From: the human T2T-CHM13v2.0 reference genome, Homo sapiens
Assembly: GCF_009914755.1 (NCBI RefSeq)
Contig: NC_060928.1
Length of the DNA: 64,000 bases
Strand: one strand, 5' to 3'
Program-made: the position numbers and the translations under genes
In this document: positions 1 through 64,000 of the stretch, piece after piece
Layout of the letters: each line of letters opens with the position of its first letter
Position numbering within the stretch: position 1 is the first letter of the stretch
Notes under the pieces: generated by a model
Database searches by the model: none
Seen by the model: the letters and a program-made list of their open reading frames with translations, nothing else
What the model was told of the DNA's origin: nothing

Positions 1-2
1 TT

Positions 3-532
3 TGTAAGAAAATATTTTAATTTTTTTTCCCTCTTCTGTTCTCTTTACTCCTTCTCCCCACTTCCTAGTTAGCTCTTTAGAAATGAAATTATAGATAGCC
101 TTTTACCTCCTCTTCACCAGGCACTCCCTACAAGGCAAGTTCATCTATGTGCTTAGCACCTCCAGAGCTAAACTCTTACCCACCAGAAGGTTGCCTTGAG
201 AGATAACAGTGAATTTACAACCCAAAGTATGCCTGGCTATAGTTTTTTCCCACCTTTAAAACCTGATTTTGCCCATGAAGACACTGACCCAACTGTCAAG
301 TAGGTAAGGCACCCAAGCTAGTACGAGGACGCTTCACTTGCACATTTTGTCCCCTGACTTTTAAAAGTGCCTGCTTTCTACTCCAAAAGCAAAGTGGTAC
401 CCTTAAGGCAGAAAGCCTGCACTTCTTCCCCTAGGCCAGCTTTAGAATAAAGTCATTTTCTTTATACCAAACCTTGCTCTTGTCAATTGAACTCTGCAAG
501 TGGTGAGTGACTGAACATGCCTTTTGGTTACA
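3..532 (+). mobile_element. Solo ERV1 (MER4-group, tentatively MER87-like) LTR
   Basis: TG...CA termini (tgtaagaa...ttttggttaca), AATAAA near 447 followed by a U5-like region; subfamily is tentative. Confidence 0.7.
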
Positions 533-913
533 TTAAAAAGAGCTGATGAGAAAATATATTTATACTCATTGTTTCAATATTTGTATTGAGGCCACTGACA
601 CTACCTTAGAGAGAAGAAGCTCTTCATCTTTCATGCATGAATTATATGTGAAAATGACCCTTTTTAGGAGCAGTGCATTAACCCATGCTACTTACAGTCT
701 GAAATTCTTGTCTCACCTGTGTCAACTTTGATCACCATTTCAACAAGCCCTGAGGAAAGATGTTTGACCTAAAAGTTGATGGTTTTCTCTGTAGTATATG
801 AAAATTCGTTTTCTTGGGTTTGGTCTTAATTGCAGTTGTTGGTAGAACATTAAACCACTCCCTGGGATTACATGATTACCTAGCACATTAGCTATCACAG
901 CAATTCTAGGAGC

Positions 914-970
914 TGATTTGCATTATCCCCAGATGCTTATAAAAGGGCAGAATATGTTCCAGGGTCAGGC
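914..970 (+). promoter_or_regulatory. Candidate octamer + TATA core promoter motif pair
   Basis: tgATTTGCAT at 914-923 and TATAAAAG at 938-945; motif match only. Confidence 0.25.
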
Positions 971-1429
971 AGCTGGTACATCAGATTTGCCTGATAACAA
1001 ACCTGGGTCCGCTGTATTTGATCATGCTAGTAGATTTTTTAAAGTAACTAAATGAAAACAAAAACAGAAACAAAACCCAAGCATCATAATGAAATAGTAC
1101 TTCTAATACAAACTTGAGGTTTTAATACAATCATCTTATTTACAAATGCCCAACTCAACTCAATAACATAGGATATAAAAGATTACGTACAATATTAAAG
1201 TTAGCATGGCAAATAAATGACATGATTGTTTTTTAAATTTTAATTAATATAAGCAAATAACTATACTAACATTCTACACCAATGCTCAAAACATTGTTAT
1301 TCATCACATCAATTGTCAAGTATTCAAGAATAAATTATTTATTGATTAACTTAGTTATAGTACTACTGATAAGAATATCTGATAGAGATTGACAGTTTAT
1401 TTGGTGGAGCCTGTACCAGGTGATTATAG

Positions 1430-1600
1430 TTATCCTTTCCTTTAATATACATGAAAACCATGAAAGTTAGATATTATCATTCTCATTCCGCATACATGAA
1501 AACTGAATCATAAAGAGATTAAGTACATCCTCCTGATAGCCCAGTTGGAAAGAGGGAGTCAAGATCTAAACATAAGCTCTCAGACTCTCAATCTCTTACT
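1430..1600 (-). mobile_element. MIR SINE
   Basis: Reverse complement of the MIR core (attatcattctcatt...gaaaactgaatcataaagagattaagt). Confidence 0.65.
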
Positions 1601-2049
1601 TTTTAACCCCACTCCATCATGGTGTCAAACCATTTACTTTCTTGGTTTTATCATTGTATTGCATTGCTCTACTTTTGTTCACGTCCTTACTGTTTTTGTG
1701 TTTTTTTTTATGTTTTGGCTGTCTCCCTCATAATGACTGCTTTCACTACCAAGGCAATTCTGCCAGGAGATTCCTCCATTATTCCTCAACATTCCCCTGA
1801 AGTTGATGTTTGAGGGGACATTAAACCTTCTGGATTTGGTTGTAGAATAGGCACAGGTGAGTTACCACAGGCACCTTTTCTACTACTCTCCTCTCTTGAC
1901 TTTTATTATTCTCCTCTTTTTAAAAAATATAATTAATTAGTATTAATTATTTGATTCATTTTCAGGAGTTAAATTACTTTCTTTATACTCAAATGCATTT
2001 ATTTCTTCTTTTCTCTATTGGCTATCTCCCTTAATGGATTTGAAAATCA

Positions 2050-2165
2050 TTTCAGTTCAAATCTCAGTCTATTATTTACCAGACGTATGAACTTTCTGAT
2101 GTTATTTTTTTTCTGTGTCTAAGTTTTTCCATGGAAGACAAAACAAAATAATAATGCCTACCTCT
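2050..2165 (+). mobile_element. MIR SINE fragment
   Basis: gttcaaatctcagtct...tctgtgtctaagttttt...aataatgcctacctc resembles the MIR core. Confidence 0.5.
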
Positions 2166-2304
2166 ATCAGTCTGGATCCAGGACGCCCTATTTCTTGTCA
2201 TTTTGGGATGGATACAGAGGAAATGTAATTTTGGATGACAGGAAAGAAAAGGTTCTAGTAGATCGTACTTAAAAAAAAAAAAAAAAAAAAAACTATCATA
2301 TATT

Positions 2305-2638
<334 letters not shown>

Positions 2639-4718
2639 TTATTTTCATGAGTTCAAAGTGATTTTGTGATTATCTTTGACTGTTAAGTTCCTCAGGTAAA
2701 CATACAGCTGAATATCTAACTGGGAAAATAAATGAAGTGTTTGTCACGTAAAGGCCTGAGACAGAATCATTTTTATTTGATTCAGGTAAGTAGTACCAAG
2801 GCTAATTTTCTTTTTTTTTTTTTTTAGTGACAATCTTGAAATTTACTTCCAGGTTCAGAGATAATCTACATGATCAAAATGAACAAAAGTATCTCTTTTA
2901 CCTTTGTTCAAAATCTCAATCTATGGCTTTCTCATTTTCTCAAAGCATGTTGTAAATAAAATAGAGCTTCTCCTGCAGTTATTAATCAGTTGGTTTTTGT
3001 GTAAACAATTCCACAAACAAATTCACTCAGCCCTATTTAATAACTTAAGAATTGTTTTTGTATGCTAAAAATCCAAATAAATATTAATATAATTCTATAA
3101 TTACGAATTTATAAACAAACTGAAAATTCTAAAATTGCAGTGTGCTTTATAAACTGACCACAAGAAAGGACTAAGAATAATTGAAAAAAATACTGATGCT
3201 TGTGCCTATGTAAAAGTAAAGAAAGTAAACAAATCATTAAATTGCTTTGCTAGAGGAGTGAAATGTAAATCCACGGAGATGGTATTTTTATCACTACAAA
3301 GAGACATTGTTTGGATTCCACCAAACAATGTCTTTCAGCAAAACTTTTTTCTCTCAGCAAAACTGTTCACCACAGACCAGTAATTACCCTTGAGGGCCTT
3401 TGGTGAGAATTGAATTTTCATTCAATAAGGTTGACACTGGGTCTGGAGGGTAAGGGAGTAAAGCTAGCTGTTTGTAAATTAAATTATGAGGATAAAATAA
3501 AGATGCTAGGCTTGTCACTGTCAGTTAAATGGGATATTATTGAAGCTTTGGATAGGTAGTGACAAAAACAGCTCTTTATCCTTCCCCTTTTGTCTTGTTG
3601 AATTTATGGACGTAAAGATGTAAGAAAATCTTAAATTTGAGCTTAGATTTCTTTTTCTAGCAACAAAACAGTTTGAGTATATACACCAACAGGTATCATC
3701 TTTATTAATAGAAATATGTATTGTAAAAGCATTACATAATATATAATCCAATTAATTCCTTGAAATATTCAATATGCATGTCTTATATAATGTAAGAGGG
3801 AGAACATAGCTTATTATTTGACCATATTATTTATGTACACCTAATTTAATAAAATGAGTAATTCCATTTATATACATGAATATATATGTGTGATATGTAT
3901 ATATTTTGTGTGTATATATATTAATGTGTGTATAAATACATAGACTCTTGGGCAAAACAACACATGCAATAGAACCAAAAAATATAATTTTCTTCTGTTG
4001 TCAATTGACATTTAAATTGACAATAGACATTTGTCCAGAGAGTATGTTAGTAAATATAACTTTGATCCACGCAGTCACTAATGGCAAACAGACTAAAGCG
4101 TATTTTCATTGAAATGACCATTCGTAGATTGAGTTAGAAAATTCATTGCTGGTGCTGTTCATTTTTTGGCATGAGTTAGATTAGCTTAATGCATGTTAGA
4201 GAACTTCTGAGCTCTGTACTAAAGTTATATCATATGGACCTTCTGGGTAAATTATTTAATGGACTACTGGAAGAAAGCACATAATTTGTGCCTATTTAAG
4301 TACATAAGCCTAACCGAGTGGGTCAGAATTTGAATGTAGTATATTTTAATGCGTATGTTCAGGTAATTAAACTGTAACTTGATTTTTTTTTCCTTTGGTA
4401 GTCTTGTGTGAAAGAATGAAATAGACACATGCCTTATATGTTCAAAATTTAATGCCTCTTGAGGAAATTATGAAGGTAAACAGAAGAGATCCTCCACCAC
4501 CTTTATCTCCTCGCTTTATCTACTCCCCTGTCTGCAGGAATGCCAAGATGCTCTGTCCACCTTGGCATTGTGACTGATAACTTCAGAGGCTCCTGTCTAA
4601 TACCAGTCCCACCTTATTCCTATCCATTAGGACTCATTCTTTCCTTCAGGCCCAACGAGTTACTCTTGAAATTATTCCTTTTCTCTTCTGTGTCATGCTA
4701 TTATCCTTTTGATTGAAG

Positions 4719-4814
4719 CATTCAATCTGCTTGTCTATGGCTTTTATTCTATATGACAAACAAAACAAATACACCAAAGAACAACAATAGCAACAACCAC
4801 CTCTGTAACAACAC
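4719..4814 (+). repeat. Left arm of ~100-bp dispersed inverted repeat (partner 8491-8590)
   Basis: cattcaatctgcttgtctatg...ccacctctgtaacaacac is the reverse complement of 8491-8590 apart from a few substitutions and a 4-bp indel. Confidence 0.95.
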
Positions 4815-4939
4815 TTTTTTTTTCCAGCTTTTGCACAATTTCTTTGCCCTTCTTTAGAGCAAACCCTCTTGAGAACATTATTTTTACTTGCTGCTTTTTC
4901 TCTCAATCTTTTAAACTCACTCTCATCTGATTTTCACTC

Positions 4940-5165
4940 TGTGGTATGCTGATAAATATTTTAACAACCAGCTTTCTGCAGAACAAAGCTCTAATCTGAA
5001 ATGTTTTCTGAGATTCACAGTATAAATACCTACTCCCACTAGAGTAAATTTTAAGATATCAGGGCTCATTTCAAGCTACTCGATGTGGTGTTTGAAAGAG
5101 ATATGGCTTCTTTGAAGTGTTGTGCTTTATTTTCTTTTTTCGTAAGAGCCAGTTCAAACATTCCA
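4940..5165. mobile_element. MER63-like hAT MITE
   Basis: gtggtatgctgataaatattttaacaaccagct...atttcaagctac...gagccagttcaaaca resembles MER63A. Confidence 0.65.
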
Positions 5166-5691
5166 ATCTACACCTGACCACCTTGCTAAAACTGTTCTCT
5201 TAAATTTACTCAAGTGGGGTTTTGAACCCCTGATGCCTTCACCACCAAAACAGCTGTACTAAGATTACTAATGATCTCAAGTTGCTAAATCCAATATTCA
5301 TTGTCAGCATCTTCTTGTTCCATCTAACAGCAGCATTTTACACAATTAAATCCATGATAGTCCTTTAAATACTTTCTTCAATTGGATTCAGCACTCTTTA
5401 CTTCTCTTACCATCTCCCTACCTTATTAGCTGTTTTCTTCTCTGACTTTATTGCTGGATTCTCTTTTTAAAAACCTTTTAGTATTGGAGTGACCCACTAC
5501 TAGGATTTGATATATCAAGACTATCTACATCCTTTAGTAATCTCAGCTAGTCTTCTGGCTTTATATACCATTCCCAGAACAACAACGCCTCAATACATAG
5601 GTGTATGCATATTAGGAAACACTGTTTCTATATGTAGTCGGGGAATGTGCCCTGACTGCAAAATCCTATATGCAACTGCTTACTGGACAGC

Positions 5692-7457
5692 TGTTGAAAG
5701 AAATATAATTAAAAACAAAATCTCCCACCAGCCCCCAAAACCTCTCCACAAAGATAAGAGAGAAAAAATTATTATTATTGAATAACTATTAAACCAGAAT
5801 GTGATAAGCATCAGGGGTAATCTAAGAAGTTGCAAAGACTATAAGAAATCTCATCCTTTATACAGCCAAGCAGATGCAACCCATTACATATAAGTTCTCA
5901 AGATTAAAAAATAATAATAATTAGTTCTCAAGTAAGAGGACTTGACAGCACCATTAGTCACAATTCATCCTAATATTGCTTGGTGATTGGCTGATTATCT
6001 GTGTTAGCTAATTGACATTATCCAAAGGAATAATAAACTTCTATCTCTATGACAAGACGTACTTTTGCAACTTGGAAAATGAGGTCCTCTGAAGTGAGGT
6101 ATCAGGGGAACCTGCCCCCGATTTCACATAGGTTCTTTTCTATTTTCCCTAAACATCAGCTGGTTTGAGAAATAAAGGGACAGAGTACAAAAGAGAGAAA
6201 TTTTAAAGCTGGGCATCCGGGGGAGACACCACATGTCAGTAGGTTCCGTGATGTCCCACAAGCCGTAAAACCAGCAAGTTTTTATTAGTGATTTTCAAAA
6301 GGGGAGGAAGCCTATGAATAGGGTGTGGGTCACAGAGATCACGTGCTTCACAAGGTAATAGAATATCACAAGGCAAATGGAGGCAGAGCGAGATCACAGG
6401 ACCACAGTACCTGGGCAAAATTAAAATTGCTAATGAAGTTTTGGGCACCATTGTCATTGATAACATCTTATCAGGAGACAGGGTTTGAGCAGACAACCGG
6501 TCTGACCAAAAATTTATTAGGCGGGAATTTCCTCTTCCTAATAAGCCTGGGAGCACTACCAGAGACTGGGGCTTATTTCATCCCTACAGCTCGACCATAA
6601 AAGACGGCTGCACCCAAGGGGGCCCTTTTAGAGGCCTACCCTCAAGGACACATTCTCTTTCTCAGGGATGTTCCTTGCTGAGAAAAAGAATTCAGTCATA
6701 TTTCTCCCATTTGCTTTTGAAAGAAGAGAAATATGACTCTGTTCCACCCAGCTCACCAGCAGTCAGAGTTTAAGGTTATCTCTCTTGTTCCCTGAACATT
6801 GCTGTTATCCTGTTCTTTTTTCAAGGTGCCCAGATTTCATATTATTCTAACAAATATGCTCTACAAATAATTTGTGCAGTTAACGCAATCATCACAGGGT
6901 CCTGAGGCGACATACATCCTCAGCTTACGAAAATGACGGGATGAAGAGATTAAAGACAGGCATAGGAAATCACAAGGGTATTGATTGGGGAAATGATAAG
7001 TGTCCATGAAATCTTCATAATTTATGTTCAGAGATTGCAGTAAAGACAGGCATAAGAAATTATAAAAGTATTAATTTGGGTATCTAATAAATGTCCATGA
7101 AATCTTCACAATTTATGTTCTTCCATCATGGCTTCAGCTGGTCCCTCCATTTGGGGTCCCTGACTTCCTGCAACAGTGAGGTCCCTAGGATCCCACAGAA
7201 GGTAGGAGATAATGGTGCTATTCTCCTTGATTATTACATTTCAAGGAGATGGTTCCTAAGTCCTTGAGAAAAGCAACCTTGGGTCATGTACGTGGAAGAG
7301 GATTATTTAGCTTTTACAAAGACCTACATACATTTCAAATAGTGAAAGAACTTAAGTTTTTAAAGTAATGGCTCTATGAAAAGGGAGGGACAGTCTTTTT
7401 CCTTACTATCAACAGGGATAATTAGTTTCTTATTTGTAGTTTGTACTTGCCCCTGCA
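5692..7457 (-). mobile_element. MER67-like ERV1 solo LTR, split by MER11
   Basis: tgttg...ccctgca termini; two halves (5692-6099 and 7176-7457) are homologous to the 16299-16936 copy. Confidence 0.75.
6100..7175 (-). mobile_element. MER11 (HERV-K11/HML-8) solo LTR, MER11C-like
   Basis: Reverse complement begins tgttgcaggaagtcagggacccc; 1076 bp; perfect 6-bp TSD GTGAGG at 6094-6099 and 7176-7181. Confidence 0.93.
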
Positions 7458-8069
7458 ATCTCTTCTTTGTGTTATTATAAAATAGTAACACTATAATGTT
7501 TCTAATTATTTTTATTGTTATTTCTACCCTTTTGGGGGGGAAGATGCAGCTGTCTAAAATCCAAGCCCATAGTAAAAACAAAGCAAATCAATAATTAGTA
7601 TCATGATAGAATAATAGAATTACTAAATTTTTTAAAAGTAAAATACATGATTTGAGTTTAAGAAATAGCCTTTGAATATATTATACCACAGGTTAAAACT
7701 TAAATAATACTCATCATTAGTAATTCACAGAGATTTCTCCAAGTCCTATGACTATATGAATTTTATGAATCTATATGAATTTTATGAATTTGTATAGTGT
7801 CTTTATGGCTTCCATTTTCAGATGTTTAAGTATAATTTGATAGTTGCTTATGAAGACTTACCCAATCCCAGCCTCAGGAGTCATTTAGCACTGAAGCCTT
7901 AAAATCTATTTTTTTTATTATAAATGTTACAATAAAAGAAAGCCATGTCTTACTGATTGAAAAAAAAAATCCCAGCCTTTAGCTGGGAGCACAGATCAAA
8001 GTAAGTTCTCATTAGAAATCAAATATGATCCTTCACAATTTGTTTATTTACAAATCTGTATTGTTTATT

Positions 8070-8266
8070 TAATTCTTTTTTGAATTTATTTTTCTTAATT
8101 TGACAAAATTATATGTATCTATTATGTACAATATGTTGCCTTGAAACACATATACGTTGTGGAATGCTTAAAAGTAGCTGCTTAATATATGCATCACTAC
8201 ACATTTTTCTCACTTTTTGGAGAGAACATTTAACACCCACTTTTCTAGCATTTCTGGAGCACAGTA
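8070..8266 (-). mobile_element. Old L1M (L1MA/MB) 3' end fragment
   Basis: T-rich tail followed by aattatatgtatctattatgtacaatatg...tatacgttgtggaatg. Confidence 0.65.
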
Positions 8267-8491
8267 CAGATTAAGTATCCCTTATCCAAAATGCTTGGGA
8301 TCAGAAGTATTTTGGATTTTAATTTTGGAGGAATTTTTGGAATATTTGTATTATATATTTACCACTTTTGCATTCCTAGTCCAAAAATCTGAAATCCAAA
8401 ATTCTCCAAAGAGCATTTCCCTTAAGAGTCATGTTGATGTTCAAAAAGTTGTGAAGTTTGGATCATTTTCCAGATACAGATACTCAACCTG
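8267..8491. mobile_element. Tigger4a (MER46/Zombi) MITE
   Basis: TIRs cagattaagtatccc / gatactcaacctg after a TA; body aaatgcttgggatcagaagt...gagcatttccc. Confidence 0.88.
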
Positions 8492-8590
8492 TGTTGTTAC
8501 AGAGGTGGTTGTTGCTATTGCTGTTCTTTGGTGTATTTGTTTTGTTTGTCAAATAGAAGAAATAAAAGGCATAGACAAGCAGATTGAATG
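8491..8590 (-). repeat. Right arm of ~100-bp dispersed inverted repeat (partner 4719-4814)
   Basis: gtgttgttacagaggtgg...gacaagcagattgaatg is the reverse complement of 4719-4814. Confidence 0.95.
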
Positions 8591-8638
8591 GGGATAATTG
8601 AAGGAGAGTCCTATTTCTCAATATTTCTTTGCCTTATC

Positions 8639-9037
8639 TGTCTTAGTCTGTTTCCTGTTGCTATAACAGAATACCACAGACTAGGTAATTTATAAAGAAC
8701 AGAAGTTTATTCAGCTCACATTTGTGAAAAATGCAATGTTTGACCATGGTGTCATTATCGGTTGAAGGCCATCATGCTATGTTATTCCATTGCAAAAGAG
8801 TGAACAGACAACCAATTGTGTGTGAAAAGAAAGTATGAGGGACCAACTTTGCTTTTAGAATAATGATATAATAATCTGCAATTGAGATAAATAATCCTCT
8901 TTCATGACAACATTAATTCATCAATGAGGGATCTGTCTTTGTAAATCAATAAATTAGGCTGCACATCCTAACACTGTTCCATTAAATATTAAATTTTCAG
9001 CACATGAAATTTTGAGGGACACATTCAAACCATACGA
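8639..9037 (-). mobile_element. MaLR LTR (MLT1A/MSTC-like)
   Basis: tgtcttagtctgtttcctgttgctataacagaataccacagact...gggacacattcaaaccata. Confidence 0.85.
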
Positions 9038-9323
9038 CTTTCTACATGTTCACTTTAAAGTTTTTTTTTCTTGCAAGACCCAGTAAATTCATCCTACGTT
9101 TCAGTCAGTCCCATAAGTTCCATGATACTACATGACAATTTAGTCTATTTAGCCATCGTTCTATCTTCCCAAATAATTGTTCTCCGATGTGGAAATCAAA
9201 GACACCAGAGTCATTATCTAGTATTAGAGCCTTATAATGAGACCTCATTTAAAGGTACAGATTGAATTTCCAGTGTTTAATGTAAATGGCTCTCATTGTT
9301 TTAAGTCTTGAAAACAAACCCAA

Positions 9324-9741
9324 TGCATTAGTCTGTTCTTGCATTGCTATAAAATACCTGAGACTAGGTAATTTATAAAGAAAAGAGGTTTAACTGGTTC
9401 ACAGTTCCATAGGCTGTACAGAAAGCATGATGCTGGCATCTGCTCAGTTTCTGGGGAGGCCTTAGGAAACTTACAATCATGATGGAAGACAAAGGAGAAA
9501 CCAGCCCTTCACATGATCAGAGAAGGAGGAGAGAGAGAGGTGGGAGCACCTACACATTTTTAAACAACCAGATCTCATGAGAACTTACTATTGTGACTCC
9601 ACCTCCAAGGGGGATGGTACTACATTGTTCATGAGAAACCTCCCCCATGATCCAATCACCTTCCACAATGCCCCACCTTCTACATTGGGGATTACAATTC
9701 CACATGAGGTTTGGGATGAGACACAGATCCAAACCATATCA
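9324..9741 (-). mobile_element. MSTA MaLR LTR
   Basis: tgcattagtctgttcttgcattgctataaa...acacagatccaaaccatatca. Confidence 0.9.
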
Positions 9742-10146
9742 CTCGCCCTATAGCTTTTTTGGTTTGTTTTTTGTTTTGCTTGCTTGCTTTGCATTGGATC
9801 TAAAACAATGGTTACCCAGTTTAACAGTGAACTTGACCTCTCTGAATAACAGAATTTCATCTTTGTGTATTTCTCTATATGGAACTGGAGAGAACTTGCT
9901 TCTTAATGTTTATCAGGTGACATTAAATCTGCCTTTTACAGTATCTACTCTGAGCTATCAGATTTTAATTTGTCTATTAATTAGATATTTTCTTTTCCTA
10001 CATCTTCCTTCAAAAAAAATTTTTGTGTCAAATTTAGAGCTGAAGTACCTGGATGAATATTAATTACTTTTACTTTATTATCAAAAAATTGCTAATGAAG
10101 ATGATTCACTTTCATTAATCAATAGTCAGATTGCTGAATTTATAAA

Positions 10147-10521
10147 TGTTCTGATTTAAATATGTTCTCCAAAGTGTATGTGTTAGAAACTTAATTGCCA
10201 CCATAAAAATGTGAGGAGGTGGGACCTTTTGAGGTAATGAAGATTAGAAAAGGTCATCAGTGTAGCAGCTCCATGTTGGCACAAATGACTTTATAAAAAA
10301 AGAGAGAGAGTCCTAAACTGACATTCATGTTCTTGATCCTCTCAATCAATAATGTCTTCTTCCATATTTTGACGCAGCAAAAATGTCCTCATCAGATGTC
10401 AGTGCTATGCTCTTGGACTTCCCAGACTCCAGGATTGTAAGAAATAAATGTCTTTTATTTTATAAATTACCCAATCTAGAGTATATTGTTAATGTAACAA
10501 AAAAAAAAAAAGTCTAAGACA
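10147..10521 (+). mobile_element. MST (MSTB/C-like) MaLR LTR
   Basis: tgttctgatttaaatatgtt...cttggacttcccagactccag...ctaagaca; 5-bp TSD ataaa/ataag. Confidence 0.85.
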
Positions 10522-10885
10522 ATAAGCCCAGACCGTGTTTATAATGGGAGTGCAGTTTATAGCTGACCAGAAATGAGATTATGGGATTATTACTGGGATA
10601 CAGAAAGGAGTAATGTAACAAATGTCATTTATTTTCTAATAATTTGTGATTCTTAAACTAATTTAAATAACTCTACTGTAAATAGGACAGCAAAGTAGTC
10701 TATGAGAATAGTAATAGGGTTGCTGGAATACATCCTTTCAGTTAAGTTTGATACCAATACCAGTTACCATAGGGAACTTAAATGTTAAATACTTTTGGGG
10801 AACTGGGAACTATAGTCCAGTACTCCTGAGAAGCTTGCTTCCCATGGGAAGCCCAAATCTAGCTGTCTTGCTGTCTTGTTTTTTG

Positions 10886-10886
<1 letters not shown>

Positions 10887-10922
<36 letters not shown>
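10887..10922. repeat. (TG)n microsatellite
   Basis: About 18 TG units. Confidence 0.95.
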
Positions 10923-10923
<1 letters not shown>

Positions 10924-11307
10924 TCAGCAACACTTTGAAGAATGTCTTCTAGTGTAGTGACAACTAGTCTTTCCTGCAGAACACACTTATGTAGATGACA
11001 TCTCCTGGGCAACCAATGTGGCAGACTTCTTACAGCTTGTTGTCTCATGTGCTTATGAATTATCTTAGGGTTTCTATGGGGAAAAAGAAGCCATTCCAAG
11101 TATTTAACAGGATTATTAATAGATTCAGTTAAACTGGGCACAATACATGGTCTCAGTCCCAAACCCATAGGCTGTCCACACATAAACTTAAAAGGAAAGA
11201 TTTTTGTTTCTCTGCGGGTATCAGTCCATTTTTCTAACAAGGCTAGTGGTGAAGTTCTAGGCCATCTTAACAGTGTTATATAATATTAGCCAGTGACATT
11301 TTTAGTA

Positions 11308-12735
11308 GGCTTTATTTATTAGAGCGGTTTTAAGTTCAGCAAAATTAAGTGGAAAGTACAGAGAGTTTTCATGTACCCACCCCTTTCATGTACAGCTTCT
11401 TTCTGGTCAACATCCCACATTACTGTGGCACATTTGTTACAATCTATAAACCTACATTGATATATCATCGGCACCTCAATTCTATAGTTTACATTAGAGT
11501 TTGCTCTTGGTGTTGTACATTCTATGGATTTTGACAAATGTATAATAACATTTGAATAGAAATTCATCATTGCAGTATCACACAAAATAGTTTTATTGCT
11601 CTAAAAATTCCTTTTGCTCCATGTACTTACTCATCCCTCCTGCTTACCCCAGTGAACCACTGATATTCTTGCTGATTCATAGTTTTGCCTTTTCCAGAAT
11701 GTCATATTGTTGGAATCATATGGTGTGATGCTTTTATAGATCAATTTCATTCACTTAGTAATATGCATTTAAATTTGTTCCATGTCTTCACATCTTGTTA
11801 GCTCATTTATTTTTAGTGCTGAATAATACTTGATAATCTGGATGTACCACAGTTTATTCTTAAACTAACTGAAGGACCTCTTGGTTGCTTCCAAGTTTTG
11901 GCAATTGTGAATAAAACTACTATAAACATTCATATACAGGTTTTTTTTGTGTGAACATGTTTTTGACTTATCTGAGTAGTACTAAAGAGCATGTGATCAG
12001 TGGATCAGATGGTAAGAGTATGTTAATATTTTTTAAAACTATCAAGCTATCTGCCAAAGTAACAGTACCATTTGCATTCCTGCTAGCAAAGAAGAGAGAA
12101 CCAGTTGCTGTGCATCCTTGCTAGCATTTGGTATTATTAATGTTACGGATTTGGGCCATTCTAATATGCATGTAGTGGTGTTTCATTGGCATCTTAATTT
12201 GTAGTTCTCTAAAGACATATGATGTGCAACATCTTTTCATATGCTTATTTCCACTAGTATATCTCTTTTGGTGAGGTGTCTGTTTAGGTCTTTGGCTCAC
12301 TTTTTAAGAGTTGCTCATTTTTTATCTTTGACTTTTAAGAGTTATATATATATATATTGGATAGCCATCCTCCATTAGATATAGCTTTGAAAAATATTTT
12401 TGCCCAGTCTGTAGCTTGTCATCTCATACTCTTGACAGTACCTTTTGTGTACCAAGTTATATGATAATAATTATTCACAATTTTAACAAAATTCAGCTTC
12501 TCATTTATTTCACTGATCGTGGCTTTGGTCTTAAATCTAATAAGTCACTTCACACCCAAGGCCATCCAGATTTACTTCTGTGTTATTTTCTAGGAGTTTT
12601 ATAATTTTATATTTACATTTAGGTCTATGATCTTTGTTAATTTTCGTGAAAAGTGTTAAGGTTTTTGTCTAGATGCATTTCCTAAAATGGATGTCCAGTT
12701 GTCTAGCATCGTTTGTTGAAAATACTATTTTTTCC
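11308..12735 (-). mobile_element. L1MC-type LINE 3' fragment
   Basis: L1MC1-like 3' UTR (aaaattaagtggaaagtacagagagtt) continuing into degenerate ORF2 3' sequence. Confidence 0.85.
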
Positions 12736-12919
12736 TAGCCAATCAATTTTTAAGAGTTTGATTCACTGCTTTAATTGTCCAGAAGGCTGAAATTTATAGC
12801 AATTTGCAAATTTTTGCAAACTTATTATAAAACGGTAGGAATTAAATGACTTCCTCTGCTCTAGTCAGTGTGTTCTGGTATCCCAAAATTATTAATTATG
12901 TTTATTAAGAGAACATTTA

Positions 12920-13316
<397 letters not shown>

Positions 13317-13707
13317 TCACACACAATACAATTGGATAATTTAGCTCTATGAAAACAAATTTAGCTCTATGTTACCCAAAATTGGATAACATTAGCTCTA
13401 TAAAACCCAACTGTCAAACAGCTTCCATCAGGTAACATTGGTCAGTGAGAATTTCCTGTGGTTATCCTAGGAATGGCCTGCAAAAAAATACTGCTGACAA
13501 ATAGCATATCTTTTTAATATATCTTGAATAATTTTTATTATTTTTGGTAGGCATAGTAAGAGCTTATTGTTCTTAAAATCCTTCTTTTATTCAGTTGATT
13601 TGTTGATGATAAAATACTAGTGAAGTAAATAGAGATGAAGGTATGGGAAATATTTTTAGGTAATTCCCATAGTCTGGTCAGTTGTTTGTTTGTTTGTTTG
13701 TTACCAT

Positions 13708-13921
<214 letters not shown>

Positions 13922-14235
13922 TAATCAATTTTTTCTTTTTATTTTGTGAAGCATTTTTTAATGGACAAAAGTGTATTATTAGATTAAATAGGGAGCTTCT
14001 AAATTCTACCATATTTCAACAGAAGCTTTTGCAGGTCTATCCCAAAAAATTATTACCTTTAGAAACTTTATCCTTCTGCCCTATGTGAGCTCTCCAATTA
14101 ATTGCTGATATCTGAGAAGGCGATTGTAAAACCGCTGACAATTCAACTATCACTTTTTCAGGAAATATCTTAGTTATCATTGAAGTAAAAAAAGTCATAT
14201 TAAAAATGTGGTTCTGTTGCATGACAGACACTATA

Positions 14236-14256
14236 TGTGTGTGTGTGTGTGTGTGT
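14236..14256. repeat. (TG)n microsatellite
   Basis: About 10 TG units. Confidence 0.9.
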
Positions 14257-16298
14257 ATATAAAATCCAGAACCAAGAATTACAGCTCTAGTAACTGCTAT
14301 TCACTCATCTTTTTGTGTAGACTTAATTCCAGACAAAACATATAATTTATTTATTTTTATCAAATATGTATTTTTATTAGAAGTATGGGGATATTATAGG
14401 GTAAGCACTGGCTTTATAAATTATTCTTTGGTTTCATAAGTTTTTATAACCACTTTATTCTCTTTAAGCTCTCAGCAAAAGATATTGTTTTACATATGGC
14501 CATATATTATTCTTCTGCTATACTGTTTTCATTTGTTATATATCTCTAATTAAGCCGGTATGAATATTCCCTACATCAAAGCAACGCATCAGTGTGATTC
14601 AGTTGGGGTACTGAAGAGTATGAGACGGCTACTTTCTTCAATAACCCTTTTCTATCAGAAGTCAAATGCATAGTGATCAAATCAGCTGCCATTTTCCAAA
14701 GGAGCTCCAGAACAACTCCATCTGGAGTAGAGAATATGGTAGACTTTAAATTTCACAGCAGGTCTTTTTCAGTTGATTTGTGAAAGAATTAGGAGAACGT
14801 AAGAACACCAGTTCTTCAGTCAGATACTCTGTGTGAGAACTGCAGAGGAAAAGGAATAAGCCAAAGGCTGACCCAAAATACCAACAATCTGTGTTGGTCT
14901 ATTACCAAACAAAAAGGAAGAAAATTCTGAGAAAATTGCAAAATATATAACATCAGTATTTATCTGAAAGAGTAATGCTAGATTAGCCTGAGGAAAAGTT
15001 ATTGACACATATGGTTCACCCGTTCCCACCTATGACATTCCCTCAACTTGTCCATTTTGACCCATTTTCTAGCTAAAAGTTTTGTCTTTCTAGGAATTTC
15101 TAATTATTTTATCCCTGAAAATATTGGATCTTCCATAGTCTCTTTCTACAATCCCTCTTTAAACATCCTGGCTTCTTGCAATAGTGGCATTCAGTTTTTC
15201 TTTCTTCCGTATTCCTTTTATAGGTTGGATACAGTAGGAATTATTCTCTTGAGTAAAATTTTAACTTAACAGACGAACATAGCAGTCTTTATTTTTTATT
15301 TTTTTAAATTTTCTTTAGCTTGTTCCAAAACTGAGTAGATAAATATAATATTTGAGTAACAGTTTGTCCTGGCCATCCTAGTACCTATTCCTTAGAATGC
15401 ATGTTCTGGGATGTGGACAGTTGGCAAGAGAGCTAACACAAAATTCTAGTTGCTGAGACTAGAATGTGATTTCAACTTGTGCTCCCGTCTGAGCCAGTGA
15501 ATTGTGAGAAAACCTAAACACACTGGGGGTGGCTATCAATGAGGCGCTCCCATGCTGTTTGGGTATACCACTGCAACTTCTCTTAGCTTTTCTTTAGTGG
15601 AAAGGCTTCAAGTATGTCCATTAGCAACCCTTCTCAATGGGTCTCTCCATGCATCTCTAATATTCATAGTTTTTCTATACGTATGGGAATAATCACTTCC
15701 CTTTTCCCTAAGTCAGTTTAAGGCAAGGAGGGATACAGATAAACAGCAAAAGTAGAGGGAGCAAGGATACCTGAGAAAAAAGGAGGAGGATTGTCCAAAA
15801 AGGGAAATGACTTTCATTCTCACATTTTCTGTTCCACTTTTTGAAATATTTTATTTTGGCTATCCAAATTATTTTTTTTATTAGAATGACAGTCATTCCG
15901 TAAATACTAGTAATACATTTGCTTGGGATAAGGCTTGTCTCAGGGCCCTGGCAAATACATAAATTTATTCAAATCCAAAGAACCATTCTTAGGCCATTGC
16001 AAGACCAGATTCTCATATATTTATTCCAAATGCAACAGAGAGGAGATAATACCCTTTAAGGGGAAGATCTGAAGGCAAAATTCAGACCCCACAATTCAAA
16101 ATTTAGACCCCGCAATTCAAAAGTAAAATTTGAATTGGAGAGGGTGGTCCATTCAGCTAATATTCCAAAAGAGTAGATATCTAAAAATGAAACTTTTTAT
16201 AATCCAGGGCCTTTTACCTGACTGTTGCATAGCCACAGACCTTCAACTGGTCTACTCAATTCAGGCACTGTTCAACAACCTGTATTTCTTTCTGGAAT

Positions 16299-16936
16299 TG
16301 TTGCATTTCCATAATGATAAAAAGAGAAAGAAAACAGTTTTATTATTGAATAATCATTAAGCCACAATGTGATGTGCACCACAGGCAATCCACTTAGAGA
16401 TCTCAAAAACAGAAAGGAATTACATCCTTTTGTCTAGCCAAGAAGATACAACCCATTACATACATGCTCTCACGGTAAACAATAACTAGTGCTCAAGTAA
16501 GAGGACTTAAATGCACCATTTGTCATACATAGTTTATACTAAGTTCACTTGGCAATTGGGTTGAGCATCCATGTTAGCTAATTCACTTTATCTGAAAAAA
16601 AAATTTTTATCTTTATGGTAAGAAGTAGTTTTAAAACTTGGAGTGAAAAGTCCTCTGAATTTAGGCCCCTACACTCTCACACATAGTAGAAGACAGGGGC
16701 ACTATATTCCTTGGTGATTATACTTCAAAAAGATGGTTCCTGGGTCCTTAGGAAAGGCAATCTTGAGTCCTGAAGTTGGCAAGAGACTTATTTAACTTTT
16801 AAAACAGTTTAATATACATTTTACAGAAAGAGAGAATGTACAGGTTTCCTGAAGCAAGTACTCCAAGAGAATTTTTTTTTTTAGTTTCAACAGGAAGGAT
16901 TAAGCCTCTTATTTTTAATGTTTGTTTTCCGTTACA
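16299..16936 (-). mobile_element. MER67-like ERV1 solo LTR
   Basis: Collinear with the 5692-7457 LTR; ends aagcctcttatttttaatg...gttaca. Confidence 0.75.
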
Positions 16937-16939
16937 AAA

Positions 16940-17878
16940 CGCAAATCTAATCTGTTCAAAACTGAAATCCTCATCCTCTCCTTAAAATCTATACAGCCAC
17001 AGTTTTCCCAAATTCAGTTAATGGCAATTCCATTTTTCTCCCAAATTTAAAACACCTAAATCATTTTCTGTCTTTCTTCCTCAATAGACTTTACTTTCAA
17101 AAGATACCCAGAATCTGACCACTTATTATTACCTCCACTGATAACACTGGACTAAGCCACTTTCATTCTCGTTGAAATATTTTATCTTCTTACTGTTTCC
17201 AATCTTAGTTCCAACTTTGGCCCACTCCCCCAAAGTGCAGCTACATTCTACTTTTAGTGTGGCAGCCAGGCTAATTCATTTAAAATAAAAATCAAATCAT
17301 TTTTCTTCTAGTCAAAGTGCTGCAACAGCTTACCAAAATCATCCAAGTAAGACACTAGGCACTTAAAATGATCCCTGAAATTCTGTATTATCTGCTTCTT
17401 CATACTATTATCTTTCTAACTTTATTGCATAGTTATCCTCATCATTCATTCTGCTGTAGACACAGGCTGACATCCCTGCTGTTACTTTTATATGCCAATC
17501 ACTCCTGAGCATTATAGGTGTTCACTGCTTTTACTTCTGCCTGGAATGGAATGTTCACCTCCCAAGTATCTGCATTTCTTTATCACCTTCTTTAGTTCTT
17601 TCCTCAAATGCTACTTTTTAGTGAGAACTTCTCTGGCCACCCTGTTTAAAAATAAAAGCCCCCTCCACTTCTTATCTTCCATAACTGTTTTTCTGATTTT
17701 TATTTTCTTCTTGTATAATTTATCACAATTTCTTATTCTTTTCTCCTCACCCATAAAAATAAATTTTCCCAGTGCAGAAAATGTTGCCTGTTTCAGAAAC
17801 CATATTTGCAACACCAAGAATGCTGCCAAGAATACAATGGCATTCAATATATGATTATTGAGTAAATTAATGAGTGAC
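16940..17878 (+). mobile_element. L2a 3' fragment
   Basis: ccagaatctgaccactt...ctgcctggaat...tcctcaaatgctactttt...attcaatatatgattattgagtaaattaatgagt (L2 3' end). Confidence 0.8.
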
Positions 17879-20029
17879 TGATAGTAGTTATTGTTTATTG
17901 TGCATAGTTTCTGTATTATTTATATGTTATTTTATTTTTATTTTAATAGTAACACTGTGATAATGGTTTAAATACAATATTTTTCTAACCATTGTTCCTA
18001 ATTTCCTTCAATAAAAATTAAGAAATCATAAGAGTGGACTAATTTGGTGTCTAAACATATTCTATTTCAGAGCCCACAGAAATTTATCTAACACCCTTAA
18101 CCTTGGATAAACTCTCTAGGCTCCATAAGTTCTACCCTCTCCATGAAATTTTTCTGAGTTGTCTTTCTCCATGTTCCACCCAAGCAAAGTTAGTCAATTC
18201 AGTCCTTTGTGCTCCTACAGCATTTTGAGATACATCTATAATTGCACTGATTAACTTACATTATCATTATGAGCATTTTTGCCGCATTAATATGCAGACC
18301 TTCTTAATGACAAAGTATACTTTCCTATATTTGCATTTCTAAAATCAGACATTTTCAGTGATGTATCTAATTTGTAAAGTGAGAATTTGTGCTGGACTTC
18401 CGCAATTTTTTTCTTCTGACCACATGTAATATGTATTTAAAAAAGAGAACATTTGGTTAACCTCCTAAATTCTTTTTCTCATAATAAAAGCTAATTTGTG
18501 CAAATTTTGAACTCAAGTAGTAGCTATAATAGACTCTCAAAAGAGAATGAAAATTAAACAAAATAATTTTAAAAACACATTGGTAATTTGTACACAAAGC
18601 TCTCTAAATGTCCAAAATATTCAATTAATATAGTCAATTAAAACCTCAATTTGTTTGTTTTGCACGTTGTCTACTCAAATTTCTAACACATATAGATTCA
18701 TAGCAAATTTTTTTTGGCAAGATTAATTATTAAATATAAGTTCTATGAAAATGGTACGTTGTGGGTTATCTTGATTAAGCAAAGTGATAAATATCATTAT
18801 CTAAAAAGTATTCATCTGGTCAAGAAATATTGATCCTCTGTAAGATACATGGATACATCATAGGATACCAGAGATACAAAGGTTTTAATATGCATCTTTT
18901 CAAAATGTAAATGTAAGTGGTTTAAAGCATTCAAAGAATGTACACATTTTATCAGAAAACATAATTTCTGTCAATGAGTAGAGAGATATAAAAAAGCTAC
19001 CTCTACAGCTCAGTGGTGAGATATTCATAGAAAATTGACTCTGCTTTGAATCTGTTTAAAATGATAAATATAAAAATAGATTATATAATAATAGTAAAAA
19101 TATTTTTATAAGGTGCCCTTTTGTACATATTTAAACCTGCATTTATTATTTCAGCCCATTAATTCAGTGTATATGTTTGTACACTGACAGTGTGACAGAT
19201 ATTTGGCCATGCATAAAAAATTCTAATTAAAATCAATATGATGTGAAATAATTTTATTTAAAATATCATATTACTTAAATATAAAAAGCTTAAATTAGAA
19301 GAATAAGCTATTTCATAAAATATAATCTATATCATAATACTCATCAAACCTAGAATCAAAATATGCATAGTGAATGTATATGATATAAAATAAAATTGAA
19401 TGAATCTAATCGCATATAAAAGCACGTTACACTAAGAACGCAGGCTTTGATTCCCTTTTAAACATCATTTCATTTTATAATCTACACATCAGAAAAGAAG
19501 AAAACTCTAAAGAAAGTAAATGCCAGTTAGAATCACTAAACTGAACATTACCTCAACAAATTAAACTTTGCCTACTAGCACAATAACTTTCAATTCATTT
19601 ATTATTTCTAATTTTACTAATTAACCTGGGATACTACAGAATATAGGTTATCTCAATTATAGAGGTGTGGTTTTTATTATCATTTCATTATTATTCTATA
19701 CTAATACTACTAATACTAATACTTATATCTATATATACTATATCTATATATAATTCTAATAACATATATATGTTAATATTTTTCAAGAATAGTTTTGACT
19801 CATAATCGTTACTAGATATTTCTCCACTAAGAGCCCATTTGCTAAGCGTATTTATCTAGACTTCAAATTCATCATTAAATTTAATACAATTTCAAAGACT
19901 GAGATTGTTATAATCCCAAAATGAAGGGCTATATGTTAAAAAAAAATAAAATGAACAAATGAAAGCCATGTAACCATAACTTTTTCTATCCCCAGATGCT
20001 CCAAGGGAGCACTGGAAAAAGCATTTATG

Positions 20030-20230
20030 TGTGAGGACTTTGTATTCCGAGCACTTCTAGTCATCGTTCTGTCATTAGTAGACATGCAAACTTTCTAAAC
20101 CTTACTTACATTCTGTTTACTTTGTGGGCAGTAGTAGAATTAATAGGGTTCTTGTAAACAGTAAATAAGAAAATTTACGTAAAATTCTTAGTTAAGTTTT
20201 ATTTTCATACTGTAATGTTCAACAAAGTTT
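20030..20230 (+). mobile_element. MIR SINE (degenerate)
   Basis: taatagggttcttgtaaacagtaaataagaaaatttacgtaaaattcttag resembles the MIR 3' half. Confidence 0.45.
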
Positions 20231-21532
20231 GGGGAAAAACTCTCAAACAACAAATTATATATTTCCAAAACCTGATTATTATTGTTTTTAAATGTCAGTG
20301 GACATTTCCCAGCCTTACAAACTTAAAATTCTAGTGCCTTTAATGTCTTCCTATATCCTCCACTACCAGATTAAATGACTTTTTATTCTCATTACAATTA
20401 TTCTCATTATCTCATATCCCATCAGACAATACCAGTTGTCAACAATTTTGAGAATCAATTTCTCACTCTAGCGTTCAAGTCTCCAAGCTAACATTAAGCT
20501 TCTTCTTCTGATACTCCTATAATTTGTATGGCTTGACTACTGCCAATGCAAACAGAATGCCTGTCCAAGCTTTTGCTTTTGTGCATGTTGTTTCATTTCT
20601 CTGAAATGCGTTACTCTATTTTCCTATGTGAATTATTATCCCTTCCAAAAACATTCTTGCTGATATTCCCACCAACACCCTAATCTATTACAATCTTATC
20701 TATTAAATTTTGTTTGTGACTATTATATGGCTCTCCCTTGCATTATAGTAATTTGTTTTTATTTAATTCCAAATATTGGATTGTGGTTTCTCAGAATAGC
20801 AGTGTCATGTATTACTAATCTTCTTATTTTATGCATTGCAAAGCAGAAAGATGTAGATACCACAGTTGATTGGGAATATTTTCTAATTTGAACACAGAAC
20901 ATGCCCTCTTCTGTTATACACACTGTAATAAATTAAAATTAAATAAAGTGACACAAAATTTAGAAACTTATTTGTGTTCCTTCAAAATGGGAGTTGATTT
21001 ATATTAGTGCATTAAGAAATTGGAATGAAAAACTGTATTTTTTAAACAAATAAAATAAAAAAGATACTCAAGCACAAAAGCAAATCTTCATGGACAAGAA
21101 ATGCAATGTTGCATTACATGTTGGAGTCATCTGTGTGTGGCAGTAGATAGAGATGGATAAAAGTTCGCTTATATAAGAAATGTGTAGCACAAATACCCCA
21201 AATGCAAATTCAAGTGAAAGATTTAGTCTCACCACTATATTCTCATTAAATGGGTCGTTATAGTAAATGAGTAAAATGAGTCATTACAGTAAATGACTAC
21301 TAGAGGTCATGCCTTATGCAAATAAGGCCTAAAGGCATGGGTACAACACATACTATGCTGTGTTACCCACTATCTGTGTACTCATTATGAAATATATCCA
21401 ATATCGTAATGTGGCAGTGGTCCTAACCAACTTAAATGAGCCTAGGTTTAGAAAGGAGATACCCACAAGAAAGTAGGATCATAATATATGCAGGAGCTGA
21501 AAAGTGTGGCTGAGAAAAGAGGGTGTGAGACA

Positions 21533-22397
21533 TGTAAGCCAAAAAGTATGTGGGACAAATCTCAATTAGTTGAGGAGTTGATTTTACCATGGTTAAGGAT
21601 ATTCCCATGACACAGCCTTAGGAGGTCCTGAGAACATGTGCCCAAGATGGTTGGGTTACAGCTTGATTTTCAATGTTTTGAGGAGATAGGAGTTACAAGC
21701 AGATATGTAATGTCTGACACATACATGTCAATACATGTAAGGAGTACATAAGGTGTATATTGGTTTGGTTGGTAAAGGTGGATTCAAAGATTTTTTTGTT
21801 TGGCAATTGGTTGAATGAGTTAAGTTATTACCTAAAGACCTAGGATGAATAGAAAGGAATGTAGGGTTTAATATAAGGGGTTGTAGAGACCAAGGTTCTT
21901 ATTACACAGATGAAGCCTCTGGGTAGCATGCTTCAGAGACAATAGGTGGTAAATATTTCTTAGACTTAAAAAGGTGCCAGACACTTAGCTAATCTCTCCT
22001 GGATCAGAGTAAGTCCTAGGAAGGGAAGAGGATTCCCTACCAAATGTAGATATCCTCCCGCCAGGAGACAGCTTTGCAGGACCCTTTTGGAATACATCAA
22101 ATAAATATATTTCAGGGTAAAATATTTCCATTTTTTTCAAAGTCTGCTATGTGTTATTTTGTGGTACATCTTATAGCTACAAAGAATTGGTTTGGTCAGT
22201 CTTAAGATATCTGTTTTAATGTTAATTCTGCTCAGCTGTACCTGAATTCCAAAGGGCATAATAAGGTCTGTCTGAACCCCATTCCCACTTCCCATCATGG
22301 ACTGAACTAGTTTTTCAGGTTTACTTTGAAATTCCCTTGGCCAAGAGGGCATCTATTCAATCAGTTGAGGGACTTACAATTTTATTTTTGGTTTATA
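21533..22397 (-). mobile_element. MER4 (MER4D/E-like) ERV1 solo LTR
   Basis: gacacagccttaggaggtcctgagaacatgtgcccaag...attttatttttggtttata are MER4 hallmarks. Confidence 0.88.
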
Positions 22398-22599
22398 GAG
22401 AACACATCAAATGAACCTGTAGAACCACTTGGCAAAGTGATATATAACCGTAAGAAAGATAGCCAAATTCACAATTAAAAGATGAAACAATTCTGGATAA
22501 AATTAAACACAACACATGAAGCAATGTTAAATTGTATATTAATAAACTCCAAATAGGTAAAGAACAAGCAATTGCTTTAAATTGGCATGTATGCATTTA

Positions 22600-22840
22600 T
22601 TTTTTTTCTTCCTTTATTTATTTTTATAGATATAGGGGAAAGAAGTACAGTTTTGTTACATGGATATAATGCGTAGTAGTGAAGACTGAGCTTTTAGTGT
22701 AATCATCACCTGAAGAGTGTACACTGTACCCATTAAGTAATTTCTCATCCTTCATCCCCCCTTACCCTCCCACCCTTCTGAGTCTCCAATGTTTATTATT
22801 CTACTCTCTATATCCATGTGTAAATTTGTATATTTAGTGT
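22600..22840 (-). mobile_element. L1PB-type 3' end fragment
   Basis: T tail then ttttgttacatggatataatgcgtagt...ctgagtctccaatg. Confidence 0.8.
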
Positions 22841-23059
22841 CTTAATGAATGTATAAGCTAGGTATACATTTTATAATAAAAACACATATTGGCATGTGGT
22901 CAAATGATGACACTAGGAGATGTTCACTGAGCACAATAAAAGACTGTAAATTTAATAAGAAATGTAAACCTGAGGGGAAAAATTCAGAAGTCATTGATGA
23001 AGCAGGAAGAAAACGGCAGAAAAGGGGATAAAAGGAAAGATTAGAAAATTGACGAAAAG

Positions 23060-23269
23060 TGAACAAAAAATAAATAGTTATATATATAATGTTCACACTA
23101 AATGTAAATTAATTAATTGTAAGTCCTGATTAGAGTAAGAAAGATTCTAAAGATCCTCTGATATACTGCTTATAAGCAGCACAACAGAACACACACATAA
23201 ACATACACATGTGGACTGGTGAAAAATAAAAGGATCAGAAAAATAGACCAGGCAAATTATAACTAAAAG

Positions 23270-23304
<35 letters not shown>

Positions 23305-23560
23305 TTAACAAAATCCATTATAATAGGTAAAGATGAGACACTGAATAACAAATGAGGATGCCACATAGAAGATAATAATAACCATATAAATCTATTAATG
23401 GGAACAATGTAACATGAAAAATACAGTAAAAAAAAACAAAATCTGTCAGCATTAAAGAAATTGAAAAAATCACAATCAGAGTAGGTGATCTAAATATGCC
23501 TATTTAAAAACGGACAGAATATTACGCAAAGAAAGTTATTGAAAAGGATGATAAACATCT
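23060..23560 (+). mobile_element. Ancient L1M ORF2 endonuclease-region fragment with (CA)n at 23273-23302
   Basis: cacactaaatgtaaat...tatactgcttataag...aaaatagaccaggcaaat. Confidence 0.6.
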
Positions 23561-23569
23561 ATCCACTAA

Positions 23570-24060
23570 ATTACTTGTGGTACACCTCAGTAAGAAGTTA
23601 ATATTTGAGCAAGGACTTAAAAAATGACAGAGCAGTTTATGTATAAAAAAACAAGTTAGGCAGAAGTGCTAGCCAGTGCAAATGTCCTGAGTAAATCATG
23701 CTTATTGTGTACCAGGAATAACAAAGTCATGAGTGAGGCCGAAGGACAGAGGGAAAGGGATGAGGCCAGAGAGGCAATGGGTATGGGGAAGGGAGATTTT
23801 GAAATCTGATTGGAGTAGATCCAAAAGTGATAAGAGGAAAATTAGAGCAATGCCTATAGACACTTCTTTCCATGAGTTGCCTTGTGAAGAGGAGCAAATA
23901 AGATGGCAAAAGCTTGAAGAAAAAGTATGGTAAAAAGACATTTTTTCATTGTTTGTTTTTTATTTTGTCAGACATAAGAAATAAAAACATGTTTGTCCTG
24001 AGCAGGAGAGGATGGAATGCAGTGACCCTGTGGAGAAAGCAACCTGAAGTCAGAGCTTGA
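23570..24060 (-). mobile_element. L2 fragment
   Basis: atttgagcaaggactt...agccagtgcaaatgtcctgag...tagacacttctttccatgag. Confidence 0.55.
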
Positions 24061-24497
24061 ACAGCAAGTAATCAGTGAAATTAGAAATAATTTTTTAAAA
24101 ATGTACATTTGATTACATAGCCAGAATCAGGCAGGGGAGCCTGGATCATTAACAGAAACCAAAAGAAACCTGATACATGTAGTATAATTTGTATATATTC
24201 TATACATATGCTATAAAAATTGTTGACCAGCTGGGGCTGGTTGTTACCTGCTCTGTCTTGGAGCTTTGCACAGTACTACATTAATCACCCTAGTATAGCA
24301 CTATATTGATCACTTATTAGTATATTTCATTTGGTTTGGGCAAAGTCAACATTATGGATTCAGAAATCCTTAGAAACAAGGACAAAGTTAGCTGCGATCA
24401 ATATTTGGCTGAGTACAAAAGTATAGCTGACATTATTTTAGTCTTTATGCACTATAGATCTTCCTTTATAATCCTCTTGAACCAGGAGCTTTAAATT

Positions 24498-24610
24498 GAT
24501 ATACATACATACAATTGTGTATGTGTATGTGTATGTACAAATGTGTATATATACACACACAAATATGTGTGTAAATATGCGTGTGTGCATATATATACAC
24601 AAATGTATAT

Positions 24611-24676
<66 letters not shown>
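24498..24676. repeat. Compound (TG)n(TA)n microsatellite and low-complexity tract
   Basis: Degenerate TA/TG run ending in ~(TG)17(TA)15. Confidence 0.95.
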
Positions 24677-24685
<9 letters not shown>

Positions 24686-24972
24686 TATCCCAACTTAAAG
24701 CACCTGGGTCAAGGTGTATCAACAATAATTAATCCTATCAGCCCAGACCACAAAATAACCCTGTTTTTGCTTGTTCTTTATAGAACATGAAAAATTAAGA
24801 AATGGCTAATGGCTAACTAGTCGTCTTCATTTAAACTTTAATTGAACATTTGTTTTATTTCTTGATAGAAAACTCTCTGATTGGCCATTAAGCCACCAAT
24901 AAAAATCTGCAAAAGTCATTAGCTGTAGTATCCTGAATAATGAACCCCCAAATTATCAGGTCCTAATCCCTG

Positions 24973-25417
24973 TGAAACCTACTTAATAGTCCCGTAGACA
25001 GTTTATTATTATTATTATTATTAACATAGAAGACACTACTGGTCTTAAAGCTTAAAACTTACATTTGTTTTATCTGAGTTCCTTCCTCAGGAAATGACCT
25101 TCAGGCCTCTCAAAAAAAGTATCAAATAACTGAAAATTATCTGGTGATCACCGCATCAGTTGCTGAACGACTAATTCATCATGATTGCTCTTTACCCCTC
25201 TCTTGTTCCTGTTTTTTTTTACACACCATTACATTTCTTCCCTATTATATAAATTTCTAGTTTTAGTCAGGGAGATAGATTTGAGACTGAGCTCCAATTT
25301 CCTCCACTACAGCACCCAATTAAAGCTTCCTACTTGACAGCGCTTGTTGTCTCAGTGATTGACTTTCTGTGCAGTGAGCAGTAGGTTCTAGACTGAACCC
25401 CTGGTGTTTTTGTAATA
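24973..25417 (+). mobile_element. MER31-like ERV1 5' LTR
   Basis: tgaaacc...gtcttaaagcttaaaacttacatttgttttatctgagttcc...gactgaacccctggtgttt.gtaata; ATTAAA poly(A) signal. Confidence 0.8.
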
Positions 25418-26143
25418 GATTTTAATTCCCTGACCAGGAACAAGTTGCTTGTGGCTTGAATGTCATGGACTGGCAGTCTCAGAATCCCTCCTAAGCAGCT
25501 GCCTACCCAGTTTTGCCCGGAGGTGATTTTCCATCTCTCTCTGGCCCTGCCACAATAGGTCCCAACCACGTTCCCGATTGCCTCAGAATAAATGCCTTTG
25601 AGATTTGATATCTACATCCGGGTAGGTGAGTGTCCTTTGTGGGACCAGATAGCAGGATCTACTCCTCTCAATTTAGGAAATTTTTAAATAAATTTCCATT
25701 TGTATGTTGAAAAAACTGAAATGACTGAAAGAGGAAAGCATCCTGACTGCTTCAGTATGGACATTCTTGTGGGCATTTTGTGTGTGTCTGGGCAAGTGAA
25801 TGTCTTCTGTGGATACCAGACAGTGGGATTGGCTCCTCTCGATGTGAGAAATGCTGAAGGAATTTTTGTTTGCAGGTTGATCGAGCCCAACCAATGAAGA
25901 GAGGAAACACCTTGACTGTTTTAGTTTGGACACTCTTGGGGCTTGTTTGTTGTGGCAGCAGTTGGATTGTGTTTTTGTGTGTGTTTGATATAGTCATGGA
26001 AAATTAGAATTCGGTAAACTGATATTCTTTTGTAATACTGCTTGTCCCCAATATTGTTTGGAACCTGAATATGCTGTTGAATTGGAAAGTAGGATGGAGT
26101 TCCATGTATCCAGGCTTTTGTGCTGCTGTTCTAAGCAGGGTCA
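25418..26143 (+). mobile_element. ERV1 internal leader (MER31-int-like) with tRNA-Glu PBS, 3' truncated
   Basis: taattccctgaccaggaa at 25423-25440 matches 15/18 to the tRNA-Glu PBS tggttccctgaccgggaa; donor-like AG/GTGAGT near 25625. Confidence 0.7.
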
Positions 26144-26320
26144 GGCTCAAAGTGCCATCATAGGTATCATTCTAGGGAGGCAGAGAGAGACTTGAAGCAA
26201 ATACAGAAAGGAAGACAATGTGAAGACGAAACAGATTTTAAAAGCTGGACTTCAATACTGGAGGGATACAGCCATAAATAAGGGAACACCAAATACTGGA
26301 ACAGGTGTGAACAGAGATAC
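26143..26320 (+). mobile_element. MLT1 (C/D-like) LTR fragment
   Basis: gggaggcagagagagacttga...caatgtgaagacg...cagccataaataaggga. Confidence 0.6.
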
Positions 26321-26549
26321 CAAACCCCACAGAAAATCAGATTGTCAGCTGCAGCTGCTACTTTATTTATGGAGACCATATAATTGTTTTGCTAGACTGT
26401 GGCGCTAGATCCAGAAGATAAAGAAACATTAATAGTACCTCTATCTCCACACCTCCTGCTCTAAGATGTTTCCTCCCTATGTGTCAAGGTTCTTGCTCTC
26501 TTTCAATAGACACAAAATCAATGTGTCCCATTACAGAAGCTAAAAGTTT

Positions 26550-28485
26550 ACTTTTATTCTCTATCATTTCCTTTTGACATTCAGAACTTTTTGTCAAAAA
26601 AGGTCAGCTTCAAGTGGAACAGTACACTTCAATACAATTTTTAGAGCTGCATTACACCCTTCACCTTGGTTTGAGAGGGGCACTCTAGGGGGACCTATTA
26701 AACAGTACTCTCAGTCAAGATGTCAATGTCTTCAGGATCTAGGGCTATGTCAGTTCAACCAGAGAATCCATGTAGCTGAACTGGCATTGAGCTGGAATGC
26801 CTTATACCTTCCTTTGACTGTGTTGATTCCTGAAAGTTGTTCTAATCAGGCTGGCTTGGGATCATACTAAGGGAAAAGAAATATTCCTTATGCCAGGAAT
26901 GGAGAAGGTGAAATTATTATTTTTAATATGTGTCTATGTAGTTCTACACACTTTTTGTCCTAGGAATTTCACTTAAACCACTCTTTCGTCAAGTCAGGCA
27001 TTCGGGGGATCTTTGTAAATCAACAACTCATAGAGCAAGCAGCTTTGCTTCAGGTGGTAGGAACAGAAAGTACAGTTGTCCTTTCTGTTGTAACTGCACT
27101 TTTTCAAATAAAATCAAGCCAGCTGAACTCTTGAATATATTGTTTCAGTGGGAAGAGTCTCTTCCCTTATGAGTCATTGAGTCTAAGTTGACAAACATCA
27201 AAATAAGAGCTTCAGGTGAGAAAAACTTCACAGTGACTCCATTGAGCTTGTATTCAGTTTCAATAAGAGTTTAGTAGCTAGTTAACAGTTGTTTGGGATT
27301 TTTAAAATTTACACTTAGTGGCTACATGAGACAGGTGGTGCTGTTGTACTGGGAAATAACATCTCTGAATACTCTATGAAGCATCAACTATTTAACTAAT
27401 ATTGTTACTCTTCATTCTCCAGATTTTCTGTTTTACTTCTGTTGAAACTCATAGGAGTAGACAGAGAATATCTCCCTATATGTGGCTGTCTCTGAATAGA
27501 ATTCCCCCTGACACTCCTGGGTGTTCACAGGGCTTGCACTTTATTCATAACAGTTGTACATTCAAAAGCAGAAAGCACAAGAAGAATACACAGAATTATC
27601 ACAGAAGGCCTCACATCAAGGCCAGGTTAGCTTCCCTTCCTCACTGAAAAAACTGCCCAAATCTCATTAGCTGTATTTTGGAGCTTCCTCCTTCTTCAGC
27701 ATTAGGGATAGAGGTAATCTGGGACTAGAATAGAATTCATGGAGTGCAGGGAAAAGGGGGAGGTTAGAAGATGTAGACTGTCAATGCCAGTAAGGTAGAA
27801 TATTTTTTTTCTTCCTTGGCCATTCTAAAGTTGGTTCCAACAAGAGAGTGCTGCTTTTTTCTCTATGTACTGCCCAACATCTAGTAAGCAACTAGATCAA
27901 GAGACCCTTATCTTTCTGCCATGTGTATGCCTCTATAGCTCTGCCTCACTGTGAATTAGTCAGCACTGGTGAGCAGCTTCATGTTAGAAAGTAAGACTTT
28001 GCCTTCAGTTTTACATTTGAGTATTCACTTTCTAGCTGCCCAATCAAGGAAACCTCTGAAATTTTTGGCTCATCCAAAGCTGTGTAGTGACTATTGAGGT
28101 CCTTATTGATGACACATTTTATTTCAATTTGGGGAACCCCATAACCATAGAAACACTGCCTTCCAGCTGTGGAAGCAGGGCTTGCTTTCCCACTATTATG
28201 GGGATTCCCCATAGCATCCCTTCCTTCCCCTATATAGAAGGGAATAAGCAACAACCAAAGCACTATTCCTGGACTCGTTTACTTCCTACCTCTCATTGTT
28301 CAACCTATAACCAGGAAGTATATTGAGAGACTCTTGCTTGGACCTAGTCCACCACGTAAGTAGAAATTTATGCTACTTAGTTCCAAAGAATGTGTACATA
28401 TCCCCAAACTTACTTTGTAGATTACTTGCCCATTCTCTTACTTACAATGATGTGTCTGTAAACATCCCATACTCATCACCAAAAC
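26550..28485 (-). mobile_element. ERVL internal sequence (HERVL40-int-like), degraded
   Basis: Follows the LTR40-like LTR on the minus strand; PBS tggtgatgagtatgggat at 28464-28481 (15/18 to tRNA-Ser GCT); weak GVPxxEI gag-like motif in ORF 27979-28263; left boundary uncertain. Confidence 0.5.
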
Positions 28486-31150
28486 AGTTTAGAATAAGAT
28501 TCAATTTTACTCTACATCCAACCTATTAAGTTAGCTGTACCAGACTGTTCTTATGCTGCTGTAAGAAATACCTGAGACTGGGTAATTTATAAAGGAAAAA
28601 GGTTTAATTGCCTCACAGTTCCACATTGCTAGGAGGACTCAGGAAGTTACAATCATGGTGGAAGGCAAAGGAGAAGCAGGTACCTTCTTCACAGGGTGGG
28701 AGGATAGAGCAAGTGCAAGCAGGGGAAATGCCAGATGCTTATAAAATCATCAGATCTCATGAGACTCACTATCATGAGAGTAGCATGGTCCCCATGATCC
28801 AATTACCTCCACCTGGTCCTGCCCTTGACACGTGGCGATTATGGGGAATACAGTTCAAGATGAGATTCTGTTTGGGGACATAGCCAAACCATATTATTAT
28901 CCCTGGCCTCTCCTAAGTCTCATGTCCTCACATTTTAAAACACAACCATGCCTTTCCAACAGTCCCCCAAAGTCTCAGCTCATTCCAGCATTAACCCAAA
29001 AGTCCAAGTTCAAAGTCTCATATGAAAGAAGACAAGTCCCTTTTGCCTATGAGCCTGTAAAATCAAAAGCAAGTTAGTTACTTCCTAGATACAATAGGGG
29101 TATAGCTATTGGGTACATGTACCCATTCCAAATGGGAGAAATTGGCCAAAAGAAAGGGGCTATAGGACCTATGCAACTCCAAAATCCAATAGGGCAGTCA
29201 TTAAATCTTAAAGTTCCAAAATTATATCCTTTGACTCCATGTCTCACATCCAGATCACAGTTATGCAAGAGGTGGCCCCCACAGCCTTGGGCAACTCCAT
29301 CTCTGTGGCTTTGCAGGGTACAGCCCCACTCCTGGCTGCTTTCACAGGCTAGCGTTGACTCTCTGTGGCTTTTCCAGTGCACAGTGCAAGCTGTTGATGG
29401 ATCTACCATTCTGAGGTCTGGAGGATGGCCCTCTTCTCACAGCTCTACTAAGACAGTGCCCCAGTGGGGACGCTGTGTGGGGACTCTAACCCCACCTTTC
29501 CTTTTTGCACTACCCTAGCAGAGGTTCTGCATGAGGGCTCTGCTCCTGTAGCAAACTTCTACCTAGACATCCAGGTGTTTCTATACATTCTCTGAAATCT
29601 AGACAGGGACTCCTCAACCTCAGTTTTTGACTCCTCTGCACCCACAGGCTCAACACCACATGGAAGCCACCGAGGCTTGGGGCTTTCACCCTCTGAAGCC
29701 ATGACCCAAGTTGTACCTTGGCCCCTTTTAGCCACTGCTGGAATTTAAGCAGCTGGGCACAGGGCACCATTGTCCTGAGGCTGCACAGAGCAGGGGGTCC
29801 TGGGCCTGGCCCACAAAACTATTTTTCCCTCCTAGGCCTCCAGACCTGTAATGAGAGGGGCTGCCATGTAGGTCTTTGACTTGCCCTGAAGACATTTTTC
29901 CTATTGTCTTAGTGATTAACATTTGCCTGCTCGTTACTTATGCAAATTTATGCAGTCAGCTTAAATTTCTCTCCAGAAAATGGGCTTTTATTTTCTATAA
30001 CATCATCAGGCTGCAAATTTTCCAAACTTTTATGTTCTGCTTTTGTTTTAATGCTTTACCACTTCCGCCAGAAACCCTAAATCATCTCTCTCAAGTTCAA
30101 AATTCCACAGCTCCCTAGGGCAGAGACAAAATGCCATCAGTCTCTTTGCTAAAGCATAGCAAGAGTGACCTTTGCTCCATTTCCCACCAAGTTCTTCATC
30201 TCCATCAGAGACCACCTTTGCCTGGATGTAATTGTTTATATCGTTATCAGCATTTTCGTCAAAACCATTCAACAAGTCTCCAGTAAGTTCCAAACTTTCC
30301 CACATTTTTCTGCCTTCTTCCAAGCTCTCCAAACTGTTCTAACCTCTTCCTGTTACCCAGTTTCAAAGTCACTTCCACATTTTGGGGTATCCTTACAGCA
30401 GTGTCACACTACCTTCGTACCAACTTACTATATTAGTTCATTCTCATGGTGCTATTAAGACTGGGTGATTTATAAAGGAAGGGGGCTTAATTGACTCACC
30501 CTTCCCCATGTCTTAGGAGGCCTCAGGAAACTTACAATCATGGTAAAAGGCAAAGGAGAAGCAGGCACCTTCTTCACAGGGCAGCAGGATGGACTGAGTG
30601 CAAGCAGGGGAAATGCCAGACACTTATAATACCGTCAGATCTCATGAGACTCACTCACCATCAGGAGAACAGCATGAGGGAATCTGTCCCCATGATCCAA
30701 TTAGCTCCACCTGGTCCCACCCTTGACACATGGAGAATGTGGGGATTACAATTCAAGATGATATTTTAGGTAGAGACATGGCCAAACCAAATCATTAACC
30801 TATTATTGTTTTATGATGTAAACAGAATATGTGAGACTTCTGGATTAGATTTAAAAGACAGCACTTCAAGTAACATAAGCATTGGCATGTACCTCAATTC
30901 CCTTTCCAGACAAGTCCCAAAGAAGCAATATAGGGGCTAGATCAATATTGCACATTCAGTAGGTTTGCATCACAGCTGAGGGACACGGACCTAGGAAATC
31001 TACCCCTTTCAGACTAAGCAATAGGAAGCCTGCTTTTGGTTCTAGGAGGTGATATTACCTCATCTCTCAAAGTTGTTTACCCCAAACACAATCATGAAAA
31101 ATGGTCCAGTTTAAAAAGAAGTGGTCAAGCCTTGCAATCTTGGCATATAT
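28486..31150 (-). mobile_element. LTR40-like ERVL LTR, split by THE1D
   Basis: Reverse complement of 30795-31150 (atgccaagattgcaaggc...gatgaggtaat...cctcagctgtgatgcaaacc) joins 28486-28535 (gctaactt...gtagagtaaaat). Confidence 0.72.
28536..30794 (-). mobile_element. Full-length THE1D MaLR element (LTR 28536-28896, internal 28897-30428, LTR 30429-30794)
   Basis: Two THE1D LTRs (gagtgcaagcaggggaaatgccaga), ~1.53-kb internal region with the THE1-int peptide RKMWESLEL...WSKGHSCY; TSD ttagc/ttaac. Confidence 0.93.
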
Positions 31151-31619
31151 GTTGTCAAGGATGCTCTGGGTTTGTGGCAAATCACCTCTCCCAACACATA
31201 CATTTCACATTTTCCCAGGAGCCACAAATCTCTTTTGCTATTACTCTGGAAGTGCAAGCCAAGTAAGAAAAGAAAAAAAAAAGCCTGAAGTAAAAAATTG
31301 CATAGGTGATCAAAAATTGTATTAATTTTGTATAATACATGTAAAGCTGAAAAAATATTAGAGTTAAAATAAAGTTTTGTTTCACATATATAAATAAAAA
31401 TATATATGCAAATGTATGTATTTATACATGTAAATTCTAAAATATATAAGTATAAATATCTGTAAGCATAAGATATGTATATATAAATCACAAGCTTTCA
31501 TATATAGGAATCATATCATAATAAAAATATCGTTTATATAGCAAAATTATTAATTATTTTAAAAATTTTATTAGAAATGTTAGGACAGACTTGCATGGGG
31601 AACATAACCTCCCTTCAAT

Positions 31620-31790
31620 GAAGAACGTGAAGGCAGATCCGAGGAAATGGAAAGAAATATCATTCTGTAAATACTTCTTCCAAACTTATTCTTTTAATTT
31701 AATGCAATTTTAATAAACATCTCAACTGGATTCTTAATAGAACTTGACCTATTTATTCTAAGGCTCACTTGGAGTTATGAATTTGTGAGA
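31620..31790 (+). mobile_element. Ancient L1M ORF2 fragment
   Basis: aaatggaaagaaatatcat...tttaatgcaatt...tagaacttgac...attctaag. Confidence 0.55.
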
Positions 31791-32884
31791 ATTGACACTC
31801 CAGGTCTTAGTGGAATTGCCCTTTTTACCCAAGTATCAGGGAGCACACATACAGGTGTGAATTGCAGGAAATTAAAACAGATTATTTGAAATTCATGCTT
31901 TGCTGAGCACAATGACTCTTATCTGATTCCAAAGGTAAGAATGGATACTTTTTCAGGCAGGTGACAGACTTGAATCTCAGATTTAACATTTCCTTTCAAT
32001 GTATCTGTTATTCACATTGTCATAGATACCCTCTTGTGTGGAGACATATTACTCTTGAAAGTAATCCTTTTAATAGAGGGTTTGATTACATGCAAAACAC
32101 AGTATATTATATCACGACTGAGTTAATTTACAGTTTATGTGGACAAAATGGTATTCTTTCTGAACTCAATTTATTAATTTCATTTAGTCACACTGTATAG
32201 AAATTTAAGCTTTAATGTCAAATTGCCGATTCTCTATTAATAAGAGAATTTAAAGAATATATAACTAAAAAGGCCACAGTTTTTTGGAATAAAATATGTT
32301 TGTGATCATTTTGTGTATGATGTTAAAATTAATAACGTAATGCTAATAGGAAATAGAGATCTACTGATCAATGATTATTAGAAGCTGAAACATGTGTATG
32401 CATACGTAGTGTCTATCTGAACATAACATGATTCAATTTTGTTAACTGAATAAATGCTTGAAAAAAGAAAACTGTAACTCTAATCCAATCACTGATAAAT
32501 AAATTCTATATTTGCCAAATATACAATAGGTTATAAAAGTATTAAATAAAACATAAACTAATATTCACATATTAGGATGGTGAATGTTTCTTTAACCATT
32601 ATATCCAGTTCACAAATTATAGGAGAAAAGCTGAAAGATATGGATATGTAGTTCCATAAAATACTGTAAATAAAAGAGTTCAATGATATAAAAAAGAAAA
32701 TAAATTCAACATATATGACTTCCTCAGTTAAACAATATCAAGATACATATTTTAACAAATAATTTTAAAAAATCTATTACATTTTAGAACACTGAGAAAG
32801 AATAATGAAAGTATAGCTTATAGATAAGACAACCAACAAATCTACATGATATTTTCAAATTTAATAAAGAGTGATTCGATAAAA

Positions 32885-33299
<415 letters not shown>

Positions 33300-33715
33300 T
33301 TAAATTTACGTCATCTATACTGTTAAAATATTTCTAGAAGTCAGGGTGAAAATGCACTGACAAAGCCTACATATACATATCACATTTATTTTCATTGCAA
33401 CTGATAATTTGTCTTTCTCTTATTCCCCCTCCCATTCTCTCCCTCCCTTCCTGCCTTCCTTCTTTCCTTGCAGGGGAGGAGGTCACTTTAAAAAATCTTT
33501 TAAAAGTCTTTTTTTTCCTATTAGAGGTTTGTGTTTCTTACCAAATTTGAGGCATTACTACGTTAAGTAGTATCTACTTAATGAACTTATTTTAAGTTTA
33601 AAATAAACTTTATATCTCAACTTGGTTTTAAATTGCATTCAATACATCCAAACAATATCATAGGATATACATATATAAATGTGTACACGTATGCTGTTCT
33701 AAGAAAGTGAATGTG

Positions 33716-33885
33716 CAGAAACTGGTGAAGAACAAAATACAGGGACCCTCACTTAACAGGCTCCTTTCAAGTCCCTACACCTCATATTACAGTTTTAATT
33801 ATGCATAGTTTTTCTTAAACAGTTACCCTCCACACCCTGAAATTACATTAGCTTCAGTCCTTTCAAAACCTTCCTTAATCTCCCT
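33716..33885. mobile_element. MER53-like hAT MITE
   Basis: cagggaccctcactt...caagtccct...ttttcttaaa...agcttcagtcctttcaaaacct. Confidence 0.55.
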
Positions 33886-34549
33886 ATCCAAAAGTTAGCT
33901 GTTCATATCAAGCATGTCAGTGTAAGAAAGAAGTGATGAATCTGGCAATACTTAACATAAGTTAAAGAATGAATTACTAAACAACAATTAGTTTGATTAC
34001 TTAAGTATAAGATGCCAGATAATTGTAGTCCTGTTTGCTGCTAATAACTCAAAATTGAACTCAAGTTTCAGTTTTTGTTGTGAAGATACAAGCAACATTG
34101 GAACAAATCAGCCAGTGTACTTTTAGACTGCACTGCATTATCTATTTAATCATCATTTGACAATATTAATGAAAGTATGTAAAGAATCCAGCTATAGCAT
34201 AGATTGACTCTTTAGTATTGGAGTATTACATGCTCAGGCATCTGAAAAATGTGTCATGTTCTAGCTTCTTGAATAATAATCAGTTTCACCTGCTGAGGAC
34301 TATTTTTATGAGTCTCACAATTCATCATTTACTCCCTTATACTTACCAAACATGTTTTTATCATCATAAATCTGTAGGAGTTTAGTCATCCTATGAATCA
34401 CTCGTGGCTCAAGAAACTTTCTCAGTCTAATTCTATAGCCACTGATTTGGCTTAAAATCAGATCCCATAAAATGTAAATGATACTAGGAACCATTTTGTG
34501 TTGAATATACATTTTTGGAAAGATAAACTGTGATTTAATTAATATATTA

Positions 34550-34732
34550 TTGTGCTGCTCAATTCTAATAAGTATGTGATCTTTGGCAAGTCATTTAATG
34601 TTTTTTAAGCCTATTCATCATCAATATAAAAATGCTACTTCCCTTATTGCGTTATTGTGGAGATTAAATCAGATAACATTAATTCAAGTACATCCATGTG
34701 GAAAATATTCATGAATGTTAGCTGTTATTATT
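34550..34732 (+). mobile_element. MIR SINE
   Basis: tatgtgatctttggcaagtcatttaat...gttattgtggagattaaat...aatgttagctgttatta. Confidence 0.75.
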
Positions 34733-35299
34733 TTGTTATGCTTCTAATAGAAAATACTGTTGATGGTGAACGCTTTTCAAAGTGTTTCAAGATAGATGCA
34801 CAAAGTTAAAAAGGAAAACTTGGATATAACTAGGCAGTGTAATTCAAATGTAGGCCCTGACTGTATAGGGAGCTATGTCAAAAGACGTGAATAAAATGTT
34901 TCAGACATGAGTTTTGGACAGTAGGGGAGATATCAGGTAAATTTGATAGTGAAATTAATTTATAGGATTTTTTTTATTATAGGAAACAAATAGTTAATGA
35001 AAATAGCAAATATAAGGGCCCCAAATTATTGCTGATTTCCTTTCAGGTGAAGACATATAATGCTACTAAAAATGGAGTAGTAGTTAGTATTTAGTTTGAC
35101 TCAAAATAACAAAAAACTTTAAAAAATTGAATAAAAGATGCCAAACAGGATAAACATTTACTTCCTTTTTCTATAAAATTTCCAATATGCATTTCAAGGT
35201 TGGTCTGACTCACAATCTTTCTATCCCCGTATTCATTATGTACTTTCTTATCTTCATAATCCAAAATAGCAAATACTACAATCACTGGATAGATGAAGA

Positions 35300-35490
35300 A
35301 ATGAAGGAGAGGGATCAAGAATAGCCTCAGCTGTTTTTTAGTATATGTGCCTGAAGCTTCCACAAAACTCCTTCTAACATGCTCACACTTGCTGCAAAGG
35401 AGGTTGTGGAATGTATTCCTCAATGCTAAGGGAATCATACGATGCTCTAAAATTTTTATTACTGTTGAAAATTAGGAAATGGATTAAAGA
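35300..35490. mobile_element. Old MLT1 (J/K-like) LTR fragment
   Basis: cacacttgctgcaaaggaggttgtggaatgta motif. Confidence 0.45.
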
Positions 35491-36364
35491 CGTAAAATAT
35501 TAGTGTCTACCAAAGTGAGGCATGATCTCTCAGCATTCTTTGAGTCCCTACTTTGGGTTCATATCCTGTGATCTGTACCTATGAAGGAACTCCAAGCTTA
35601 AGCCCAAGACCCCGTAACTGATGGTTCTAGTTGTAAACAATGAGATTTAGATTGTCTTTAAAGACAAATATAGCAAAAAGCCTATAGAGCATTCTGTAGA
35701 AGACTGCTTACTCAAGGATCCGGTATACACAAGAACAGATAATATTATTCATTTAGTTCTGAACAAGCAAATTAACAGACACATTGAAAATCCTTTTCTT
35801 TTCTTGCCTGAACAAGACATCTTACTAAATACAGTGAAGGATGAAAAAGTAAATGCCTTGAAATGTTGACATTAACTGCAGTTAATTAAAAAGGATATAG
35901 GGTGAAAAGTAATTAAGTAAAAACAATTTAATTCATCAAAAGCTAAATTAAAATTAAAAGTACCCATCATTTACTTGTTGGTAACTAATTCTTCCGTGTT
36001 ACTTTAGGTTCATTCCAGAAACATAACAACTTTTCCTATCTTTTCTTGAAGACGGAATGCTTAGCAAATAAATGTGCTAAGTCAGTTTATTTTTTTACTT
36101 GTACTTTGAAATGCTAATTAAGATGTTACATATTTACTTAATTTTCTTTTTAAATTTTATTATTATCAATGAGGCACATTTCCATTAATGGATATTTCTT
36201 ATAATTTTACTTTATTGGATTATATATTAATTTCAGTGAGACTAAATTTGAATTTTAGCACTTTTTAAAACATAATTGATTTCCACACTTGGCCTTGACT
36301 TGCCTTCAACCAATTAGCGTGAAGAACTAGGACATTTATAACCTCACTAAAACTCTCAAGTTCT

Positions 36365-36510
36365 CTGTCTTTTTCTCCTTCTTTCCCTCCCTCCCTACCT
36401 CCCCCCACCCCCTCCATCCCTCCCTCCCTTCATTCCTTCCTCTCTTCCTCTCTGCCCCCCTCTTTCTCTCTCTCTCTCTTTCCTCCTTCTCTTCCTCCTC
36501 TTTTTTTTTT
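36365..36510. repeat. Polypyrimidine/polypurine low-complexity tract
   Basis: About 145 bp almost entirely C/T on the + strand. Confidence 0.9.
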
Positions 36511-37201
36511 CGTCTTCTAACCAACCATTCATAAAGAAGAACATTTTTAAAATTTGCATACCATTCAACTTCAGGCTTATCTTTGCTAAAGATATTTGAT
36601 GAACAAACATTTTCTTAAAATGTATGTCAGCCATATGTTATTCACCATGAATACATACACATTTCAAATAAGTATATTACTTGAGAAAATAATATAATTT
36701 TCAGGGATTTGACATGAGTGGGAGGATGACTGTAACTCTGTCTGCAGATAATTTACAGTGAGTGTTTAAAGGACTGAGTCCCAAGGATATATTCCTTTGT
36801 AGGAGAAATAAACCTCCACTGTGTTCATAGGAACCAGTTAGCATACATGATTCTAGTTCAGATACTGGGTATGTGACGAAGCAAATGCGAAAAAATTCTG
36901 TAGAGTTATTTGGGCCATTCTTTCACATGGAAACACCATTCATCTTTGATTTTCCAAAATTTTCTGTATGTTTGATTATAAGGTCTTAAATAAATCCTCA
37001 TGGGAATTTGTGGGAAATCTCAAAATACCATGTCTATTATAGTCTCTTTATTACTTCTTCATCATGGATAACTCTCTAAGTAGGAGAGATAACTCAGCAG
37101 CATCTGTTTTGATACCTTCCATGTAAAATTGGCTGAGCTATTTAAACAAACTCTATAAATTTCTGCAGTTGGGTCTTAGCATATCCATTAGCCTTATTCT
37201 T

Positions 37202-39197
<1,996 letters not shown>

Positions 39198-39469
39198 TAG
39201 CCTTACTCTTACTCAAGCAGTCCTTGTAATTTTAATACAGAGAGAGTAACACATTTTTTTGATAAATAGTAACTCCAATTATCAAAAGAAATATTTCAGC
39301 AAAACTTACTTAAAAACAAAACTCTCAATTTACTTTGTTAGCAATGATTTGATCTGGCCTCCTCTGTTTTGTCACTGTGTTTTAATTCCACTAACACATC
39401 TTAAAATTTTCATTGTGAAGTAGATTTGAGTCTTTTCAGCAGCAGCCAATCAAAGAAGGTTCAGACTTA

Positions 39470-39700
39470 TAGTGAAGACAGTAGATTATAGCAACACATA
39501 GTTTTGTGTTCAGATACTGTCTGCTCTTCACTAACTATGTGAACTTGAGTACATTTCATTAGCTGTACAATGAGGGTAATAATAACACCTACCTGCTATG
39601 ATTAAGATGAAAAATAATTTAGACAACATTTTGTAAATGTCCAGCACAGCACTGAAGACACTGTAAACATTCAGCAATGTTTGCTGTTGTAATTACTATT
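39470..39700 (+). mobile_element. MIR SINE
   Basis: actaactatgtgaacttgag...ctgtacaatgagggtaataataacacctacct. Confidence 0.75.
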
Positions 39701-40072
39701 TTACTAGGATTAATAATATTATTAGTGATAGTAGTGGTGGTAGCAGCGGTAATGGTAATAGTGTTAGCAGTAGTAGTAGCAACATTATGAGAATTCCTTC
39801 ACACTTAGAAGATCATGACCATGAACTAGGAAATTCCTTGCAAAGTGACAATTTTCTACTTAGTTATGGAATTAAAGTCTCCATTCTATCCAATTTATGG
39901 TAGCTTTTTACATCTGATAACTTAAATTTTGGTTGAATGCAATATTTTAGTTGGCAGAAATAAAACTTGCACAAAATCTAAACAAAATGTATATTTTTAT
40001 TTTGTGTGCATAGAATCACATATAATTTAATTCTACTTAAACATTTATGGTAACATTCTCATTCCTATATAT

Positions 40073-40396
40073 GAGCAGTCCCCAACCTTTTTGGCACCAG
40101 GGACCAGTTTCATGGAAGATAATTTTTTCCATGGCTGAGCAGTGGGGGAGGGTGTTCAGGATGAAACTGTTCCACCTCAGATCATCAGGCATTAGATTCT
40201 TATAATGAGTGTGCAACTTAGATCCCTTGCATGCAAAGTTCACAATAGGGTTCTCACTCCTATGAGAATCTAATGCCACCACTGATCTGACAGGAGGTGG
40301 TGCTCAGGCAGTAATGCTCCCTCACCCATCACTCACATCCTGCTGTGAGGCCCAGTTCCTAACAGGCTATGGTGGCCTGGGGGCTGGGGACCCCTG
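40073..40396. mobile_element. MER1B hAT-Charlie MITE
   Basis: gtccccaacctttttggcaccagggacc...ggggacccctg; 8-bp TSD ctatatat/ctacagat. Confidence 0.92.
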
Positions 40397-41899
40397 CTAC
40401 AGATGACAAATTCCCAGGTAAAATTTTGTTATGTATTTGTTGCCTTGTTTTGTAATAAACATTTTTATTCCTATACCAAGCACTTTAATTTATAAGAAAT
40501 CACTGAGGTTGAAAACTGACATTTAGATTATATATTGAGGCTTCAGGCTGTATGTGTCTATGCTGATAGTGATGAGTGCTTCTGTGTTTCTTTTTTGGAG
40601 ACTTTCCTCCTTCCAAATTTAGTGTAATATTAAAAAATACCAAATATAATGCTATCATTGTTTCACAAATAGTCATCTCGATTGCAAATACTCCTGATTT
40701 TCAAAATATTAGACTATTCATTGAATTACAAAGTATGGTCCAGTTTCAAAATATCATTTCCAATCTTGTTTAATTCTTTAATATCTTTAAGCAGTTTAAA
40801 ATAAATTCTATATCCCTAGTGCCTTCTTTTTGATAAATAGTAGAGCATATTTCCTACTTTCAACCTCTTAACAGTTGCCTGGTGTTCTTTCCATCTCCAC
40901 TCTAAGTTAAAACATAGTTATAAATCCTTTTAATAGGTGTACTGTAGCCTTGATTTTACATTCTAACCAAGGTGTTTTATGACATGTCTGGGAATACACA
41001 CTTTTACAAATTCCTTGCCAAATATTAATTAGTAATTTTATAGCAGCATTTCCCTTGAAAGGTGTATTCCCCAGGGAATACAACATTAAAAAGAAATATT
41101 AAGGGGACCCTGTCATCATATTCTGGGTTTTAACTCTGCAACAAGGACTAAAACAAGCATTACATTTTCACCCGTAAGGAAGTAAGGAACATGTTGCACT
41201 TCAGGCAAAACTGCAGCAATAACCTTTCCACTGGCATTCTTCTTCCACATTTATCAAATGCTCTGATTCCCTCTCCTGTGAAACTATCTTCAGACACTTT
41301 ACCACCTAGTTTCAATGCAGATCATTTTAGCAAAACTAGTTACATGCTGCTAAAATACTTCTACCTTATTCAGTATCAAGAAATTCTATTTTATACTCAA
41401 ACTTTTCTAATTCTGTGAGTGATAAACTCTTGCTTTGTTCCATGAAATCCTCCCAGAAATTCTACCTCCTCCTTACTCTTCCTATATGAACTGATCAACT
41501 GCAAAGTATTCATATTTCCTCAGCGAGATCTTCATCTTTCACCCAGGGAAGAACTGTTCTAATTATTATTGCTTATTTTAGAGCCCTATGTGTTTTCATC
41601 AATGAATATAATAAATATTCATCTTTATCACTACATTCTAAAATCTGAGGGGAGGTTCTTGATCAGTTTTGCCTGTATTTGAATTACCAAGAGTTAATAA
41701 TACAAACCTCATAGTAATCACATTTATAGAGTGAATGAATATATTACACAAATTCTTATTGCACATCAAAATGTTCTTTAACTGGCTTTTTTCTTTCTTT
41801 ATAACCAAATGTTGGCTTTCCTATAGCTGTGTTTAGAACTAATTTTCTAAATCTGCATTTGCAATAATTACTCTTAAAAACTGTAATAATAGATGTCTG

Positions 41900-42400
41900 T
41901 CAGCTTTACCATATATTATAAACTCACTGACTCACTGCTTAGTTGACTAGAACTCCCAAAAGGCATCTACTATGAAATAATCTTGATTCTTTTTTCTCCA
42001 AAATCTACTCCTTACCAGAATTCCCTATTTAAGTAAATGACCCTTCTCTTCATCCAGTTATTCCCATGAAAAAGCATGAACTTAACTCATATTTTCGCTT
42101 ATGCTTTGCATCAACTGTCATAAAATACTGATGGTTTGATGTTAAAATACAGACCAAATATGCATTCCTCCCCACTTTTACCTCTGTCAGTAACATCCTA
42201 TTCCAAGCAAACATTTAGTCTCCCCTAGAGAATTACTTAGCTTCCTAACTCATTATGTGCTTTGAATCGTTGTACCACCAACTTGTGTGAGTTGATTCTC
42301 CCACAGCAGCCAGAGTGAATCTCTTAAAAACTTAAATCTGATTGTGTTATTTCTTTGCTCCCATCACATCTGAAATAAAATGCAGCTATTGCCTCATACC
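41900..42400 (+). mobile_element. L2 fragment
   Basis: cacagcagccagagtgaatctcttaaaaacttaaatctgattgtgtta is an L2 hallmark. Confidence 0.7.
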
Positions 42401-42520
42401 TTTATTGTTGGTCTAATGCATAAAGTGAAAAACAAAAACCATTATTGGTTTTGGGTATTTGATTTTGTTTTATTTTTGTGTTTTTAGTTTGCAGAGAATT
42501 TACCATGATGTTTACATACA

Positions 42521-42831
<311 letters not shown>

Positions 42832-44559
42832 GATGTTTTTATACTTGATGTAGGAAACATGATCGTTTCATTCAGTATAAAATGTGTCATGTTGCTTTTT
42901 ATTTACATTTCTCCCTAATTCAATCTGTTTACCCATTTGAATATTTTTCATATTTTGAGAATGAAGTAAATCAAGGAATTACATATTATTAGAAGTATTA
43001 TGACATTTTATCATTGAGAAAGCCCCTGTCCCCTTCAGATTCTGAATTTCTGATGTTAGTTTATGCAATGGACTACCTTGAATTTTTCTCTATCCTAAAG
43101 AACAATTTGCTTAAGGCTGTTTTTGTTTAGATTGAATATTACATAGCCCTAAAAAGGCCTATTTTAATATTATTCTATTATGTTCAGCAGATTATTCTTC
43201 TTCCATGTTTCCATTTCCATTATTCTTCTCAAACCTTAATTCATGAAAGGGTTTGAGAGCTGTTCGCTGTACACGTGTTTTTATCCAAATATATTTCTCA
43301 TGACATAAGTCCTGAGGAAACCAGAAAATGTTATATATGAGCCAATTATGTTGGTATAAGTGACATTAAGCAAAGTGAAATAAATCAATTTACTATAGGA
43401 CTTCGAAGTTTCTCTTATATAATGATACACTAAAGAGTGTGTCATGGCATCGTTTGTTTTAAGTCTTGGTAGAATAAAACTCATCCAAACATACTGCTTA
43501 ACTCGAATGGTAACTATAAACAAAAGGTAAACAAAATACTTGAAAATCTCAGCCAGAATATGGGAAGGGAAGTAAATATCAATTTCCTCTTTGAGGAGAA
43601 ATCCTAGTATATGGAGCTGTGTCTGACCGGCTCGTCCTGCTATTACGAGGTGAGGCCCTCCCACAGTCTCTTGGGCATATACTATTATTCTCTTTCAACC
43701 TCAAATTTTATACAACGCTCAGTTGAGAAAATCAAGAAACATGCGAAGTGCAATAAATAATTCCTAAAAGGGTCCAGAATATACATATAAAAGTGTTATG
43801 ATCTTATAATAAAACTTTTAATAAAAACATGTGTTCATCTATCTTTTCAGCATATATTTATTGAATTCCCACTATGCATAACATGACTATTATGTGCTGG
43901 TGATGTTGCAATAAACAAGTAGAGCTTAGGGGAAAGAATTTCAATAACTATTTACACAATTTTTCACATAACGATGATGCATATAAGGGAAAAAAAGTCA
44001 TATAATTTGCCTAGTGAATTTTTAAGTATTTCTACATAACATATTTTATTCATACTATAAATACAGTGTGATTGACATAATAATATATACATATTTACAA
44101 CATTAAGAATATTGAATACTTTATTGCAGTATTTCATATTTCTTAGTATATCTGTGGCCAAACTACTCTTAGTTATGAAAGTACACATAGTTTTTCATAT
44201 GAAGATTAATCAAGATTTTATTTTTAGTCATTCAATCTTTGAGATATTTCCACATTTTGCAAAACTTTATATTCTGTTTTTCAGTTGGTTAATTCATGAT
44301 TTGTATACATATAAACAGAAAATGAAACATAGTAGTACTGCTTTTGTATTTTCTATATTTTCAAACTTTTCAAAGCAATGTGGCATGTGTACTATAGAAT
44401 CAGGGTAGAAAAAGTTTTCTTTTAAAAATTCCAAAATCGAAATTAATTTCAGTGAATTTTCATCTTTCTCTAAGATAAAATGGAAATATCTGTGTTGATT
44501 GTTGTAGAGTCTTAGATTAATATTTTCTCATTCTAAAACTGAAAGATTATTTAGCATAG

Positions 44560-44942
44560 TGTTATAAACTGAAGGGTGTCTCCCTGCAACTCCCAACATT
44601 CATATGTTAAAGCCCTAATCCCCAGTGTGATTGTATTGGGAAATAGGGCTTTTAAAGAGGTGACTAAGCTAAATGAGGTCATAAAGGTGGGGCAATAATC
44701 CAATAGGACTGTTGTCCTTATAAAAAAAGGAAGAGACACCAGAAATACCCTCTTCCCTCCACCTGCACTAGCAGAGGAAAGGCTATTTGCAAGCCAGCAA
44801 GAGAGGATTTACCAGAAACCACATTTTCCAGTCTCTTGATCTTAGACTTCCAGCTTCCAGAGCTGTGAGAAAATAGATTTTTTGCTGTGTAAGCCACCCA
44901 GTCTGTGGTATTCTGTTATGGCAACCCTGGCCAAATAATAGA
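44560..44942 (+). mobile_element. MLT1B MaLR LTR
   Basis: tgttataaactgaa...cattcatatgttaaagccctaa...aagccacccagtctgtggtatt. Confidence 0.88.
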
Positions 44943-46679
44943 GTAAGTCACATATTTAATCAGTTATTTTAAATATTTGATTCATTATGCAAAATGGCAG
45001 TACTTTCTGGATGGATAAATATTCAGTATTAAGTCTTTTAGATTTTTGTCAAAATATGCCCAAATTGCATACATAGGTATGTGTTCTTCCCATTTCACAA
45101 GTAATAGCCCTCCTAAAAATGACTTCCTGATGTGCCAGAAGTTAAAAAGTACTGTATTTCCTTTTTAAATTTTAATAGTTATAGTACATGAGAAATATTA
45201 ATATATGGGAGATTTTTTCCTTTACTACAGTTAAAATAATGTGATTTTTAAATATACTTATGCAGGAACAACTAATAACTAATAATTAAAAGAAATCACA
45301 TGCAACTCTTGAAACAGTTTCTTAATTGTAACTCATTAAACTAAATTGCAGCATATTATCTCCATTATAATACCCAAAATAGAATTTGTAATGGTCTTTC
45401 TGTCATTCTTCCATGCATTTTATATCTGATGTTAAAAAAACTTTTAGAATGTGGTAGTCTTTATGTTATAAATTATACAATATAAATTGTTTTTAAACCT
45501 CAGAAATGACTGGAAGAAAAATAGTTAAATTTTCAGTCACTACTGATAGCTCACCCAGGTTATAAAAGCCAAACTAGATGAATATAGTTTCATTTGCACA
45601 GGCTATTTTAAATAAACTTTCTTGTTTATAACAATTCATGATTTGCATTTTAATATGCTATATTAAAAAAAGTGATTCTATTAAAAAATTACAAAATAAA
45701 AAGCCATACGAAAATGAGTACATATCTCTTATCATAAGTAAACTTTTAGGTATTTAAATGGAATTCATGAATATAGTATAATTCTATTTTTTGAGTTGAT
45801 GATACTGCTCCAAGTCTGGTAAGCATATATTGATCTTACTATTTATCCTAAATACCAATTATGCAATTGTACAATGACTATGTTAATTATAGATGAACAG
45901 TTACATGTAGAAGCTGTTATCTCTTACTCAGTTTATTTGTGTTATGACCATGGAAAGCCAATGTTGACTACTGAGAAAGTAATCAAGCAATAGAAAAATG
46001 AGGCTCCATCAACAAAGATGCAAATTTTGAATAATTTTTTAAATGTCTCACATAGTTTAATAAGTAAAGAACGAAGGCATCTGATGTATGTAAACGCAGG
46101 CTTTGTCCACACTGTCTCTCTGCTACTAAGTACTCTCAGAGTAAGGATCAAAACTTTGAGTTCATTTGTGGTTGAGTGTTTTTTAAAGATGTTTTATTGT
46201 AAATCTTAGTGTAAGATAACTGAAATCATCTTTAATGTGCATATTAATATTTTTGAAAAATCCATCTGCAAGTTATGTCATGATGTAACCATTTCATAAT
46301 GTGTTTTTCCCTTTCAATTTTGTCTTACAGTTCCCCATGGAAATGAGATTGATTTGATTTGAGCTTTTTTACTTACAGCCCTTTCTACCTCCACATATAT
46401 CTAAGCAATGCTAATGTTTATGACGGAGGATTGATTATAGAAACATATTTCTTTGTCTTCAACCTGTCCTTTATCAACTTTGTGTTCTGGTTTTTTGGTG
46501 TATATATTTGTGTCTGTGTGTGCTCCTAAAAGCCACTTTGATAACTTTCTCTTTATAAACAAACCTATGAAAATAAACTAAAAAATTCCTTTCTATCCCT
46601 ATATGCCACTTAAAAAAAAAAAAAACTTTCCTCTGTTTACCTACAGCTAGTAAGTTACTTTTTCCTACTCCTTTCCTCA

Positions 46680-47760
46680 GGTCCCTTTTCCTTTTCTTTC
46701 AATTACACTGCCTTCCATCCCATCACACACGAGTCTAGCATAGATAAACTAATCAGTGGAAAATCCTGTCTTTCATCTTGTCAGATTTCTCTACGGCATT
46801 TGATAATGGTCAATTTTTTTCTCTTTGTTGAAACACAAAACTTGTTACAGTTACATGATTCCACTCCCTTACCATTCTCTCCTAGTTTACTTTGTAGCTC
46901 TTAGTGTCCTTTTATTTTTTATTACTTCTGTTTTGCTTTGAGTAATATTATTCTTTAGAAATCTAGCCTTAGCTTCTCCAACCCTTAGTCTTAGCTCCTA
47001 TTATTTTCTGTCTACTCCTGTTACCCTTGACCTAACCATTGTCATCACTCAACACTCAACTGGATTGCTCAAATATTCGACTACTCATTCATCTTCCAGA
47101 TTCCACATCAATTCTTTCTTCAATTCCTATACACAGTAGCAGGGACAACTTTCTTAAAACTATAAATCAGATTTGGACAAAATCTTCTTGAAAGAGTCAT
47201 AAAGATTCTCACTGTACACAGTTCTACTTGTTTCACTCCCATTTAGATGCTTTATCTGAGATCCACTCCCCAATGGAGTCCTGAATGCTAATCTCTTGTT
47301 TCCTGGGAACCCGAACTAAAACAACTGTTCCGAATCTGCATATCACAAAACAATTATACCTGTCTTACTATACAGTTCTTTATTTTCTTGAATTAGCAAG
47401 AATATTTTAATTTGCCCTTGATTGTCCTGGAAGGTGCTTCTCTTCATGTTTGTCATTTTGGTCTCAGCTTGAATGCTACCTCCACAGAGAGAGCAGCCTG
47501 AAGTAAATTCTTCCTATCATTGTGTTTCTTCCATATTCCACCATATTGAAAACTTCCCTCTTTTTCTTAATGCATATCTTTATGTCTGAATTTACTTTGT
47601 TTGCTTCTTTATGTATTGTTCATTTCCCCTCCAGATAGAATATAAGCTACCAGAGGGAAGGTAGCTAATCTATCTCATTTATCTATCCATCTTATTTATC
47701 AATGAATTTAGCACATATAGTAGGCACTCAATAACTATTTATTAAGGAATAAATGAATAG
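46680..47760 (+). mobile_element. L2 fragments
   Basis: ctctacggcatttgata...; 3' end gcacatatagtaggcactcaataactatttattaaggaataaatgaat. Confidence 0.7.
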
Positions 47761-48299
47761 GTATTTCATTTATTCATTCACTCTAAATTGACAAATTCAC
47801 ATTCTCAAGCATCTGAAAGCTCCAAATAACTGTAAAATTGATGATGTACAAATCTTAGCTAGTGTTTTAATTTTCTGAGTTACTGAGTTTTCCATCTCAA
47901 GTGACTTCATTATTTGACATGCCACACTAAATTTAGGGTTATTTTAGCTCAAAGTAGTGTATTACTCATTTTTATTCTTTATTTCTGTCTCATCATCTTA
48001 TTATTAATTGGTCACTAAATGTAAAGTTGGTCACTTCATTATCATTAGATTCTACTCACTTTATTTATATGAATTGACAAAGTATTAAATCAGGCTTCAT
48101 CATCTCTTTCCTGAACTACTGTGATAGATATATAACAAATTTTACTCCTCGCTAAATTTTTCCTAATTATGCTAATTATTTTCACCTTACACTATCTAGG
48201 CAGTTTATTATTAACAATACTATAAAATCTATTTAAATAACTGAGTGTCTCATGCATAGTGTATACTGTTTAGGTATCTGTATATATTTTCTCTTGTTT

Positions 48300-48706
48300 C
48301 CTTCATTCCCATACTGAGATACTATTCCATACTTCCAATAAGTAGCAGGGTTTTATCCCCGCATATGTACCTACTGTTTATTTTGCTTGAAATGTCTTTC
48401 CTCTTCTTCATCTGGAAAATTGTTCAGATCTCACTAAAATATTACTTATTTTGGAAACACTTCCTGATTTCTCTACATATAGACTTTTTTCTGTGATATA
48501 GTAGAATTTTGTACATGCTTGTATTTCAGTAAACTTCAATTTCTTTGTACTTATTACTTGCTAAATCTACCTTCTTCAGAAACTTATAGTTGTTAAGGGA
48601 AGGAGTATGTCTTATTACTCTTTGTCTTACTAGTTCCCAGTACAGTGTTTGGCACTTATATTGCACTCATAAAGCACTAAAGGAATAAATGAACGCATGA
48701 TGAATG
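48300..48706 (+). mobile_element. L2 (b/c-like) 3' end
   Basis: ttcccagtacagtgtttggcacttata...gaataaatgaa. Confidence 0.65.
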
Positions 48707-48778
48707 GGAAGTGTGGCAGGGTCAAAGGAAAGAAAGTGATATAAGAACTTAATACCATACATTTTATTTCTAAGAGCT

Positions 48779-49138
48779 TGTAAAAATAATGCTGGGGAAA
48801 TACAGAAAATGTTTCACAATCAAATAAAAAATAATGTAGTTACTTGGGCTGGAGAGTGGGTCAAAAGATTAGTAGTGTCTGATTTAAAACCAACAAGTAA
48901 GTACCAAGTTATATATAAATAGAATTTAAACTTTTATTTTAAAACAGCATTACAATCAACATTCCCAGAAAATTTCCACAATGAAGAAGCTGGATATTTC
49001 AAATTAATAAAAATAAAATTATCTAATGGAATGATAATTTTTAAGAATATACACTGTGATACTAAATATCATTTGTATATAACTGTTTATTTCTGAGAAG
49101 CCATATGATAGTCACTTTATGATCTTTGTTTCACATAG
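48779..49138 (+). repeat. Left arm of 360-bp near-perfect inverted repeat
   Basis: Reverse complement of 50026-50385 with 3 substitutions and no indels (compared by eye). Confidence 0.98.
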
Positions 49139-49644
49139 TACCAGAATAGTTGATAATATCTCAAAAGATATTTTCAATGTTGATTAACTGATATCTCAAA
49201 AGATATTTTAATATCAATATTGATTACATTCAAATTTTGACCTTATGGATAAGTGAGGAAGGAACTGTTACCATGATATCTCTTTAATACTGCAATGCTT
49301 CTACATCACTATATTTTATCTCACAGTTATTGAGGTGAAAACATATTTTAAATACTTTAAATAATTGAGAAAACAAAACATACATAAAATAATATTGTTT
49401 AATATTTATATACTTTATTGGTAAAAAAGAATGAAATAAGAATTAATTCACTGTTTAAATATTTTTAAGATCAGAAATAAAATTAAAATTAAGCTATGTA
49501 TGTGTATGTGTTTTTAAAAGGATGAATTAATGTCTAAACAATGTTCAAAATCATAAAATGGAATTCTTAGTTTAAGTGGTATCAGATGTGTATGTAGAGT
49601 GTGAGAGTTAGCTATTAATGGTATTAAATATACCATTAATAAGC

Positions 49645-49840
49645 TTTTTAACCATTTCAGTTGTGTGACTTTAAGAAAGTTACATCACTTCTTTCAGCTT
49701 CAGTTTCCCCTTGGGAAAAATAGGGAGAGTAGTAGTGGGTATGTCAGATGGCTATAAAAATAAAAGAGGTTATAATACATGCATGATGCTTAGCCTGGTG
49801 TCTAATTCATGATTATAATAGTTGTTAAAATTATTATTAT
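49645..49840 (+). mobile_element. MIR SINE inside the inverted-repeat spacer
   Basis: agttgtgtgactttaagaaagttacatcacttctttcagcttcagtttcccc. Confidence 0.75.
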
Positions 49841-50025
49841 TACTGGATAGTGTATAGAAGAAATGCACCTTTAAACAAACAGTCCTACTTGATTGAAATT
49901 TGGTTGTTTATATTAAGTAGTAAAACATGGGTATTTTAACCAAGTAAATCCACCTGTAGCAATTATTTTAATTATAGTCACTATGAATAAATACAATTCT
50001 TGAACTCACCAGTTTACATATAAAT

Positions 50026-50385
50026 CTATGTGAAACAAAGATCATAAAGTGACTATCATATGGCTTCTCAGAAATAAACAGTTATATACGAATGATATTT
50101 AGTATCACAGTGTATATTCTTAAAAATTATCATTCCATTAGATAATTTTATTTTTATTAATTTGAAATATCCAGCTTCTTCATTGTGGAAATTTTCTGGG
50201 AATGTTGATTGTAATGCTGTTTTAAAATAAAAGTTTAAATTCTATTTATATATAACTTGGTACTTACTTGTTGGTTTTAAATCAGACACTACTAATCTTT
50301 TGACCCACTCTCCAGCCCAAGTAACTACATTATTTTTTATTTGATCGTAAAACATTTTCTGTATTTCCCCAGCATTATTTTTACA
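50026..50385 (-). repeat. Right arm of 360-bp near-perfect inverted repeat
   Basis: ctatgtgaaacaaag...cagcattatttttaca is the reverse complement of 48779-49138. Confidence 0.98.
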
Positions 50386-52152
50386 TTATTTTACTTATTC
50401 ATGTCTAAATAAAATAGTAATTGTAGATAAACAGCTTCAACAATCTTAGATGTCCTGAAATTTTACTTTTTTGCCATCACACTAAATAGTGCTAGAGTAG
50501 AATATATAAACCATCTTTTCAGGCCAAAATTTAATGATGGAGTATGTACTATCCATTGTAAATAAAACAAATTTTTGATGAATGAAAAACAAATGACTTC
50601 TCAGAAAGCTCTGCTGTGCAACATCTGAAATAAAAAGATTAATCATTCGTCATTTTAAGTTATAATGATGCAGATGTACCCTTTTACTGTGCCTCAAAGG
50701 AAATGCTGCTGACATAAAATGCAGATGATCTAGAATTATATTCTCTATTTTTTTGAAATATAATTGCTACAAAGATCTAGGTTGCAAGAAGAACAATTTG
50801 TAGAGGACAATGTCTTTGGAAAGTAACAGTAACATAGAGAAGACATAGCATGGCATATCTGTAAAAATGGACTGAAAACATGAAGAAGTTAAAAAATTAG
50901 AAGGGGAAAAATTAGAAAATCAGAAACATGAATAAACGTGTTAAAACTGTATACTATTAAATTATATTTCTGATATCTAAAAATGAATTAAAACATTCAA
51001 GAAGTTATTTTTATTTCATTGCATATAAGCTATATTTCATTGTTTTTAAGACATATTTGTAAAATTAGCATTTGTTTCTACCCTAAATTCCCAAAAGACT
51101 TAAACTTGCTGTGTTAGAGCCCATGGGAGAAGGGAGGCTAACCTGAAGGAGAGGAGAATGATGGAATATTCTGTTGTTTCTAACAGAGTTCGATGCCACC
51201 TACCTGAATTGAAAATATGATCAACCATATCTAGGGATTGTTGACTTCTCTACCCATCCTCCATCCAGGATAGATAATTGAAAACAAAATAAGTAATTCA
51301 ACTACAAAAAGCAAATTAAGATATCAGTTTCTAGCTTTCACCTAATAATTGAGATGATTGGGTTCATAGAAATGTCCCTACTAAATAGATGTAATTGTTT
51401 TAATTTTAAGCTGAATGATTTTTCATAAATCACAAATGTAAGAGGAAAAAAATTCAATGCAATAAAATATAATAGGCTATAAATTTCCATATACATTTAT
51501 GAATTTTAGATGAAGAGTGATTCTTTTTTATTATCAGTCATTGAATCTTGTTTAAATCTATTATTTGAGGCCAAGTTATAAAATTCAAAGAACTTCTCAT
51601 TGCAAATTCTTTCTCTTGATTGTTGGTATTGATTTAAATCTTTCAGAGAGAGGCCACTTATTATATTCAGCATTCCATCCATTATTGCCTCTGCCAGCTT
51701 TTAAAACTTATCATCAATATATTGCAGGATATAGTGAATTGCAAATAGCTAAAGTGTAATAAAGCATGCATTTTCCGATGTAAACATATTTAAATAGTAT
51801 GCATGTAAAGCATCTCTTTTAAAGTTAGGTTCCTGTTACAAAACGTAGCAATTACTATATGGAAAGCCAATAAAAGAAAAAGAGTATCAGTACAAATAGT
51901 ACATAATAGTTATCTACAGCAGATAATTCCCACCCCAATTTTTTTATATACTGCAGGAGATTTTTACTCTTTACCTACAGTATACATTACAGAAAGGTTT
52001 GTACCTGACTAGAAATCATATATTTTGATGCCTGGTCCGGTAATCTGAAACTAGAAATATTTTCTATATAAAATACATTTTTACCTGCAAGTGATGGTGA
52101 TGATGATGATGACAAAGATAATGATTATTGCAAGCCACAGAAGATGAGACTA

Positions 52153-52486
<334 letters not shown>

Positions 52487-53756
52487 TTACAACATACTAC
52501 ACAATAACAACAACATTCATTGAGCATAATAGATGACTAAACTAAGCTGAAAACTAATATGGAAATTGAAGCACAACTAAATTTGGCTAAGAGAAGTATA
52601 AATATACATCTTTATATTTATTAGAATATAATTTTACTGTTCCAGTAATTGAGAGGTACACAAATGTCATAGATTTGAATGTTTTAAAATTTTTATGTGA
52701 TGATTATGAAATGTAGTAAATTACCAATTTTTATTCAGGTATATGAAGACTTGGTAGCTAGCCACTGATAGAAAAGACATTGATTACACTTATAATACAC
52801 TGCCTAGTTGAAAAATGAATATTTAGTCATTTTGTTTATAAAGTGCCAAACATTACATTTAACTTTCATTGATTTGTCTAAATAATCTAATTCTTTCATC
52901 TATGTACAGATGAAAATCGGTTTTTTAAAAGTTCATTTATACAAATACAATTTCATCCCAAAAGAAAGGGATACTTCATAAAACAGCTTCAATAGAAGTA
53001 ATTTGTATCCTCAGGTCATGATTGTGGCTGCCTGGGTTGTGCTAGATTGAATGACTTGACTTTCACTTTTTAACTATTCCTATAATTTGATTATCATTAA
53101 ATGAACCAGAAAATAAATTTGCTTCTACAATAAAACCCACAGGCTTTTATGACAGTCTTTTAACAAGATTTATTCTTTAATAGAAAGATATGCAATAAGG
53201 AAAAAATATCTAGCAAAAGGCAAAATAAAAATTCTCATTACATAGCTTTAGGGCTTAGACTTAAAACTGGAAAAAAATGCATTTAGGTCTAATACTTAAA
53301 ACGTTTAAAATGTTTTATAGAAATATAATGGTTTACTCCTGACAAAATTCTGGAAAAGACTTCAGAAAAACTTATGAATCCTCATGGTGACAACATAATC
53401 AGTGGTATCAGCCGTACCTCCCCTTGAGTTAAATGTCTTCAGTTCACTAGAGGGACATGGGAGAGTGAGTGATAATTTCTCTCTGGCAATAGTCAGCACA
53501 ACCACTACACCTGTCGCAACTCCTGTAATGCAAGCATTGCTAGATTCTCTCTTTGCTCAACACCGGTTTCTTGTCTTAAGTTACACTTGCTTTTACCTTC
53601 TGCTGCTCTTGCCTACTCTTCTGTGTTCCTTTTGTAATTTTTTGCTTCTACTTCTCTAAGTCATTGTCTCTTGAACAACCACATAATAAATTTGCAGCAT
53701 ACATACTGGGCATTTGTGGGAAATGAAGAAAAGCTTCCCCTCTGTTGTGACCACTC

Positions 53757-54146
53757 TGCAGAAACAAAATGAACCTCTACCCAAAATTTGGTTTGCATAT
53801 TGAGACTTATGACACCATATATGCCCCACTAGAATGAGAACATATTCATTAAAACTCACACAGTGAGACTTCCGGGAAGAGTATGGTATCTCTTAGGCAC
53901 AACTAAAAACAGATTGAGAGAGCCCGGGAACGAGAATGATGTGGGGGTTTTATGATGGCTAGGGTGTGGGGTTGAAGTGAAGGTTCTTTGTTAGCAGGGC
54001 CTTGTGTGGCTTGATCTTTCCAGGTGCCAAGGGAGGACCACTTGTGATGTATCCGCTTGCCCAGATGTGAGGCCAGAGGGCAAACGGGACAGGCAGGGTT
54101 GAAAGCTATCACCAGCACATAAAAAATGGAGACTCTTTCTTATACC
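53757..54146 (-). mobile_element. ERVL solo LTR (LTR47-like)
   Basis: acccaaaatttggtt...gcttgcccagatgtg...ttgaaagctatca...aaaaatggag; subfamily from memory. Confidence 0.6.
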
Positions 54147-55039
54147 CTGTGAATAAGTAACCGAAAATAAATGCCCCTCCAAGTAGACCAATCATAAGCA
54201 GATGTGCCTTTCTCCAGGACCATGCAGCCTCCCAGGATGTGGCTTGACTAGTAGCACTGGTTACATTTCATTCTCTAATCCCCACACCTTGGTCAGTGAC
54301 TTTGGGGAGGACACAGCACAACCACAAAACTTATGCATACATAGAATGCTGAAAAAAACATGGCTTTCAAGGAGTGGAAAGATGAAGTCCTCATGGACTG
54401 ATTAATGAGATTTGGGAGAATTCTATGAGAATCAGTAGCAATATATTGAACAAATTATATTGTTACCCAGGCAATAAATGAATCTCCATTTTATTGCATA
54501 TTAATGACAAGGAATTCAGAGGTGGTTGTAAGGAGAGTGCTGGGATATAGGTTCAAAAACAGCTGCACAAATGTCGTGAGTATTAATGAAATTGTTCTAG
54601 ATGTGGGCATTTTTTTTCACCAACCTGTGGAATGTCTCAGGTTGACCCCATTATAATAAGTAGAATTTTATAAGAAGTTGTCCTGAATGGGCCAAAGATT
54701 CCATCTCTTTTAGATGCCAGTTACAGAGACGCATACTTATATGAAGCATTAAAGGAAAGAAATGTGTGACTACCATAAGCAGAAACCAGGTAAATCACTA
54801 GAACTTTAGCTAGGTTGCTTTGCAGATGAGGTGTCAGAAACAGCAATGTTTATAAAGAATGAAGCAATATTTGAAAGATCTAATAGGTCAGCCCCCTTAC
54901 AGTTCATCACATACTGTTAAAACCCTCCAAAACTGATAGCTAGAAATCTGAGTTGTTTGCAGTGTGTGCTAACTATTAAAAAGAATTTTGCCTCTTCCCT
55001 GGGAAAGAATTTATAGATGAGTACTCAAAAGCTATTGCA

Positions 55040-55332
55040 GGCCAGGCATGGTAGCTCATGCCTGTAATCTTAACACATTGGGAGGCCAAGATTGGAGGAT
55101 CAGTTGAACCAAGGAATTTGAGCCTGGGAAATATAGTGAGACCACATGACTACAAAATATTTTAAAGAAAAATTAGCCAGTTGTAGTGACGTGTGCCTGT
55201 AGTCTCAGCTACCTGGGAGGCTGAGGTGGGAGGATTTCCTGAGCCTGGGAGGTTGCACTCCATCCAGGGCAACAGAGTGAGACCCTGTCTCAAAACAACA
55301 ATAACAAAAATAAAATAAATAAATAAATAAAA
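55040..55332 (+). mobile_element. AluJ with internal deletions
   Basis: J-type features (ggaggatcagttgaaccaagg, ggtgggaggat); TSD aaaagctattgca/aaaagcagttgta. Confidence 0.88.
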
Positions 55333-55805
55333 GCAGTTGTAAAAAAACAACAATTGACAAGTGAGACTTAAACTAAAAAGCTTCTGCACAGCAAAATAAA
55401 TTATCAAGAGAGTAAATAAACGATGTACAGATGGCAGAAAGTTTTTGCAAACTATGCATCTAACAAAGGTTTAATATCCATAATCTATAGAGTCTTAAAC
55501 AATTCAACAAGCAAAAAACAAATAACATCATTTAAAGTGGGTAAAAGATATAAATAGACACTTCCAAAAAGAAGACATATAAGTGGCTAACAAACATATG
55601 GAAAAATGCTCAGCATCACTCATCATCAGAGAAATGTAAATCAAAATCACAATGACATACCATTTCACACTAGTGAGAATGGCTATTATTGCAAAGTCCA
55701 AAAACAACAGAGAATGGTGAGGCTGCAGATAAAAGGAAATGCTTACACTCTATTGGTGGAAGTATAAATTGGTTCAGCCACTTTAAGTTATTCAAGAAAT
55801 CTCCA

Positions 55806-57025
<1,220 letters not shown>

Positions 57026-58504
57026 AAGAAATCTCCAAACTGTGGAAATCACTTTGGAGATTTGACCCAGCAATCCCAATACTGGGTATATTTCTAAAAG
57101 AAAATAGTTCATTCTGCCAAAAGACACATGCACTTGTATGTTTATCCCAGCACCATTCATAATAGTAAAAATATGGAATCATCCTAGGTACCCATCAATG
57201 ATATACTGGATAAAGAAATGTGGTACATATACACCAAGAAGTAGTAAGCGGTAGTAAGAAAACAAAAACTTGTCCTTTGCAAGAGTATACATGCAGCTGG
57301 AGGCCATCCATTATCCTCAGTGAATTAACAGAGGAACAGAAAACCAAATAGTATTTGTTTTCACTTATAAGTGGGAGCTAAATATTGGGTACTCATGAAC
57401 ATAAAGACGACAAAAATATATACTGGGGATTACTAGGGTGGGGAGGAAAAGAGGGAGGAAAAGTGTGGAAAAACTAACTGTTGAGAGCTATGCTCAATAT
57501 CTGGGTGACAGGATCATTCATATCCCAAACCTCTGCATCATACAATATACCCATGTAACAAACTTGACATGTATCCTCTGAATCCAAAATAAAAAAATTG
57601 AAATTATAAAAAAAATTGCCTTTTGCAGGAAGATGTCCTTGTTACAGATAACCTTAAGGAAAAAACATAGATAAAGCATTGACTAGTATTGGGGCTCTTT
57701 TGCCCTGAATTTGATTTAAAATGCTAATAAAGATGATAATCTGGAAAACAGTTTCAACAAAAGATATCTAGATTAATCTAGATAAATCATTACACACTTA
57801 AAAACTCCCCTTACTTTTATGTTATAGCCAGATGAGAATTAGAGATCTTATATTGGCAAAGAGCAGCAGATGCACCAGAATAAGGTGAGCTCTTTCAAAA
57901 AATATACCATTGTGCAAGTAAAGAGTGAGAAAGCAAAGTACTCAAAACCCAAGGTCCCAGCTAGAATACAAGACAACTAAAGCTGCTGATTCTAGAACTT
58001 CCTAAAACATTCATTGGGTCAACCATGATAACCTCACTTCTGGATATATAGAGCATCGCTGGAGTTGGAGAGAGGGGAGGGATGCTGAACATATAGGAAG
58101 ATTATTGGTTGAGTTACTACTTCATTAATTATGACCAAAAGTAAATTGCTTGAGTCCATAAAGTCTCTCTCTCTCCATGCTCTTTGATCCCACCTTCTCT
58201 CGTCCCCCAGTCTCAGAAATTTCAAGGAGAAAGATGTTTAGAGATGGGCCTGAAGTTTCTCTGTCTCTTAAATAACTGAAGCTTATATAGTACTTTTTGA
58301 ATATTCTGAAAAATGTTGAGAAGAGAATTAACTCAATCTTTTATAGTTTTATCAGGAGCAGGTGCCCAAATTATCTTGTGCCTGGTCACATCAGGGCAGC
58401 AGACTCCTGAATTCAACTTGTTGGTTTTGAGTGGGCATTGCAGTTGAAAAAGAAAGAGATGTCAGACGGTATGTGGGGTTCATTGGGCTAATCCAATACA
58501 ACAT

Positions 58505-60681
58505 TGATGGCACAGTAGCCATCTGGAGTGGCCACTGCACAGATGCCAGCTGCAGCAGCAGGGGAAGCATGGCCAGGGCTGTATGCTCTATGGATCTGGC
58601 AGGGGTCAGGAACAGGTGATCCCAGTGGAAGCCCTGCCTCTTACTGAGTTGGTGGGACGAGAGCCTGTGCTCCCATGCACAGATGCTGCCATCCAGTCGT
58701 GCCTCAGAACCCAGAAATCCCTGTGCTCTCAGGGATGCAGGAAGCCCCCCGAACCCGCAGGCTTGGAAGGGCCTGCTCCTGCTCCCTGGCCTCTCCCCAT
58801 TCCCCGTAAGTGCTCCAGTACAGAACAAAGTTGTGGCTGAGCCTGGATGCTGTTGTGACCCTGCCAGGTGTGTAAACACTTGGGGCGGTGCTGACATGCC
58901 AGCCCCCTGCCTCCTCAGCCCCCTCTGGACTTTGGGCAACAACAAGCACTGAAGGAAGACCAAGGGGCTAAAGATGACTCAGAGTGGGCCTGCATTTTCC
59001 CCGTAGTACAGACAACCTGGGTGCCATGGAGGGCATGTTAATAGTGGCAGGAAGCAGACAGGTACTTAGGCAGGAAGGGGTGGGTCCCTAGTGAGACCCC
59101 ACCTTCAAGCCAGGGATGGCCTGAGCCTGGAACTGGCAGGTGGAGTCCATGACCCAGAGTAAGTACTTCATTGATGACTTTTGGCCAACTGAATGGTGCT
59201 TCTTTCAGGCACAATTGTGGCCACCTATAGACCAATCAGCACTCACTTCCTTCCTTCAGTGCACATAAAAACCCCAGGCTAAGCCAGGCTCAGATACTCA
59301 TCAGGACTTCCTGCCTGCAAATAAGAGCTACCCACTTTGGGTCTCCTCTACACTCATCAGGACTACCTGCCTGTGGATAGGAGCTACCCTCTTTCAGTGT
59401 TCTCTACACTTGTCAAGATGAGCTGCCTGCAGAAAGGAGCTACCCACTTGGGTCTCCTGAGAGCTGTTCTGTCACTCAATAAAGCTACTCTGACTTGCTC
59501 ACCCTCCAGTTGTCCACCTAACCTCATTCTTCCTGGGTGCAGAACAAGAACTCAGGACCCAACAAATAAAGGGAGCAAATGGAACTGTAACATCTTCTTG
59601 GTTGGCTTGCTGAGCTGTGGGCAGTGACATGCTCTCAAACTGCAAGAGTCAAGTGGCAACCTTTTTGGAGACCCAGACCTCAAGATTCCCTGAGCCAGAG
59701 CTGCTGTAACACTATAGCCCTCCCACTCTCCATCTGTGCTGGGTGGCCACCCCAAACAATGGGAAGCAGTACTGGGGCCAGGCCAGCCAAGGAGCTGTGG
59801 GCCAGAGTGGGTGGAAGGCCTGAAAGGGCTATAACACAAACAGACTGACATGCAGCCTGCTGTTCACAATGCTGAGGGTGATGAGAAGGAGAGAAGAGCT
59901 GTGGCCCTTCTGGGAGTCCAGACCTCAGTGCTTCCCAGGGCTGTGACATGCTGTTACACCCTCTTTGGGTCTCTGCAGTTTCTGGTGCCTCTGAGCTTTC
60001 AGGAGCCACTGTGTTACCCATTGCTCACAGTGGAAATCACTTGTGGTATGCCCGGTCTAGCCACAGCCTTGCATGGAGTCAGTGATTGTGCCAGTGTGTG
60101 GAGCTGCCCACCCAATCCCATCAGCTAGTATGCCTGGCCGTGTGCAGTGGCCAGACCCCAAACCCGACAGTGAGTGGCCAACTTGGGAACCTGAAGTGGG
60201 TAGCCATCTTTATGGCTGAGTTTAGAGGTTTTATGGGTTTAGAATTGGGGAATGCATGCTGTTTGGTCCCTGGGTGGTCTGTAAAAAAGCACCATTTGAT
60301 TGGTTAAAAGGCATCATCCAGAAGGAACTAATCAAGAGAGGGTGCATGAGATGGGGATAGAAATTCTCACTCTGGTTGTGGACTCTATCCAGAACTGGCT
60401 GTTAGGTTTTCAGGCTTCAGGTTGCCTTTGGCTTGGTTCACACCTCCCTCACTGCTCTGTGCCTGGCTCACCCTTGGCAGGCATGGGATACAGGCCGGTA
60501 GCACAAGCCAAGTGCTCTGTGCCTGGCTCACCCTTGGCAGGCATGAGATCCGGGCCAGTAGCACTAGCCAAGCCCTAGTGGGCAGAACAAGTGCGGCAGG
60601 AATGAGCAAAATCCAAGCAGAGGTGCCACAAGCCACAGAGGTTTCTGGCTGGAGAAGTGAAACCCTAAGGATCCTGTGACA
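58505..60681 (+). mobile_element. MER52 (MER52D-like) ERV1 solo LTR
   Basis: tgatggca...ccatctggagtggccactgc start and aggatcctgtgaca end; TSD acat/gcat. Confidence 0.88.
60453..60572 (+). repeat. 60-bp tandem duplication (2 copies) inside MER52
   Basis: tgctctgtgcctggctcacccttggcaggcatg...agccaag occurs twice. Confidence 0.92.
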
Positions 60682-61059
60682 GCATTGTGGCTTCCACTGA
60701 AGAATGAATAATTAACATTGATGTTTTACCTGCTTCTGCAGTAAATGCTTATAAAGGCTAGAGGAAATTCTCCTCATCAGGAAAAGCTATAACTATAGAA
60801 GTGCTAATAGTGTGTGTAAAACGTTTCTGAACTTTTCTTTCTGTCCCTTCTTGGGAGATTAAATGGCAAATACAAAAAAAAGAACTCAAAGCCATCATTA
60901 AGACCTTAAAGTTAAAAGGGGTAGTACAAAAATAGGAAATCAATACAGCCATTGTATATGGACAGTGAGATAGCTAAAAGTAGCTGAATATTGTTCCAGA
61001 TATTGTAATTGTTACTCCATTGCATAGAATGATGATATTGTAGTGATATTTTTGTTCCT

Positions 61060-61693
61060 CTAGTTCAGTGAGCAGCAGAGAGTGGCCTCCAGCAGCTTTT
61101 CCACTCCCATAGTTCAGAAAGCAGGAGAGAGTGTTACAAACATATTTACTCTCACCATCCACAGCTCAGCAACAGCACCCAGTGGCTTCTTTCACTCCCA
61201 TAGTTTGGTGAGTGGGAGAGAGTGTTACAGCTCTTTTTGCTCCCCCCATTCAGCAGTTTATGGGCTCTTGTCTAGCAACCAAGAAGAATGAGGTATGCAG
61301 ACACCAGAAATGAGCAAGAGAGAATAGAATTTTATTGAGCTACAGAAAGGCTCTCGACAGTGAGTGGGAACCTGAAGTGGGTAGCTGTCTTTGTGGCTGA
61401 GTATGGGGTATTTATGGGCTTTGAATTGGGGAATGCATGCTGATTGGTCTATGGATGGTCTTGGAAGAAGCATCATTTGATTGCATTTGATTGGTTGAAA
61501 GACATCATCCAGAAGGAACCAATCGAGAGAGAGTGCCTGAGATTGGGGATGGAAGTTCTCACTCTGATTGTGAACTCTATCCAGAACTGGCTGTCAGGTT
61601 TTCAGGCTTCAGGCTGTCTTTGGCTTGAATGTTGGATTTCACTGGGGACCCATCTCTGTCTGCCTAAGAATTTGTCTGTCTCCTGTCTTATCA
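61060..61693 (-). mobile_element. ERV1 LTR of the LTR1/LTR27/LTR28/MER50 group
   Basis: Reverse complement starts tgataagacaggagacagacaaattcttaggcagacag; AATAAA on the minus strand near 61330; left end uncertain. Confidence 0.7.
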
Positions 61694-61969
61694 ATATTTA
61701 CTGTATTTTGCTGGAACTTGCCAACACATTCATTTCTATCTCACTGGCATCTGAGGACCATGAGCAATTCATGTTTATGTCACAAATTCTCCAATGTATA
61801 CTCTCTTAAATTCCCTAAGGTACTATTTTACACCCATGGATAGTTAAAAATTTTACATGAGTGCCTCTACCCTCCATGTCCAAAAAGTTCACTGTATAGA
61901 TAAAGTCCTGTTGGCTGGCATGTCTAAGATGGAGTTTCAACAGGGTAAATTGAATATCTTAATTAGGAT

Positions 61970-62527
61970 TGAGATGAAGCAGGGACCTGCTGCCCACTAA
62001 CCCACACTGAACATAGAGAAAAAAGAAAAATTTGAATTTTTCCTTTCAAGGGAAATACCAGGCACTTAGCTAGCCCTTCAACCAAAAATTAGGGAAATGA
62101 ATGAATAACCTGCTAAGCAAGAAGATAATAGTAGTTTAAATAGTCATTCCAGTAGGTTAGAGTCACAAGATGTTCGCTTGCTTATAGAAAATAAATATCT
62201 TGACATATGTCCTTGAGTTGTTTTCCAGAAATCAGGATCCCCACTCAATGGAAAATGCCAAACACTCTCATGTAGACCTCAGATAGACTGAAACCAAAAT
62301 AGATAAAGAAGTTCAAGAAATTTCCCAGCACTTAACTTACTTTGGAGACACCCTTGCCCTTGCCTTCAAAAACTCTTGCTTATAAGCAAGAGTTTGGATT
62401 GTTGCTGTTAGCTGCCCATTCTCCTTCCTTGGTGCTTTGCAATAAATGCCTTTCTCTCTGCATATTTTGGTGTCAGTGTTTGGTTTTGCTGCACTAGACA
62501 AATGGTCCCAAGTTTGGTTCAGTAATA
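61970..62527 (+). mobile_element. MER39-like ERV1 solo LTR
   Basis: tgagatgaagcagggacc...ttcaagggaaataccaggcacttagctagcc...aataaa...gtttggttcagtaata. Confidence 0.82.
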
Positions 62528-62629
62528 CTATAGTTTAAGAATAAGATCTAAAATTAAGTAATAGGAGACTTCCAACTTTCTTTGTATTCAAATTTATAAT
62601 TTGTATTAGGATTGTTTTAATTATTCTAC

Positions 62630-62870
62630 TTATTTACATATCCAAAAAAATTTGAGTCACTTTCAACTTGTAAAGAAAAAAGCCTGATGATATATTGAGG
62701 ATTGTGTTGATCAATAAATATGATATTTTTCAATGTATTTACATTTTCTTTAATCTTTAACACAGGTATTTTATAGTTTTCTGTATATGGATCATGCACT
62801 TTTTTTGTTAAATTTCTCCCTACACATTTTAACTTATAAATGGTATTGTGAATGAAATAGTTTATTTGTG
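62630..62870 (-). mobile_element. Old L1M ORF2 fragment
   Basis: ORF 62626-62973 contains L1-like NLTKKVHDPYTENYK. Confidence 0.7.
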
Positions 62871-62944
62871 TATGGGTGGGTGGGTGGGTGAGTGTGTGTG
62901 CACACTTGCTGTGGAACTGATTATTTTGTTTCTGTATAATGACT

Positions 62945-63625
62945 TTTTTTATTTTAATGAGAACATTTGGCATAAGATATTCAATTTTAATAAATTTTAA
63001 GTTTTTTTTACTACTGGTGTATTTAAGTAATTTTTACTACTGGTGTAATGTTGTACAATAGCAGATCTCTAGAGTTAATATATCTTACTTAACTGAAAAT
63101 TTATGACAATTTACTACCAATTTTCTATTTGTCCCTCCACCCTCAACCTCTGGTAATTACCATTCTTCTTCTCTTGGATTCTATAAATTTGATGATTTTG
63201 GATATTCACAGGAGTGAGATCACGCAGTATTTGTCATTCAGTGACCGGCTTATTTTACTTAGCGTAATGCCCTCAAGATTCATTGATGCTGCTGCACATT
63301 GAGGACTTTCCTTCTTTGTTTGTAAGTCTAAATAGTATTCCATCGTATGTATATACCACATCTTTTTTACTCCATTCTTCTGTCTATGGACAATGAAGGT
63401 TGTTTCACATCTTGGCTATTATGAATAGTATGGCAATTAACCTAGAAGTGCTAATATATCTTCCAGATTCTAATTTTAATTCTTTTAGATAAATACTTAG
63501 AAGTAGAATTGCTGGATCGTATGGTAGCTCTATTTTTAATTTTAAAAGGAATATCCATACTGCTATTACCACCAACATTGTACAAGAGTTCTAATTTCTC
63601 TATATTATTGCCCACACATGATTTT
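62945..63625 (-). mobile_element. L1MA/MB 3' end fragment
   Basis: gagtgagatcacgcagtatttgtc...gaattgctggatcgtatggtagctctatttttaat. Confidence 0.82.
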
Positions 63626-64000
63626 TTCTTTTTTTAATTCAATTTTTATTTTTAGATACATGGATACATGTGCAGGTTTCTTACACTGGTATATTCTATA
63701 GTGAGCATAGTACCCAGTATATAGTTTTTCAACCCACATCTCCTTTTCTCTCTCTCCCAAAGTAGTCTGCAGTGTCTATTGTTCCCATGTTTATGTCCAT
63801 GTGTACCCAATGTTTGGCTCCCACTTATAAGTGAGAACATATGATATTTGGATTTCTGCCCTGCATTAATTTGCTTAGAATTATGGCCTCCAACTCCATC
63901 CATGTTCTCCAAAGGATATGATTTAATTCTTTTATATGGCCGTGTAGTATTCCATACTGTGTATGTTCCATATTTTCTTTATCAATCAACCATTGATGGG
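63626..64000 (-). mobile_element. L1PA15/16-like 3' end, continues beyond the window
   Basis: tacatgtgcaggtttcttaca...gctcccacttataagtgagaacat; ORF 63652-63912 contains KYHMFSLISGS. Confidence 0.88.

What the first reader, a model, noticed from the sequence alone, without database searches (positions are those of the whole stretch)
48779..50385. 360-bp inverted repeats of apparently unique DNA (99% identical) around an 887-bp spacer: candidate recurrent micro-inversion or gene-conversion unit
Seen: 48779-49138 is the reverse complement of 50026-50385 with no indels and 3 substitutions, at 48815, 48818 and 49074 in the left arm. The central 255 bp are identical, and two of the three differences are CpG in the right arm versus CpA/TpG in the left. 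I do not recognise the arms as a transposon, and I see no TSD or transposase, so this is not obviously a MITE. Established: close, highly identical inverted repeats mediate NAHR inversions that can toggle recurrently, and they are homogenised by arm-to-arm gene conversion. Inference: either a recent inverted duplication, or an older one kept identical by conversion (mismatches lie only toward the arm ends). The spacer may exist in both orientations in populations. If transcribed, it would form a 360-bp dsRNA stem.
Basis: partly seen in the sequence, partly recalled or inferred. Interest (0 to 1): 0.8.

Follow-up and report, generated by a model that had tools for sequence, protein, structure and literature searches.

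The report
Small local inverted duplication, human 4q28.3
A 360-base stretch of unique human DNA is copied in reverse orientation 887 bases away in a gene desert; it looks like an ordinary, probably neutral scar of one old replication or repair error.

Summary
48779-49138 is the reverse complement of 50026-50385 at 357 of 360 positions, with no indels and sharp ends. A whole-genome search of T2T-CHM13 finds only these two copies. There is no target-site duplication, no ORF in the arms and no Rfam match, so it is not a transposon.

Two of the three differences fall on the only two CpGs of the arm. The "identical centre" is therefore not evidence of gene conversion. Without conversion, three differences date the copy to about 10 Myr (support 2.4-26 Myr).

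The pair could act as an NAHR substrate, because validated polymorphic inversions have repeats of 140-418 bp. However, no inversion is listed here in a 612-region catalogue or in a 41-genome T2T callset.

Verdict: a real feature and a new member of a known kind. Interest is low. Primate orthologues and spacer orientation across haplotypes could not be tested here.

The parts
48779..49138 (+). Left arm of the inverted duplication (360 bp, 26% G+C, no CpG)
   Evidence: Only two copies in the genome. No ORF of 40 aa or more.
49139..50025 (.). Spacer (887 bp, 26% G+C) of old local DNA: an AT-rich stretch that NCBI masks at 49334-49529, and a MIR-like piece (family name recalled, not tested)
   Evidence: length, composition. 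(unique apart from one 73-nt, 77% match for 49662-49734). (no self-complementarity beyond a 29-nt local palindrome at about 49613-49641).
50026..50385 (-). Right arm, reverse complement of the left arm; it keeps both CpGs
   Evidence: In some searches the partner match stops exactly at the arm edges.
48815..48818 (.). Two arm-distinguishing sites. At 48815 the left arm has C and the right-arm complement has T (not at a CpG). At 48818 the left arm has CpA where the right has CpG. Partner positions are 50349 and 50346.
49074..49074 (.). Third arm-distinguishing site: left TpG versus right CpG (partner position 50090)
49153..49214 (+). Two near-copies, 35 bp apart, of a short motif that holds a 16-nt mini-palindrome (6-bp stem). 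It starts 15 bp inside the spacer from the left arm's inner end and is a possible fragile or stalling site (inference only).
   Evidence: (family D1) and direct reading.

Best explanation
The structure is the product of one local inverted duplication of unique DNA. During replication, or during repair of a break, a 3' end left its template. It then copied 360 nt from the complementary strand (or from itself after folding back) 887 bp away. Finally it was rejoined at the original site by end joining without microhomology. The spacer is the loop of that event and keeps its ancestral orientation.

The event happened once, probably in the hominid lineage: about 10 Myr ago if the arms have evolved independently. 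The two copies have since diverged by ordinary substitution, two of the three changes being CpG decay in the left arm. The structure is most likely neutral: it lies in a gene desert and has no coding or known RNA content. Today it is a latent substrate for NAHR inversion of the spacer and for arm-to-arm conversion, but neither process is needed to explain what is seen.

Shown: the anatomy, the uniqueness, the absence of transposon features and the compatibility with independent divergence. Inferred: the template-switch or fold-back mechanism, the age, the neutrality, and which arm is the copy (undetermined).
For: Anatomy and uniqueness:
- 357 of 360 positions are identical, with no indels and sharp ends.
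- Only two copies exist in the 3.1-Gb assembly. Four junction-spanning queries hit only themselves and the partner arm, and each partner match ends at the arm edge.
- There is no target-site duplication: the longest flanking direct match is 0, 0 and 2 bp for the whole unit, the left arm and the right arm. No poly-A adjoins the arms.
- 0 of 3 ORFs of 40 aa or more lie in an arm. There are 0 Rfam matches at E up to 1.

Dating:
- Three differences fit independent divergence of about 10 Myr, with support 2.4-26 Myr.
- P(3 or more differences) is 0.004 at 1 Myr, and P(3 or fewer) is 0.02 at 28 Myr.

Literature:
- Sudmant et al. 2015 (PMC4617611, passages read): 54% of 229 verified 'inversion' sites were inverted duplications. 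[quoted passage not shown] That is exactly this geometry.
- Hermetz et al. 2014 (PMC3907307, passages): spacers between direct and inverted copies are 766-70,466 bp in human fold-back duplications.
- Yeast fold-back insertions (PMC11724301, passages): synthesis from a folded-back end is followed by end joining with 0-5 bp microhomology.

Local context: a second, older unique inverted pair (about 100 nt, 93%, 3,676 bp apart) lies in the same window. This fits a recurring mutational class.
Against: - The inverted repeat does not extend even 1 bp into the spacer, so there is 0 bp of inverted microhomology where a fold-back primer should have annealed. Hermetz et al. found 2-8 bp at 13 of 21 such junctions, against 0 bp in 55% of simulated junctions. 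This counts mildly against simple fold-back priming.
- Two of three differences at CpG is more than the CpG share of the mutation rate predicts (P = 0.017-0.056). It is a mild oddity that none of the readings considered here explains.
- With one haplotype and no outgroup, I cannot show that the spacer kept its ancestral orientation, which arm is the copy, or that conversion has not reset the clock.
- The mutation rates in the dating are recalled values, not from a call.
- The 1000 Genomes class is defined on polymorphic sites, and I could not show that this site is or was polymorphic.
Confidence: 0.45

Rival explanations
1. A one-off micro-inversion that created its own inverted repeat. Staggered single-strand breaks 360 bp apart at one breakpoint and a near-blunt break at the other were filled in, and the segment was rejoined in reverse. 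This gives arm - inverted spacer - inverted copy of the arm. In this reading the repeat is a consequence of an inversion, not its cause, and the spacer is inverted relative to the ancestor.
For: The end product is identical to what is seen: inverted duplication of non-repetitive DNA flanking a segment, with blunt junctions and no microhomology. Ranz et al. 2007 (PMC1885836, abstract and passages) found such inverted duplications at 17 of 29 Drosophila inversions. For 12 of these, only one breakpoint's sequence was duplicated. The lack of priming microhomology fits end joining better than fold-back priming.
Against: The model's support comes from Drosophila inversions of much larger size. Unwinding 360 bp between nicks is a difficulty that the authors themselves note. 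In humans, the class documented at this size is described as an inserted inverted duplicate. I saw no human-specific support in any call.
Confidence: 0.25
2. The inverted repeat is old, its arms are kept about 99% alike by arm-to-arm gene conversion, and the 887-bp spacer flips recurrently by NAHR, so both orientations exist in populations.
For: The geometry lies within the range of validated polymorphic repeat-mediated inversions in Moreira-Pinhal et al. 2026 (PMC13629690, Table S1, part 1 of 43 read). Examples, with repeat and inversion sizes: HsInv0147 (140 bp, 1,550 bp), HsInv0045 (256 bp, 940 bp), HsInv0098 (297 bp, 1,077 bp), HsInv0031 (285/249 bp, 644 bp) and HsInv0193 (418 bp, 618 bp). 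That paper saw both orientations in 155 of 612 regions (abstract). The longest uninterrupted identity here is 255 bp, which is near the minimal tract usually quoted for mammalian homologous recombination (recalled).
Against: - No chr4 row at hg38 130.4-130.99 Mb, and no row with inversion size 886-888 bp or repeat size 359-361 bp, appears in the 612-region Table S1. That table merges 1,528 calls from five studies of 195 people plus paired-end predictions.
- The 373-site, 41-genome T2T callset of Porubsky et al. 2023 (PMC10150506, Table S1) has 10 chr4 rows, the nearest at 91.25 and 160.25 Mb.
- Comparable small candidates in the same table part were monomorphic in 54 people: HsInv0062, HsInv0064, HsInv0032, HsInv0021 and HsInv0049.
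- The 'identical centre' is explained by where the CpGs lie.
- The observed divergence needs no conversion.
Confidence: 0.15
3. A non-autonomous DNA transposon or MITE-like element of 1,607 bp with 360-bp terminal inverted repeats.
For: Only the overall shape: long terminal inverted repeats around a short core.
Against: It is a single copy in the genome, with no other match to the arms, the spacer or the junctions. There is no target-site duplication. The unit holds no transposase-length frame; its only ORF of 40 aa or more is a 40-aa one in the spacer. The spacer carries an older interspersed-repeat-like piece, so it is resident DNA. Human DNA transposons have been extinct for tens of Myr (recalled), which does not fit 99% identical ends.
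Confidence: 0.02
4. An assembly or sequencing artefact: a chimeric fold-back read built into the CHM13 assembly.
For: None specific. Palindromic chimeras are a known long-read artefact (recalled).
Against: The arms differ at three sites, two of them typical germline CpG transitions, whereas an artefactual fold-back copy would be identical. The whole structure is only 1.6 kb, well inside single long reads. I had no reads to check.
Confidence: 0.02

Closest known systems
Small local inverted duplications ('Inverted Dup' / inv-dup class) of the 1000 Genomes structural-variant map (Sudmant et al. 2015, PMC4617611)
   Same: A duplicated stretch under 1 kbp (here 360 bp) inserted in reverse orientation within 5 kbp of the other copy (here 887 bp). 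It is not retrotransposon-derived, and a replication-error origin is suspected.
   Different: That class was defined on sites polymorphic in living humans. This copy is seen in one haplotype and looks millions of years old. I could not find it in the one supplementary file of that paper held here (inconclusive).
Inverted-repeat-mediated (NAHR) polymorphic inversions of the InvFEST / HsInv series, e.g. HsInv0045, HsInv0098, HsInv0193 (PMC13629690, PMC6748972)
   Same: Repeats of a few hundred bp at over 90% identity bracket a segment of about 0.6-1.5 kb. This pair works like a potential substrate of the same kind.
   Different: Those repeats are mostly SINE, LINE or LTR copies or segmental duplications, whereas these arms are unique DNA. 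[quoted passage not shown]
Inversions flanked by inverted duplications from staggered breaks (Ranz et al. 2007, PMC1885836)
   Same: Inverted duplication of ancestrally unique sequence at the ends of a segment, often from one breakpoint only.
   Different: These are Drosophila inversions of far larger size. Whether the human spacer is inverted relative to the ancestor is unknown.
Fold-back inverted duplications with a single-copy spacer (Hermetz et al. 2014, PMC3907307; yeast fold-back insertions, PMC11724301)
   Same: Direct copy, single-copy spacer, inverted copy. The 887-bp spacer lies within the human range of 766-70,466 bp. The second end is captured by end joining.
   Different: The human cases are megabase terminal duplications with deletions, and the yeast cases are 2 to about 150 bp with a 41-nt loop. 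Here 360 bp is duplicated interstitially, and the expected inverted microhomology is absent (0 bp).
Segmental duplications (UCSC/Eichler definition, at least 1 kb and at least 90% identity)
   Same: A low-copy duplication of non-repeat DNA at high identity.
   Different: At 360 bp it is below the 1-kb threshold, so it is invisible to segmental-duplication tracks and to catalogues seeded from them.

Membership tests
Small local inverted duplication (inv-dup class, Sudmant 2015) | Duplicated stretch shorter than 1 kbp | tested here: met
   360 bp.
Small local inverted duplication (inv-dup class, Sudmant 2015) | Second copy in inverted orientation within 5 kbp of the first | tested here: met
   887 bp between the arms, reverse complement.
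Small local inverted duplication (inv-dup class, Sudmant 2015) | Not a product of retrotransposition or a mobile element | tested here: met
   Two copies only in the genome. No target-site duplication and no poly-A. No ORF in the arms. No repeat library was available, so an ancient diverged repeat inside the arm is not excluded.
Small local inverted duplication (inv-dup class, Sudmant 2015) | Presence/absence polymorphism in humans (how the class was ascertained) | not testable with these tools
   Only one human genome is held. The held supplement of PMC4617611 gave no hit, and I do not know whether it includes the site table.
IR-mediated (NAHR) polymorphic inversion | Inverted repeats of over 90% identity at both breakpoints | tested here: met
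   99.2% over 360 bp; longest identical tract 255 bp.
IR-mediated (NAHR) polymorphic inversion | Both orientations of the intervening segment observed | tested here: inconclusive
   No entry in the 612-region catalogue or in the 373-site T2T callset of 41 genomes. The HGSVC3 tables held are cut. There was no direct genotyping.
DNA transposon / MITE with terminal inverted repeats | Multiple copies in the genome | tested here: not met
   Single locus.
DNA transposon / MITE with terminal inverted repeats | Target-site duplication flanking the element | tested here: not met
   0 bp for the whole unit.
Staggered-break inversion with breakpoint duplication | Inverted duplication of unique sequence at the ends of the segment | tested here: met
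Staggered-break inversion with breakpoint duplication | Segment inverted relative to the ancestral arrangement | not testable with these tools
   No primate orthologues are available.
Fold-back inverted duplication | Single-copy spacer between direct and inverted copies | tested here: met
   887 bp, unique. The range in PMC3907307 is 766-70,466 bp.
Fold-back inverted duplication | Short inverted microhomology at the spacer/duplication boundary | tested here: not met
   The repeat ends exactly at 49138/50026; the next pair is T opposite T.
Segmental duplication | Length of at least 1 kb | tested here: not met
   360 bp.

The most novel reading that the evidence does not exclude
The pair is an active flip-flop. 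The 887-bp spacer inverts recurrently by NAHR between 360-bp arms of unique DNA in humans and other apes, and arm-to-arm conversion keeps the arms about 99% alike. The locus has escaped inversion catalogues because it is below the segmental-duplication threshold and carries no transposable-element repeat. It would be among the shortest non-TE repeats known to drive recurrent inversion, and a clean natural system for measuring NAHR and conversion rates near the minimal homology length.
Probability: 0.08. Interest if true: 0.4.

Novelty: new member of a known kind. Interest (0 to 1): 0.15.

Why it matters
It matters little on its own. It is a clean, fixed-looking example of the small local inverted duplications that dominate 'inversion' calls in human population data. 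It shows how such events leave short, near-identical inverted repeats of unique DNA that fall below segmental-duplication thresholds. These repeats are latent substrates for inversion and conversion and, if ever transcribed, for long double-stranded RNA. The locus sits in a gene desert with no annotated gene within 100 kb, so a functional effect is unlikely. Its main use would be as a test site for measuring NAHR and conversion near the minimal homology length.

Tried and rejected
- Transposon or MITE: rejected (single copy, no target-site duplication, no ORF).
- Longer, degraded palindrome: rejected. Neither the flanks nor the two spacer halves show inverted similarity.
- Known RNA family or hairpin RNA gene: 0 Rfam matches in 47500-51700.
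- Deciding which arm is the source from old repeats crossing a junction: four junction-spanning genome searches found no third copy. The genome search sees few diverged repeats, so this led nowhere.
- Conversion inferred from the position of the mismatches: rejected as an argument.
- An APOBEC-type reading of the three C/T differences (all in a TpC context by direct reading): dropped. Two are CpG sites and the changes lie on different strands.
I used the 264 kb in hand.
- Catalogue look-ups that gave nothing usable: the HGSVC3 supplement (file cut when stored) and the Sudmant 2015 supplement (one file; the hg19 position rests on a recalled offset).
- The great-ape comparative paper I recalled was not held under the id I tried.

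Full report
**The observation**

The repeat finder reports arms 48779-49138 and 50026-50385: 360 nt, 99% complementary, with 887 nt between them. A base-by-base comparison gives 357 of 360 identical positions and no indels. The differences are at 48815, 48818 and 49074, and the identical tracts are 36, 2, 255 and 64 nt.

Outside and inside the arms, identity falls at once to about a quarter to a third of the next 80 positions. blastn with 7-nt words finds nothing between the 2-kb flanks (best hit 13 nt, E 0.14). It also finds nothing between the spacer and its own complement beyond a 29-nt local palindrome. The repeat is therefore real, its ends are sharp, and it is not the conserved core of a longer decayed palindrome. 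Arms and spacer are both about 26% G+C, in a window of 35%.

**Copy number**

The window's own assembly (3.1 Gb, 24 contigs) was searched with the arm. Two of 2 candidates were scored, and both are the arms. The spacer has only itself plus one 73-nt, 77% match on another chromosome. The 500 bp to the left has only itself.

Four 400-nt queries centred on the four junctions each hit only themselves and the partner arm. In every case the partner match stopped exactly at the arm edge. The tool warns that it skips very common words and scores only the best candidates. It also found only one relative for what I recognise as a MIR. So 'unique' here means there is no other copy at roughly 77% identity or better; it does not rule out an ancient repeat.

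**What it is not**

- Transposon: there is no target-site duplication. The longest flanking direct match is 0 bp for the unit, 0 bp for the left arm and 2 bp for the right arm, and there is no poly-A.
- Coding: three ORFs of 40 aa or more overlap 48600-50560, and none lies in an arm.
- Known RNA: Rfam gives no match at E up to 1 over 47500-51700.
- Segmental duplication: at 360 bp it is below the 1-kb definition. The catalogue of PMC13629690 also drew candidates from inverted SD pairs of 1-50 kb, and that route cannot include a 360-bp pair.

**The three differences**

The right arm has exactly two CpGs and the left has none. Both CpG sites are differing sites, with CpA or TpG in the left arm. 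Where two of the three mismatches lie is set by where the CpGs are. The single free mismatch has a 36% chance of lying within 65 bp of an end.

I dated the copy with recalled germline rates: 0.4e-9 per non-CpG site per year and 3-6e-9 per CpG cytosine per year. The maximum-likelihood time since duplication, without conversion, is 9.7-10.1 Myr, with support of about 2.4-26 Myr. A copy of 1 Myr or less is unlikely (P of 3 or more differences = 0.004), and so is one of 28 Myr (P of 3 or fewer = 0.02).

Two of three differences at CpG is somewhat more than the CpG share of the rate predicts (P = 0.017-0.056). Neither a one-off copy nor conversion explains this, and I leave it as a mild oddity.

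**How it most likely arose**

The geometry matches a documented class. In the 1000 Genomes structural-variant map, 54% of 229 verified 'inversion' sites were inverted duplications. [quoted passage not shown]

Related mechanisms are described at other scales:
- Human fold-back duplications have single-copy spacers of 766-70,466 bp and 2-8 bp of inverted microhomology at 13 of 21 junctions (PMC3907307, passages).
- Yeast fold-back insertions of 2 to about 150 bp are made by Pol delta synthesis from a folded-back end and capture of the other end by end joining (PMC11724301, abstract and passages).

My best reading is one templated inverted insertion, produced by template switch or fold-back synthesis and then end joining, with the spacer as the loop.

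One point counts against simple fold-back priming. The repeat does not extend a single base into the spacer, where T faces T, so the expected priming microhomology is absent.

**The main rival for the origin**

Staggered breaks can produce an inversion that creates its own flanking inverted duplication of unique DNA. This was inferred for 17 of 29 Drosophila inversions, 12 of them with duplication from only one breakpoint (PMC1885836, abstract and passages). It gives exactly the present structure and fits blunt junctions. It predicts, however, that the spacer is inverted relative to the ancestor.

One haplotype cannot separate the two readings, and it cannot show which arm is the copy. I note, as inference only, that two copies of a 16-nt mini-palindrome lie 18-68 bp inside the spacer from the left arm.

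**Is it an active inversion or conversion unit?**

As a substrate it is plausible. In the part of Table S1 of PMC13629690 that I read (part 1 of 43), validated polymorphic inversions include:

| Inversion | Repeat (bp) | Inverted segment (bp) |
|---|---|---|
| HsInv0147 | 140 | 1,550 |
| HsInv0045 | 256 | 940 |
| HsInv0098 | 297 | 1,077 |
| HsInv0031 | 285/249 | 644 |
| HsInv0193 | 418 | 618 |

Comparable candidates were monomorphic in 54 people: HsInv0062, HsInv0064, HsInv0032, HsInv0021 and HsInv0049.

The locus itself is not listed:
- I estimated the hg38 position as chr4:130.68-130.71 Mb from two anchors, with offsets of 3.326 and 3.350 Mb.
- No chr4 row has a coordinate beginning 1304-1309, and no row of Table S1 has an inversion size of 886-888 bp or a repeat size of 359-361 bp. 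That table has 612 regions, distilled from 1,528 calls in 195 people plus paired-end predictions and SD pairs.
- The T2T-based callset of 373 sites in 41 genomes has 10 chr4 rows, the nearest at 91.25 and 160.25 Mb (PMC10150506, Table S1).
- The HGSVC3 tables held are cut, and the Sudmant supplement held is a single file. Both gave nothing and both are inconclusive.

Absence from catalogues is not genotyping, but a common inversion here would probably have been called.

**Physical properties**

Folded as a single strand, the 1,607-nt unit pairs 358 of 360 arm bases in register as RNA (MFE -753.9 kcal/mol) and 356 of 360 as DNA (-469.7 kcal/mol). The dsRNA stem would therefore form if the unit were transcribed. 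The hub annotation shows no gene within 100 kb.

From memory, not from a call: yeast work on inverted Alu pairs found that fragility falls steeply once the spacer exceeds tens of bases. That would explain why an 887-bp spacer is tolerated.

**Background**

I fetched 200 kb downstream and searched the resulting 264 kb of contiguous sequence against itself. Only two inverted pairs of at least 60 nt, at least 85% identity and at most 5 kb apart exist. One is this pair. The other is 4719-4814 against 8491-8590: 96 and 100 nt, 93%, one 4-nt indel, 3,676 bp apart. Its arms also have only two copies in the genome. None lies in the added 200 kb. The class recurs, but a 360-nt, 99% example is uncommon locally.

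**Verdict**

This is a real, sharply bounded inverted duplication of unique DNA, most likely a single, neutral event of hominid age. It belongs to a known and common mutational class, and it is a latent substrate for NAHR or conversion without shown activity. It is a new member of a known kind and of low interest. The decisive data were not available here: primate orthologues and spacer orientation across human haplotypes.

Noticed in passing
window 4719-4814 and 8491-8590: A second inverted duplication of unique DNA: 96 and 100 nt, 93% identical, with one 4-nt indel, 3,676 bp apart. The whole genome holds only these two copies. It looks like an older, smaller example of the same mutational class.
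   Followed up: partly
window 37241-38421 and 55808-56999: A pair of inverted repeat blocks at 86-95% identity (pieces of 715, 169, 153 and 130 nt, I1, I4, I5, I9), about 17-19 kb apart, inside stretches that NCBI masks. I take them for L1 fragments from memory. They are a longer, if more diverged, potential NAHR substrate than the finding itself.
   Followed up: no
window 60184-60435 and 61365-61627; also 60453-60572: Direct repeats of about 250 nt at 84-92% identity, 1.19 kb apart (D9, D12, D13). Beside them is a tandem pair of 60-nt units at 92% (D15). Their nature was not examined.
   Followed up: no
window 28644-28902 and 30529-30800: Direct repeats of about 115-127 nt at 83-87% identity, 1.9 kb apart (D7, D10). 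Not examined.
   Followed up: no
window 49153-49214: Two near-copies, 35 bp apart, of a motif holding a 16-nt mini-palindrome (6-bp stem, 4-nt loop). They lie just inside the spacer next to the left arm's inner end and could mark a fragile or stalling site (D1).
   Followed up: no
window 49613-49641: A 29-nt local palindrome (83% self-complementary) in the spacer, just upstream of the MIR-like piece.
   Followed up: no
window 48815-49074 versus 50090-50349: Both CpGs of the duplicated sequence decayed in the same (left) arm, and two of the three differences are at CpG. That is more than the CpG share of the mutation rate predicts (P = 0.017-0.056). Unexplained; it may be chance.
   Followed up: partly
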